From Salisapilia sapeloensis CBS 127946 (taxonomy: Eukaryota > Protista > Oomycota), in assembly GCA_023334545.1 (NCBI GenBank), contig JAADVB010000002.1, positions 1 through 64,000 on the forward strand: 64,000 bases of DNA, written 5' to 3'. Below the pieces are notes generated by a model that worked only from the letters and a program-made list of their open reading frames with translations, searched no databases and was not told the DNA's origin. Of the stretch, positions 1 to 64,000 are shown one piece after another (the stretch's first letter is position 1; each line of letters begins with the position of its first letter). Made by a program: the position numbers and the translations under genes.

Positions 1-470
1 GATTTCGTGGATTCGCATCACCCGACCTGGTCGATCAAGTACCTTGTCGATGCCACGTGTGGACGCTCGTACCGTCGGCACCGTAGAGCGACTCACTTCC
101 TCCATCCTCTTGTCCATACACAACGTCGATCCTACACTTCCATCTCGAGCATTTAAACTACTTAGTTACAGCTTGTGTCATCACAAAAGAAAGATATTAG
201 CAAGCACATCACACGTGTGACGTGACACCGTAGTCAGCTCGGATAGACACTTCCAGGTGCATACGTCAGTCGTGGAAGATACCTTCAGCCAACACTCCTC
301 TGACATACACGCATCCATACACTTTTCCTACCACTTCTATCAAAAGAAATCGAAATGGAGTCGACCACAAGTATCTTCAAGGAGTAAATTCGTATATTAA
401 GTTGCATTTTTGCCTGTACTAGGTACAATCCTACTTTGCTATCTAAACAAAATGAGTCTGCTCGGTCCTC

Positions 471-1379
471 TTACTCGAGTACAATGAACGACTCGTCTAT
501 TGCAGCGGGGCCGGTCGATCGACTGGACGTCGCGTGTTCATGAGCACTGAACGAAGCGCTCATTTCATCCGCTTGTTGATGCCAATTCGATGATATAAAG
601 TACGTTGGCGTCGAACTGGGTGCACTACTTTCGCTCAGTCCAGCGCCATGCTGTAGCTCGAGCATCACATACTCCCCGTTTATTCTTTCCGTCTCGGCTG
701 GGGGACTCTCCACGACTGTCGCCATCGGAATATCTTCTTCCTCTGAAAGTTCCTTACCTGTGCTTTCGCTATCGGAAGTCGAAGCAGGCATGTACGACAC
801 TTCAGCTTGTCGTAAGATGGGTGTGCTAGTCGAGAGATCGATCTCTTTACTATCCTTTGTGTCCTTGCTGAACTCGTACATAGACTGTCGCATGGAGTAG
901 GAAGAAGCTTTCAATGGATCGACCGTCGGTGTCATTTGCACGCTCCCAAAGGACAGTGTCGGAAATACTGGCTGCAAGGCAGCAACAGGTTCTGGAGAGA
1001 CGTTCGGATGAATCTCAGGACGCACGTGGATCTTCCTCTGACCTCGGACGTTGCGTAGAGAGATAATATGCAGCATGACGACGACGTCCTGCTTCCCAAA
1101 CGTCTCTTCCAGCGTCTTGCGTAGAATGTCATTCGAACTAACAGCAATATACCTTCGACTAGCTGGTACATCCGTGTCGTGACTCTCCTGCTTTCGCTGC
1201 ATCACGAGTCCAATCGGTAAATCATCCACTCGATCTCTCGCCAATTGTCTTAGAAACGGTAGACCGACGGCATGGAGGTACCATGCATCCACCGGAACTG
1301 GTTCAACATTCGTTTCTTCGGGAAAAGTAAGCAGACAGGTTGCTTTCACCACATCCTTATGCTCAGGACCACCACCCAT
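471..1379 (-). CDS. Hypothetical protein; PB1-like N-terminus, acidic disordered C-half, C-terminal LIR-like motif
   Basis: 302-aa ORF with ATG at 1379. N-terminal VKAT...YIAVSSNDILRKTLE...VVMLHI loosely fits the PB1 pattern; the protein ends DESFIVLE. Confidence 0.55.
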   Translation of the reverse strand: MGGGPEHKDVVKATCLLTFPEETNVEPVPVDAWYLHAVGLPFLRQLARDRVDDLPIGLVMQRKQESHDTDVPASRRYIAVSSNDILRKTLEETFGKQDVVVMLHIISLRNVRGQRKIHVRPEIHPNVSPEPVAALQPVFPTLSFGSVQMTPTVDPLKASSYSMRQSMYEFSKDTKDSKEIDLSTSTPILRQAEVSYMPASTSDSESTGKELSEEEDIPMATVVESPPAETERINGEYVMLELQHGAGLSESSAPSSTPTYFISSNWHQQADEMSASFSAHEHATSSRSTGPAAIDESFIVLE

Positions 1380-1627
1380 GTTTAATCACTCGATTCCGTC
1401 CTCTTCCGCTGGTCTGAATTTCCGAGTTCAGAACGTTGAGAATTTCGTGTGAGAAGGTCGTGTCGTCTCGCTTTATAACATGTATTGTCGGGTGTATAAG
1501 GTAGGTTTTAATCTGGACCAAGGGATGCGAAGTGGTATACTTTAGTCAAGTTGTTTCGGCTGAGGTCGTAGCGCCCATTCATTTCGCCCAAGCTTTTCAA
1601 CACAAATTCGCATTATCCCTCTCAACC

Positions 1628-2282
1628 ATGGCGGAAGCGGCGACCGAAGTCAAGCTCTTTAACAAGTGGTAGGTGCTAGTATAAATGTTCTTGTATATGA
1701 GAGTAGTGGATAATGATGTTTGGTTAATGCAGGTCTTATGATGACCTCAACGTGAACGCGGACATCTCGCTCGAAGACTACATCGCGATCACGGGCAAGG
1801 CGGCTACGTTCTTGCCGCACACGGCCCAGCGTTACCAGACCAAGCGTTTCCGTAAGGCCCAGTGCCCGATCGTTGAGCGTCTCGTCAACGCGCTTATGCG
1901 CAAGGGCCGCAACAGTGGCAAGAAGGTCAAGGCTGCTCGCATCGTGCGCCACACGCTCGAGATCATCCACCTCCTGACGGACAGGAACCCGCTCCAGGTG
2001 GTTGTCGAGGCCGTGATCAAGTCCGGACCGCGTGAAGACTCCACGCGTGTCGGATCTGCCGGTGTCGTCCGTCGTCAGGCCGTCGACGTCTCGCCGTTCC
2101 GTCGTGTCAACCAGGCTCTGTACCTGATTGCCACGGGTGCTCGTGAGGCCTCTTTCCGTAACGTCAAGACGATTGCCGAGTGCCTTGCCGACGAGCTGAT
2201 CAATGCGTCCAAGGGATCGTCCAACAGCTACGCGATTAAGAAGAAGGACGAGATCGAGCGTGTTGCCAAGGCCAACAGATAA
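1628..2282 (+). CDS. RPS5: 40S ribosomal protein S5 (uS7)
   Basis: ATG at 1628 and GT-AG intron 1669-1732 give [19 protein letters not shown]...; contains [13 protein letters not shown] and [21 protein letters not shown]. Confidence 0.98.
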
Positions 2283-2392
2283 GTTGGTTGGAAGATGCCA
2301 TCCTCTTCCTTGTACGAGTTGAAGAGTAATGGAATAAGAACAGGGTTGGTGCCGCAACTTGTTGAGAGCCAAAGAACCTCTTGTTATTTCGT

Positions 2393-5300
2393 TTAATCGA
2401 GTACACCGTCGACATCGACGTCCGTGCCAGCTCGAAGTTGTTTGATAATGTTTTTCAATTTGTTCACGAGCTCACTTTCAGAGTTCTTGTTCGCATTATT
2501 CGTTATGAGCTTCACGCGAGACGCGTACGATAGTGATGTTTGTGTTTCTTCCTGTTCACGATATGAGAGGAAGCAACTACTAGTTGAGATACGATACGTA
2601 CTTGATTGTAGTCTGCTGGCGAGATGTTGACGAACATGAGCTATTATCGAGGTTACCATTCGTATCGTTCATGGAAATGGATATGCGGTGCCTACTGTCT
2701 TTGCGTTTCCACCAAGCGAGTCTTGCATGAGTTGAGTCAACTAACATCGTGCTGAGACTAAGTTATCCAAGGATATCAGATGAGTGCTTGATGTACCTTG
2801 TTGTTTCGATAAGGAATGAACTTTTCATTCGTAGAGAGTGCCGAGATGACATCGCCAAGTGCTAGTTACCATGCTTACAAGTAAAATTTTAATAGAAGTA
2901 TTCATCGAGCTTATCTTACCACTAAGACTCTTGTTGATTGCTTGTGCTTCTTTCAGTCGATCTGCAGTGGCTCCGGTCTTCCCAGCTCTTTCAGATCCGG
3001 CTAAATCGACAAGACTGAGTTTCCCGACCGTCGTTGTCTTTGTCGTCTTATTATAATTCTCAATGACGATCGAGAAGACAGAATGGCTTCGACTACTCTC
3101 AGCGTTCATTTTCGTAGCACCAACTTGTCGTTTCCGGTTTGCCTGGTCGAATAGAGTTAGTGTTTGCTCTGGACTGGTGCACTGGACACTCTTGGCGTTT
3201 TGTACGACGACCATGCCTTTTTCATTCTTCTTGATGTCCAACTTGAGCGTATCTTTTCCTGGCCCATCAAGTGCATGCACAAGGTCGATCAAAGCATCAT
3301 TGTACAGTTCCAGCATACTCGCTTGGAATTTAATGTTGTGGTTGTTCTTGTTCGCATCTGCGAGCGCAAAGAGCTGATGGATAGCTCGAGGTGTAAGTCC
3401 AGGCATGTTCTCTGTACCGGTCATGGTGAACGTCTTTCCGGAACCTGTTTGGCCGTACGCAAATATGCAAACGTTGTATCCATCGACTGCACTCTGAAGG
3501 AGGTTACTTGTATCATCAAACACTTCTTCTTGGGAGTTACTAGCTGAAAAGACTCGATCGTACGTAAATGTCTTGGGTCCTCGTGCAGTCTGCAAGTCGA
3601 GTGTATATTCATCTTTAAAAGAAACGCAAGACTGGCATCCTCGCTCTAACTCGGAGCTGCTCATCGGTCGACATCGAGCATACACTCGAATTTTTCCTTT
3701 CATATCTTCAATCATATTGTAATACTTCTTACGCAACGCTTGTTCTTCACGGTAACTTGTTTCCACTGCTGTAAATTGAGCTTTTGTGCTTGCCAGCTCC
3801 TCCGTTAGCGTTGCTACTTTAGCCGCTTCTTCGCGCAATCCTGCCATGTCCTTCTCTAACTCTACTAGTTGCATAGATTTTCCGCTCATGTTCTGTAAAT
3901 CTTGTTGACACTTTTGTAGCTCATCTTTCAGTTTTGTTGTCTCTATCTGTGCTGCCTGAAGCTGCTTGTTAAGACCATTGATCTCTCGACTGGATGTTTT
4001 CTCCATCTCATCTAAAGCTTTTCTGTGTTTCTTTTCCAACTCGCCAAGTTTCCGATCCATGACTACACTACTGACTCCACCTCCACCAGAGCTCCCTCCT
4101 GACGAAGCCTGGGTACTTGCCTTGTCCAGTGCTGCTTCGAGCTGCGTAATTTTTACCTTGTCTGCCTTTGACTTTGCTTCTAATGCTTTTAGCTTTTGTT
4201 GATACTCTTGAACAGCTTTAGATTTACCAGCGCTCGTCTCGTCCTTCTGAGCAGTTTTCTTGGGCGAGCTCGATGGCGTTTTGGCTCTCGTAGGTGAATT
4301 AGAAGGCGTCTTGGCCCTTGTAAGTGACCTTGAACCCTGAGATGGAGGTCGGTCCGGTGTCTTACTACTTTCTGATCGATATGTCTGCACCATCGCTGCG
4401 TAGTTCGCTCGAACGGTGTCAAGGTGTTTCCGTAAGACAGTGGAGCCTCGAGCCGCAGGCAATCGACTTGTTTCTGTAATTGCTGCTTGGAGAGCTTTGA
4501 TCTCTGCTGGAGCTTCAGGAGATGGACGAAGTTTCTGAAGCAGTATGACGCACTGCTTACAACACTTTGTGTACGTTTGGAAACACTTGGCCTTGTTTCC
4601 TTGATTAAAAAACTGTTTGCCTGATAAGATAGCTTCATCGATGCATCCAACAATTTGCATGGCAGCATCATGGCCTTGAGTATCGACATTTGGCATGTCT
4701 GGTGTAGATGGCTTTGGTGTCTCCGACGAGCTATCGTTAGCTATTTCGACCGTCTCCTCAACGCTCTCTTCTAGAGCTAACGTCGGCGTGATGGGCATCA
4801 TATCAGGAAGGCTTTCTTTGCTGTGAGTGTTATCAGTTAACGACAGTTGGTGAGTCGATTGCTGTACTTCCTTTAGCTGATCCTTCGTTCGCTCGATCTC
4901 AACGTCTAGCCGTGCTTTCTCTGCCCGCCGTTCATCAAGCTCTTTCGCTATCACTATCACTTGCTCTTTTAACTTATTGTAATGCGCTTCCATTGCGATT
5001 GCCTGGTCGTGTGCAAATTCTTCGCGCATGACAAAAGTTAAAGGACTAGCTTCGAATGCTTCTTTCATCCCGAGAGTGTTTAAAATCGGTTCATCAAGCT
5101 GGGACATCATTTCGTTTGACTGATTCTCTTTGAAACTTTTTGAGTCGTTCAGATCAACAGTGTTCTTAAGTTCGATCGCTTCAAAACTGTTTGGCAAGTC
5201 CACATCATTAATCGCATCGGACCTAGCCACTTTGGAAGTTATTGGCGTGTTCACATCAATTGTGTCTTTAGCCTTATTCTCTCCGGAAGTCGTAAGCACA

Positions 5301-6994
5301 TTTACATCGACTATAGCTTTCGACTCGGTCTCTTCGATAGGTTTGGACACGTCTACATCAGCTGTAAGCTTTGATTCTGCTATAGCGTTCGGACTCCCTG
5401 GCTCAGAGCTGACAGCACTTGCAGCAGATATATCTTTTAGGACAGCATCTACATCAAATTCGGATCGCGTAGAGACGTCTCGACCTAAAGAGGACACCGC
5501 ACTGACTGGACGTGAAGAGATGCTTCCTGTTGACCTTTGAGTTAAAAAGCTACGAGAAGAAGGCAGTGCTACTGAACCCAATGCGTGCCATTGGTTTAGT
5601 CGATCCAGCTGTAAGACTTTGCTACGATGGTTTATCTTTAGCTCTCGCAGCTCTCGCTTTGCAGCCATTAATGCTTCTTCATTTTCTTTAAATGTTACGT
5701 ATAAACCTCTAGCCTGCGCCTTCTCCTCATTACTTGGTTCTCGTCCATTTGTCTCCACAAATTCATCAAGCCATTGCTTTACTGCAGTCTTTGACAACTT
5801 TCGTACACTCTGTAGCTGCTCAACTTTAGATTTCTGTGACTTAATCTCCTGCTTTGAGCGATAGACTTCGGCATTTCCCTCTCGGAAACGTTCAAGATGC
5901 ACTTCGTATTGAAGTTGTTGATCCGGGATGTCCAAGACAGTGGAAGGTAAGGCTTCAGGATATGTTACCACCGACAGAGACTTCGTTGACAAACCAAATG
6001 GAACTTCAACTGCACCTCTTGCAACACTACTAACTACGAATTCTAGTGCTTCACTTACAGCAGCACGTTCTACTTCGTTATATGCCGAGGTTGCTACTGC
6101 CAGTTGTTCTTGTAGAAATTGTTCTCGCTGTGCGGCTGCCTCCACCGCACTTTGCAGTGTTTGAATCTGACTGCTAAGTTTGCTTGCAGTAACTCGCATA
6201 TCTCTACTTACACATTGGTCCAAGGCACAATTAATGATGATATCCAGGCAAGACTGTGCAACGTTCTCAGCTACCATAGCTTTCTGTGCATCTAAAACGA
6301 GTTTTACACTTTCTTTTTCACGCTGAATAGCTTCCTTTTGAATATGTTGAAACCGAGTCACTTCTCGCAACGAACTTGCCTGGATATCTTCCCATGACAT
6401 GTCGGCTTGCTCTCTTAATTGCAGTTGCAAGGTTTCACATTCCATTCTCTTCATTTTAGTTACCACTTCTACTTCTTGCTCAATTTGATCGCGCCATGCA
6501 CATAGTTTTTCCTCGTGATACAACAGATACTGCTCCATCCTTTCACGAGCTCGTTCTTCTACATGAGAGAACGCTCGCAAAGCTCTCTGAGTTTCGTCTT
6601 CCAGCTTCATTTTCTCTTTCTCGATTTCCATTTGTTTCGATTCACTCGTAGCTTGAAAGCTCTTAGCTTTTTGGTGCTCCGTTTCCAGTTTGCTTCGGCA
6701 TCGCTTTTTTAAATCTTGTATGTATGACTCGTACTGCTCTCGTGTTCGTTGCTCTGCCTCTTTGCATTGGTCCATGACAATCGCAATTTGCCTCGTATGA
6801 TCTCTCTTTAGTGCTTTCATGTCGAAGACGACATTTTCAATGTGCTTTCGTGCTAGTTTAACTGGAATATATGACTCTTCCTGCACAGTAGTAAGCGGTG
6901 GAGGAGGCTGTTGCGAGGCTAAGAACTGCCGTCGTTGGTCTGGACTTAGTGCTTCCAAGGGAGCAACCTCGATTTGCGAAGACTGTCGCATCAT
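2393..6994 (-). CDS. Kinesin-14-type C-terminal motor kinesin with long coiled-coil N-terminus and KCBP-like C-terminal helix
   Basis: KIRVYARCRP, AYGQTGSGKT, NAESSRSH, LVDLAGSER. Four short introns between 2550 and 2919 restore ALGDVISAL...[48 protein letters not shown]. Confidence 0.95.
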
Positions 6995-7168
6995 TCGCTG
7001 TCTCTAGCCGTAAGCACTCGTCGAGCTACTACAGTATACCAGTTATAAACTCAATGCATGCAGAAACAAACTTTTGTAAGCCTTGAATCTATTTTTGAGT
7101 CTTTAATCTCGACGTCTATGATTCTATTCGTCGGTGATATGAGTATCTACATCCTGCTAATTGACTTC

Positions 7169-8674
7169 TTAAGCTGCACCCGTCTTCTTTCGTTTCAAAA
7201 AGAGAAGTGGAGTCGTTAAGGAGCTAGCAAGTGCGATGATGCCGATAATGAGCAATCCGTTTTGTCTTGATCCAGTGCCACGGAAGATGATACCATAGAT
7301 GACACCTCCTACGTTTCCACCGGCGCCAACAATACCAGTCACAGGGCCCGTTAAGTGCTCACTTACGTACGGTACCATGCCAAAAGCTGATCCACCGGCA
7401 GCTTGAGCGAAGACAGCCACCAAAACGTAAAGCACGGCACATACGGCCAGTCCATTGTTACGACTGAGGATAATGAGCACGACTCCAAGGATGATGAGAA
7501 GCACGAATTGAACGGCAAGTCGACCTTTCATCCCAAAGCGGGCATTGGCCTTGTCGGAAGCTAAGCCGCCTAACGCTCGCGCAACAAGGTTCATGAGACC
7601 GAAGATAGATGCGAGTGATGCTGCCTGTGTCTTACTCAACATAGCACACTCGTCCTCATCTCCAGTACATCCGTCTTTGGGAAACTCTTCATAAAAGTAG
7701 AGTGCGCCCATGTTATTCAGCTGCAGCTCTGCACCGAACGTCACTGCATAATGGATAGTCAAGATGATCGTGTTAGGATCCGTGAGGACCATGGCAAAGG
7801 ACCGGAATATGCCAAACTCTGGATGGTCAGCATCCTTCTTTGCCTGAATGAGGTTCTCAAACGGACCCATGGGACAGCTATCGACGTGGAACCAGATTAC
7901 AATACCCATGATGACCATGACAATAGCAGGCACTGCGATGGTAAGTCGCCAAGCAATGTCTTGAGACATACCTAGCTCAAAGAGTTCCTCCAAGTAGGGC
8001 AAGATGAGGAAAGCGAAACCGATTCCTGCTAGTCCGATGCCACCAGTAATGGCATTGCTCGTGCCAGCAACGTTTCGTGCGAACATGATGGTGGTCCAGT
8101 ACTGGCAGGAGACGAAGATGCAGCCGACGAATCCAATAACGAAACGAGCGATGAGCAGTCCGATGGACGAGCTGACAAAGGCAGCTCCAGCGATCGGAAT
8201 GGCTCCGATCCAAAGCAAGAAGCTTTGAATATGTTTCGGACCATATCGGTCCAACAAGGGTCCAGCTATGATACGTGTGATGATCGTACTGGCAGTGGCG
8301 GCAATGTCTGAGTTCAAGACTTGACCGTCAGTGAGGTTGAGTTGTTCCTTGATGATGGGCATTAGAGGCGGGATGGCGTACCAGCCAATGAACCCAGGTA
8401 GTCCGGAGAGGTAACTCAGGTGGAATGCACGCATGTGCGGTCGTTGGAAACTCCATGGTTTCAGAGCCGTGGCACGGTCGAACTGCCTTTCATCGACGGG
8501 GAGGTCGTAGGCGGAGATGACCTCAGGCTGTTCGACTGTAAACCGGCTTGAGGACGTACTACTCTCGTGGACCCGAAGGTAGCTTTCTCGAGGTGTCTCG
8601 GGCATGGGTGTTTGTGGAGATTGGGCCATATAGGCGTTGGCGTTATGACTTTGATTGTCATGCGTGAAGCTCAT
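7169..8674 (-). CDS. NRT2: NRT2/NNP-family MFS nitrate/nitrite transporter
   Basis: 501 aa; PHMRAFHLS, RIIAGPLLDRYGP, MNLVARALGG and FGMVPY...GIVGAGGNVGG; about 12 hydrophobic segments. Confidence 0.9.
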   Translation of the reverse strand: MSFTHDNQSHNANAYMAQSPQTPMPETPRESYLRVHESSTSSSRFTVEQPEVISAYDLPVDERQFDRATALKPWSFQRPHMRAFHLSYLSGLPGFIGWYAIPPLMPIIKEQLNLTDGQVLNSDIAATASTIITRIIAGPLLDRYGPKHIQSFLLWIGAIPIAGAAFVSSSIGLLIARFVIGFVGCIFVSCQYWTTIMFARNVAGTSNAITGGIGLAGIGFAFLILPYLEELFELGMSQDIAWRLTIAVPAIVMVIMGIVIWFHVDSCPMGPFENLIQAKKDADHPEFGIFRSFAMVLTDPNTIILTIHYAVTFGAELQLNNMGALYFYEEFPKDGCTGDEDECAMLSKTQAASLASIFGLMNLVARALGGLASDKANARFGMKGRLAVQFVLLIILGVVLIILSRNNGLAVCAVLYVLVAVFAQAAGGSAFGMVPYVSEHLTGPVTGIVGAGGNVGGVIYGIIFRGTGSRQNGLLIIGIIALASSLTTPLLFLKRKKTGAA

Positions 8675-9173
8675 TGTAACATCGTATGAGCACGAGGGCA
8701 GGAAGTGTATGCAAGTGGTGGGTAGTTATCAAAAACTGAAGTGATCATTGCGCACGTCGACGTACCGGGCGACAAAATCATGCGAGTCGTGACAAATACC
8801 TGGTCTTCAGCTCGATTGGCTCCAGTAGCTGATCGCGAAAACTAACACTGTTAATTGCGCTTCAGATGAAACGACATGTCTTGACCTCGTCTCACGGTCT
8901 CGTGAACCTTCCAACGGATCAGGTACGGAGCCTACTGTATGGCTACAGACCCGTCTACTATCCGCGACGTGTCGAGTGACGCATCGAAATTTTTTCTACC
9001 CATCCAAAGGATAAAAAGAGCTGAAATAGCCACCTCGTAATTTTTCATATACACGTTAAATCATCCAATGAGGTAGCCTCACGGACTTTTAGTAAACACG
9101 AGCGGCGCAACGACTTCTGTCGAGCTCATTCCTCGCTCTACCTCGTCCTTGTTGTACGTTTCGATCCGACAAG

Positions 9174-10353
9174 ATGTCTCCACCAATGCAAAAAGCCCCC
9201 GTGTCTCTCGATGCGGTCATTAAAGTCGCATTTTGTCTCGACGGACGAGACAAGATCACCAAAGTACGTCGCGTCGGCTTGTACATGCAAAGCGTCGATC
9301 TAATGTGTCGCTCTAGTTTTTACAATATGGAGGAAGAGCTGCGGCTTGGTACTTGCTTTCAATCGACCCGAAGAGTGAGCTCGGTCAGCGGTATGTATAG
9401 CTCTTGCATATGGTGTGAATGGATCGTTTGATGACGAACTGGCTGTAGGATGACTGCATTGTATCGATCGATGCAGCAAGGTCGCAAAGCCTTCCGTGTC
9501 GGCAAAAGTCTCACTTCATACAAGAAACTGATTGCTCTCCCGAGTGACAAGGTCCCTAGCGATAGATAGATATCTCTTTATCCATTATTTCTTACGTTGA
9601 TCATAGACCAAGGAGCAATGGAAAAAGTACCTCTTGTTCATCCAACATGCCGGCATGGTATCATCCACATCTTGTATCTATCTACTACACAATACTCATA
9701 TATTATGCATGATAGGTTGGCTACTATATGTACGATAACATGGGCTTCCTCGGCAAGAATAAGATCGTTTCCTTCGACACGGAAACTGCTGCTGGACGCG
9801 GCGGTGCCCTCGGTTTCTTCGCCGTCCTCGCCAGTCTCGCTCTATCTACGGATGACATTCGCGCCGTATGATCTTGTTTGTATGTTTACTCGACACGAAA
9901 GACTAATAGGTCCAAGTAGAATCTCGAGAAAGAGCGATGTGTTCGTGACGTCCTCGCTTCGGAACAAGTATCCTCTCTCTTATATACACCTAGTAGGCAT
10001 CTCCTGACATTCCTTAGGATGAGAGTCGTATCCAGAGTCTACGAGAGCAACTGGACAACCTACGCGACGACCGTTTCAACAAGGCTCTTAACTACATCAA
10101 GGTACTCTTCCTCCTCTACCTTATCTATTGTCCGTGCTCATTCTATATGTAGACGTTCTGTGACCTGGTCGTGGCATCCAACTCACCCCTGATCCGACTA
10201 TCCGAGCGTCTGACTGGCTCCAAGCTCAACGACGGTGTCATGGGTTCCGTCGGCTGTCTCTCTGCTGCCATCATGCTGTACAACACGTGGCCGAGTGTTC
10301 CCGTTCCACAGCTCCCAGCTCCGTCGGACGAAACGTCCAAGTCGAAAGAGTAA
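9174..10353 (+). CDS. PEX11: Peroxisomal biogenesis factor 11 (multi-exon)
   Basis: Spliced reading gives LDGRDKITK-FLQYGGR...GRKAFRVGKS...GYYMYDNMGFL...IKTFCDLVVA...LNDGVMGSVGCLSAAIMLYNTWP; about 6 GT-AG introns. Confidence 0.85.
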
Positions 10354-10411
10354 ATGTGAATGACCATGGCATTTGTTTCTTTCCACGTATATTGGTAAAA
10401 AGAGAGAGAGT

Positions 10412-12043
10412 TTAGGACCGAAGGTTGTATACGTTGGTCGTCCATCCATCTTGTTTCGGAAGTAGCTCTAAGACCGAATGGAAAGGGATTTCCAACTGTG
10501 GTGAACGTTCAATGGGTTCACCACGAAAGTACGCGTAGAGGACTTGGAGAGTCGAGATGTGAGAGATGATCATGACTGGACCAGTGTGTTGCTCCACGTC
10601 AATGAGAATCGGCTCGAGACGTGTCATCAGATCAAAGTAGGACTCTCCGCCTGGGAAACGCGTTTGCCACGGATCTTTCTTATACGCATCAAAGACATCC
10701 TGTTGTACATGTGAGAGGAGGAACGAGAGCGAGGTAGGTAGGTATACGTACAGGCATTTGCTCTTCCATTTGGGACATGGAGATCCCGTAGCACTCTCCT
10801 TTATCCAGCGGATTCAACGTCGCCATTTGCTCTACAAGACAATTGAGAAGAGAGATAAGACGATAGTAGATGGAAATGTACTTTGGCAGTCAAAAGGTAG
10901 ATATTGTGCTGTCTCGACGGCTCGAGGGAGAGTTGAAGTGAGGATGAGGAGTGGCGTGATAACATCTTCATCGACTAGACTCATGTGTTCCGTGTGCTCT
11001 TGCTTTCGCTCTTGGACAAAGTTGGACAAGTCTTTCGCGAACGTAATGCCGAGGGAACTTAGATGTGCTGATCTAGACGCAATGCACGGGTCCTTGACGA
11101 TCGACGTAAAGTCCTTTCGGACTTCCGTACAGTGTCCAGCACGTACGAGCCAGATAGGTCGAGGCTCAATGTGAAAGCTCATCATGTACGGCAATATGCT
11201 CTTCGCGACGTGTCCGTATCTAGTAGATGATCAATAGAGAAAGAGAGAGAGGATAAGATAAGAGACGTACATGCCCTTGGCGTGGACTTTGGACTGTAGA
11301 TCGAAGAGTTTGATGTAGCTAATGTCTTCATCGTCATCTAGCCCTTCGTACGCAGCTTCATAGTTCTGCATACGTCGTCGCAAGTCGGCCATGGCGTCTT
11401 GGACGTCCATGTGCTGGTAATCTGGGCTGCTTGTGACTTTTTGTAAGATATTCGTATTGATCACAGCTTCATTCGTGCATATACTTTCGACGAAAACGAT
11501 ATTGACAGTGACATGATGGACTTTAGCAAAGGAATGGAAGGATTCTAATAGCCACTGGCGTCGTGCTCGCGTACTGTTGGTCGCATCGAAGATCGCGACG
11601 TCTCCTCCTCGAGGAGCGTTGCTATCACCTTTAATAAACCACTCTTGCAGTCGATCAAACGCAGCATGAGCAAGTTGTTCTCGTTCTTCCTTGGCTTTCG
11701 TGTTCTTCGGATCAAAGAACGAATGATCTTGATGGCCACCACCAGCCATGGCACGACGTAATTGACCAACATTAAAGACCTCACACTTGAGGCCTTTCCA
11801 ATTGACGAATTTACAAAGTTTTTTCGCGATAAAAGACTTGCCTCGAGCAGGTAGTCCGACCATGACTAGTACGAGTTTGTCTGCTGTCGGTGTGAACAAC
11901 TTGCGTTCCGATGACGTACGTTTGTCACGAGATAGACGGGGCTTTAAGGCTGACGCAGAGCCATTGGAAGTCGTGCTACCGTTGCTCGATAAGCTACTAG
12001 CACTTCCATGCGCTTGCATGCCGTTCGTACCGTTCGAAGCCAT
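10412..12043 (-). CDS. PFKFB: 6-phosphofructo-2-kinase/fructose-2,6-bisphosphatase family protein
   Basis: VMVGLPARGKS, VFNVGQLRR, AIFDATNSTRARR, PRPIWLVRAG, RLEPILIDVE, ISHISTLQVLYAYF; spread over 3 or more exons. Confidence 0.93.
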
Positions 12044-12125
12044 GGAATGCTCCAAAGTGATGTCGACCAAGCAGAAGGTATCGTCTCAGAAATCGGACGC
12101 CTATACTCAAATCGACTTGGGCAAA

Positions 12126-12907
12126 ATGGTGGTCACGAGACGAAGTCAGCGTATGCAGGGCACGGAGGATGCGCCAGTGGCGTCGAAAGGCATGGAAAAC
12201 AAGGTCGTGATGGACGAAGAGGAGGCTGTAGAGGAGCTGGCAACGAATGCGACTAATGCAATTGAATCGGAGGACGATGAGGCGCCGGAAGCCGTGTCGA
12301 CGTCGACTGCCAAGGAGATGGCGATGGAGCAGATGCGTCACGAGAAGCAAGCTCGAGCGCAGGCGAGTAAAAAGTAGGATGCTTTGGATGGAGTATTTAG
12401 ATGCATTTGCTTATGGATGGTATAATAGGAAGCGTAAGGGTCGATCGAATAAACGTAGTGAAGAGCATGAAGATGCTGGAGAGAGTGAGGACGCTGATCC
12501 GGAAGAGCAGGAGCCAGAGGCGGAAGTTGTGGAGACGCAGGTAGCTACAGATGCAACGGAGGAATTGCCTGAAGACGTCATATCGGCTTTAGCAGCTCGT
12601 GAAGCGTATGTAGTGTATATGCATCCGATCGTATGCCCACGAGTACTCATTCCTTCTCTACAGAAATGACGAGACCGAGGAGGTATCAACGAACGATAAG
12701 CCGAAGAAGATTACAAGCAAGCGTAAGACGCACATTCGACAGTTTGGGAATATCAAAGTCCAGTCGCTCGATACGTTCTCGAGTGATACATCGTCACAAA
12801 AGTTAAGTACTAGTGCAGAAGACTTCTTGTTGCGCATGACAGCTCCGAAACGTCAGCGTATGGACGTGCTCGAAGGTCATCCAGCATACTTTTGCCGCAA
12901 AAGTTAA
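12126..12907 (+). CDS. Acidic/basic low-complexity protein, possibly NOL7/Bud21(Utp16)-like
   Basis: ATG at 12126 and two inferred introns; EDDEAPEAVS motif and K/R-rich stretches; stop TAA at 12905-12907. Confidence 0.5.
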
Positions 12908-12972
12908 TACACTTTCTATAACCATTTCCATCAACCTAGTTTGCTTCTCTACTTGCCTCCATCGATTGCTGT

Positions 12973-15606
12973 CTACTGTGTCTTAGAGTTCTCTTGTGGA
13001 CGGACGTCTGGACGCTCAAGTGTCTTGGAGCAATAGGACGAAAAGACCTTCCAGATACCTGGGACTTTGTACTTGGATGCCGACTGGAGGAACGTCATGA
13101 GTCGATCGCGCGTGATGACACCCATGAGCTTTCCTGAGCGAGTGAGGTAGACGTTGGTGAGCTTGAGCATCCGGAAGAGGTTATCAACTCGTCGCATGGG
13201 TGTCATTTCCATCACTTGGAACGGTGACGGGTCGACCAAGACCGTTAGTCTCGTGCGTGTACAGACGTGGTTGGTGCCCCAGTCCATGATCTTCCCACCA
13301 CGTCGGAAAGCTAGGTGCATCGGTAGCGACAAGAGACCTTTATCCCTATCACTGGACGCTCCCGGCAGCTCATAATCAGGAGACTGCCAGCCACCTCCGT
13401 CCAAGTTCGTACCATAGGAAGGACGTGGACTGGAGGAGTGTATGCCTTCCTCTAGCATATAAGTCGCTGCATTTTCCTTGGAAGTGGATCGTGGTGGATC
13501 CTTATGAAAGCCAAAGGAAGAACCAAGCGTCGCTATCATGTCTGACCTTGAAGATCTAGCAGCTCCACTTTCTGATTCCTTTTGTTTGCTTTTACCTACC
13601 ACGTACTCTACGGCTTGCACGAGTCTAGCTCGAGACACAGTAGCAAGTAGGAATTGGTTCTCGTGACTGTCGACGATTGGAAGGACTTGGGCGTTAGTGT
13701 CTTGAAGAACGTCAAGTGCTTCTTCGTACGTAGAATCTGCACTGAGGACTTTCATGTGATGGATGTCTCGCATCACTTCCCACGCTGGGATGTCATACGC
13801 TGCCTTTGGTAACTTGACTAGACGAGGAAGGTAGTTGGTCGTGATGAGCAGGTCGTAGACGTTGTCAGAGAAGCGGCGGGCAGTAAAGTAGGATGCGAGG
13901 ATAGCTACGGACACGGGGAGGTTGAGTGTATCGTTGTGCGAGATCTCCATGATGATGACCGCCGTGGAGATGGCGTGCGTGACACCAGAGGAGAAGGCAC
14001 CAGCACCGACGATGGCGTACATGAAAGGTCTGTACTGGGTCGAGATCAAGTCAAAGGCTTGGATGGCTTCGCCCACGAGTCGACCAAAGATGCCGCCGAT
14101 GACAAACGTCGGTGTGAAGAGACCGGCAGGAATGGGAAGCGTGACGCTGAGGAGCGTTAAAAGAAATTTTAGAGGTAGATAAGTGATGAGAGACCTCGAT
14201 AGCAATCTACTTTCCTCTTCCTGATGATGATCCGAGTCATCTATTTCAGAAAAGAGGGAGCCGAGGATACTTCGAGGTGAACCGTGATGGATGAACCACG
14301 CAACATCTCCGTAGAACTCGGTGAGGCATGCAAAGAGCGTGATGCCACCGACGAGAAGGAGACGACGGGTCAACTCATTGTGGAAGAGGTCAGATTGGTG
14401 CAAGAACGCCTCACGAGCGTAGACTAGTAACGAAACAAAATAGTTAAAAAGAGCTCCTCCAAGGCCACAGGTGACACCTATAGCGACGAAGACAGCAAAC
14501 TCAGTCAATGTAAAGGACTCTAGATCGCTCGTGACACTCGCGATACCCAAGTTGAGGTCGCCAAAGAGACCGTAGCGAGTGTTAGACGTGACAAAGTTGA
14601 CTAATAGAGCTCCGACGATTGCAGCGAAGAAAGATCTAGGGAGTGTCCGGACGAGGTAAAAGTGCGACGTGACTTCGACGCCGAATAGGACTCCTCCAAA
14701 TGGTGAACCGAACGTAGCGGCAACTCCGGCAGAGCAAGCGCATGCTAGCATTTCTAAACGCTTCGTCTCGTCTTCAAAGATACGAGTGAAGATAGATAAA
14801 TTGGCCATGAGCACATGTGCAAAGCCACAAGCAATCATGATGAACGGTCCCTCTTTACCGATCGACAAGGCTGCAGCATAGGCTAGCAAAAGTCCAACAG
14901 TCTTAACAAGGACACTACGAAGTGTGAGGTAAGTCGACATGTCGACTCCTGATAATGCGACCTTCATAAATGGCAATCCGGATCCGGCAGCTTCTGGGCT
15001 TACAAAGTAGACGAGAGCAGTCGATCCACAGGCACAACAGAGTGCTACGAGAATAAAGTAGACGATATTTATCTCGGAGAGCCAACTATGGAATCGAGCG
15101 ATTTGTACGAGGCCCATGTCCATGATTAACCCAATGACGCCGGAGAAAGATCCGATGGCTAGGAGCAAGAGGGGACTTTGCACGAGCACAAGTAGCGCAT
15201 GTAGACCTTTATATGGCTCGGGAATGTACGTCGAGTGAAAGGAATTGTCTAATTCGACGGATTTGGACCTCGCTCGACGCCTCGCACCTTCATCTCGTTC
15301 ATCTTCCTCCGACAGCGCTCGCAATCGATCGACTTTGCGATCTAAGTACGGGTCCTCAATCCTCGCCATGATGCTGTCCCGACGGGAGAGCGGGGACAGC
15401 GTGTGTCGCCGCAAAGCATGCACTTCCTCTGCATTCTCTTTCTTATCAAGCGAGCTAAGGATTGAATCGACATTCGGCGGCAGGGACATTCGCTTGTGAT
15501 TCCCACGGCTCGTTTCGTCCATCTCTCGTCCAGCGTTAGGACGTGATGTCGAAAAGAGCTTTTGGTAGATGGATGGACTTGTTGGTGGTGTCTCGTTCTC
15601 CGCCAT
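12973..15606 (-). CDS. CLC chloride channel with CBS domains
   Basis: GSGLP, GKEGP, GGVLFGVEVT, PAGLFTPTFVIG and NVYD motifs plus two C-terminal CBS domains; first ATG at 15606. Confidence 0.95.
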   Translation of the reverse strand: MAENETPPTSPSIYQKLFSTSRPNAGREMDETSRGNHKRMSLPPNVDSILSSLDKKENAEEVHALRRHTLSPLSRRDSIMARIEDPYLDRKVDRLRALSEEDERDEGARRRARSKSVELDNSFHSTYIPEPYKGLHALLVLVQSPLLLLAIGSFSGVIGLIMDMGLVQIARFHSWLSEINIVYFILVALCCACGSTALVYFVSPEAAGSGLPFMKVALSGVDMSTYLTLRSVLVKTVGLLLAYAAALSIGKEGPFIMIACGFAHVLMANLSIFTRIFEDETKRLEMLACACSAGVAATFGSPFGGVLFGVEVTSHFYLVRTLPRSFFAAIVGALLVNFVTSNTRYGLFGDLNLGIASVTSDLESFTLTEFAVFVAIGVTCGLGGALFNYFVSLLVYAREAFLHQSDLFHNELTRRLLLVGGITLFACLTEFYGDVAWFIHHGSPRSILGSLFSEIDDSDHHQEEESRLLSRSLITYLPLKFLLTLLSVTLPIPAGLFTPTFVIGGIFGRLVGEAIQAFDLISTQYRPFMYAIVGAGAFSSGVTHAISTAVIIMEISHNDTLNLPVSVAILASYFTARRFSDNVYDLLITTNYLPRLVKLPKAAYDIPAWEVMRDIHHMKVLSADSTYEEALDVLQDTNAQVLPIVDSHENQFLLATVSRARLVQAVEYVVGKSKQKESESGAARSSRSDMIATLGSSFGFHKDPPRSTSKENAATYMLEEGIHSSSPRPSYGTNLDGGGWQSPDYELPGASSDRDKGLLSLPMHLAFRRGGKIMDWGTNHVCTRTRLTVLVDPSPFQVMEMTPMRRVDNLFRMLKLTNVYLTRSGKLMGVITRDRLMTFLQSASKYKVPGIWKVFSSYCSKTLERPDVRPQENSKTQ

Positions 15607-15697
15607 AATATCTCTTCCGTTAGATGACAAGGATCGAATGGTAGCACAAGTTCAAGTACCGATGTACTAATAAAGTTTAAAAAGATTCTTTTTATTC

Positions 15698-18600
15698 CTA
15701 CTTGGAGCTACGTTCACTGCGTTCGAGAAGCCGTTTCTCGTAGATATTGTTAATATCTCGGGATGCGCGTGCCTGCTCTTCTTTATCATGCCAAAATCGA
15801 GGTGTCTCAATCACATGGGCAGCTTTACTTGCCTGTCGATTTAGTCCAAACATCTTTTTCGATGATCCGTACTCAAAGGCTGGCCAGCTCTTACGAGGTT
15901 CAGGCATGGCTGAAGACGGCTCGGATGTAATGGAGTGGAAATCTATGTCGCTCGGACGACTAGCAGTGCTAGATCGTCGAGCTTGACCAGATTCGGTCTT
16001 GAGCTGGCGAAGGGAAAAGCGAGGTCCGTGGTGCTGAGAGTACTTGAGTGGCTTGTACTTGAGGTGATCGCCACTACTTGATCGAGATAGGTTCCGGATC
16101 ACGAGATGCGCCTCGTATGAAAGTTTTAGCTCGTGCACTGGATCGTAGATCCGAGCCACACGCTTCGGATCTACGTCGCACGTCATGCCGCGCAGAGGCA
16201 GGTTACTATGGAACGAATCGACTGCCTGTTTAGCTGCTACGTCCGAGTCATACGTCGCAGCTACCTCAGCAGCTTTCTCTTTAATGGAAGGATCCATCAG
16301 CCCTCGGAAGGCATTGGAGAGAACGTCGGGCGAGAGCAAGTCACTCCGCTCGATCGGAGACAGACCGACGTTGGACTCATGCACCGCTTTGCCCCACAGT
16401 CGCTGCGTCACGTTCCCAGGCACAATGCACGTGGGCTTTCCATGCGAGAGACACAAGGACGTGATGGAGAGGTCACCCCAGTGGATGACTGCAGACACGT
16501 ACGGGACGATGTGAGTCATGGGCAACGCTCGACTAATCTCGAGCACACGCTCGCCCGAACGCAGCGGGACATCAATGGAATCTACGAAAGTCTGCAAAAC
16601 CACTACTACTCCAGCCTCACTCGCAGCATCATCCACGACCTTGAGCAGCTTTGCCTGCATCTCACTATCTCTATCGCCTTCCATAAAGGCAAAGAAGACG
16701 ACCTCCATGTCGCTATGTTTCTCAACAAATAACCGTAGACCGTCTTCCACAGCGTCCAACTGTTCTGGCTGGTCCACATGATAGTCGTCCGTCAATGTAT
16801 CTCGCCCGACATACCCAGCCACCGATATTTCGCTTCCCCAGTCCAATGGTTTCGACAGCAGTATCTCGTTCCAGAGAAAAGTATACGGCACCTTCCACTC
16901 GGCCAAGAGGTTCGCGCCGATGCTACGTCCTAGGAGCCCTAGATGGTCTCGCATATCATCGAGCAAGTCCTTTGCCTCTATCCAAATGAGTTTTGAGATG
17001 ATATCGTACGATAAAAAGTGACTAGGAGAGTAGTTGAACAGGTCGATGGTCTCCAAGGAAGACGCCATCGGGTGTGGGAACGCCTGTGTACGTGCGAGTG
17101 GCGTGTGCGCCATGCAGTGAAGAGGCACACCCAGTCGCTCGGCGACGATCGTCTGGCCGAGAAGGAATGGGTGGCTGATGATCGCATCTGCACGGAACGC
17201 TGCACCAGGGTAAAGTGGATCTGCTTCGACGCAGGAAGAGTATAGCGACAGCATGAGTTCCTTGAGCTCTGCTTTCTCCGGATAAGCATCGAAGGATCGA
17301 CGGAGACGATGGTGTCTCATGTGCAGCACATCCTTCTTTTTCATATCGCCCCGATACTTGTCACTGACAAAGCGTAGGAACTTGTCAATAGTCGACGTAC
17401 GTCCTTCCAGCGGGAAGAACTCGAGGCCGACTTGTGTGACACGATCGCGATAAGCACCATTCGTCGCGATACGTACGCGATGTCCATACGCTTGGAGCTT
17501 GAGACCGATGGCAACATACTGCTGGACGTTTTCCACCCAACTTCCAGACGTCATGAGACAAATGTTGAGCTTTGGGATCGATTGAGAAGGCAGAGCGTCG
17601 ATGCGTTCCTTACGTAGCGCATCCTCGTCTTCTGCGATGTCATACAGACGTTCCATCTCGTCTGTACTAAGCGTTGCGTTGTCTGGATTCTCAAACTCTA
17701 CCGATAATTCTCCTCCCGCGAAGTGAGCGCCTCGAACACGCACTTTACTACGTACAAGCTCTGCATCATGGACACTTGGCGAGCTCATTCGTGGCTCGAG
17801 CGTCCAGTCTTCATCGTCACTGGATGCCATGAGCTTCTGAAAGTTATCTTCAATCTCCTTCTTCTCTTCTGCACTTAAATAGACAGCAATTTGATCGGAC
17901 AGATCGACACTCGTGTCGACGTAAATATCTTCATCGGGACTCATCGTCGCTTTATAAGCTGGTGCGTTCCCAGATCCTTCACCACCAAAGACACTGAGCA
18001 CACGGTTCTCCATCAAGACACTTCCTTTCTTCCGCTGATCAGATGATCGACGGTGGTTGTATGCACCCGTCGCGACATGGTCTGTTAGCTGCGCCACGCC
18101 TTGTAGCGGATGGATAAGGATGCTCCCGACAATACCTTTCGCGAGACCGATGGCCGCACCTGCTGCGCCATGTTCACGATACCCTCTCTTAGGCTGCAGC
18201 ACAATGTCCTTGACGCCATCTGCGACTTCATGCAGCAACGCACCAGTGCCGGAACTAAAGCCACTCCAGGCAGTATTCGGTCCACGTGCCGAGTAGTCGA
18301 CAAAGTGGTAGTCGACGACGTCTCGCATAGAGTTTTCGACTCGAGACGTGACGACGTATTCACATGGATCACATAGCTTCATCTTGTCTTTCTTACTCCA
18401 TTTCGTTGCCGCTCGATTACAGTCCAAGTCACAGCGCATGGCATCAAGCGGCAGGTGCTGATAGAACGCATGGACTGCACCTCCTGCACCATCCTCTCGG
18501 TTCATAATCGCACTCAAGTTCTCAGCATTCTGACGTATCTCTGGATCCTTTAGCTGTTCAAACGCGTCTCGAAACTTGTCCTTATTCATCTGCGAGATCG

Positions 18601-20052
18601 GACACGGCTCGACACCGACGCCAGCGTCGACGACGGCACGTCCCCAGAACGGTTGGTCGCCAAAGAAGGGCGTGATGAACGTCGGTTTGCCTGCTAATAG
18701 ACCTGCAGCAGTGGTACCGGCGCCACCGTGGTGGATGACTGCCGAGACACGAGGCATGAGCCAGTCATGGGGACAATTACCGATGATAAGGACATTGTCC
18801 GGTATCTCCATGCCGACCTCATCTGACATGTTGCTCCAACTGGACTGGATGAGCACGCGTACATTCGCTTCATTCGCAGCTTCGATGATCATTTGCGTCG
18901 TTAGCACTGGCTTGTTGATGACCATCGAGCCAAAGCCGATGAAGATAGGACCATCTTCATGGCTGAGGAACTCCTCGAGTTCCGGTGGAGGCGAGTAGTC
19001 CGATGGACCGGACTTGAGCGTGACTGTCCCGATGACGTCGTAGAGTGGACCCCAGTCCTTTGGTTTGGGCACAAGCGCTGGGCTCCACATGAACGAGTGC
19101 GGGATGGCGAGGTCCAGCAGGATATCACGACCGCCATCGCCCTTACGGATCTTGCGCAGACCGAGCGTGTGCTTCCGGAAGTGGTTGACCATACCTTCGA
19201 TGCCTTGCCACATTAGCAAATCGACCATCTTGTAGCTCAAGTAGTTCTTCCGCATGGGTTTCCCTGTGTACGGGAGGTTGGCGAGTGGATGTGGGAAGGC
19301 AGTAGTAGGGACCCATGGCTGTGGGAACATGATGTGGAGAGGGACACCCAGTCGTTCCGCGACATGGATATGTCCGTACGAGACTGGGTTCGAGATAATC
19401 GCGTGGGCATGGAACGGATCTCCTTCAATCCCTTCGCCATGCGCATCTGGATCTGGAGCCGAGACTGCAGGCCACGTGCTATGGAGGATTTCATCGATCA
19501 TCTGCCTATTCCGAGGTACATCCTTTTGCAAGTTTTCCAGCTTGAGTGGAATAATGTGTCCTGAAGAGCGTAGATAGCATTAGTACTAGACATTTAGGAC
19601 GTTTAGAATGGTAAGGTACCTTGTGTTCGGACCATATACTCTGCTAATTCCTTCGGGTCTCCTCCAAGCGGATAGAACTCGATGCCGTAGCCGGTGACGA
19701 ATTCACGATAGTTTGCATGCGTTGCAAGCCGTACACGATGTCCATCGCGTTGCAATCGCTTTGCGACCGCAATGAACGGCTGGACATCCCCTCTCGTACC
19801 CACGACCAGAATGCAAATGTTCATTCTCGGGACACTCTGGTCAAGGAATGTACTCCTATTATTCTGCGTGTCCTTGTACTGTTGTCGAGCTTCCGTCTCT
19901 TTCTGTATCGCCTGTATATCGTACTCGTCATCCGGGTTATCAAACGTCAGGTTAATCCGTCCATTCTGGTCGTAATTGGCCGCCGCTTGACAAATGTCCA
20001 TGGCCTCGGCGGTATTCGCCTCCCCTTTACTATTCTGTCGTATACTCTGCAT
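15698..20052 (-). CDS. Sterol 3-beta-glucosyltransferase-like (GT1/UGT80) with a second, degenerate GT module
   Basis: Exon 1 carries GTRGDVQP; then AFPHP, FIGFGSM, HHGGAGT, PFFGDQPFWG, followed by a second GT28-N/UDPGT-like copy. One intron at about 19560-19615. Confidence 0.9.
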
Positions 20053-20428
20053 GGCTCGCTTGAGCTTTTCCTATGCCAAACGTCATGTCTCATTCAGATC
20101 AAGTAGCTATATCACAGATATACTTTGGCTCGAGCTTGTTCTCTCTCCATCCTTCTTGTTCGATGAGCGGGAAGAGTGTAAATGCACCACCTGTTCCTAG
20201 TCTGAAGAGATGATGACAAGAAGACATCATCATATACTATCGGTCATAAGACCGAGGAAAGAAGAGGTAGGTAGATAGAGAGGTAGGTAGAAGTGAAAAG
20301 TAGACGATTGGTTTATTTCATTCCTAGCATCGACATCCGTCGCCATGCATCTTCCTGCTACTGTCTCCAAGTAAAAGAAAAGAATCGAGAGAAAAAAAAG
20401 AAAAGCACGATACGCCACGTAGAGAACG

Positions 20429-21253
20429 TTAGATCCAGACACCATCGTCTTCCTCTTGCTCGTTCGTTGATGTCGGTGTCTGCGTCTCCACTGCCTTGGC
20501 TTTCGCGGCGGCCTTCATCGAAGACTCGCGTTTCATACGAGCACTACCGTAGGAGACGGCAAACTCGAGCGTGAGGAACCACGACATTTTCTCTTCGGCC
20601 GAGTCAAAGCACAGTTTGATCGTCCGACTGCGGTTTAAAGACGCGATGAGACCATACCGCTTGCCGTCCCACTCGTCGACGGAGCGGACGAGGCCGGATA
20701 ATGCTAATTCTCGATCTTCTTCCTTCTCTCTGTCCTCTTCCTCTGCTTCGTAGCAGGAGAAACTGTCATTGTTGATCACGACAAAGTAGCGAGTCCACAC
20801 ATCATCATCTGTGAGGCAGTGCGCCCACCCATCTTTGTATGTTTGTGCTTTCTTCTTCTGCGGTTGCTTGCAGACAGATGAGAGGACGGCGAGCCAAGCA
20901 GCGTACGCGACGTGGGTGTCGGCAATCACGTGCACTTCCTTGCCGTTTGTCAAATGTAGTGTCAGCCCATTGTGATCGGTAGTGGACTTCGAGACGTCAT
21001 GAATTTCGAGGCTTCCACGCGGCGTCCGAGACGTGTCTTCGCTCTCGTAGTACGTCATCGTTCGGCCAGCGAGCGTGAAGAATCGACGCGGCCAGGAACG
21101 CAGCGTCTCCTTCTGCTTTCTCATCCATCCTTGCATCACAATGTCATTGTCATCGGAGCGCCTGGACGAGTCCGTCGAGCTAGATTCTGGGTTGGAGTCC
21201 ATGGAGCGAGAGGAACTGCCGCGCATAATGTCTCGAAAGCTACCTCCGGCCAT
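20429..21253 (-). CDS. Tandem PH-domain protein
   Basis: MQGWMRKQ...SWPRRFFTL...WLAVL, then KDGWAHC...WTRYFVVI...EEKMSWFLTL. Confidence 0.85.
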   Translation of the reverse strand: MAGGSFRDIMRGSSSRSMDSNPESSSTDSSRRSDDNDIVMQGWMRKQKETLRSWPRRFFTLAGRTMTYYESEDTSRTPRGSLEIHDVSKSTTDHNGLTLHLTNGKEVHVIADTHVAYAAWLAVLSSVCKQPQKKKAQTYKDGWAHCLTDDDVWTRYFVVINNDSFSCYEAEEEDREKEEDRELALSGLVRSVDEWDGKRYGLIASLNRSRTIKLCFDSAEEKMSWFLTLEFAVSYGSARMKRESSMKAAAKAKAVETQTPTSTNEQEEDDGVWI

Positions 21254-22107
21254 TCTACTGGATCAAGACAATCGACTACGAGAGGCACAGTTGGTATAGC
21301 TGGTAACGCGTCGGTTGTGGAAAGGATGGATGAAATGTACCAACGAGGAAGCCGGTACAAAAAGTCACACACGCACACAAACGAGTTTCTTGTATTCGCA
21401 ACGACGATTGCTTGTCAATGATACAACGACCACAAGAACGCTGGCGTTGGTACGATAAAGTGAGTGAAGGGGGGAAGATGCGATACGACGCCTACTTGAC
21501 GTACCTTATGCGTCAACGAATACAATGCTGCAAGAGCGGAAGAAAGCACGTGCGTTTGTCTCGCCCTGGTCGCTCGCGCGCTGCTCGATTCGACGGCATA
21601 CTCGGTCAAGTACGACGCGTGAACCCAGCGTTTGTACCACTGCTGTGCCTCCTGTGGGTACGTCTCTCTTGTTCACAACGTCGGACGACCCTCTTGGTTT
21701 CTTACAACTCCCACCTGGTTGTTTCCTTTTTTCACTTCTGGTGGCTGTATAAAAAGGCTTTTTCAGTGGATGTACGGATGTATATCGTATCTATCCATTA
21801 TGCAAACTTCTATCGGCTTGTAGCTATTGGCAAGCGCTTGGAGACTGTTGATCTGTTGTCGACGGTCTCCTGATCGGAAACAGCTTTTTTTACACAAAAA
21901 ATCTTTTTGCAGATAGATTTTCAACTTAAATTTTGACGTTGAAGTTAGGTTGCAGTCTATTTAATTTAAAAGATAAAACGATCATGAAAAGATGGACGCG
22001 AAAGAACTTTCGAATGCAAAAAATTGGATTCGGAATGCCTTCGATCTTTGCATTCTTGGTGTCTCCCGAACTCATTCATCAATTTGCAAGCAACCAAGTA
22101 AACAAAC

Positions 22108-22587
22108 ATGTCTTCCTCCATCGAACAAGAGTGTGGCGAGTACAAGAACCGCGTCAAGGAATGCTACGCCGACTGGTTTGACCGACTTTGGCAAGGCTCG
22201 TGGGACAGCGCTCACTGTGAGCAGGAAGTCCACGACTACCGCTCCTGCGTCCAGAACGTCTTGTGGCGACGCAAGGAAGAAGAGAAGCGATACGGTCGTC
22301 AGCAAAAGGAAGAAGTGAAGGACACGGCCTCCAGCTACTGGGAGACGGCCAAGGAAAAGGAACAGAACTTGGCGCAAACTGCTCGACAGAAGGAAACCGA
22401 GTGGATGGACTCTGCTCGTGCTGCCAAGGACGCTGTCGTGAACACTTTTGTGAGCGGCAAGGAAGAAGCCAAGGACAAGGCGGACGAGACGCGTCGTAGT
22501 GCGAACACGACTGCCCAGCAAGCGCAAAACAAGGCTGAGGCCTACAAGGAAAAGGCTAAGAGCGAGTACCACGACCGTCGTAACTAG
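22108..22587 (+). CDS. MDM35: Mdm35/TRIAP1-like twin CX9C protein with LEA-like tail
   Basis: MSSSIEQECGEYKNRVKECYADWF...HCEQEVHDYRSCV matches Mdm35/TRIAP1 spacing; the tail is rich in A/K/E/Q/T. Confidence 0.75.
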   Translation: MSSSIEQECGEYKNRVKECYADWFDRLWQGSWDSAHCEQEVHDYRSCVQNVLWRRKEEEKRYGRQQKEEVKDTASSYWETAKEKEQNLAQTARQKETEWMDSARAAKDAVVNTFVSGKEEAKDKADETRRSANTTAQQAQNKAEAYKEKAKSEYHDRRN

Positions 22588-22672
22588 ATTGGCGTAATGA
22601 ACGAGAAATAATAAGGTATTTCAGACTCTCCGTTGAAGGATGGCATTGTATTCTCGAATGTAGGCATCAAGG

Positions 22673-24049
22673 TTACAACTTGCCAAGGATATCCTGGACT
22701 GAAGCTTCATCCGACACGACGTAGCTCTTGACCTCGGATTTCTATCACGTTATATCGATAAGAATCACATGAATAGATAGGATAGAGCATAACGTACCGA
22801 GAGAAGAGCTTCAAGCTTCTCAGCATTCAGCGACGAATCCATGGCAGTCAGCTTCTTGATAGCTTCCTCCGTCTGGACAGCTTTACCCTTGGCGGAAGCA
22901 CCCTTCTCCATGAAAATCGCCGTCTTGGGGGCATCCACCAAGTTGTTGCACGGAACGTGGACAGAGGACGCAGCGTCCGTGAGCTGCAACACGTTCTTCT
23001 TCTTGCCCTCGAGCTTCTTGCTGTCGACGACGGCACCACCGAAGAGCGAAGTGAGGCCAGCTTGGCTCCAAATGCTGCCGTTGGAAGCATACAGCGCCTT
23101 GGAGTTCACTGCTTGCGCACGTGTGGCGTCCGAGGCGTTGAAGAGCAGGACGCTCGCATCATCCTTCAAGAGGACGTCACCAGGGAGGACGACGGACTCG
23201 CTGCTTTCCTCCACGAGACGCTTCTTGGCGGCAGCCACAGCGTCTTGGACGGAGGCGAGGGAGACGTCTCCGGTGAGAACGACCTTGACAAAGAGCTCTT
23301 CGTCGTCGTTTCGGTCGAGTAAGAGCGTGGCAGACGGCTCTTGATCAGCAAACTCGCCCGTCGAAGCGACGTAGACGACAATCGGACGATCGGCATGTGG
23401 GTCCTTGGTAGGGACTTTGACCTATTTCATCCTGTTAAAGCGTCTTCTCTGTATTGTTTCCAATGTGTACGCACCAAAAAGTTCTGAGCGTACAGCGCGA
23501 CGGAGGGAGAGTCCGTGACTACACGCACGCGCGTACGATCGTCCTTAAAGGAGCCGACAGCTCCGTCCTGAGCAAAGATGTTGTCGAGGCTCGAGAGGTG
23601 GTCGACCACCTACGACTCATTTAATACTAGAGAGAGCGTGAGAATGTAGTAGAAGCATACTTGTTCGTAGAGAGGTTCGTAGGCTGTGAAAGGAACGTCG
23701 ACGTCCACTTCCTTGATGCTGACGTTTTGTCCGGCAGACTGTTTCGCGTCCTTGGCAAACTCCTCGAGTTTCGACCAACGTAGATTTTGGAAAGCATCTC
23801 CGTGTGGGGTCACATCATCCTGTGCAAGCGACCAATTGAACTCAAAGTGGAGACCTTCACGTTCCTCCGGGAAGTCCTTTACAAATGATAATAAGCTCCT
23901 ATCTCCTTTATAAATGGAATAAAAGAACATACAATAACAAAGTTGTCTGCTGCATGGGGTGTGATAGCAAATGTCCGGACGGACGATCGACGAGCTGCGG
24001 CAGTAGCAGTCGTACGCAGTGCCTTGGTCAGTCCCACTCGCATGGCCAT
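22673..24049 (-). CDS. Mitochondrially targeted PEPCK(ATP)-fold protein lacking catalytic motifs
   Basis: Five inferred exons. Presequence MAMRVGLTKALRTTATAAARRSSVRTFA; FAQDGAVGS..DRTRVRVVTDS..ALYAQNFLV and YASNGSIWSQAGLTSLFGG are colinear with PEPCK motifs. Confidence 0.65.
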
Positions 24050-24086
24050 GATCGAATTTTGGTCTCGCTCACCACCGCAAAAGTTT

Positions 24087-24124
24087 TGACCAATGATAGA
24101 TGTTTAATTTTATTTATGACCAAT
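24087..24124. promoter_or_regulatory. Tandem CCAAT boxes in a 111-bp bidirectional promoter
   Basis: TGACCAAT at 24087 and 24117, 30 bp apart, between divergent ATGs at 24049 (-) and 24161 (+). Confidence 0.5.
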
Positions 24125-24160
24125 CAAAAGATGTCTTTGATTAACTTCAAGATGATAACG

Positions 24161-24793
24161 ATGGACGGTCGTAGAGACCGAGTGAGGGAGCTCGTGCTCC
24201 AAGCTGCTCGACAGAGAGCTCATGTGGCGTTGACTTTGCAGGACAGTAACGATGTCAAGTTGTTCGCTCCATATAGCCCCACTCCATATGCTCTTATTGA
24301 CACTGTATGGGAAGAGCTGTCGACATCCAAGTCGCTAGCGATTTGCTCGACGGATTTGATCGTCGACCTTGGATGTGGCGATGCGAGGTGGCTAGTCGCT
24401 GGCGTCAGACGGTTTGACTGCAAGGCATTAGGTATTGAAATTGATGCTCATGTTGCACGCAAAGCAAGGGAGAGTGTCCAAATGCATGGACTGAGTGATC
24501 AAGTGGAAATTGTGCAAAGCAGCATTGAATCGACGTCCGTTGCAGGTGCCAAGTTAGTCATCGTGTATGCCTTTGCAGAGTCCTTAGAAGGTATACGCAA
24601 CCAGCTTCAGACTCAACTGGATGCGAACGCCGGAGTACTATCTGTCGGAGTATGTACCCATTTTCATACGATATTGTACATGACCTTAAAATGTACTTCT
24701 GTCTTATTCTAGTTTCGAATACCAGCATGGCAACCGATTCAATCCGGCAGGACAGATGGACTTCGATGGTACTTGTATTTGAATAGACCATAG
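24161..24793 (+). CDS. Class I SAM-dependent methyltransferase, FAM173/ATPSCKMT-like
   Basis: APYSPTP, VDLGCGDAR, GIEID, VIVYAF; a short intron near 24650-24711 gives VLSVGFRIPAW. Confidence 0.75.
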
Positions 24794-24959
24794 TCATTTA
24801 TAAGGAATGCAGATGTCAGTTGTGTTTTATATTTCGTCATAAGAGGTTGTTTGTGGGTGACACGACTTCTCCAAACGCTGCTTGATCTGATCAAGTTCAG
24901 ACAATAGTCGTCGGTCGAGCTAATTTATAAGGTAGACACATGAGTATAAGGTGATCGAG

Positions 24960-27900
24960 CTATGTCGTGCTGAAATGTACCTGTTTCCGCTTCTTCTCTG
25001 CTCTGGTCATCTGGCCGATAAGTTCCGATGTGGTCTTTACTGGTCGACTGGTAGCGCTACCATCCTTTCGATGTTTTGAACAGTATAGCTCGTTTGCCAG
25101 TAATTCCGACAATGACTTCCTTCCTGTCTTTAACGCTTCTGCTTTGACTACGTTCTTGGCAGCTCCTGTAGCAGTCTTCCTTCGAGACTTGACGATCTTG
25201 ATACCAGTACATCCGACTGGATCACTTGCTTGTGTAACGGTATGCTTGTTGTCTTCGAGTCTATTGGTTGACTGTAGTAACCCAGCAGCACTAATGGCAG
25301 CACGCAAATTTGAGTAGTGACGACTAGTTGGGGACAGACGACGTCGAGAGGTGTTTGCAATTGACCCAAGTGCAAGCTCTGATGCGCTTTGACGCATTCG
25401 GGATTCCGCAGTGTCTAGTCGTTGGAGCATGGATTTCAATTTTGGTTCAAGCAAAGTCGGTTGGACAGCTTCCGTCGCTCGTTTAGCAGGTGTAAATGAA
25501 CTTCGAGATGCTTTCACTGTAGCTGATCGATGTAGAATTGGATGGGGAGAATTGAAAGTAGCTTTCTCTTGCTTAGAGGCAGGTTGTTGCATATCGTATG
25601 TCTTCGTTTCCAATGGCAGGCTCGTGCTGTGTGTTAAATGTCTAGTTTGCTTCGGATGAGCATAATCTTCTGTAGCGCATGTATTGCACGTAAAGTCTGT
25701 TGGTGAAACCTTTGTTGGACCATGTAGAATGCAGAACCCGTCAGACTCTTGCTCTGCGGTTAACTCGTCATTCCCTCCTGTAGCTCTTTGAAGTGCCAAT
25801 GTCGTCATATAGGTAAACTCTATTTCATCCATTGTATATGAGACAAGGTCTTGATTTTATCGACGTAGCCAAGAGTAGTCGATATGAAAGCGTACCCGCA
25901 AACGATGTGGCACCGTAGCCAATGGTGTCAAACTCGGATAAGGCTGCTTCCATTATACTACTGAAGAGAACTGACTTCAAAACAGCTTTGACTTCTTTGT
26001 GTTGCTGGCGCTCGAGCGCTATAGCAACATCCATTAGTACCTTCTCTTGTTCGCTGCTCGAGGTAGACGCTAGTGATTCCATGGATGGATGCCGTTGAGA
26101 TATATACTACATAAAGTTATATCATTTCAATAGTACGAACGTCATGATTGTCATCCTTGCTATTACCTTAAAGACGGAACGTAGCTCAGTCAATTCAATC
26201 TCTTCGCTGTCACCCACCTCTGCCAACTCAAAGATTGCACAGAGGACAAGTACGACCATTTGAAGCTTAGGACAATGCTACGATATGTACTCAATCTATC
26301 AGTTGCTACCAGTCGTGATGCATGTAGTGACCTACCTGTTGCTGGACAGACCGTCGTCGTCTAACGGCTCGATTCCAGATGACACGTTTGTGTGGACTGA
26401 TTTCGGTCCGTTTCCGCGGGACCAGTTCATCAAGTGCACCTCCTGTTTGTTGCAGCCAATATTCTTCAATCGTTTCCTCCATCATTTCCATGTCGAGCAA
26501 GGTACTACAACAGCCATTCTGGTTCATCACGAGTAGAAGCTCGCCAAGCAAACCGACTGTCGGCATATTGAAACTCGCGTGAATTTGACAGAGAACAGAA
26601 TCTACCGATACTGTGTCTGTGAGCATCAATGATGCACGCGTGAAGTTCTGATCTTGGGTTTCGTGATAGTAACCTGAAGTCATCGCTGCCGCACGAAGTA
26701 AATTGCCAACAAGCAAAGGATGCAATCCTTTGTTTTCAAATGATAAGAGACTGTAGATGGATTTGCACGCATTAATTGGCACCTCAAGGATTGGATTGGA
26801 TGGCTTTATGGAAGTAGAAGGAGAAAGCGCAAACTTGTCGGAAATGAACCCAGTGGAGGCACATCGCCTCAGTCTACTAGAAGCGCTATCAATTGAACTA
26901 CTCGAAGTTTTCCTTGATAACGCCAATTGGCTTGAGGACTGAGAACTACGTCGTGGCTCTTTCACTGAATTTATAGTTTGCTTTGGATTCGCAACCAAGC
27001 CAACTCGACGGTTTCCAGTGTGCCGTAAAAATGCCAACGATGGATTCGTCGTCATCCCTGTCACGTACTCCGACACTGTGAGTGAGTCAATCCAAGACAT
27101 TGGGATAGCTACTCCAGATAGATGAAAGGATGGTGCCAGCCAGTATACAGCTGAGCGCGGATTCTCTTGTAAAACGTCCTCTCGTCGTAGCACTTCTCTA
27201 ACATTTCGGAGTGGGACGTGGTCTAGAATGAGCCCAAGGGTTGCTTTTAATGTCAAGACACCAAATGAGACTGTCTTTAAGTTGACGATATACTCCGACC
27301 TCGTCTCCGCATGCATGGCAGAACTACACCATGTAGCAGCATCTATGAGAAGTTTTAGCTTAAGAACTGCATACCCGACGACTTGGTCGTCATTTGTTTG
27401 TCGCATCTTCACATAAAGATGCTTTTGATCACAAAAGCGCGTGAAGGTGTCTAAAGCTGAACAAAGATAATGTATACGAGTTTCACATAGCTGCCATCGA
27501 TTCGGTGTATGGCCTTTGCCTCCATCAAAATCGACGCGTGTGATGCTTTGACCAAGTTGGTACTCTAGGTAGTAATCCGTTGCTAGCAAGCTCGGACCAC
27601 CGTCTTGCACTTCATGAAAGAAGATACTGAGGCGTAGTTGAGAGCTCGTAGGATCAATATCAGCTCCTTTAATCCATCGGTATTGAGGTATGTCTAGCGT
27701 CGTATCGTTCGGAAGTTTCCGCATAAGCATCCTTAGCTCTAAATTACTTTCGTTAAGACGACCGATAATGAAGTCACAGTCTGTTCCATGCTCATCATAC
27801 CCTTCCTGTAAGGTGTTGCTACTGTAACATGTATGAAGTTCATGAGCGAGCTTATTCAATTCTTGTTGTTGTTGGAAAATGGTGTAGCAAAGGTGGCAGA

Positions 27901-29115
27901 GTGTCACTTCTGTCGTAATCGTCGCTGATGCTTGCTTTTCAAGATCATGAACAGCATCCTCCCATACTACCAACCGATCGCCTCTTTGGCGTATCTGAAA
28001 AATACATTTGGTTACCATTTTCAGTGTTAGTCGATACTCTTTTAATCCACCGAATGCATGTAAGTCATGCTTGACATCTCCTTCCTCGTTTAATTGAGCT
28101 CCATCATCTTCACGTACCAGAGAATTGACCATGCTAAGAACAGATTGTGGTAGATCACAAGAGTGACCACATAGTGAACAAGTCGATACATGGTCATGGG
28201 CACTATTGACTCGACGATTCGTACTTACTATTTTTCGACTGCGTTCAGTCTTTCGATTTTTCAGTTCAATTGGTAGCTGTGTCGCTGACTCCAACATCTT
28301 ACGACCCTCTTCGGATAGTTCATACCTACAGGTTGCATCAAAGTTGACTACTTTGATCATCCACCATTTTCCATCCCGACCTCGAACAAAATCGGCGCAT
28401 AGGTTTTGAAATTGTAAACCAGGTACTTGAGCCTGTATGTGGTTTACGATGCGCTGCATTGCACTTATAGGTTCCATAATTGATTTTCCTCTTAGCTTGT
28501 CTTTCCGAAGCGTGTCCTTCATCTCTTGACTGGATGAGGAAGCAATAAATGCTGGTGTGATTTTAGTCAGGTAATGGAAAGCTTCTTCCCGTCCTAATCG
28601 GTCATCATTAAACGGATTTCTATTCTTGTGTATGCTTTCCATATAGTCTGAGATAGTAAGAATGTCTGTGTACTTGGCACTACCAAAAACAGAGATGATA
28701 CATGGTTAGAAGGACATTGATAACATTAATTTATGTCAGCCTACTCGTTCGTGACGTTGATGCCGTATCGTTTGTGTTCAACTTCGTCCCAGTATAAGCG
28801 GTAGACACTTGCTTTCGCACCTCGACAGTAGACGAACTGTTGGATGTAAAATGGTAGGTCAAAAGGTGTTTGGACGATGAGGTCAAAGGTGGGCTTGGTG
28901 AGTGCAAGCGACTTGCTGCTTTGATGACTATTGGAAGACTTCCACTCCGAAACACGCCGGAAGGCAACGACTGGATCACTTTCGAACTTTGTTCCGAAGC
29001 TATGGTCACTTGTTGAGTTCGGTGACACCTTTTTCCTCCAGCCTTGAGCTGTTTCGTCATCTCGAATGACGTAGCCACGCTCGTCTGTACGCAAGATCAA
29101 AGTGCTTTCAGCCAT
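24960..29115 (-). CDS. Large uncharacterised protein: ATP-grasp-like N-region, C2-like domain, EF-hand-like segments
   Basis: ORFs 28741-29169, 26306-28642, 25825-26082 and 24960-25832 join through GT-AG introns (e.g. 28680-28744 in frame). QQFVYCRGAKASVYRLYW, ADFVRGRDGKWWMIKV, LRLSIFFHEVQ...VGYAVLKL, FDTIGYGATSF. Confidence 0.65.
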
Positions 29116-29431
29116 AGTCGCTCCAGTCTGTCGCTCACATACGACTGTCAAGGGCAAATTGAGCTGCAATTGGCGTCCGGAACCTGGTATCGGTTGTAGA
29201 TACTTGTAGAAAAAGATGGACGGCTACGGCATGGATAAGGAGATAATTAAAAATGTGGACGTTAAGATGGTATAGCAACCTTGATAAGTGATAAGCATGA
29301 GGGCGATTGTGTGGGTGAAAGAGTAGAGTTCATGGACTTGAGATAGTTGCATTGTGATAGAAGTCAAATTTAGATTGGACAGCTTGAAACTGAGCAAGTG
29401 GCGGTGCAGATCACAAGGGAAAAGAGAAAAT

Positions 29432-29966
29432 ATGTCGACGAAAGCAGCGGTTGTCATTGCGTCAAAGAGTATCTGGTGGAAAGCTGGTGCTATTGCTGGT
29501 GCTAGTGGTGTCCTCCTAGGTATACAATCCTACACTCCCGTCCATCCATTCGGAATGCCAACGTAGTTTATAGGAGCTTTTGGAGCCCATGGACTTAAGA
29601 ACCACGTCAATGATCCGCGCTTGCTGAAGAACTGGGACACTGCGGCTCAGTATCAAGTACTTAACTAGCATTTACATGAAGAACCTCCAATGCTGATTGT
29701 GTGGCCGTGACAGCTCGTGCACTCCGTTGCTTTATTAGCGGCACCTTTCGCCAAGCGACCGAATCTTGCAGGTGGTTTATTGCTGTCAGGCATTGCCATC
29801 TTCTCTGGGTCGCTCTACGCGATCGTCTTGACCGACCAACGCAAGCTCGGCATGGTCACGGTATCCATACATCCCTTCATATCTAAAGGAAGAAAATAAT
29901 CCTATCTACTCGTAGCCGATCGGTGGTTTGGCCATGGTGGCAGGATGGCTCACTCTACTGCTCTAA
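29432..29966 (+). CDS. TMEM256: TMEM256/YgdD (DUF423) small membrane protein
   Basis: Four exons: GAIAGASGVLLG-AFGAHGL...WDTAAQYQ-LVHSVALL...GIAIFSGSLY...T-PIGGLAMVAGW. Confidence 0.9.
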
Positions 29967-30297
29967 GGACACTACAGCTCAACACAAGAAGCTGATGCAA
30001 CAAAGTTTTTCGTGAAGCCTCACTGTTGTTTCTTTCTCATGCGTTTCCGTCTCCACCTACAGCTTGCATGGGATGTGTTTGCCACAGCCATGACTAGACG
30101 TCCGTTTCCTCTTGCTCGTTTTGCCTAGGACTGAGCAGTTTTGAGATGCCACATGCGACTCTTCGCTAGTACCGTGGCTCTACCACTCCCATATCTAAAA
30201 GAGATCGCCTCGAGTGACTGTCTAGGCTAGCCCGACCTTTGGTGTCCAAGACACGGTACACTTTGCTTCAGCTCTAGTACTACGCTTTCGTTGCAAG

Positions 30298-31464
30298 ATG
30301 ATGAAGACGATCCACTTACTCCTCGGCGTCCTTGCCATTGCGAGGATGGCTATCGAGGTTGATGGCGCTTGTCCGAACAAGTGCTCCGGACATGGTGAAT
30401 GTGGCGCTAGTGACAAGTGCACGTGTTACCAGAACTGGATCGGCTCGGATTGCTCGCAACGGCAATGCCCATTCACGCGTGCGTGGCAGGATACGCCAAA
30501 AAACACGGACGACGCCCATTATTATGCTGAATGTGGTAACCGAGGCAGATGTGACCGAGAAACCGGCATTTGTGAGTGTGACAGTGGCTTCACAGGAAGT
30601 GGGTGTCGTCGCCTTGGGTGCCCGAACGATTGCTCCGGACATGGTACGTGCGAGTACATTGAGGATCTGGCATCGGACTCGTTTGATCTTCGTGTTGGTG
30701 GAGACCATGCCGTCACGTACGGTTTGTGGGACCAAGAAAAGATCATGGGCTGCAAATGCGATCCGGGCTTTGAAGGTTATGATTGCTCTTCTCGTATATG
30801 CCCCAAGGGCGATGATCTGTTGACCGCCGGTGAGTCGGAGATGTCGCAAGTGATTTTCTTGACACTTGATGGAGATGTTGAAGGCTACGTGACGTACCGT
30901 GATCCGTATGGCAACGCCTGGACGACTGAAACGATGACTTTTAGTGATGCGACGGCTACTTTCTGCCAAGACGTATTGCAGCCTGAGCTTCGACGACTTC
31001 CTAACAACGTACTGAACGAAGTGGAGGTCACCAACGTGCTTGACTGGTACAAGTTTAGTCGTGACAGTCCGACGTCGCGGACTGGACAAGTAGAAGAAGC
31101 AAACAGCGTTGCATATGGAGGAGACCTTGCAAGTGACGACATTGCCTGTCTAATCGACTTCAAAGCCGAACCTGGTGAAACTGGGTACCAACATTTCTTC
31201 GAGGTCAACCTTCAACCGCACGATAAACTAGGACAACACCCAAGATCCGTTGGCACCACCACCGCGGCGAATGTTTGGGAAGTGATGGAGGCGTATACGA
31301 TTGACTTAGGAGGGGCAACACCACCATTAGCTGGTCATTCCCACCCATTGCGCGAGTTGGCCGAATGCTCCAACCGTGGCATTTGCGACTCGCAAACAGG
31401 CGTTTGCCAATGCTTTACGGGCCACATGGGCCTAGCGTGCGAGCGTCAAGAAGCGCTTGTTTAG
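30298..31464 (+). CDS. Secreted EGF/tenascin-repeat protein, tubular mastigoneme (Ocm1/SIG-like) family
   Basis: Signal peptide; CPNKCSGHGEC, ECGNRGRCDRETGICECDSGFTG, CPNDCSGHGTC, LWDQEKIMGCKCDPGF and a C-terminal ECSNRGICD..TGVCQCFTG. Confidence 0.85.
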   Translation: MMKTIHLLLGVLAIARMAIEVDGACPNKCSGHGECGASDKCTCYQNWIGSDCSQRQCPFTRAWQDTPKNTDDAHYYAECGNRGRCDRETGICECDSGFTGSGCRRLGCPNDCSGHGTCEYIEDLASDSFDLRVGGDHAVTYGLWDQEKIMGCKCDPGFEGYDCSSRICPKGDDLLTAGESEMSQVIFLTLDGDVEGYVTYRDPYGNAWTTETMTFSDATATFCQDVLQPELRRLPNNVLNEVEVTNVLDWYKFSRDSPTSRTGQVEEANSVAYGGDLASDDIACLIDFKAEPGETGYQHFFEVNLQPHDKLGQHPRSVGTTTAANVWEVMEAYTIDLGGATPPLAGHSHPLRELAECSNRGICDSQTGVCQCFTGHMGLACERQEALV

Positions 31465-32100
31465 GTACGTACGAAAGGAGGGGGCCCGGGACGGCGTTGC
31501 TGATTCACATACTCGCGAGGAACGAGAAAAAGGAGAACGATAGGCATGATATATTTCAATTAATACAACAACATGAACTTTTCATGCCAAGTGTAGCTCT
31601 TTAACTATCTTCCTATGATGGACATGTACGTGCTCGGCTCTGTCGTGCTCGTACTCGGTCGGGAAAATGATCTATGCTGTGTGGGAACTAGCAGTGGAAA
31701 CTTGGCAAAATACGTTATCTCTTGTCTGAACGTGTAGCCCACGGATTTGATTGAAAGTGATGAATGGTTAGTCTGGGTGCATCTAGAAGCCTGTATTTCT
31801 TCATTAAGCCTCTAGATGACACCAGGTCAGGACAGATCGCTAGTGCAGATAGTTCAAGGATTAACTATCACATCTAGTAATTTGGACTACCAGCAAGATG
31901 CATGGCAATAAGACCACGCATATCAGTCTATACTAAGAACGTACAGCACTTGTAAAAGAAGGCAGCTTCGTAGACAAGAGGAAGATGGATGCCGTGCATG
32001 TGGAACATGTTACGCAATATCTGTTTATACTGTTTTCTAAATAGAATAGCATCATTTTTAGCTTTGTAGTCAGTATTCGCTAATTATCCGAACGATACCG

Positions 32101-32885
32101 ATGCCGTTGCCAGCGCCATGGAGGTCGTACAAGACGCCGGAAGGAAGGGTAGCTTCCTAGCATCTCTCCATCTTTCCACTGCTACCATATTTACCATTTC
32201 CATGGCGTAGGAGTACTATTATAATCCACAGACCAAGGTCACGACATGGGATCGACCGACGGAGAAGGGTAAGAGCAAAAGCTCTTCCAAGAGCAGCAAG
32301 AGTAAGTCGCAGGAATCTAGCAGTCGGTCGAAATCCACCCCTTCCTCTTCGCCTAGTCCTGCTCCGCAGGCCAAGCCAGAGGTTGGCGCTCTATTGTCCC
32401 AAATCCGTCAAGGCACCAAACTGAAAAAGGCAGAGACACGAGAGTCGTCGCCTCTCGCGGCCACAGGGTATTCCTACAATACTTTACATCCCATACAAAT
32501 ACTAATAACATGTAGTGGAGGTGATGACGGATCGAGTGCACCGCCAGCGTCGAACGGAGGAGGAGGAGGCATGGGAGCGATGATGGCTGCGATCAAAGGC
32601 GGTCCGAACCTCCGCAAGACAGGGGCGACGACGAGTGCTCCTGCATCAACTCCTCCTCCCGTCCCGACACCATCTAGTTCTGGCGGAGGTGGCTTTACGG
32701 AGATCATGCGCAAGAACAGGGAAGCCGCAGCTCGAAGGAGCAGTGGTCCGGTAAGCAGTGGGAGTCCCAAGCCGACATCATCTCCTCCATCCTACGAAGA
32801 GAACAGCAAGTCGCATTTGGAGCAACGGATGGACACGATCGAAGCCAAACTGGATAAAATTCTCGCCCATCTCGGTATAAACTAA
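32101..32885 (+). CDS. WW-domain protein with two WH2 motifs and a C-terminal coiled coil
   Basis: Spliced LPAPWRSYKTPEGR-EYYYNPQTKVTTWDRP (WW); ALLSQIRQGTKLKKAET and AMMAAIKGGPNLRKT (WH2); LEQRMDTIEAKLDKIL. Confidence 0.8.
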
Positions 32886-32918
32886 GAAGCAAATGTTCCT
32901 TGTGCTCTCTTTCTTTAT

Positions 32919-35207
32919 CTACTGGAACTTCATCGCCATCTCTCCTAGCGTCATCGTCTTCTTCTTCTTGTTATTCTTCTTTCCCGTCGGTCGGTTCTGT
33001 GCAATCGACTGCACTTGATCGTCCCACGTCGCTCTCGTCACTTGCTGCACACCAAGCGCTTGTCCTGGCGTCGGTAAGCTCGGGAAGTCGCTCTTGCTCG
33101 TTCGAAAGTTGGTCGGCGCTGGCGTCGGTGCTGGCGTCGGTCGTGGCTGGATTTGCATGGATGCAAACGACTGCGTAGGAGGTGCAGCCGATGCAGAGGC
33201 GTAGGAAGTAGTCTGCGGAGCGGATGTCGGTCGTTGCCAACTATTCGAAGAGCTCCAGGAGCTTCCGGAAGCAGGTGAAGCACTCTTGTCTCGCTTCACG
33301 TTGCTCGTGTTGTTAATGATGACAGAAGCTTTGCCGTTGCCTTTACCATTGCGACCGATACCACTCTTCTGAAGCGCGTTATTCCAGGCAGAAGTGGCCG
33401 TAGCCGAGCTCTGGCGACTACCTGCACCACCAATCGGTGTCTTTGCCTCCACTGCTTTCTTCTTTTTCTTCGAAGCGACTTCACTAAATCCTTGTTTCTT
33501 CGCACTTTGCCTCGTCTGCTCTCGATGATACTTGATAAAGCTATCAACAAGTTCTTCGTCTGGGAAGAGTTTCATAAGCTTGATAAAGAGCTGGTCAAAG
33601 TCAGCGGATGTAAAGAGTTTGCGCATCTTTGTGTAGAACGTTGCTAAGTCAACTTCCCCGAATCGGAATTGACGACAATCTTCTCGAAAAGCTTCGTACT
33701 TGGCATCACTACCGAGTACTTGTCGAATACGTAAGACTAGAGCACTCTTGGATGGCGTCTCTCCACTCTCCTCTTCTTCCTCACTCTCTTCCTGTACTTC
33801 TTGCGGTGCTTTCTTCTCTTCTAACTCGGGCTTCGGAGCTGCCTTCTTCTTCCCCTTCTTCTTCTTAGCTGGTTTCACGAAACGCATGAACGGGTTATTC
33901 GCACCTAAGGCTGCAGCTGCCTCGTTATACGCCGGATATTCCCATCCGTTGGTGTCCATGTGTGCTTGCATCGCAGCCGTTGGAGGAGGCTGGAGTGCGT
34001 TGCGGAAAGCGCCGCCAGATGGAGCTGCATGACTGCCTGCAGAGAGCTCAGGGAAATCTTCCATGCGAGGTCGAGACAGAGCTTGACGTTCCCAAAGAGA
34101 TATGCTGGGGGACTGAGCATTGGCCGAGAGAGAAGGAAAGTCAGCGACATTGATCGTCCGGTCTCCACTGGACGGAGGCGCCTGGTCGAGCGTGTGGAAC
34201 TGCTCATAGTCTTCAAAGCCATCACTCTGTCGAGCTGATCCGTTGGACGTGGCATCATGATCGGCTCGGCGGATCTTAAAGTTCACATTGATCTTGCGAC
34301 TCGTCTTGATGTTCGGATGCTCCGTCGTCAAGTGTCCTTGTAGATCGATATGCGATTTGAAGACGACAAATTTCTTCGCGAGACACTCTGGCTGTTCACA
34401 TAGATAATGCTCTGCTCGGAAATGGTTTTCCAAGTCGTTATAATCCTTGTAGAATCGATTTTGAATGTTTAACGAATGGAGACAGATGTCACATTCAAAA
34501 TGATTCTTATGCAAGTGATCATATAACTCTGCACTCGAGTAGAATCGCGTGAAACAAAAGTCACAACGAGGGTGTCCGGTAAATCCTTGTTCCGGATCAC
34601 CTTTTGTATGATGTTTCTTCAATTGGTCTTTCGTGAATAACTCGAGTTCTTGTAAAAACACTTTCTTGTGCTCAAGACAGATTGCACAGAACTGGAGCTT
34701 ATGAGACTGTTGCAAGTGAGATTGCAATGCCGATAACGAATGGAAGGACTTGCCACATTCACGACACCATGGATCACGAAGCTTATTCACGCTTGGCAAA
34801 TTGTGCTTGTAGAAGAACATTTGAGACGCTTCATCTAGTTGATGAGCTGGACCGATGTTGTCTTCTCCCCAGCTCTGGAAACTATCAAACGTCTGCGAGT
34901 CGCTCTCGATGCAGATGACACGGGGGAGGTCTGTCTTGCAAATGACACAGCGAGAGTCTCCTAGGAGCTGACGCATGCGCAAGGCACACAGACTGCAGCA
35001 TCCAGTATGGCCACACTGGCCGACGGTATTATAGCGATTGATATTGTCGATCGGATGCACGCACAAGATGCATTGCTTCTGTCCGTCTTCATCGACGCCC
35101 CACGAGCCTTCCGTTGCATCTGCGCCGTCTTCCACTGGAAGTGGCGCTTTCTCAGCCTTGGGTTTATTGCCACGACGGCCACGATTGTTATTTTTCTTGT
35201 CACTCAT
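32919..35207 (-). CDS. ZNF598: ZNF598/Hel2 E3 ubiquitin ligase
   Basis: RING CILC...CGHTGCCSLCALRMR...CVICK, C2H2 arrays, HPRCDFC, and LCEQPECLAKKFVVF; first ATG at 35207. Confidence 0.93.
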   Translation of the reverse strand: MSDKKNNNRGRRGNKPKAEKAPLPVEDGADATEGSWGVDEDGQKQCILCVHPIDNINRYNTVGQCGHTGCCSLCALRMRQLLGDSRCVICKTDLPRVICIESDSQTFDSFQSWGEDNIGPAHQLDEASQMFFYKHNLPSVNKLRDPWCRECGKSFHSLSALQSHLQQSHKLQFCAICLEHKKVFLQELELFTKDQLKKHHTKGDPEQGFTGHPRCDFCFTRFYSSAELYDHLHKNHFECDICLHSLNIQNRFYKDYNDLENHFRAEHYLCEQPECLAKKFVVFKSHIDLQGHLTTEHPNIKTSRKINVNFKIRRADHDATSNGSARQSDGFEDYEQFHTLDQAPPSSGDRTINVADFPSLSANAQSPSISLWERQALSRPRMEDFPELSAGSHAAPSGGAFRNALQPPPTAAMQAHMDTNGWEYPAYNEAAAALGANNPFMRFVKPAKKKKGKKKAAPKPELEEKKAPQEVQEESEEEEESGETPSKSALVLRIRQVLGSDAKYEAFREDCRQFRFGEVDLATFYTKMRKLFTSADFDQLFIKLMKLFPDEELVDSFIKYHREQTRQSAKKQGFSEVASKKKKKAVEAKTPIGGAGSRQSSATATSAWNNALQKSGIGRNGKGNGKASVIINNTSNVKRDKSASPASGSSWSSSNSWQRPTSAPQTTSYASASAAPPTQSFASMQIQPRPTPAPTPAPTNFRTSKSDFPSLPTPGQALGVQQVTRATWDDQVQSIAQNRPTGKKNNKKKKTMTLGEMAMKFQ

Positions 35208-35411
35208 TTCGAAAGTGAATGTACGAGGAGGATGGAAGTAGAGAAGGTAGGAATCGAATCGATGGGCGTATCGAAAACTGATAGAATGACCATCCAACGT
35301 CTCATTGGCCATAAGTGACTAACGAGCGTGAATGATGGTCACATGATAGGGTACGAGCACAAAGAGGTCAAATAGAGGAGTCATTATGTTTGATGTACCT
35401 ACAAGATACTT

Positions 35412-37535
35412 CTACGAACGGAGCTTGAGGAACATACGCTTGAGGATACGTGCCTAGGACCATAACAAATGAGACTTTATACATGGATGGTACGGTGGTG
35501 GTACATGTACCTCGTAGCTGATGGTGTGCTGGATTTCATTCGGATCCTGCGTGACGGGCGCTGTTTCGGTCGTTGTAAAGATGTCTTTACCGTGCTGGTC
35601 AGCACTGTCGAGAAAATCGAGAATGTCGTCCATTGTACAGTCTCGAATCGTCGTCATGTGTTTCGCGAGTGTCAGTGCCAGCGCCATGAAGCATCGTTTT
35701 GCGTAGAACCAAGTATCCGGCCCAAGTTTCCGATGGTACGGTTCCATACTCTTCATGACTCGGCAAATACCAAAGTCATAGTTGTTCTATTCACATGTAA
35801 AATGAAGTAATATGTACTTAAGTTTCCAACGAAGGAACGAACCTTGGAGCAGTAGAGTGTGCCAATAACCAAGTTGATGATGCACAAGTGAAAGATGCGT
35901 TTATCCGGTTCTCGACTCGCCTCTTCTTCTTCCTCTCGTTCGATCGATCGCAAAAGCTCCTCTGCCTTTTCATTCTCGGTATTCATGACATAGCAGACAC
36001 ATAGGTTTGCCAAGATGATCGCTTGGACATCCAGCAGATTCTCCTGATGCTTCTTTACGAACGGTTCGTAGTACTGAATCGCTTGTTCATACTTGTTTCC
36101 TTGCATAAAGAACACGTGGGCGACGTTCAGTTTCCAAGCTTCATGCTCAGAGCAGAATTCAGCCGTCTGTCGAAAGATCTTCTCTACTTGATTATAGTTT
36201 CCACGTTCCCAATACACATTTGCTTGCGCCATGAGAACGGGCATGAACTCTTCAAGCGCATCGTCGTAAGCTTTGAGAGAAGATTTGATCTCATCGTTCG
36301 ACTGCGCTAATCGAGCGTCCTGGATCTTCTTCGTGAGCTTACGCAAACGCTCGACGTGTTTCGTTGCCAGTTCATCGTACTTGCGATACGCTTCTTCTGC
36401 AGATGTCTGCAGCGTTACGGTTGCGTCCACGAACTCGTAAAAGTCTTTGCTTAGTAGTTGGAACGTCAAGTGAGTGTTTTCAGCTAGTACATCAGCCATG
36501 AGATCATGGAATGTATGCTTCATGTATAATATAAGTAGATTAGGAAATGTTTCGACTGGAAATGGAGGGTTTTGTAGCAAGAAGTTGAGTTTCTTGAAAC
36601 CTCCATTCGGATCTGCTTCCATATTCATTAACGCAAAGTTGTGCAAAGAAACAGGATCCAGCTCTTCTTCCTGTCGTGGAGGCATGTCAAAGAGTGCATC
36701 TCGAGCACCTTTGTAGTTCTTCATCTCGTACTCGATAGCGGCCTTGAGATTAAATGCTTCCACGAGTGCTGTTTCTCTCAGAACTGTCGAGTTGCTGACA
36801 CTCCGAACGTCGCTATTCGTCTCGGATTTGCTTCCGACGCTAAGTTCAGGGTGATCACGAACACCACGCTCTATAATCTCTGCAATTTGACGCATGGCAT
36901 TGCCGTATTGTTTCTGACGAAAGTAGCACAAGGCAATGTTGTACGCCACATCGGGCTGATACCCGAGCACATTCATAGCATCCTGGAAAAACTTTTCGGC
37001 AGCTTCAAAGTGCCCTTCCTTGTACTCGATCGCACCTTCAAAAATGGTGGTCGCGGGATCGTCTGCTACGCATTGCTCCAAGATCGAGCGAGTGGCAGTC
37101 AAATCGCCTTGCTCGTAGTAAGCAGCTGCTCGAAGTAAGAGGACGCGTTGCGCATATTGATCATCCTCCAGTTGGCTGGCTTTACGGGATGCAGCATCAT
37201 ATTGGCCTGCCTTGTACAGCGCTTGAGCGAGGTACATGTGATACTCTTCGACATCCGGGTAGTTATGGCAAAGCTGCTCATACATGGAAACTGCATAAGC
37301 AAAGTTTTGCATATGGTAGTAGCAATAGCCTATGTGTATATGCGTGCTGTCAGTATGCATCCTAATTGGTGCGAATGGTAATTTTGCACTTACCAAGCAA
37401 AGAGAGAGCAGCTCGACTGTGAGGATGATTCTCCAATTCGATTTCAAGAACCTGGACAGCGTCTTCATACTTTTGGTCACGAATATAGCCATAAATCGTC
37501 CCTGTATAGCTACTACTCGCTTCTTGGGCCTGCAT
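35412..37535 (-). CDS. TTC30: IFT70/TTC30 (fleer) intraflagellar transport TPR protein
   Basis: YTGTIYGYIRDQKY...HSRAALSLLG-YCYY, ALVEAFNLKAAIEY, PPRQEEELDPVSLHN, FHLCIINLVIGTLYCSK, KLGPDTWFYAKRC; about 3 introns. Confidence 0.95.
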
Positions 37536-37887
37536 GATATAAATGCTAGGAAGATTGGTCTCAGGAGTCCAAGAGACGCAAGTGATCCTTGGTATATTAA
37601 GAAACCGTCCAAGATAGATTTGATAAAGATGTACGCATTTGGTACCGTCGCAACATGTACCACAAACGTGCTCTAGCAATTCTAGAATCATCGCAGCGCG
37701 AAAAGCTCATGATGAACGAGCTCTGGAGGGTGATATCGAGTACACTCCAGCCTAGTACGTCCGTTGGACTTGGTCAGCTTCCTTATACATGCATAGAGTG
37801 CTCGAGCTCTGCGAAAGAGAGATTCTAAGATATGTGCAAATTAAGAGATGGCTAAATATACGCTTAATCTACCAACAACAAAAGCTC

Positions 37888-39634
37888 ATGATGACCGAGT
37901 TACCACTTTCGACCTGCGGTTTATCTCCAAGCACGCTAGGTAGGAAGGATGGACTATTTGATATTGTTCTTCATTGACTTTTACGTATCTCTGATCAATT
38001 ATTTTATTGTAACGCTTTCTATTTGGCCATTTAGCTTCGCTAATGAAATCCGGATTTCGATACCAAGTAGACTTGGTCGGCATTTCCGCACGACAGCTAG
38101 CGAATGGTGTGTATCTTGCTCTGTATAGGCTGTAGATTAATAAAGAGTAGCAGTAGTTTAATTTAAACTTTATTTGATGTGACTGGTAGAATGCACTTTG
38201 AGTCACGAAGATGCTATCGGCGTCTTACGGCAATGCGAAATGGCACAAGATGACAAGCAGATAGAACCATCGATCGGCATAACAGCGTTAGACTTGCTAA
38301 AGGTTCGTTTGCAAAGCAGTCAGTATTTCGATGTAATATCGGAATACAAAATTAGGATAAGCGTCACGTATAATTTAAATAGAGCATTCTCACCTCGTTT
38401 TAATTGTAGGAAGCTATGCAACATGAGCCAATATCGACAAAGCTACCGACAATAGACCAAATGCTTGGTGGTGGTATCCATCGTGGTGAAATTACAGAAA
38501 TATGTACGTGGCTTGTTGGCTTCCTTGGTCCTAATTTTCATTTCTAAGTGATGGAGAAGCGTAGGTGGTAGCCCAGCGACAGGAAAATCCCAATTCAGGT
38601 GCATTCAACATTATATGAACTGATCTAATCGTCATGATAAGCTGTATCTGTGTACCTTTCCATAGCACACACCTCTGTCTGGCAGCTCAGAGTGCCATCT
38701 ATATCGGTATTTATACGCTTTGAGCTACTTTCTTTTTACAAATGATTGATCTTCTTGTATTTCCTGTTCATTAGACAGTGAAGGCGGCTTCGTCGTTGAG
38801 CGAGCAGCTGAAATGGCTTCCTCATTCGTCGAGGACTTTCCATCACTTGATGTGGAGTCATCGGTACGATACAAAAGAAGTACCTGATCTCTTTACAATC
38901 TATCGTCAACTAAGGACGTATACTGCAGACAAGAGATGAATTACTCCGTGGCATCACATACTTTCGCGTTCACGATTATCTGGAGCAGCTCGAAGTCATC
39001 CAGTCTTTACCATCACTACTCCAATCTTCCACGACTGTACATCTCTCTTTTCCAATCGTTTCGACAGTCTTTCATCTTTTCTAGACCTATCATCTCTTGG
39101 TGATCGATTCCGTGGCTTTCCACTTCCGACACGGATTCCATGACTACACTCAACGTCTCAAAGCATTGGATACGCTTGCGAATCAGCTCCAACTCCTCCT
39201 CCAAGAATTTGATATTGCCGTACATGTTCTACCTGATGCATATCACCATTCGTTTGCGATACTTAATCGATCTGCATCGAATTTATCTCTAGATCGTCGT
39301 TACCAACCACTTAACGACGCGATCATTTTCCACCAGATCGATGCAACGATCCTCCATGGAGACACCAGCATTAGGTGAAAGCTGGGCACACTCTGTAACC
39401 TCTCGTCTGATGCTCGAATGGGAAGTAAGTCGTATCTATCTCATCCTTTTGGTACATAAACCATAGCAATCTGTTCTAGCTGTCGTCTCGTACCGTACGC
39501 CTGAGCAAGTCCCCGACTCATCCTCAGCAATCCACTCCATACCGCAGTACTCTCTTCTATCCGTCTCTTTCACATCTTTATTAAATGGTCCATTCATAGT
39601 TACCAATCGAGGTATTCGAGAGATCAGTACGTAG
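37888..39634 (+). CDS. RAD51C: RAD51 paralog, RAD51C-like (about 10 introns)
   Basis: Spliced SGFRYQVDL, LGGGIHRGEITEI-CGSPATGKSQF, YI-DSEGGF, FRVHDYLEQL, VIDSVAFHFRH, PALGESWAHS, ITNRGIRE. Confidence 0.85.
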
Positions 39635-39798
39635 GCTTGAACGAATCAACGTAATCCTCTAGACATTTAAGACTTGATTGAAAGAAAACGACACATGAAA
39701 AGATTCGTTATTTGTACCAAGGAGCCTGCCACTGGGTCATCCCATGGCGTTTAACATCGGATCGTATGGACACGTTCCGATTTGCCTACATCCAAGAG

Positions 39799-41814
39799 CT
39801 ATTCCTTCCTTTCAGCTTGGTCTTCTAGTCGACTTTTGGCATGTGCCACTTGCTCTTTACTCATAGCATTCACAAACTTATTTGCGACCTTGGCGAGTCG
39901 GATCATGGCAGTGTACTGCGTCTGATCGACGTCATGAGACTTGCTGTCGAGGCAACAGATAGAGCCGATGGTATGTCCGTCCGGTGTCATGAGTGGGATA
40001 CCAAAGTAGAATTTGATGTTGAAACTGATCAATGCGCCCAAATTATGGAAACGCATGTCGGATTCTGGATGAGGCACGAGCAACGGCTTCGAGTCCATGA
40101 TCGTATGGGAGCAGAAAGCGTCACATCGGGGAATGGTTATCTTTTGCATGTCCGGTGAGCTCGATGCGATCGTGACTTGTTCATCTTCATCGATGATCGT
40201 TACGAAGCTTATCATACAATTGAGTTGCTGTGCCGCAATTGAACAGAGGATATCGAGTTCATAGCAGTCCATCAGTTCTTTGTAACCTCCACTCTTGACA
40301 GCCTTTGCACGTTCATCCTCTGTTTTCGGTAGTGGGAAGTCTGGGACTTTGTTCGCTGGATCATCTGCCAAAGTGATCGGATAGTCTCGTGCCTTGGCAT
40401 TCGCTAGTACACAGTTTTCCAACGGAATCGTTTTGTCCATTTGCACATTTTTCAACATCGATAGGCATTCCTCCTCTTCCTTGTCAGCGTTCAACACAAC
40501 AGGAGATACGGAGGGAGAATTCGAGTCGGCATTATCTGCCGCAATCATCTCCTTGACAACAGATATCACGGACTTTTTACGATCAGAGCTTGCGCTGGAG
40601 ATAGCATCATATAGCATGTCGGTCATGGCTTTTGCAGACGACTGACGATCCGGTCGGTCAGGTTTGATGGACACGTCGCCAATGGCATTCGGATCGACGT
40701 TTGAATATTCACATGCTTGGACACACTCGCCACATCGACGACAGACTCGACACGTTGATACACGTCCGTTTCCACTCTCAATCTGTTCTACTTGGATGCA
40801 CCCATCACAGACGTAGTAGCCACATAGGTAGCATCGAATTTTCTTTACAAGCAGCGTCAAGGGCTTCGTGCAGGCGATGCAGTGGCTATTTTTGGCTTCA
40901 AAGGCAGATCGGTTGGCTGGCACTTGATTGCCAAAGCGTCTTCGATGGACGATGTCTTGTAGCTTGCTCACGCCTTTTCCTAGACGCTGCATCCGAGCTT
41001 TAATGGCTCTAGTTGATGCGTTTCCATCCGCACTCGCGTTATCACCAGTGTAGTGGGCGTGGAAGAGGATGCGCACTTGCTTTGTGTCTGGCACCGGCTC
41101 GACGGAGTATGCTGCCGTGATATCGTGCATCTGATTGACTCTTCTCTGTGTCACTTTGCCGACCGTAAGGTCGCTTTCGTTCATAGAGCCCATGATGACG
41201 GAGAAACCATTGTCTTCGGTATGCGGTTTATAGTTTTCAAAGAAGCACCATTGCTCGTTGTGTCCAAAGGGACTTGAGCGCACGAATGTGGCTGTTTTCA
41301 CCAGCAATCGTTCGGCTCGATCTGATTCGTAGACAGAGGACTCAGCATCGGAGACAGACTTGGTGCTTGCACTGTATGCGGTTCGAACGATGGACCCATA
41401 GATAAATTGTTTCTTATAGATCCCTTTCATCGCTGCGTTATAGTCACTTTCGTATGCAGACCCGAGGATATTTTGTAGCTCGTTGGGACTGCACCGCATC
41501 TCACCAGCAGTCAGGACCTCGTACCCCGGTCCTGCGGTCGAAGCGTCAACTGCTCGAGAGAAGACGGTAAATCGCTTTCGAGTGGACATCCATTTCCAAT
41601 TACAAGCTGATAGGTTGGTCAAGTGCTGAAAGTCGATCGTTGAGGATACCTCAAGTGCTCGCGTGCGTAGTGCTTCATCGGAAAGTCGTAAGGACGAGCT
41701 GTATTTGGTCGGGGCTTCTTCCGACCATGCTGACCGACTGTCATGTCGTGAGAGGGTAGTTGTCGCCGAGCTCGGGTGGCGCGACGTGCGAGCCTTCGAT
41801 GATAAGAGCGACAT
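39799..41814 (-). CDS. Oomycete-type START-like + FYVE + GAF domain protein
   Basis: HCIACTK...RCYLCGYYVCDGC...CRVCRRC (FYVE); AFCSHTIM...HPESDMRF...KFYFGIPL..PDGHTIGSICCLD (GAF); first ATG at 41814. Confidence 0.85.
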   Translation of the reverse strand: MSLLSSKARTSRHPSSATTTLSRHDSRSAWSEEAPTKYSSSLRLSDEALRTRALEVSSTIDFQHLTNLSACNWKWMSTRKRFTVFSRAVDASTAGPGYEVLTAGEMRCSPNELQNILGSAYESDYNAAMKGIYKKQFIYGSIVRTAYSASTKSVSDAESSVYESDRAERLLVKTATFVRSSPFGHNEQWCFFENYKPHTEDNGFSVIMGSMNESDLTVGKVTQRRVNQMHDITAAYSVEPVPDTKQVRILFHAHYTGDNASADGNASTRAIKARMQRLGKGVSKLQDIVHRRRFGNQVPANRSAFEAKNSHCIACTKPLTLLVKKIRCYLCGYYVCDGCIQVEQIESGNGRVSTCRVCRRCGECVQACEYSNVDPNAIGDVSIKPDRPDRQSSAKAMTDMLYDAISSASSDRKKSVISVVKEMIAADNADSNSPSVSPVVLNADKEEEECLSMLKNVQMDKTIPLENCVLANAKARDYPITLADDPANKVPDFPLPKTEDERAKAVKSGGYKELMDCYELDILCSIAAQQLNCMISFVTIIDEDEQVTIASSSPDMQKITIPRCDAFCSHTIMDSKPLLVPHPESDMRFHNLGALISFNIKFYFGIPLMTPDGHTIGSICCLDSKSHDVDQTQYTAMIRLAKVANKFVNAMSKEQVAHAKSRLEDQAERKE

Positions 41815-43551
41815 GGAGTCTATCAACGAAATGGAAAACTGATCACAAATCGCTCGAGTTGGAAGGAGATGTCCAGTGCGACAGAAGGGCACATGCGTCA
41901 CTAATAATGTGCTTTCTTCCGATTAGTATGCAACGCCCCTATCCGCACGTGTTGACAATCGTGTCGAGTGGCTCCAGTCGATACTTTTACGCAGACTAGT
42001 GGACAGGCGTAGTCATTAGACGAACGTGAGCCTAGTCACAAATCCTCAGTAGTCATGAGGCGAGCAGTGGTACAAAGTTCAAGCCATCGTAGCTAGAAGC
42101 TGATCTATGATCAGGTTTACCGTGACTCCATAGTATTATCAGTCTCACTTCGATCTTTCGAACAATCGGTTTAAAATACGAAGACAACGACGGAGCAACG
42201 GCCCTTCCATGCCGTAGGTAGACTGTATTGCTTACTAGCTAAATTTCTTCCGTCGATGAAGAAGGGCAACAATGGTGGAAGATGAAGATTTGTTTAACAA
42301 AGAGAAGAATGCGCGCATTTTATTTGGGTGGTTGCGACCGCATGAGAGGACTGTCGGAACGCCAATCCTTCCATTTTCGTCTTTTGCATGTTGACAAGCT
42401 CACAGAAGGCACCGAACATGTACTGTCGGTAATGCTGACCTCAAGCTGGGTACCGACCTTATTCGGTATTGCTGACTTCAGAGCCTTGCGCAACCTCGAC
42501 GATTCCATGAAGACCGCGAGAGAGCAGCGTAACGAGCTTCGTTTCTACCATTACGATACCACACAGCATGAAACTAGAAAAACGTAGGCGTTGGGAAGGT
42601 CCAACCAGGCGCTGGGGCATTCTAGCGAAACATACATTCAAGTGTATCCTAGAATACAGCACCACCGGTAGCGCGGAACGTGGTGCACATTCAGCATAAA
42701 GCACGGTTGCGCTGGACTTCCACTCGAGCCATTTCATGCGAACCATCTGTAATCGTCACTACCACCCGACAATGCACCTTGATGAGCTTTTACTGCTCAT
42801 AAAGGTTGTCTTTCGTCCTTCCAGCCTGTTTCCATGTACGCTTTGCACTTCAATTCTTTTCGGACAACCCTGTATGCTGCGATTTGACTCACTTCTACTG
42901 TTCTCCCCTAAAAAATCTTGTATGTTTGTCATGGTTACCAGCAAGTATCTTTGCAAACAAACAAACAACGAAGGGCGATCATAAATAAACATTATTGCAA
43001 TAAAAAAAGCTGCCCCAATACTTTCTCATCCACCACAGGATAAGAAGCGTCAGAATATATAAAAATACTTAACAAACCATAGTGTTCTTTTCAAAGGGAT
43101 TGCTTAGGACAAAGCAAAGGACATGATGTGTTACCATTCCAAAAAGTGTTATGCATCATGTTATTCGATATACAGCAAATGCTGATAACCTTATTGTCTT
43201 ATATAGAGAATGTCTAAACGCTTTTACTCTATTCCTGGACATAAATTGCTGGCAATGGTATGCATGAGCTCTATGTTTATTCCAGAAATGGTACTTAAGA
43301 CACAGAGAGCGTTGTGCATCGTCCCTTTCAAAAGACGTGTCCAAAAGTAACTCTATTTTAGATCAAGTCAGCATTAACATACAGCATATTGAATTTGACT
43401 GGTGCATGGTGAGAGATCCAGTCATTTTGTGCGCATCATGCCAATCCTGCCAGCATATACATGTTCGCAGTTGTCGCAGCTCAATTTTTACCGCGTTAAT
43501 CACGATGAAATTGACAAAGTTTATGAGTAAATTTAATATTTGACAGTTATA

Positions 43552-44041
43552 GCCGTGTTCGCACTGAATATCGACTCAGCATACTTAAGAAGTCGCGTTT
43601 TGTGATTCTATTCATTAAATTAGAATCGGCAATTCGTATCGAACGCAGAGTTTGCCGATTCGGATTAGCTACATTGCAATCTTTCATAATATGTCAATAA
43701 AAATTTCCCGCTAAATTGCGGGTACAAAAGCGAGTGATCGTATGTCTTGTATGAAAGCATGAGGAAGAAACGATCTTCGGGACGACTTTAAGTCACGCCT
43801 GGTTCCCAATGTGTGCAAGTTTAAAAAAGCGCGCGAAACAGTCACTTCACTTGCTTAGCTCTTCGCTTTACTTGCGCTATTTAGCTCTTCATTTTTATTT
43901 CGGAACAGGCTTAGTACAGTGGCGGACGTAATAATTGAACGACATTTGCGACTTGCATTATACTATGTACCGCTGAATTGGCGAAGAGATCAATAGCAAA
44001 AGTAAATCGAATTCAACTTCAACCTGAATGACTTTCGACGA
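43552..44041. repeat. Non-coding module copy 1 (contains two inverted-repeat-bounded segments)
   Basis: Colinear with 45373-46192 (shared GCCGTGT, GATTCGGA.TAGCTA, TTGCAATCTTTCATA, AAGCGAGTG, GGAAGAAACGATCTTCGGGA, GTCACGCCTGGT, CAACTTCAACC). Confidence 0.85.
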
Positions 44042-45372
44042 GAAACCACGATACACTCGACGCTATTCCCCGACAAAGTATGACAGAAGAACGGACGACA
44101 TATGTACACGTAAATGTAAAAGTTGGCAATGATGCACGAGTAGGACGAACTGCAAAAGACTTGGGTAGTGATTTTTACTATAGTGCTTGCGTGTCTGTTT
44201 TCACCATAACAAATAATCCGCTGAACGAATGCGACCTTCGTAGAACACACTACGACATGTGTATTGCATAGTCCTACTTAGCGAGCAATATTATATTTGG
44301 AGAAGTGCAGCGTTGTCATTCAGACCTGTATTCGCGTTTTAGTAGCCATCTAGGAACTAACAATTTATATTGCGTGTCTCCGTCGTTGCTAGAGCTATGG
44401 ACTATCGATGATCTCGTCACCGTGACTGTACACGCATGGTAATCTCGGACATCAATCGAGTCTTCCAGTACCTGATGTACCTTGGACGGTCGTAGATGTA
44501 CTTGGGGACTTTCAGAGAGGATGAAATGGCATGTAAGCACTAGACCTGCATGCTAGACATTGTTGAGCATGCTATATCCCTGAATACCAAAGAAAAGAAA
44601 TTCGTTTTGCAAATGTTATGGTGGTCGACTCGAGTTACTACCTAGGGTTTTGCGCTCGAGGATGTTGTGTTGGCGGCTCGATTGCTCTGAGGCATACAAA
44701 AAGCTAGTCGTTCAAACCAACAGCGCTGACTGTAAGGAAAGTGTTGCGAATTCTGGCTCACTAGCTTTTTGTATAATCTCGAAAAGTCGTGGATCGAGCG
44801 AACACCGGAGTATGCGGACAACGAAGTAGCGATCTCGAGTCGACCACCAAAACCTTGAATTTTTCGAATTTCGAATTTCGGCATGGATAGATAGAGCGCA
44901 CTCCAAAGCGTATAATGGGATAGTCCAGAGACTCTACATGCCATTCCTTGCCTCATGAGAGCTCGCTGAAAACCCCATCCGTCTTTTCAAGTATCCCCAC
45001 TTGAAGTTTGTAGGAACACACCTCAAGCTAGAAAGCGAAAGGCCAGAGGATGGAATCTAGACACTCACGAGTGGATTGAGGAGCAAGCGAGATGGCTTCA
45101 TTTCAGTTCGGCTAAAAACTCACCACTGATGACCATCCCAGCAATGCCTTGGTCCTCGCAGATACCCGTTCTAGCTTATCATCTAGTAAGAAATCCAAGA
45201 TGATCTGGGATTCCGACTGAAGCTTGTATACGATATCGGCCTATTTTTTGATTGCTTGAACATCGTCCTGCATGTACACAACGCGCCAGTTGCGAAAGTG
45301 TCGTTCGAAAAGGTTACTGCATGTACCCCAGTGTCGACAGCATGTCTGTTCAAGAATGCATAAATAAATTAG

Positions 45373-46192
45373 GCCGTGTCTGCACGGAATCAGAGTTCAG
45401 AGAAGTTGGGGACCCATCTTTTGTAGCTCTATTAATGATAATCGAATCAGCACATTCTGCGTTCGCTGAGAAGTGCTGATTCGGACTAGCTATATGACGT
45501 TGCAATCTTTCATACCGTGCTCATATAATTTTCTCATCAAACGAGGAGTACACAAGCGAGTGGTCTCTCCTACTGATGGAAATAAGGCACCATATTCTTG
45601 GTCTAAATTGCTTCTCGTGCTCCATCCCTAGTCGAAACTGAGATTTCCATTGCCATGCTCACACCAGCATGATCTATGTGGAAGTTGCCACATATAGATG
45701 ATATTTCGGAGCGAATTAGGCCTGAATTGATATAGTCTTCAACGTCATCTACCTTTTCGTGCATTTCAATAAAGGCAATTCAAAAGACATAATACCGATC
45801 ACGGTTCGCACGTGGTTGTTCTCATGTTGCATTTTTGCCTCGCATAATTGCTGATTACCCTCTTGATGAGCACTGCCTTGCTTTTTTTTGGTCTATCTCT
45901 GTCTTAGTCTTGGATGCAAACAGGAAGAAACGATCTTCGGGAAGACTTCAGGTCACGCCTGGTGCTCAAAACGTGCAAATTTGAAAAAGCGCGTGAAAGA
46001 CTTGGTGAGCTCTACGCTTTACTTGCGCTATTGAGCTCTTCGCCATTTCATTGGGACGGATTACAGTGTGAGTCACAGGTGTCGCTCAACTATTCCGTCT
46101 AACACTGTACGATCTCTGTTCCGAAATAAAAGCGAAGGGCTCACTAACGCAAATAAATCGAAAGCAACTTCAACCCAAATGACTTTGGACGA
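45373..46192. repeat. Non-coding module copy 2 (about 330 bp extra at ~45568-45900), just upstream of aquaporin 1
   Basis: Same shared blocks as copy 1; two internal segments are reverse-complemented relative to copy 1. Confidence 0.85.
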
Positions 46193-46595
46193 TAATGCAG
46201 GGCCGGTAGGCTGGCATGGGATTAGCGTGTGCTGGGATGCACTTCAGATATCGCAAGTAACTCGAAAGCAATGCGCCTCGTTTCAAAACAGAACAAAATG
46301 CTGACAATAAAGCTCGCGCAACTTCAAGCGCGTAGCCCCAACCGATGCACAAAAAAGCAGAAACTTCAGTTTTTCGATAGCAAAAGACTGCCATATCACC
46401 TTAGTCTCGGTCAATTTAGACTCCTCGAGGATGCTTATGTGCACGGCTAGTACCCAATTCCATTGCGTCTATGAAGAATATGGCGGGTATCTATCTGGAT
46501 TGGATCGATTTTATCTCTGCACCAAGACCTTATTGAACACGAGGAGTATTCCCTTGACGTCGCAAATGCTTTTAAATCTTGTCACTTTTCCAAAA

Positions 46596-46610
46596 GCTCA
46601 CTTTGGATTT
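46596..46610 (+). promoter_or_regulatory. INR/FPR-like core promoter of aquaporin 1
   Basis: GCTCACTTTGGATTT about 60-70 nt before the ATG; resembles the oomycete GCTCATTYBNNNWTTT element and is conserved with the paralog. Confidence 0.6.
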
Positions 46611-46668
46611 AATCGCCTCGTGTCAAAGTGCATATCGCTCCTTTTGCTTCGCCCCTCGCTTTTAAAGC

Positions 46669-47547
46669 ATGTCGCTCGAATATAGGAACTCGCAAAACAA
46701 CGACAAGAACCCGACGGACTACGTCGATATGCAAGATGACCCCACCGTCTCCAATGTGAAAGAGTCTACACCCGAGCCGGATGACAAGTTTATTGTCAAA
46801 AGCGCGTACATGCGCGAGTGCATGGCCGAGTTTATCGGCACGATGATCCTCCTCCTCTTTGGTGACGGTGTCGTTGCGCAAGTGGTCCTTAGTGACTACA
46901 AGAATGGAACTTGGCTAAGCATCAATATCTGTTGGGGTCTCGGAGTTGTCTTTGGTATCCACGCTTCGGGTGGTATCTCCGGTGCCCACATCAACCCTGC
47001 TGTAACACTCACGATGGCAGTCTACCGCCGTATGCCTTGGTATAAGGTACCTGGTTACATTATCGCGCAGATGCTCGGTGGTTTTGTTGCCGCCCTCATC
47101 GTGTACGCCGTCTATTACCCGTGGATCAACCACGTTGACCCGGAAGGCAACTCTACCATGGGTGTATTCTGCACGTACCCGAACGACTTTACGCCGAACG
47201 CTAGCTGCTTCCTCAACGAAGTAGTCGGCTCGGCACTGCTCTTGGGACTCATCTTTGCGCTATGTGACGAGAAGAACAAGCCTGCAAGTAACTATTCGTT
47301 CCCAAATTCTGTGGGTCTAATCGTCGTAGCCATCGGTATGGCCTTTGGTATGGAATCTGGCTACGCCATCAACCCTGCACGTGACTTTGGTCCTCGTGTC
47401 GTTTCGGCAATTCACTATGGCTCCATCGTCTTCTCGTCGAATAACCACTATTTCTGGATTCCGATTGTGGCACCCCTGGTAGGTGGTGTAGCTGGCGCTG
47501 GGATCTATCTCATTGGCATCGAGAAGCATCACGTGAAAGCGAACTAA
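46669..47547 (+). CDS. Aquaglyceroporin (MIP family) paralog 1
   Basis: SGAHINPAVT and GYAINPARDFGPR; W/G/Y/R ar/R filter; intronless. Confidence 0.97.
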   Translation: MSLEYRNSQNNDKNPTDYVDMQDDPTVSNVKESTPEPDDKFIVKSAYMRECMAEFIGTMILLLFGDGVVAQVVLSDYKNGTWLSINICWGLGVVFGIHASGGISGAHINPAVTLTMAVYRRMPWYKVPGYIIAQMLGGFVAALIVYAVYYPWINHVDPEGNSTMGVFCTYPNDFTPNASCFLNEVVGSALLLGLIFALCDEKNKPASNYSFPNSVGLIVVAIGMAFGMESGYAINPARDFGPRVVSAIHYGSIVFSSNNHYFWIPIVAPLVGGVAGAGIYLIGIEKHHVKAN

Positions 47548-50149
47548 GCGTAATCTACAGCAAAGCACCCATTTACTTTCCGGCGCCCATTCATTAATGT
47601 AGTCTGCGCAGTTGATAAACACGCTTGCAATGTTTGCTCACTTATGTGCTGTTGTCTGTTGTCTTTTGGTGGCTGATATCGCAATACTAACAAATGTTCT
47701 CTTTGAGATGCTTTTCCGTGTCATTTGCGTTTTAGTCGTGAAGACTGTCTTTAAAAGTTGTCCAGCCTCAGATTTCGCTTTCTAGGCGCATTACTCGATT
47801 TGCTCTAAGACTGCTATATATCTAGGTATGCATCCATCTTGTCAACCTCGCATATACTGGCAAATAAAACGGTCAGCTGAAGATCTAAGCGAAAGATACC
47901 TTGCATCTGAGACTTTTATTCTGTCTATAATAAGTTACTTGGTACACGTACACAGTATCGATTACGCTGTAAGCTTGCGTTACGATTGATGGCACATGTA
48001 GAAGCTGACACTGCCTTCTACGCCAGTGCCCTACATGGTCTACCCTACCTTTGTGCGTCAGATTCAAGCACCATTTCTACGTGCCTAAAGTTTAGCTAAG
48101 GAGGTCTTAGATAGTTTCATGATCTTCATGCTGGACGCCACCGTTGCCTACGTACACTGCCTCTGCAGATTTGAATGCACGATAGAAATGAGCACGAAGG
48201 TAGAGACATGGCAGGAGACCTGCTCAAGCTGTATTGTGAGGTCTTCTCGAATACGAAGTCTACCGCTTGTGTCATGGCCATGTTCCCGATATAAGCTTTG
48301 CAAAAAAATTGCTTTATATTTATTGGAAGAGTTCCACTACAGATTACTAGACACATGCTGAATGAATGCAGAGACCTCTTTGCAATGTGCATGAATGTCG
48401 CTTGACTACAGCCACTCTTTGAACATGAACATATCGCTGTTAAAGCCAAAGTACACTTTAAACCTGGTATCAAAACAAAAGTAGCGACTCTTTTCCCAAC
48501 TGTAAGTCTGGATCTTGTGTTCTTGGTCGACATTGACTCGGGGTGTATCGTGAAGTGTTCGCTACTTGATACCGCAATTATGTATGAGAACAAGTGGAAA
48601 CTTAACGGTTTACGTATGTGCATGCTGAAATGTTTTTAGAGAGGTACATACAGTTCATCCTAACTTTTTGAAATCCTTTTACTTTCCCCGCTAAAGATAC
48701 ATGTGCGTACTAAATGGTGGGCTGTGGTAAGATGTGGCAGGATCCTAGTAACTTCAACATGGCTTCAGCACAACTTCAATGCGCCCTTACATTTCAAACG
48801 TGTCGTCCGAATCCAAGACATTTGAGTCTTTTGATGCATTGCCAAGTAATGAAAAGAAGTTAAGAATAGATAGTGAATCTTTCCAGTTGTACTTAAGAGT
48901 ACTTAGAAGATTAAAATAAATTGGACTTGTATTCCGTGGAAAGCGCATTGAAATGGAGGAACGACAGCAAGATTTGCAAAGTATATGAGTCACTTAAAGA
49001 CTGAGTTATCACATATTTCAGCTTACAAAAGGCTACATGACAAAGCTGGTGTAGGTGTGAAACGTAAACGAGAGCAGGAATATAGTTATCATAACAAGAG
49101 CGAGTAATGTCTGGAGTAGATTACCGGTAATGCAGACCTACTAATCGACTAATTTCAGGTACCGATGACATTAACTTCCGCTGAGCATATGCAGCGTAAG
49201 GCTCTGCATATGTATAGCGTGAGCACAACGAGAGATCCTGAGCATCAAGAAAGAAAGAGTAAATTGTATCGGCGCAATAGCTATATTTGATAGCACGTGC
49301 CATATCGGTATTTGGAATGAGCAACAAATGCTTGTGCTGTTCAGATAAATACTGGCATGTTAAACCGTTTCTAGTCTCGAGTCATTTTTTGGCTATTGGC
49401 ATTCACTTTCGTATTGATCTAGGTAATGATACTATGAAATAGACTGAGCTATCATACGCAAAAAGAGTCTCGAGTCTAGTCCAGAAACGTAGGTGTCTTG
49501 CTCCTTCATAATAACCACCTTAATTTGATCGCTAAGATGTGAAATTCGTCCACCTCGAAAACACGCATTAAACCAGATATAAATACTGCTCCGTGCTCGC
49601 TTAGTCATTCTCTCACCATGACTGTGGACGGACTATACAAGAGCCAAGTACTCAAATTTACCAATTAGTAAAATAATCTGATAATGCCGTTACTTTCGTT
49701 ATCAGGCCTGGGAGGAGTGTGGGACTTGCTCTTATTACCTCGAAAGTTATAAAGACGCTTGCAGTTGAATAACGAGAGGATCTGGAATTATTGACATCGT
49801 TTAAATTTGCTTGTCTATCATCTACAATCGTCATCTTTGGCAGCTTGAACCCCAATTTTCTGCAGTTGATTAAAGCCATCGACTCAGGTGCTTTCACAGC
49901 AGATACAAAAAAGGATTGGCATCGAGTCATCATGACTCTCCGGATGTTTAACTATGCTGTACGTTTTTTTGCCCGAGGTACGTTACCATATCTAACGCAA
50001 AGCAGCCCAGAAGGAGATGTATAAAGCACTTCAGCAGTGTATTCCTCCGTATCGTCTCCACTTGAAGGAATGGTTTTGCGTCTCCGTACTATTTCTAAAT
50101 TGATAAGCTAGTACTGTTTTTTTTAAATTATGCCGACGCAGTGGACGGC

Positions 50150-51516
50150 AGATGCATACAAAGCCTTTGCCTTCTCGAAGGAAACGAAGGCTGCTTGCAA
50201 GCGCGTCGCGATGACACTTGTCCACGAAGCGCTTCGACACGATTAAAGTTTGACCAGTCTGTGCCTGGGGAAATGGACAGCAAACGTTGGAAATCATCAA
50301 GTCGTCCAACAATGTGACCATGTACCAAGAAATAAACCGTTTTGACGTGTCGTGAAAGATTCCTACACCGGTTGTGCTGGATGGCAATTGCCTCGTGTCA
50401 TCGTCGGCAACGGGACAATCTCAAGAACCATTGATGAGCTCTTGTATGGTCTTGCGTTCCGAGATGAAGAATCCCTTTTGCAAGATACAAGTTACTTGGG
50501 ATTACCAGTGACAATTTGTCAAATTCTCTCGACAATCAAGAAGTCAGCCCTGGAACATCCATTCCAATGCACTGTTATCCAGAGAAATTCTGGTAGTCCA
50601 AGTCCAGCTCTTCGAGGTATTATTAAAGACCGAGACGGTGTCTATCTCCGAGCGTGTGGAATTTTACAAGTCGATGAAGATGAACATGTAGGATACGCCC
50701 TTATGCATTCAATCGACTTACCGTCTACCCCTCCGCTTAAAGGAAGAGGAACCATACGGTCTCGTGCTTCATGTTGCCTTCTATTTAAGCCCATTGCAAA
50801 CTAATCGATTGACTTATTCATCAAAAGATATCATAAAGTATTTGCGAATGATATTCTCGATTCTGTTGCCGTGATCACCGTGACCAGTGCACTCATGAGT
50901 TCTTGAGCATCCACGCAGTATGTGAAGGAAAGTAAACTTCCGTGGCTTCTTCAGAGGAAAAACGTGAACAAAGATGATGCCATTAGCTTGACTGGAAACC
51001 GCGAGGCTGGAAGCAGCTCCAATTATTGGTCCTGCACCAAGCGATTTGGCCTCTTGCGCAAAGCTTACCCATCCACTTTGTGTGAGTCATCCGTCTGTGC
51101 GGAATGCGTTCTTCCTTTTGAACAACTCGATGTCGCTCCAAAGTTAAAGCTCATGGCCAGGAAGGTCCAGCTCTGTCCAGCTTGTCAGTCAAGTCAATCC
51201 GTATAAAGTTGCGCGACAAGGAATTCTAGCTGGACGATATGAAGGAACTGGAAACGGATCCACGATCCTAGACCTTTCTAGGGACTCTCAGCTAACCGAA
51301 GAGTCGAGTGCTTTGCTAGGCAAAGAAACGTGTCCAGGTGAATTCTACGAGTTTGACTCGAAGCAACTTATTCCGTCACGTGAAGGCTCGATAGACACCT
51401 TTGCTCAGTTGACTTCGTCCAAAGACGTCGCTCAGATATTCAAGTTCAAAGCAAAATCCTCGAAGGCTCTCTCACACGAGATGATGGAAATGGAGGAGAG
51501 GAATTGGAAACCTTGA
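50150..51516 (+). pseudogene. Degraded START-like + FYVE-like oomycete family gene
   Basis: Family-like segments DSKRW.., GNGTISRTIDELLYG, KDRDGVYLRACG, GYALMHSIDLP, SKLPWLL, SVCAEC, KVARQGI. Broken by in-frame stops (50802 TAA, ~50910 TGA, 51204 TAA) and at least 2 frameshifts. Confidence 0.7.
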
Positions 51517-52913
51517 TTGAAAATGTACGGAGGGCAGCATTTCAGAGCTCGACCTGAAAGGCCAAGAACGTGGTCGGCAGCTGGCGTGGCTGAAGATGAC
51601 TGACCAGCGACTCCGGCAGGACAATTAAATCATTGCAGGTCAAGAGAAAGAAAAACCGTGGCGCTTAAGCTGTGAAGTTAGGCTCGAAACCATTTGCATT
51701 CATGGGCGGTAGGCTCTTTTACGTTTCTTCCAACGTGTTTCGTACGTCTGTGGTACTTTTTAACTAAGCTTGCTCTCAGCGGATTAAAGTACGTCTCGAT
51801 AGCCTTTTAAAGCATTTTCAGCTGCAACTTCTGTCGCCAAGTGGTTCATACTTTTGCGAGTAGACTCGATTACTTCGTTGTCATGACAAGCCTTGGTTCT
51901 ATTTCAGGAAACGGGCGAACAGTTTGAAATATTTCTTTCAAAGTACATCTCTATCTTCAAATGCGAAGTACTATCAATACTTGAAAATTCAATACGGAAG
52001 TGTCTCCGGCGATGAATTGCTGAATGCAAATAGCTTAGCTACACCCGCGCCATAGCATTTTATTTTGAAAGGCCGATACTGGCACAAATTTTGTCTTTCA
52101 TTGCATTCTGGTCACATGCTACAAAGTATCATGGGGCATAAAAGTGAGCCATGTTCCCCGTGTACAAGCGTCAAGTGTTGAGAATGTCCACTTCTTCGAA
52201 AACGATATATCCAGCGAATCTAGTCATTGTCGATCATCTTCACGTGGTATCTTGGTCTTGGGTTAAGTTGTTGTTTAGATTGCAAGTGAACGAATGGACT
52301 GTATTGCTCGGTTAGCTAGTCTTGTCGAAGTTCTATAGCTCGTATGCATATTAGTGGCTACTTCAACTTCGTCGGACCAGGTGAGTCTTGTAGCTGCCAC
52401 TGGTATCGGTCGTGCGCCATCCACAGTCAAATCCATGCTTCGTAGCTTCTGGTTATTGTTCCGTACCTTGTTGCCCAGAACCTCTACTAGAGGGTGATAA
52501 ACGACACTTGGCAGTCTAATTCTCGGGTGAAATAAAAAGTAGCGATAATTAACCGTGTCCACGTAAATTGTCGTCTTCGCAATGGTTGATACGACGAGAG
52601 AGTGGGCCGCAGGAACTTTGATTACATATACGCTGACAGGATTGACATCATACGCACAAAGTGACGAGATCTACTATCTCGTGGTAGTCATATCCAATAT
52701 CTTGTATGTTAATGCGGCTCTATATTAATATATAGCTATTGTTGATCGATTCTTTGCAAATAAGAAGCGTACTGCGCTCTCTGTTGTAAGAACTTCTAGA
52801 GAGATCATGATGCAGGTTTACGCCACTGCTTACCGTTTTAATTAGGGCTAGATTTGACGAGTGTAAGTTCAAGCACTCTAATTCCTATAGGGAAACTTGT
52901 ACTGAGCGGCATC

Positions 52914-52938
52914 AGCACGTTGCATGCTGCAACGTGCT
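52914..52938. repeat. Perfect 11-bp inverted repeat with 3-nt loop
   Basis: AGCACGTTGCA-TGC-TGCAACGTGCT. Confidence 0.8.
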
Positions 52939-54398
52939 AGCTTGGTGCTATTTAGATGACAAAGCTTTGCATCTTTTGTTTTGTCATAAGCTTTCTATTT
53001 CAAGTAGCAAAATGGTATCTGAAGTTTCTGCATGGTTTCTGAATCTCACCAGTCTTTCTTGGATGACATGACGTTATTGATCGGCATACATGGCTGTTCA
53101 TAAGAACACTTATTGTCGATTGTTAGCAGTCACTTGGAGCTACTTCGATGATAACTTCGGTCTTTCAAGCTCTTTTCATATATCTTGATTTAAACGAGTC
53201 CCAAGCTACGCTCACGCTACATTTATCACGAGGCTATTCGATTTCGAGATGCGTACCAAGCGAAAGGTGCTTCAAGAATCGCAGTACCTTTTCCAACACA
53301 GCAGTCATCACTACAGGACGACGAGGATTGAGAGAGAGCGAAGGGTACGTAATTCGAAATGATGCACATCTGAAGCGAGAAGCTGACGAATTGACTGATA
53401 TCATTGTATCGCAGGAGCGCATGCGCAAAAGGACAATAGACAGCCACGAATATATCGTTGCGTGGACACTGCGACTTGGTCATGCACCAGTATGAAAGCA
53501 TGCAGACGAGACGACGCAACTGTATTATAAAGTAGAAACGTTACACGCACGGCAGCAAGGATACACTTTTCCCTCGTACGACGCATCTTCGTTTAACGAT
53601 TTAAAACGTTCTTTGATTTTGCACGTGAAGTTAACATGGCTCTAGAAGATTTGAAAGAGCTTGGCAGCTCTGCACGACGATGTCAGTGACAGCACATCTG
53701 GAGTCGTTCCCACAGCCCGCTCTAGATGCTCAACTAGTCAGGGGAGTGGAAGATTGACGACCTACCATTCAAAGAGGGTGCTCGACCAGAAGTCTGTTCA
53801 CGATGGCTATCAAGTCGACCGATATGCGAATGTGTATCCGCGATGGTCTTGTTTTTGGCGCCGAAGCAATGTCGTTGATGCTCTATCGAAGGAATAAGAG
53901 GGAATAGGGCCGTATCCATAAACGATCTGTGTCTAACGGATCTGCCTCCAGTCTTATCGTCATCTCCTTCAGACAAAGCACACCTGTGGAATCGCAAATG
54001 CACGTCTAGCCGGACGTCATGTAAAAGGGATTTATCGCAGGAAGTGTCAATCGAGCACTGACTGCGACTTGCTTACGCAACGAAATGCTTGGACTGGACT
54101 GGGCCAACTGCTTGAAGCTGCGTCAGGTTCAAGGATGTAACCCCAAACGGCGCGCATAGGTCGGACGCTTCAGTCTTCCAGCTGAAGTTTGCGGATCGAT
54201 TGACTGACGCTTGGCTGGTCTCCATCGACTTAGCGTCCTCCGAATGTGGATAAATCTCTATTTCGTCTCGTCTATCACGACGTGGTTGACTAATCACCTG
54301 GTTTGAACCTCTTTCACCGAGGTCCGAAGACCTTCTTCAACGCGCCTCGGATTCTCATCACATCGTAAGAATTTTTAAATCCTGCCGGTTCTGTGGCA

Positions 54399-54413
54399 GC
54401 TCATTTCGGATTT
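54399..54413 (+). promoter_or_regulatory. INR/FPR-like core promoter of aquaporin 2
   Basis: GCTCATTTCGGATTT about 60-75 nt upstream of the ATG; preceded by TTTAAATC as in paralog 1. Confidence 0.65.
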
Positions 54414-54474
54414 ATTCGTCTCGAGCACAAGTTCACATCACTCTCTTATTCGTGTAAAACCTCGCCGATACAAC

Positions 54475-55350
54475 ATGTCGCTCGAATACAGGAACTCGCA
54501 AAACCACGACAAGAACACGACGGACTACATCGACATGCCGGATGATGCCGACGCACCGGTGGTCAAGGACTCAACCAACAATGACGAACGATTCATGGTC
54601 AAGAGCGCATATTTGCGTGAATGTATGGCCGAGGTGCTCGGCACGATGGTCCTCATCCTTTTTGGTGATGGTGTCGTCGCGCAAGTCGTGCTCAGTGGTA
54701 ACTCGAACGGAAGCTACTTGAGCATCAATCTGTGCTGGGGTCTCGGTGTCGTCTTCGGTATTCACGCCTCAGGTGGTATCTCTGGTGCTCACATTAATCC
54801 TGCTGTCACGATCACGAACGCTGTCTATGGTCGTATGCCATGGTACAAGGTACCTGGCTACATTCTCGCACAATTGATTGGTGCGTTCCTGGGTGGTCTT
54901 ATCGTCCTTGCTGTCTACCACCCATGGATCAACCATGTGGACCCGAACGGCACGGAAACGTTAGGCATCTTCTGCACGTACCCGAACGACTTTACGCCGA
55001 ACGCTAGCTGCTTCCTTAACGAAGTTGTCGGCTCGGCACTGCTCTTGGGACTCATCTTTGCGCTATGTGACGAGAAGAACAAGCCTGCCAGCGTTTACTC
55101 GTTCCCGAACGCCGTCGGTCTTCTCGTCGTGGCCATCGGTATGGCCTTTGGTATGGAATCTGGCTACGCCATCAACCCTGCACGTGATCTTGGTCCTCGC
55201 CTCGCTTCGGGCATCCACTATGGCTCCGTCGTCTTCTCGTCGAACAACTACTACTTCTGGATTCCGCTCGTAGCGCCCGTGATCGGTGGTATTCTTGGCG
55301 CTGGAATCTATCTTCTGACGATCGAGAAGCATCACGTGAAGGCGAAGTAA
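54475..55350 (+). CDS. Aquaglyceroporin (MIP family) paralog 2
   Basis: SGAHINPAVT and GYAINPARDLGPR; highly similar to 46669-47547. Confidence 0.97.
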   Translation: MSLEYRNSQNHDKNTTDYIDMPDDADAPVVKDSTNNDERFMVKSAYLRECMAEVLGTMVLILFGDGVVAQVVLSGNSNGSYLSINLCWGLGVVFGIHASGGISGAHINPAVTITNAVYGRMPWYKVPGYILAQLIGAFLGGLIVLAVYHPWINHVDPNGTETLGIFCTYPNDFTPNASCFLNEVVGSALLLGLIFALCDEKNKPASVYSFPNAVGLLVVAIGMAFGMESGYAINPARDLGPRLASGIHYGSVVFSSNNYYFWIPLVAPVIGGILGAGIYLLTIEKHHVKAK

Positions 55351-56039
55351 GGATGGTTTAGAGCAAAGCATCCATTTACTTTCTAGCACTCTTTTCATTG
55401 GTATAGTGTGGAAGTCGTCGTGAACATGATTGCAATGTTTGTCCGTAGCTTGTGTATCGTTGTTGGTTGTCTCTATGTGTGTATACGAGCTCATTTAACG
55501 GATATCGTTGATTGACATGGTGAAGGTGCATCTGTCGCTTTTGATGTGCATGAATTGCTATGAATGGAGCTCCTCGGACTGTCTGCCGTTAGCGCTTGCT
55601 GATACGTATGACGCTGGATGTAGGTAAACGACATAAGTTCCAGATAAAGTACAAGCATATTTACTTGGCAGATGCACAGTACGAACTATTTTCCAACTGC
55701 TAGACACGCACGAGTTTGCGACTGGATCCGTGTCATATCGACCTCCAATACGACAACATTGGAAATGGTAGGTTAGAATACAAGTAAAGAAACTTTCGTG
55801 CAATAAATTTATTCATATAACAAGTCCATCTATACATCCATACACCATTAATGGAGCTCTACACTTGCAGGAGTAGTGAGGCTTCTTCCAGCTTACTCTA
55901 CCTTCTCCATCCCATTCCATTTCATCCTGATGCCTTTTAACCGTTCGTCCAATCATCAGTCTATATTTCCTTATACCATCCAATCAAATTCCATAGAAAT
56001 GATATGAAATCGCTGGACACTTTTAAAAGCCGATAAGCC

Positions 56040-58739
56040 ATGGTCAAGTCCTATCTCCGGTACGAGCGAGACTGTTCGTTCGGTGTGATCTCCTCCGTCG
56101 AAGGCAATGTGCTCTACGACAATTCTGGCAGACTTGCATTCTCTCCTGCATTACGTGACGTGGTCGTGTGGAACTTGCGCCAAGGCAGCCAAGTGCGTCG
56201 TCTCCAGCCAACGGACGCCGAAGGCAGTGTTGGACAAGTGACAAAGCTAGCACTCAGTCCCGATGGCAAGTTCCTCGCCGCCGGATACTCCACCGGAGTC
56301 ATCCGAACATTCAAAGTAGCGACCGGTGCTCTCGAAACGACATTGGATGGCCATCGCTCAGCTGTCGAAGCACTGGCATACAAGGCTGATGGCACGACCT
56401 TGGCATCTGGATCGCGTGATACGGACATTATCGTGTGGGATCTCGTCAGCCAAGCTGGTCTCTTTCGTCTTAAAGGACACAAGGATGCCGTGACGTCCCT
56501 GCGCTTTGCTGGTGATACGAAGATCCTGTCATCATCCAAAGACACGCTTGTCAAGGTTTGGGACATCGAGACGCAGCACTGCATCCAGACTGTCATCGGT
56601 CATCGCAGTGAAGTTTGGTCTCTCGACATTAACCCCACGGGCGATCGAGTCATCACAGGTGCATCGGACAATCAGATGCGAGTGTATAGTGTCACGGACG
56701 AAGAAGATGTATTGGCGTATGTCGGAAGCGTGTACAGACAGAGCAATGACCGAGCGTTGAACGTCGCTTTTGACTCCACTGGATCACTCGTCGGTGTCCA
56801 GAGTGCTGGGAAGACTGTCGAAGTGTACAAGGTGCGTTCGGAAGCAGAGATGAAGAAGAAGCGTCAGCGACGAGAGAAGCGTCAGCGTGAGAAGGCTCGA
56901 AAGAAAGGAGAGGACGTCGAGCGTGAAGTCGTGCAGGACGAAGCCATGGACGAGTTTGAGCTCATGTGTGTCGTCCGGTCGACGCACAAAGTCAAGTCGT
57001 TTGCCTTTAGCCCAGACGTGGCCAAGGACGGCACGACGTCCTTACTTTTCGGTCTACAGAATAACAGCTTAGAAACGCATACCTTGTCTCCTCAGTCGGA
57101 ATCTGTCGAGGAACGTAGTAGTAAAGCGAATGCGTTGACGTTGAGTGGTCATCGCTCGGACGTCCGACACGTGAGTGTGAGCTCCGATGACCAGCTCCTG
57201 CTCTCCCTCTCTAGTTCGTCCGTAAAGATCTGGAACGCCCAGTCGATGCAATGCATCCGGACGTTGTCTGAAGGTATCTCGCTAGCTCTCTGTGCTGCCT
57301 TTGCGCCTGGTAACATGCACGTCGTGGTCGGAACGAAGAGTGGTGCATTGCTCTTGTTCGACTTGAACTCTGGCGAGTGCGTCTGGAAGGATGAAGAAGC
57401 ACACAACGGTTGTGCCGTGTGGACAGTTGATGTCCGTCCAGATGGCAAAGGTATTGCCACGGGTGGTGCTGATAAGCAAGTGAACTTTTGGGACTTTGAA
57501 ATGTACCGTGTGGACGGAAGTGATGGTCTCAAGCTCGGATTGAGTCATTCGAGGCTGCTAAAGATGGCAGACGATGTGCTGTGCGTTCGTTTCAGTCATT
57601 CAAAAGACGCAAAGAAACTCTTGATCGCCGTCGCGCTCTTGGACTGCACCGTCAAGGTGTTCCATGACGACTCGCTCAAGTTCTTCTTGAGCTTATATGG
57701 ACATAAACTACCAGTGATGTCAATGGACATTTCGTCCGACGATACGTTGCTAGCGACGGCATCTGCAGATAAGAATGTCAAGTTGTGGGGATTGGACTTT
57801 GGTGATTGTCATAAATCTCTCTTTGCACATGATGATAGTGTCATGTCCGTGCGTTTCGTACGTCGCACACACTACTTTTTCACCGCGTCGAAAGATAAGA
57901 CCGTAAGTTACTGGGACGGAGATCACTTTGAACGTATTTTAAAGCTCCAAGGCGCACACTTTGGTGAAGTCTGGGGACTCGCAGTGTCTGGTGATGGTAG
58001 TTTCCTCGTCAGTTGTTCGCAAGATCGGAGTATCTGCAAGTACGTTCGAACGGAAGATCAAGTGTTCTTGGAAGAAGAGCGAGATAAGGAACTTGAACAG
58101 CTCTTTGAAGATGATTTGACTAAACCCGGGCAGGAGAATGGTCCGGCACTTGGACAGGAGAAGAAGGAGGAAGATACGTCTGCTTCGGCTTCGAAACGTA
58201 CGATCGAGTCAGTGAAAGCTGGAGAGAGTTTGATGGAAGCGATTGAATTGGCTGAGAAAGAGCTCAAGGCGATGGAGGAGTTTGAAGAGAACAAGAAGAA
58301 GAAGGAAGGTGATGTACCGGAGCGTGTGCCGAACATGCTGCTGCTTGGATACTCTCCTCTCAAGTACGTCTTGAACACGTTGCGACGCATTCGACCGCAT
58401 GAACTGGAAGAAGCATTGATCGTGCTTCCGTTCGAGTACGTCGAGTCGCTCATCAAGTTGCTCTTGCAGATGATTTCGAACCACTTGGAGGTTGAGTTCT
58501 GCTGCAACGTTCTGCTTCTACTATTACGTCAGCATCATACAGCCATCTGCAACCGAAGGCACTTGCTAGACAAGTTGCAGCTTCTGTGGCAACGACTACG
58601 ACGTCAGCTAACGGAGAACAAGAACCGGATTGGCTTCAACTTGGCTGGTATGAAGTACCTCAAGCGACAACTGGATGAGAAACGAACGGGGTACGTCCAA
58701 GAGATTGCACCGCCGAGTAAGAAGCAAAAGAACGAGTAG
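56040..58739 (+). CDS. UTP12: U3 snoRNP WD40 protein UTP12/DIP2/WDR3
   Basis: MVKSYLRY, many WD repeats, SLYGHKLPV, DFGDCHKSLFAH, and a C-terminal Utp12 domain (ELEEALIVLPF...NKNRIGFNLAGM). Confidence 0.95.
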   Translation: MVKSYLRYERDCSFGVISSVEGNVLYDNSGRLAFSPALRDVVVWNLRQGSQVRRLQPTDAEGSVGQVTKLALSPDGKFLAAGYSTGVIRTFKVATGALETTLDGHRSAVEALAYKADGTTLASGSRDTDIIVWDLVSQAGLFRLKGHKDAVTSLRFAGDTKILSSSKDTLVKVWDIETQHCIQTVIGHRSEVWSLDINPTGDRVITGASDNQMRVYSVTDEEDVLAYVGSVYRQSNDRALNVAFDSTGSLVGVQSAGKTVEVYKVRSEAEMKKKRQRREKRQREKARKKGEDVEREVVQDEAMDEFELMCVVRSTHKVKSFAFSPDVAKDGTTSLLFGLQNNSLETHTLSPQSESVEERSSKANALTLSGHRSDVRHVSVSSDDQLLLSLSSSSVKIWNAQSMQCIRTLSEGISLALCAAFAPGNMHVVVGTKSGALLLFDLNSGECVWKDEEAHNGCAVWTVDVRPDGKGIATGGADKQVNFWDFEMYRVDGSDGLKLGLSHSRLLKMADDVLCVRFSHSKDAKKLLIAVALLDCTVKVFHDDSLKFFLSLYGHKLPVMSMDISSDDTLLATASADKNVKLWGLDFGDCHKSLFAHDDSVMSVRFVRRTHYFFTASKDKTVSYWDGDHFERILKLQGAHFGEVWGLAVSGDGSFLVSCSQDRSICKYVRTEDQVFLEEERDKELEQLFEDDLTKPGQENGPALGQEKKEEDTSASASKRTIESVKAGESLMEAIELAEKELKAMEEFEENKKKKEGDVPERVPNMLLLGYSPLKYVLNTLRRIRPHELEEALIVLPFEYVESLIKLLLQMISNHLEVEFCCNVLLLLLRQHHTAICNRRHLLDKLQLLWQRLRRQLTENKNRIGFNLAGMKYLKRQLDEKRTGYVQEIAPPSKKQKNE

Positions 58740-58782
58740 ACTTTAAGATGCGATCAATAGATTTTCAGTTCATTGTTCCAAC

Positions 58783-60187
58783 TCAGTGGGATGCCCAGGT
58801 TGGTCGTGGGTCGTTCGGAGGGCGATAGTCACTGCGTACGAGGCGTACGTTTTGCGTCAGTGCAGGCGAGTTACCGTCTTCAGGGAGGCAGATCTGAAAA
58901 GCGTACGTGCTTAGTAGACGAGTGATAAGTGTAGCATTCTCAGCGCCAGTGCAGCCAATTTCCTTGAGATACATGCTTGAAGGTGCAATGGCAGGTTTCT
59001 CCTTGCCCACGCGGGTGAGCGTGTATCGATATTTGTTGAGGATGGATGGAGCGAGGCGTGGATGGAGACGTTCTTTCATGCAGAGAACGCGCCGACAACG
59101 TTCCTTCATAATGACTTGCTGAGCCTCATGGAAACTGATGCATCCGTCTGCATCTCGCTTGAGTGGAGCGAGTAGATGCTCGATATCTCGCTTCGTGTAC
59201 TGCGGGTATTTCTTTAACATGATGCTCACTTGCGATAGCACCTCCTCTTCCTGTTCCTCTGATAACGAGCACATGCCATAGACCTGAAGTATATCCTCTT
59301 TCTCCATCTTCTTACTCATGGTGAAGAGCTCCAAGTCTGTCACGTAGTGCTGACCTCGAGTACCACTTCGTAGTCTTGCTTTACGGTCCAGCGGACCGTA
59401 CATGGCAAAGACAAAGAGTCTTCCGGCTGAAGGTGGATGTTGGAGGTGAGGCGGGAAAACAAACTGAAGGAGTTGCTCGACATCGACTTTGTCCTGGTCT
59501 CTACGTCTTTGAGCTTTCTGAAGCGCTTTTCGGGCTCTATCCGTTCGATCGGAGAGGTAAGAAATGACATTTCCAATCGCATCGAGAGCTGATGGACACC
59601 AAATTCCGCTGACGGTGTCTTCGCTCGCAAGTTGAGATCGAAGACACGAAGATGCTTTCCATTGACTCGGATCATCAGGTCCCACTAGCTCGCTAAGCTC
59701 ATTCATCGCCTTTGACTTCTCAACGATGAACAGTATTGTAGTTCCACTACCATAAGCGCAAAGAGCGAGTTAGTTTTACATCAAGTCACAAAGTTATGGA
59801 AACCTGCCTAGATAATGCTTTAACTTCTACCGGTACATCATCGATGGCTTTTTCTGGCACAGAGGAACCACGAGCAGTATCGCTAGACTTGGCGCTCGCC
59901 ACTTCACTAGGTGCGTTGTTCGAATTGACACTTGCTGAGTCTTTCAATGTACTCTTCACACTGCCACTTTCATCAATTGGTACATTAGCTTCCTTTGTGC
60001 TGTACATTTCACCCCCGGGATTCGCCACTTCACTTATCAAGTACGTCGCCTCGTCAGCTGTGAGATGCATGTCTTCCTTCAAGACAAGATGAAAGTCTTT
60101 TTCTTTCAAAACCTTGACAACATCTTCTACACGGTCTAGCGTATGGCCGTAGAGCACCAGTATGGCTCGCTCTTTCTGCACATCCAT
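58783..60187 (-). CDS. Degenerate NDK-like domain + EF-hand-like protein
   Basis: KERAILVL...KDFHLVLKEDMHLT..EA, then (via intron 59747-59807) SSGTTILFIVE...LVGPDDP...LRSQL; later RDADGCISFHEAQQVI. Confidence 0.6.
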
Positions 60188-60307
60188 TCTTCTCAAACTA
60201 AAAATAAATGTGGCAACTAAACAAAGGATCTCGATTTCTTTTCATTTGCATGCTTAGTCGAGTCTACCTTGATAAACGCACCTCGAGGTGCTTGACATCG
60301 TCTCGTC

Positions 60308-61931
60308 TTACTCGACAATGAGCACCTTGAGCATGTTCGTCGATCCCGAGCGCGCTTCCTGCATGCCGTGAATCGCCACAACAGTGTCACCAGACTTGAT
60401 CCAGCCAAACTGCTTGCCCAAGTCCGACGCACGGTACAGGATCGAGTCCGTGCCGATCATCGAACCCATCACACGCGTCGTTGTACCCTTCAGATATCCA
60501 TCGGCCTGGCGAGCAGTCTCACCTAGCGCCGTGAGCACGAGAATCGGCTGACGCGGACGGTACTTGGAGATCAAACGCGCCGTGGTACCAGTCTCCGTAA
60601 GCACGACGATCATCTTGGCGTTGATGTCGATGGCCGTCTTGACCGCCGAGGACGCAATGGCTTCCTGCGTGGTCATGGCACCAGTGGTATCCAGGACACT
60701 GTTACGAAGCGCCTGGTATAGCTCGTCGTGGTGGATGGCACCTTCAGCCTGGAGACAGATCTTGCTCATCATGTCGACGGCTTGGATCGGGTAGTCACCA
60801 TTGGCCGTTTCACCAGACAGCATGACACAGTCCGTACCGTCCAAGACGGCGTTGGCAACGTCCGTGCACTCAGCACGCGTCGGACGAGGCGACTTGATCA
60901 TCGATTCAAGCATCTGTGTCGCCGTAATGACTGGCTTGCCAGCAATGTTTGACTTGCGGATCATCATCTTCTGCGCCAAAAAGACTTTTTCCGGCGGAAT
61001 CTCCATGCCGAGGTCACCACGAGCGACCATGACACCGTCCGTCTTCGAGAGAACGTCGTCGAAGTTCTCCAGACCTTCCTGGTTCTCGATCTTAGCGATG
61101 ATCTTGATGGCACGACCACGAGGACCGAGGACAGCACGGATGTTTTCAATGTCCTGACCGGTACGGACGAAGGACGCGGCGATGAAGTCGACGCCTTGGA
61201 CGAGACCAAAGTTGACGAGATCGTCCTCGTCCTTCTCCGTGAGCGTCGGGAGCATGACCTTGGAGCCTGGGAGGTTCATGTTCTTACGCTCGCCGATCGT
61301 CGCCGTGTTCTGGGCTTCCGCGAGGACGGACGTCTCGCGAATCTCAGTTACGTTCAGGACGAGCGATCCATCGGCGACGAGGATCGGCTTGCCGACCTCG
61401 ACAGACTGCGGGAGCTCCGGGTAGGAGCAAGCGATCTTGGTTTCGTCACCGAGGAAGTCGTAGTCGGTCGTGAACTCGACGATGGATCCACGCTCGATCG
61501 TGACCTTGTCGTGGTTGGACAGGAAACCCGTTCGGATTTCAGGGCCCTTGGTGTCGAGCATGACTGCCACCTACTTTATACATGAGAATATGATCGTAGA
61601 GAGAAAGTAAACAAGGACGAACGTGTTTGTGGGGACGACTGGCGAGAGCGCCACGGAGACGGCTGAGCGTGTCGCTATGGGTGGCGTGGTCACCGTGGGA
61701 AAAGTTGAGTCGCGCGACATTCATGCCGGCATCAATGAGCTCCCCGAGCTTCTCTTGGCTCCAGCAGGACGGTCCGATGGTGCATACGACCTTGGTTTTA
61801 CGCGTAAAGTTTTCATTCGATGTCAGGATGCTGTCGAGTCTAATATGCTATAAGTGATCTTATTCAAGACAAACTAGGCAAGTCAGTACGTACTCGACAC
61901 CCTGTTGACGGAGTCCAATTGCGCCTGCCAT
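60308..61931 (-). CDS. PYK: Pyruvate kinase
   Basis: RKTKVVCTIGP, GMNVARLNFSHG, MLDTKGPEIRTG, IIAKIENQEG, VMVARGDLGMEIP, ATQMLESM, DCVMLSGETA; two 5' introns. Confidence 0.97.
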
Positions 61932-62659
61932 GATTGCGAAAGAGTTGGTGGTTTAGAAGCTAGTCGAGTCCTAGGAAGGATGGGAATGCGATCTTTAGTA
62001 ACTGACTGCTGTTTTTTACGCATATATGATTGGAGGAGCAAGTTTGGAGGAGGCAATTGGGTACGCAGGATGGTACATGTTGGATAAAGAGTATGGTAGG
62101 TAAGAAGAGCATGGAGATGGCACATACCTGAGAGGCTGGGAATTGATTTCTGGCGGTCGAAGGTCGAAAAGATGCGCCTCATTTATGTGCTCCTGCTTGG
62201 TGCATACTTTGTCTAGTATGAGCATACATTATTCAAGTGGAAAGAGAGAAACGCGTCATCGACCAGGTGCTCCGGCATAGATCTGACGGATCCCATGCAA
62301 ACGGATCGAAACGCCTGGTAGCAAAGATAGATTTTGACCATGCAAACGATATGATAAAACGCTGACAAGGTTGAGTATCGCAGCTTGGCGTTCCGAACGG
62401 TCATGAAACGAAGAATCTGACACAAAGAAAAGATTTGCAAAGAGAGTGTCATCTGCTCATTGGATATTAGTGTATTAAATTTACACCAATCAAAAGACAC
62501 CACCTTCCTCCGAAACGCCAAAAGAGAAGCCACGAGCGCATTGTGGTGCAGAAGACCCTCTGCGTCGACTCCTTTCTACATCCCACTTGCTTCCTTACCT
62601 GCCCACTGCCTCTTGTATCTCTACCCACGTCCGTCTGAACACTTTTATATAAAACAAAC

Positions 62660-64000
62660 ATGCTGCAGCGACTGCGCCACGCCGTTGGCTGGGGTCCGCC
62701 GCCAGGCACGCGACTCGAGTTTCAAGTCTGTGCACCACTCGGACACGGCCAAACAGTCTACGTCGTCGGTGACATCCCGGCCCTGGGTGGATCCGTCGAC
62801 ACGCGTCCTATCTTTAGTGCATCTGATACCGGCCTAGCACTCGTCACGACGCCAGACTTGTATCCGATTTGGTACAATACTGAGCCTATTCTCGTTCCAG
62901 CAGGTACTCGCCTTTGCTATCGGTTTGCAATCTTCTCTGGAAATACCTTTCTACGCTACGAAAGCGTACCTCCACGTGAATTAGTCGTGCCAAACGCAGA
63001 CTGTGCCATTAATCACACGCTCGACGTTGCGGATGCCTCGAGTGATTTGACGGAAGAATCGTTCCCGGGAGGGATGTTTGGTAACGTCATTCGTCTAAGC
63101 TCTGGTCAGGCTCTAGTCGATCGTCGAGCCACGGGAGATCAAGATAGCTTTGGTACGTTCCCGAAACGGTCGTCGTCCGCCAAGTACTCGGCCACACCGT
63201 TACAAGATACGATCCCGGAAGAGAGTACGGATGTGCGGATGACACAGGAAGAAGAGGCGCCGTCGACTCCACCAGCGCAGCCTCGATTGTCTCGAGTTAA
63301 TTCTCCGAGTATCCAGAGTCCAGTAACACAGCGCAAGAGGTCTCTCTCGGAAGAGTCTGGTAAGTCTCAGAACGTAGTCATTGAATCCACAGACGGTGTC
63401 ATCATCGTCGTCTACCGTCTGCCTGTCCTCGTACGTCGCAACGAGGACGGCGAGTACGAAATCGAATGGGAAGACGACAACCTTTTGTGTCCTTCTGGTC
63501 TCTTAAAGGAGCCAAAGAGCTATTCAAACTGGGATCGTGCAGGCTCCATGCGCATCACATGGGTCGGGACAGTCCATTGCTCGAGTCCGATCCCAAAGGA
63601 AGATGAAGATCGACTCACGAGGCAATTGGCTGAATTCCATTGCGTCCCCGTCTTCCTCTCGCCTTCACTAGCTGAGACCTTCCATAGCTATTGCTACAGC
63701 ACGCTCTGGCCGATCTTCCATAACCTTGTCGACATCTACGGGAAGCTTCCGACGCGTTGGTGGAATCCGACGGAGCAAAAAGCCTCTTGGTCGGACTACA
63801 AGAGCGTCAATCGAGTGTTTGTGAACAAGATCATTGAAGTGTATAATGACGGTGACCTCGTGTGGGTTCATGGATTGCATCTCTTGGTCGCTCCGTCCTT
63901 CTTGCTACGTCGATTGCCGAGCGTCAATGTCGGACTCTTCCTCCATACGCCATTCCCATCCAGCGAGATCTTCCGGACGCTGTCTGTACGCGCAGACTTG
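62660..64000 (+). CDS. TPS: CBM20 + GT20 trehalose-6-phosphate synthase-family protein (runs off window end)
   Basis: Open frame from ATG 62660 to the window end. GQTVYVVGDIPALG...YPIW (CBM20); VVYRLP, WVG, LWPIFH, NRVF, GLFLHTPFPSSEIFRTL (GT20). Confidence 0.9.
   Translation, partial: MLQRLRHAVGWGPPPGTRLEFQVCAPLGHGQTVYVVGDIPALGGSVDTRPIFSASDTGLALVTTPDLYPIWYNTEPILVPAGTRLCYRFAIFSGNTFLRYESVPPRELVVPNADCAINHTLDVADASSDLTEESFPGGMFGNVIRLSSGQALVDRRATGDQDSFGTFPKRSSSAKYSATPLQDTIPEESTDVRMTQEEEAPSTPPAQPRLSRVNSPSIQSPVTQRKRSLSEESGKSQNVVIESTDGVIIVVYRLPVLVRRNEDGEYEIEWEDDNLLCPSGLLKEPKSYSNWDRAGSMRITWVGTVHCSSPIPKEDEDRLTRQLAEFHCVPVFLSPSLAETFHSYCYSTLWPIFHNLVDIYGKLPTRWWNPTEQKASWSDYKSVNRVFVNKIIEVYNDGDLVWVHGLHLLVAPSFLLRRLPSVNVGLFLHTPFPSSEIFRTLSVRADL

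Follow-up and report, generated by a model that had tools for sequence, protein, structure and literature searches.

A 92-nt segment bracketed by 26-nt inverted repeats was found in opposite orientations at two places in the window (the whole stretch of 64,000 nt of DNA that was analysed), which raises the question of whether it is a DNA switch or the trace of a past inversion. An earlier note on this DNA had proposed either a single micro-inversion event brought about by the inverted repeats or a switch resembling phase variation. The genes of the window encode a kinesin, a CLC channel, WDR3, pyruvate kinase, a FYVE-GAF protein, and two MIP-family aquaglyceroporins. The data for the stretch came from the organism's sequencing runs, one of DNA (X1) and four of RNA, all as Logan contigs; X1 was possibly the sample behind the window's own assembly. 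The two segments lay in two copies of one module, whose parts and neighbouring transcription units were as follows.

43598-44044: module copy 1, composed of small hairpin, spacer, A segment, left arm, core, right arm, and B segment
43623-43661: small hairpin of copy 1, with a perfect 10-bp stem and a 19-nt loop (DNA fold -11.9 kcal/mol, z -3.6)
43744-43864: A segment of copy 1, which belongs to the dispersed family and has raised depth and 86-90% identity to 45922-46041 in ungapped blocks
43865-43890, plus strand: left arm L1, matching L2 at 25/26 and reverse-complemented R1 at 21/26
43891-43982, plus strand: core 1, in the orientation that appears common in the family, matching core 2 at 66/92 in reverse complement
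43983-44008, minus strand: right arm R1, matching reverse-complemented L2 at 22/26 and R2 at 19/26
44009-44044: B segment of copy 1 (family part), 32/38 to copy 2 over 44007-44044
45029-46012, minus strand: spliced non-coding transcript, starting just outside L2, with an intron at 45737-45795
45419-46195: module copy 2, with its parts ordered as in copy 1, about 340 additional nt at 45566-45906, and the core inverted
45444-45482: small hairpin of copy 2, with the loop inverted and two compensatory stem changes (fold -14.2 kcal/mol, z -4.5)
45907-46015, minus strand: A segment of copy 2, also the first ~100 nt of the minus-strand spliced non-coding RNA
46016-46041, plus strand: left arm L2, the most abundant family part (depth 22000-23000 at 46010-46031), where contigs break
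46042-46133, minus strand: core 2, opposite in orientation to copy 1 and apparently to most other members, 66/92 as the reverse complement
46134-46159, minus strand: right arm R2, more diverged than the other three arms
46160-46195: B segment of copy 2, over which depth falls from 286 through 83 to the single-copy value of 44.5
46669-47547, plus strand: aquaglyceroporin gene 1 (Pfam MIP, E 8e-53), with upstream RNA to ~46406

No third copy of the module was found in the window by blastn (word size 7, E <=10) or by an arm search allowing up to 3 mismatches. The aquaporin gene duplication started only at 46524, and upstream of the second aquaporin there was no copy that could serve as an outgroup. 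In a protein atlas, the aquaporin matched an aquaglyceroporin-like protein, and a look-up by its exact protein sequence gave no entry.

Opposite orientation of the cores

The left arms of the two copies were alike at 25 of 26 positions and the right arms at 19 of 26. Each left arm matched the reverse complement of its own right arm at 21 of 26 positions (binomial chance ~2e-8), and the spacer between the arms was exactly 92 nt in both copies. Core 1 (43891-43982) was aligned without gaps to core 2 (46042-46133) in reverse complement with 66 matches in 92, whereas only 31 matches were obtained when the cores were compared directly. Shuffled cores (n = 10,000) gave a mean of 23.4 matches, with a standard deviation of 4.2 and a maximum of 40. 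A palindromic core would be a trivial cause of a reverse-complement match and was rejected, with the two cores matching their own reverse complements at 28/92 and 38/92. Because the cores agreed far better as reverse complements than directly and are not palindromes, the 92-nt flip between the two copies is genuine. The arm coordinates, the spacer length, and the core count given in the earlier note were reproduced on recomputation.

The inverted repeat extended to 43862-44009 and 46015-46162 in a repeat search (148 nt, 76%). Outside the core the two copies were collinear, as had also been claimed. Positions 43744-44044 were matched with 45907-46195 by blastn (70% with gaps), a second collinear match joined 43598-43739 with 45419-45565 (68%), and in ungapped blocks the flanks were 86-90% identical in the direct sense. 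A core that matches only as the reverse complement between collinear flanks, a feature of micro-inversions flanked by inverted repeats, was thus found here. The one-off micro-inversion proposed earlier fits all the evidence.

When all pairs of breakpoints were scanned, the best model ran from direct to inverted and back to direct with 157 of 196 matches, compared with 118 for an all-direct model. The left breakpoint was placed at 43887-43893, which is the inner edge of the left arm. The right breakpoint had its best fit at 44002-44006, in the outer part of the right arm, and lay within 43993-44013 when two fewer matches were allowed. Since R2 has diverged most among the four arms, matching every other arm at 19-21 of 26 positions, the right breakpoint can be placed anywhere within the right arm. 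The crossover had been located at the inner edges of both arms; this position was retained on the left, and on the right the best fit lay farther out in the arm.

The flipped cores were 28% diverged (72% identical). The core (66/92) was more diverged than the flanks (136/157, 87%; Fisher p = 0.007). Such faster divergence of the core is not predicted by a simple in-place flip of a neutral duplicate.

A dispersed repeat family

The baseline word depth of X1 was 42-45, with long contigs that showed 0 differences. Depth was far above this baseline over both elements and over 44524-45054. To the 311 nt of 45900-46210, 238 contigs of X1 were mapped at an identity of at least 85%. The summed depth rose from ~500 to ~16000 along the A segment, peaked at 22000-23000 in the left arm, dropped to ~450 in the middle of the core with a minimum at 46076-46097, and reached 2400-3800 over the core end and right arm. 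It decayed across the B segment and regained the single-copy value of 44.5 at 46197. These summed depths, up to ~23000 against 44.5, are not equal to copy number. The many contigs and the contig breaks inside the arms indicate a multi-copy family of ~285 nt. The arms, the core, about 100 nt of the left 'flank', and about 35 nt of the right 'flank' belong to this high-copy dispersed family, in which the arms were best conserved and the core centre least. The high-copy repeat nature of arms, core, and 'flanks' was not visible to the earlier reading.

The repeat unit of ~285 nt was non-coding, with only chance open frames of up to 65 aa. A homology search found no homologue of one such frame across the A segment, arm, and core (43755-43928). 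Terminal inverted repeats, formed by the arms of 26-30 nt (21/26), were present in both copies. No direct repeat of at least 5 nt was detected within 12 nt of the module borders as a target-site duplication, the borders of the family being uncertain. Neither Rfam (E up to 1) nor a tRNA scan gave a match, and these blank scans ruled out a known RNA or a tRNA-derived SINE. Judged from these sequence features, the repeat resembles a MITE or foldback element and is a candidate member of that class. It is likewise short, non-coding, and high-copy, and its inverted-repeat arms are its most conserved part. Unlike these non-autonomous elements, it showed no target-site duplication, its copies were asymmetric, with A on one side and B on the other, and it was without a known autonomous partner or transposase.

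Another high-copy foldback was located between the two copies, at 44612-44856, and the interval that holds it fits a repeat island. A reading of copies 1 and 2 as the terminal repeats of an LTR, TRIM, or LARD element was rejected: there was no duplication around 43598-46196, the repeats were ~70% identical with a 340-nt indel, and the interior was built of other repeats.

Arrangement of other family members

The orientation of the core in other members was read from X1 contigs. In four contigs, the reverse complement of B preceded the arm and was followed by the core in the plus orientation of copy 2; a 313-nt contig covering 46030-46143 is an example. R2 was followed by the reverse complement of A in seven contigs, and in one contig A was joined to the 3' part of the core in the orientation of copy 1. 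Read on the other strand, these contigs give the order A-arm-core-arm-B and therefore the arrangement of copy 1. Genomic contigs from outside the two copies carried the arm with the core start, and the core end with the arm and B, in the orientation of core 1, and 10 contigs from outside copy 1 had the reverse complement of B before the arm. At positions 46051, 46061, and 46069, the core of copy 2 differed from the family majority and copy 1 had the majority base. From the arrangement of the other members, as read in flagged contigs, and from these majority bases, the inverted, derived form is probably that of copy 2; a member with the arrangement of copy 2 would align without a flag.

Transcription around copy 2

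RNA contigs covered 45029-46012 with 0 differences in runs X2, X3, and X4 and ended at 46006-46012. A contig of X4 skipped 59 nt, 45737-45795, which are bounded by CT..AC on the plus strand and thus by GT..AG on the minus strand. This skip and the contig ends point to a minus-strand RNA that is spliced and has its start a few bases outside L2; it contained no open reading frame longer than 57 aa. On the other side, aquaporin RNA contigs covered 46406-47196 and began near 46406. No RNA depth was found over 46076-46293, and the silent stretches 43108-43284 and 46117-46293 indicate that the RNA runs were not contaminated with DNA at the assembly level. The 5' ends of the RNAs, at ~46010 on the minus strand and at ~46406 on the plus strand, were located outside the arms. 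The flipped core lies in a divergent promoter region, outside both transcripts. Copy 2 ended 510 nt before the aquaglyceroporin ATG at 46669, in agreement with the ~500 bp estimated earlier.

At copy 1, weak RNA was found over 43349-43823. The minus-strand A segment was transcribed at both copies, whichever orientation the core had, and RNA contigs from other loci also ended inside the A segment. Two core-promoter motifs of oomycetes, INR (YCAYTYY) and FPR (MWTTTNC), have been described (PMC3599244); by eye, neither of them fitted well at the minus-strand start near 46010.

Orientation at each locus

Each locus was covered by a contig of X1 at a depth of ~45. The contig over 43861-44070 had the orientation of copy 1, and the contig over 46031-47196, which reached 1 kb into the unique aquaporin side, had the orientation of copy 2; both showed 0 differences. 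Joints between opposite strands at 43890/43982 or 46041/46133 were not listed among the X1 contigs, which drop rare variants. Per locus, the contigs of this one DNA run showed the reference orientation only, a view in which low-frequency flips are invisible. Other opposite-strand joints occurred at single-copy depth and fit separate members with shortened cores. The orientation thus appears to be fixed at each locus, and the contigs leave room for rare flipping. A Pfam scan of the 20 largest open reading frames of the 64-kb window found neither a recombinase nor a transposase, which bears out the statement that no recombinase is visible in the window.

A second inversion in a small hairpin

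A second, smaller inversion in the same module, which had escaped the earlier reading, was found in the loop of the small hairpin. The 19-nt loops of copies 1 and 2 matched at 2 of 19 positions directly and at 15 of 19 as reverse complements, and none of 20000 shuffles reached 15. The stems were perfect over 10 bp in both copies and differed by two compensatory changes. A loop inversion accompanied by compensatory changes is the strongest signature of template switching according to Mönttinen and Löytynoja (PMC8794818). That the 19-nt loop was inverted in the same module as the 92-nt core indicates that the module is prone to hairpin-driven inversion.

Origin of the inverted core

On balance, the locus is best explained by an old, fixed inversion mediated by inverted repeats within a hairpin-prone repeat of the MITE or foldback kind, and not by a programmed switch; we hold this reading to be probable, though by no means secured. 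The two loci would be old, diverged copies of one non-coding module, which contains a member of the high-copy dispersed family with arms resembling terminal inverted repeats. A single inversion of the 92-nt spacer would have occurred in the lineage leading to copy 2 and would then have become fixed. Its likely cause would be an inverted-repeat-mediated event, for instance template switching during replication or a related form of break repair, and the 19-nt loop of the second hairpin may have undergone the same kind of event. Template switching is the mechanism that we infer. With cores 72% identical and arms matching at 21 of 26 positions, the inversion appears to be old. A spacer of 92 nt is large for template switching and counts against this explanation.

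The inverted core of copy 2 might instead have been acquired from elsewhere, either by ectopic gene conversion of core 2, and perhaps of R2, from an oppositely oriented member, for which the arms would provide homology at either end, or by descent of the two copies from different subfamilies with source elements that already had their cores in opposite orientations. An abundant family supplies donors in both genomic orientations, and the lower identity of the core than of the flanks (72% against 87%, p = 0.007), the strong divergence of R2, and the inclusion of the right arm in the best-fitting tract are in line with such an origin. The arm-core-arm contig of another member was also about 85% like copy 2, compared with the 72% of core 1. 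However, the core centre was the least conserved part throughout the family (46076-46097), so that fast divergence needs no conversion. Outside the high-copy part, the two copies had further features in common: the segment 43598-43739 / 45419-45565 with the small hairpin, an arm that was partly duplicated in tandem, and, at 45940 and 45968, states that go against the family majority. Low-copy sequence and private states common to both copies favour a local duplication, and no member arranged like copy 2 was identified elsewhere, where such members align without a flag. Conversion or subfamily descent is accordingly regarded as unlikely, while still deserving consideration. A spacer that changes orientation repeatedly as a frequent mutation, by hairpin template switching and with no dedicated enzyme, would make orientation polymorphic among strains or cells. 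It would accommodate the two independent spacer inversions within one 450-nt module and the members with rearranged or shortened cores (joints 46018/46077, 46047/46083, and 46050/46104), and spacer inversions in yeast are reversible and recurrent (PMC8604942). This seems improbable to us, however, because the contigs gave one orientation per locus at full single-copy depth, the cores were 28% diverged, and the arms were imperfect, whereas recent template switching tends to perfect them (PMC8755829).

A programmed, recombinase-driven switch controlling either the aquaglyceroporin gene or the non-coding RNA divergent from it was suggested by inverted repeats that bracket a segment found in both orientations, and by the position of this segment between transcription units with 5' ends at ~46010 (minus) and ~46406 (plus). 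The arms, however, matched at only 21 of 26 positions, differed between the loci, and were derived from a very-high-copy family, unlike those of a dedicated switch. The two orientations occurred at two different loci with 28% divergence and not at one, with one orientation per locus in contigs of single-copy depth. The RNA started outside the arms, the A segment was transcribed at both copies, and the 20 largest open reading frames of the window included no recombinase or transposase. The switch considered in the earlier note was therefore left without support and is judged highly improbable. As for an assembly artefact, in which the repeat was collapsed or flipped by the assembler, the arms are indeed high-copy and short-read contigs break in them, yet in independent k-mer contigs both cores reappeared without a difference. 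The contig of copy 2 (46031-47196) reached 1 kb into unique sequence, copy 1 was spanned by its own contig (43861-44070), and 28% divergence implies two distinct loci and not one sequence placed twice. An artefact is hardly credible.

Comparison with known inversions

Spacer inversions of the type favoured here, an old event mediated by inverted repeats, have been reported in several systems. In the template-switch mutations (PMC5453318, PMC8604942, PMC8794818), a segment between repeats is likewise replaced by its reverse complement with the flanks remaining collinear. In yeast, both homogenisation of the arms and inversion of the spacer between inverted repeats were described, including reversals (PMC8604942). 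The published spacers are short, 2-5 nt in yeast genes (PMC8604942) and ~4 nt in RNA loops (PMC8794818). Unlike these cases, the present spacer is 92 nt, and the large element has imperfect arms. Between human and chimpanzee, nuclear micro-inversions with inverted repeats on either side were found at sizes of 17-33 nt, and break-induced replication was proposed for them as an alternative mechanism (PMC8755829). The present case is likewise nuclear, eukaryotic, and flanked by inverted repeats, with the left breakpoint at the inner arm edge. The human-chimpanzee inversions, however, were 17-33 nt between orthologues and usually exact (PMC8755829), whereas here 92 nt were inverted between old paralogues with 28% divergence.

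The bacterial systems Hin/Gin, fimS, shufflons, and the Bacteroides invertons share with this locus the inverted repeats around a segment of a promoter region and the occurrence of both orientations. Unlike in the bacterial invertons, the orientations were found here at different, diverged loci, the repeats were imperfect, and the window held no recombinase among its largest open reading frames. Unlike in bacterial invertible promoters, the RNA start lay outside the segment, and the host is a eukaryote. The event class is already known in eukaryotes, and the 92-nt spacer is unusually long for it.

Implications

The locus provides a clear and unusually long example of spacer inversion within a repeat family of a compact oomycete-like genome, accompanied by a textbook-like inversion of a loop with compensatory changes in its stem, and a natural case for how long a spacer can be flipped by repeat-mediated events. 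It also calls for caution, in that paralogous repeat copies with opposite internal orientation can mimic a DNA switch. The observation would be important only if both orientations occurred at one locus; as read here, it is minor. A further reading, which we consider very doubtful, is that the module is mobile and carries a transcription start, with the spacers of its hairpins flipping recurrently by template switching. If this were true, it would constitute an enzyme-free mutational flip-flop in a eukaryote, and orientation would be polymorphic across genomic copies and strains, affecting divergent transcription near genes such as that of the aquaglyceroporin. For the organism, the locus reveals a repeat family that provides transcript starts close to genes.

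Small hairpin and left arm of the module

Both copies of the module, a diverged non-coding repeat, contained a small hairpin with perfect 10-bp stems (43623–43661 in copy 1 and 45444–45482 in copy 2). The stems of the two copies were distinguished by two compensatory changes, and the 19-nt loop was inverted between them, matching at 15 of 19 positions as the reverse complement and at only 2 of 19 in direct alignment. The signature of this hairpin is template-switch-like. An opposite-strand joint, 43662 / 45351, was present in assembled contigs of the organism's one DNA run and of all three RNA runs. Position 43662 of this joint was the end of the small hairpin, the depth was near single-copy, and the short side was just 23–34 nt. 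The joint may represent another genomic copy of the hairpin-adjacent sequence, rather than a rearrangement at the module locus.

Ahead of the left arm of the inverted repeat lay a partial tandem duplicate of that arm (43855–43902 and 46006–46041). The 10-nt motif TTAGCTCTTC occurred twice at a spacing of 26 nt, and a third, degenerate copy was located at the start of the core. The arms look like arrays of ~26-nt subrepeats. Foldback elements have arms composed of subrepeats, and the arms of the dispersed repeat appear alike in this respect.

Neighbouring repeat and transcripts

Other features in the window were as follows.
39799–41901, minus strand, FYVE-GAF ORF
44612–44856 (wider 44524–45054), separate foldback element, inverted repeats nested (one of 23 nt, 91%; one of 15 nt, perfect)
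45029–46012, minus strand, spliced non-coding RNA with a 59-nt GT..AG intron at 45737–45795

The separate foldback element gave a DNA fold of −48 kcal/mol (z −4.5). Across its wider region the DNA word depth was 400–1760 versus 42, and the depth was also high in RNA runs; the element is therefore another high-copy repeat, which is expressed. ORF 44642–44956 in this region had no match in a Pfam search at 1e-5.

The aquaglyceroporin paralogues (46524–47636 and 54327–55441) shared 77% identity across 1.1 kb, and the similarity included 145 nt 5′ of the ATG. A contig over 47167–47384, found in both the DNA run and RNA, carried 16 differences with very high RNA depth, and its source was probably a paralogue with higher expression.

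Upstream of the FYVE-GAF ORF, high-depth RNA contigs at 42400–43044 extended for over 1.1 kb; this points to upstream exons that are not annotated or to a long 5′ UTR. The non-coding RNA, which showed an alternative skip of 74 nt in another RNA run, started within the A segment, the ~100-nt part of the dispersed repeat family outside the left arm. The A segment also held the ends of RNA contigs from other loci, and the repeat family may therefore be a source of leaders or transcription starts in the vicinity of genes.
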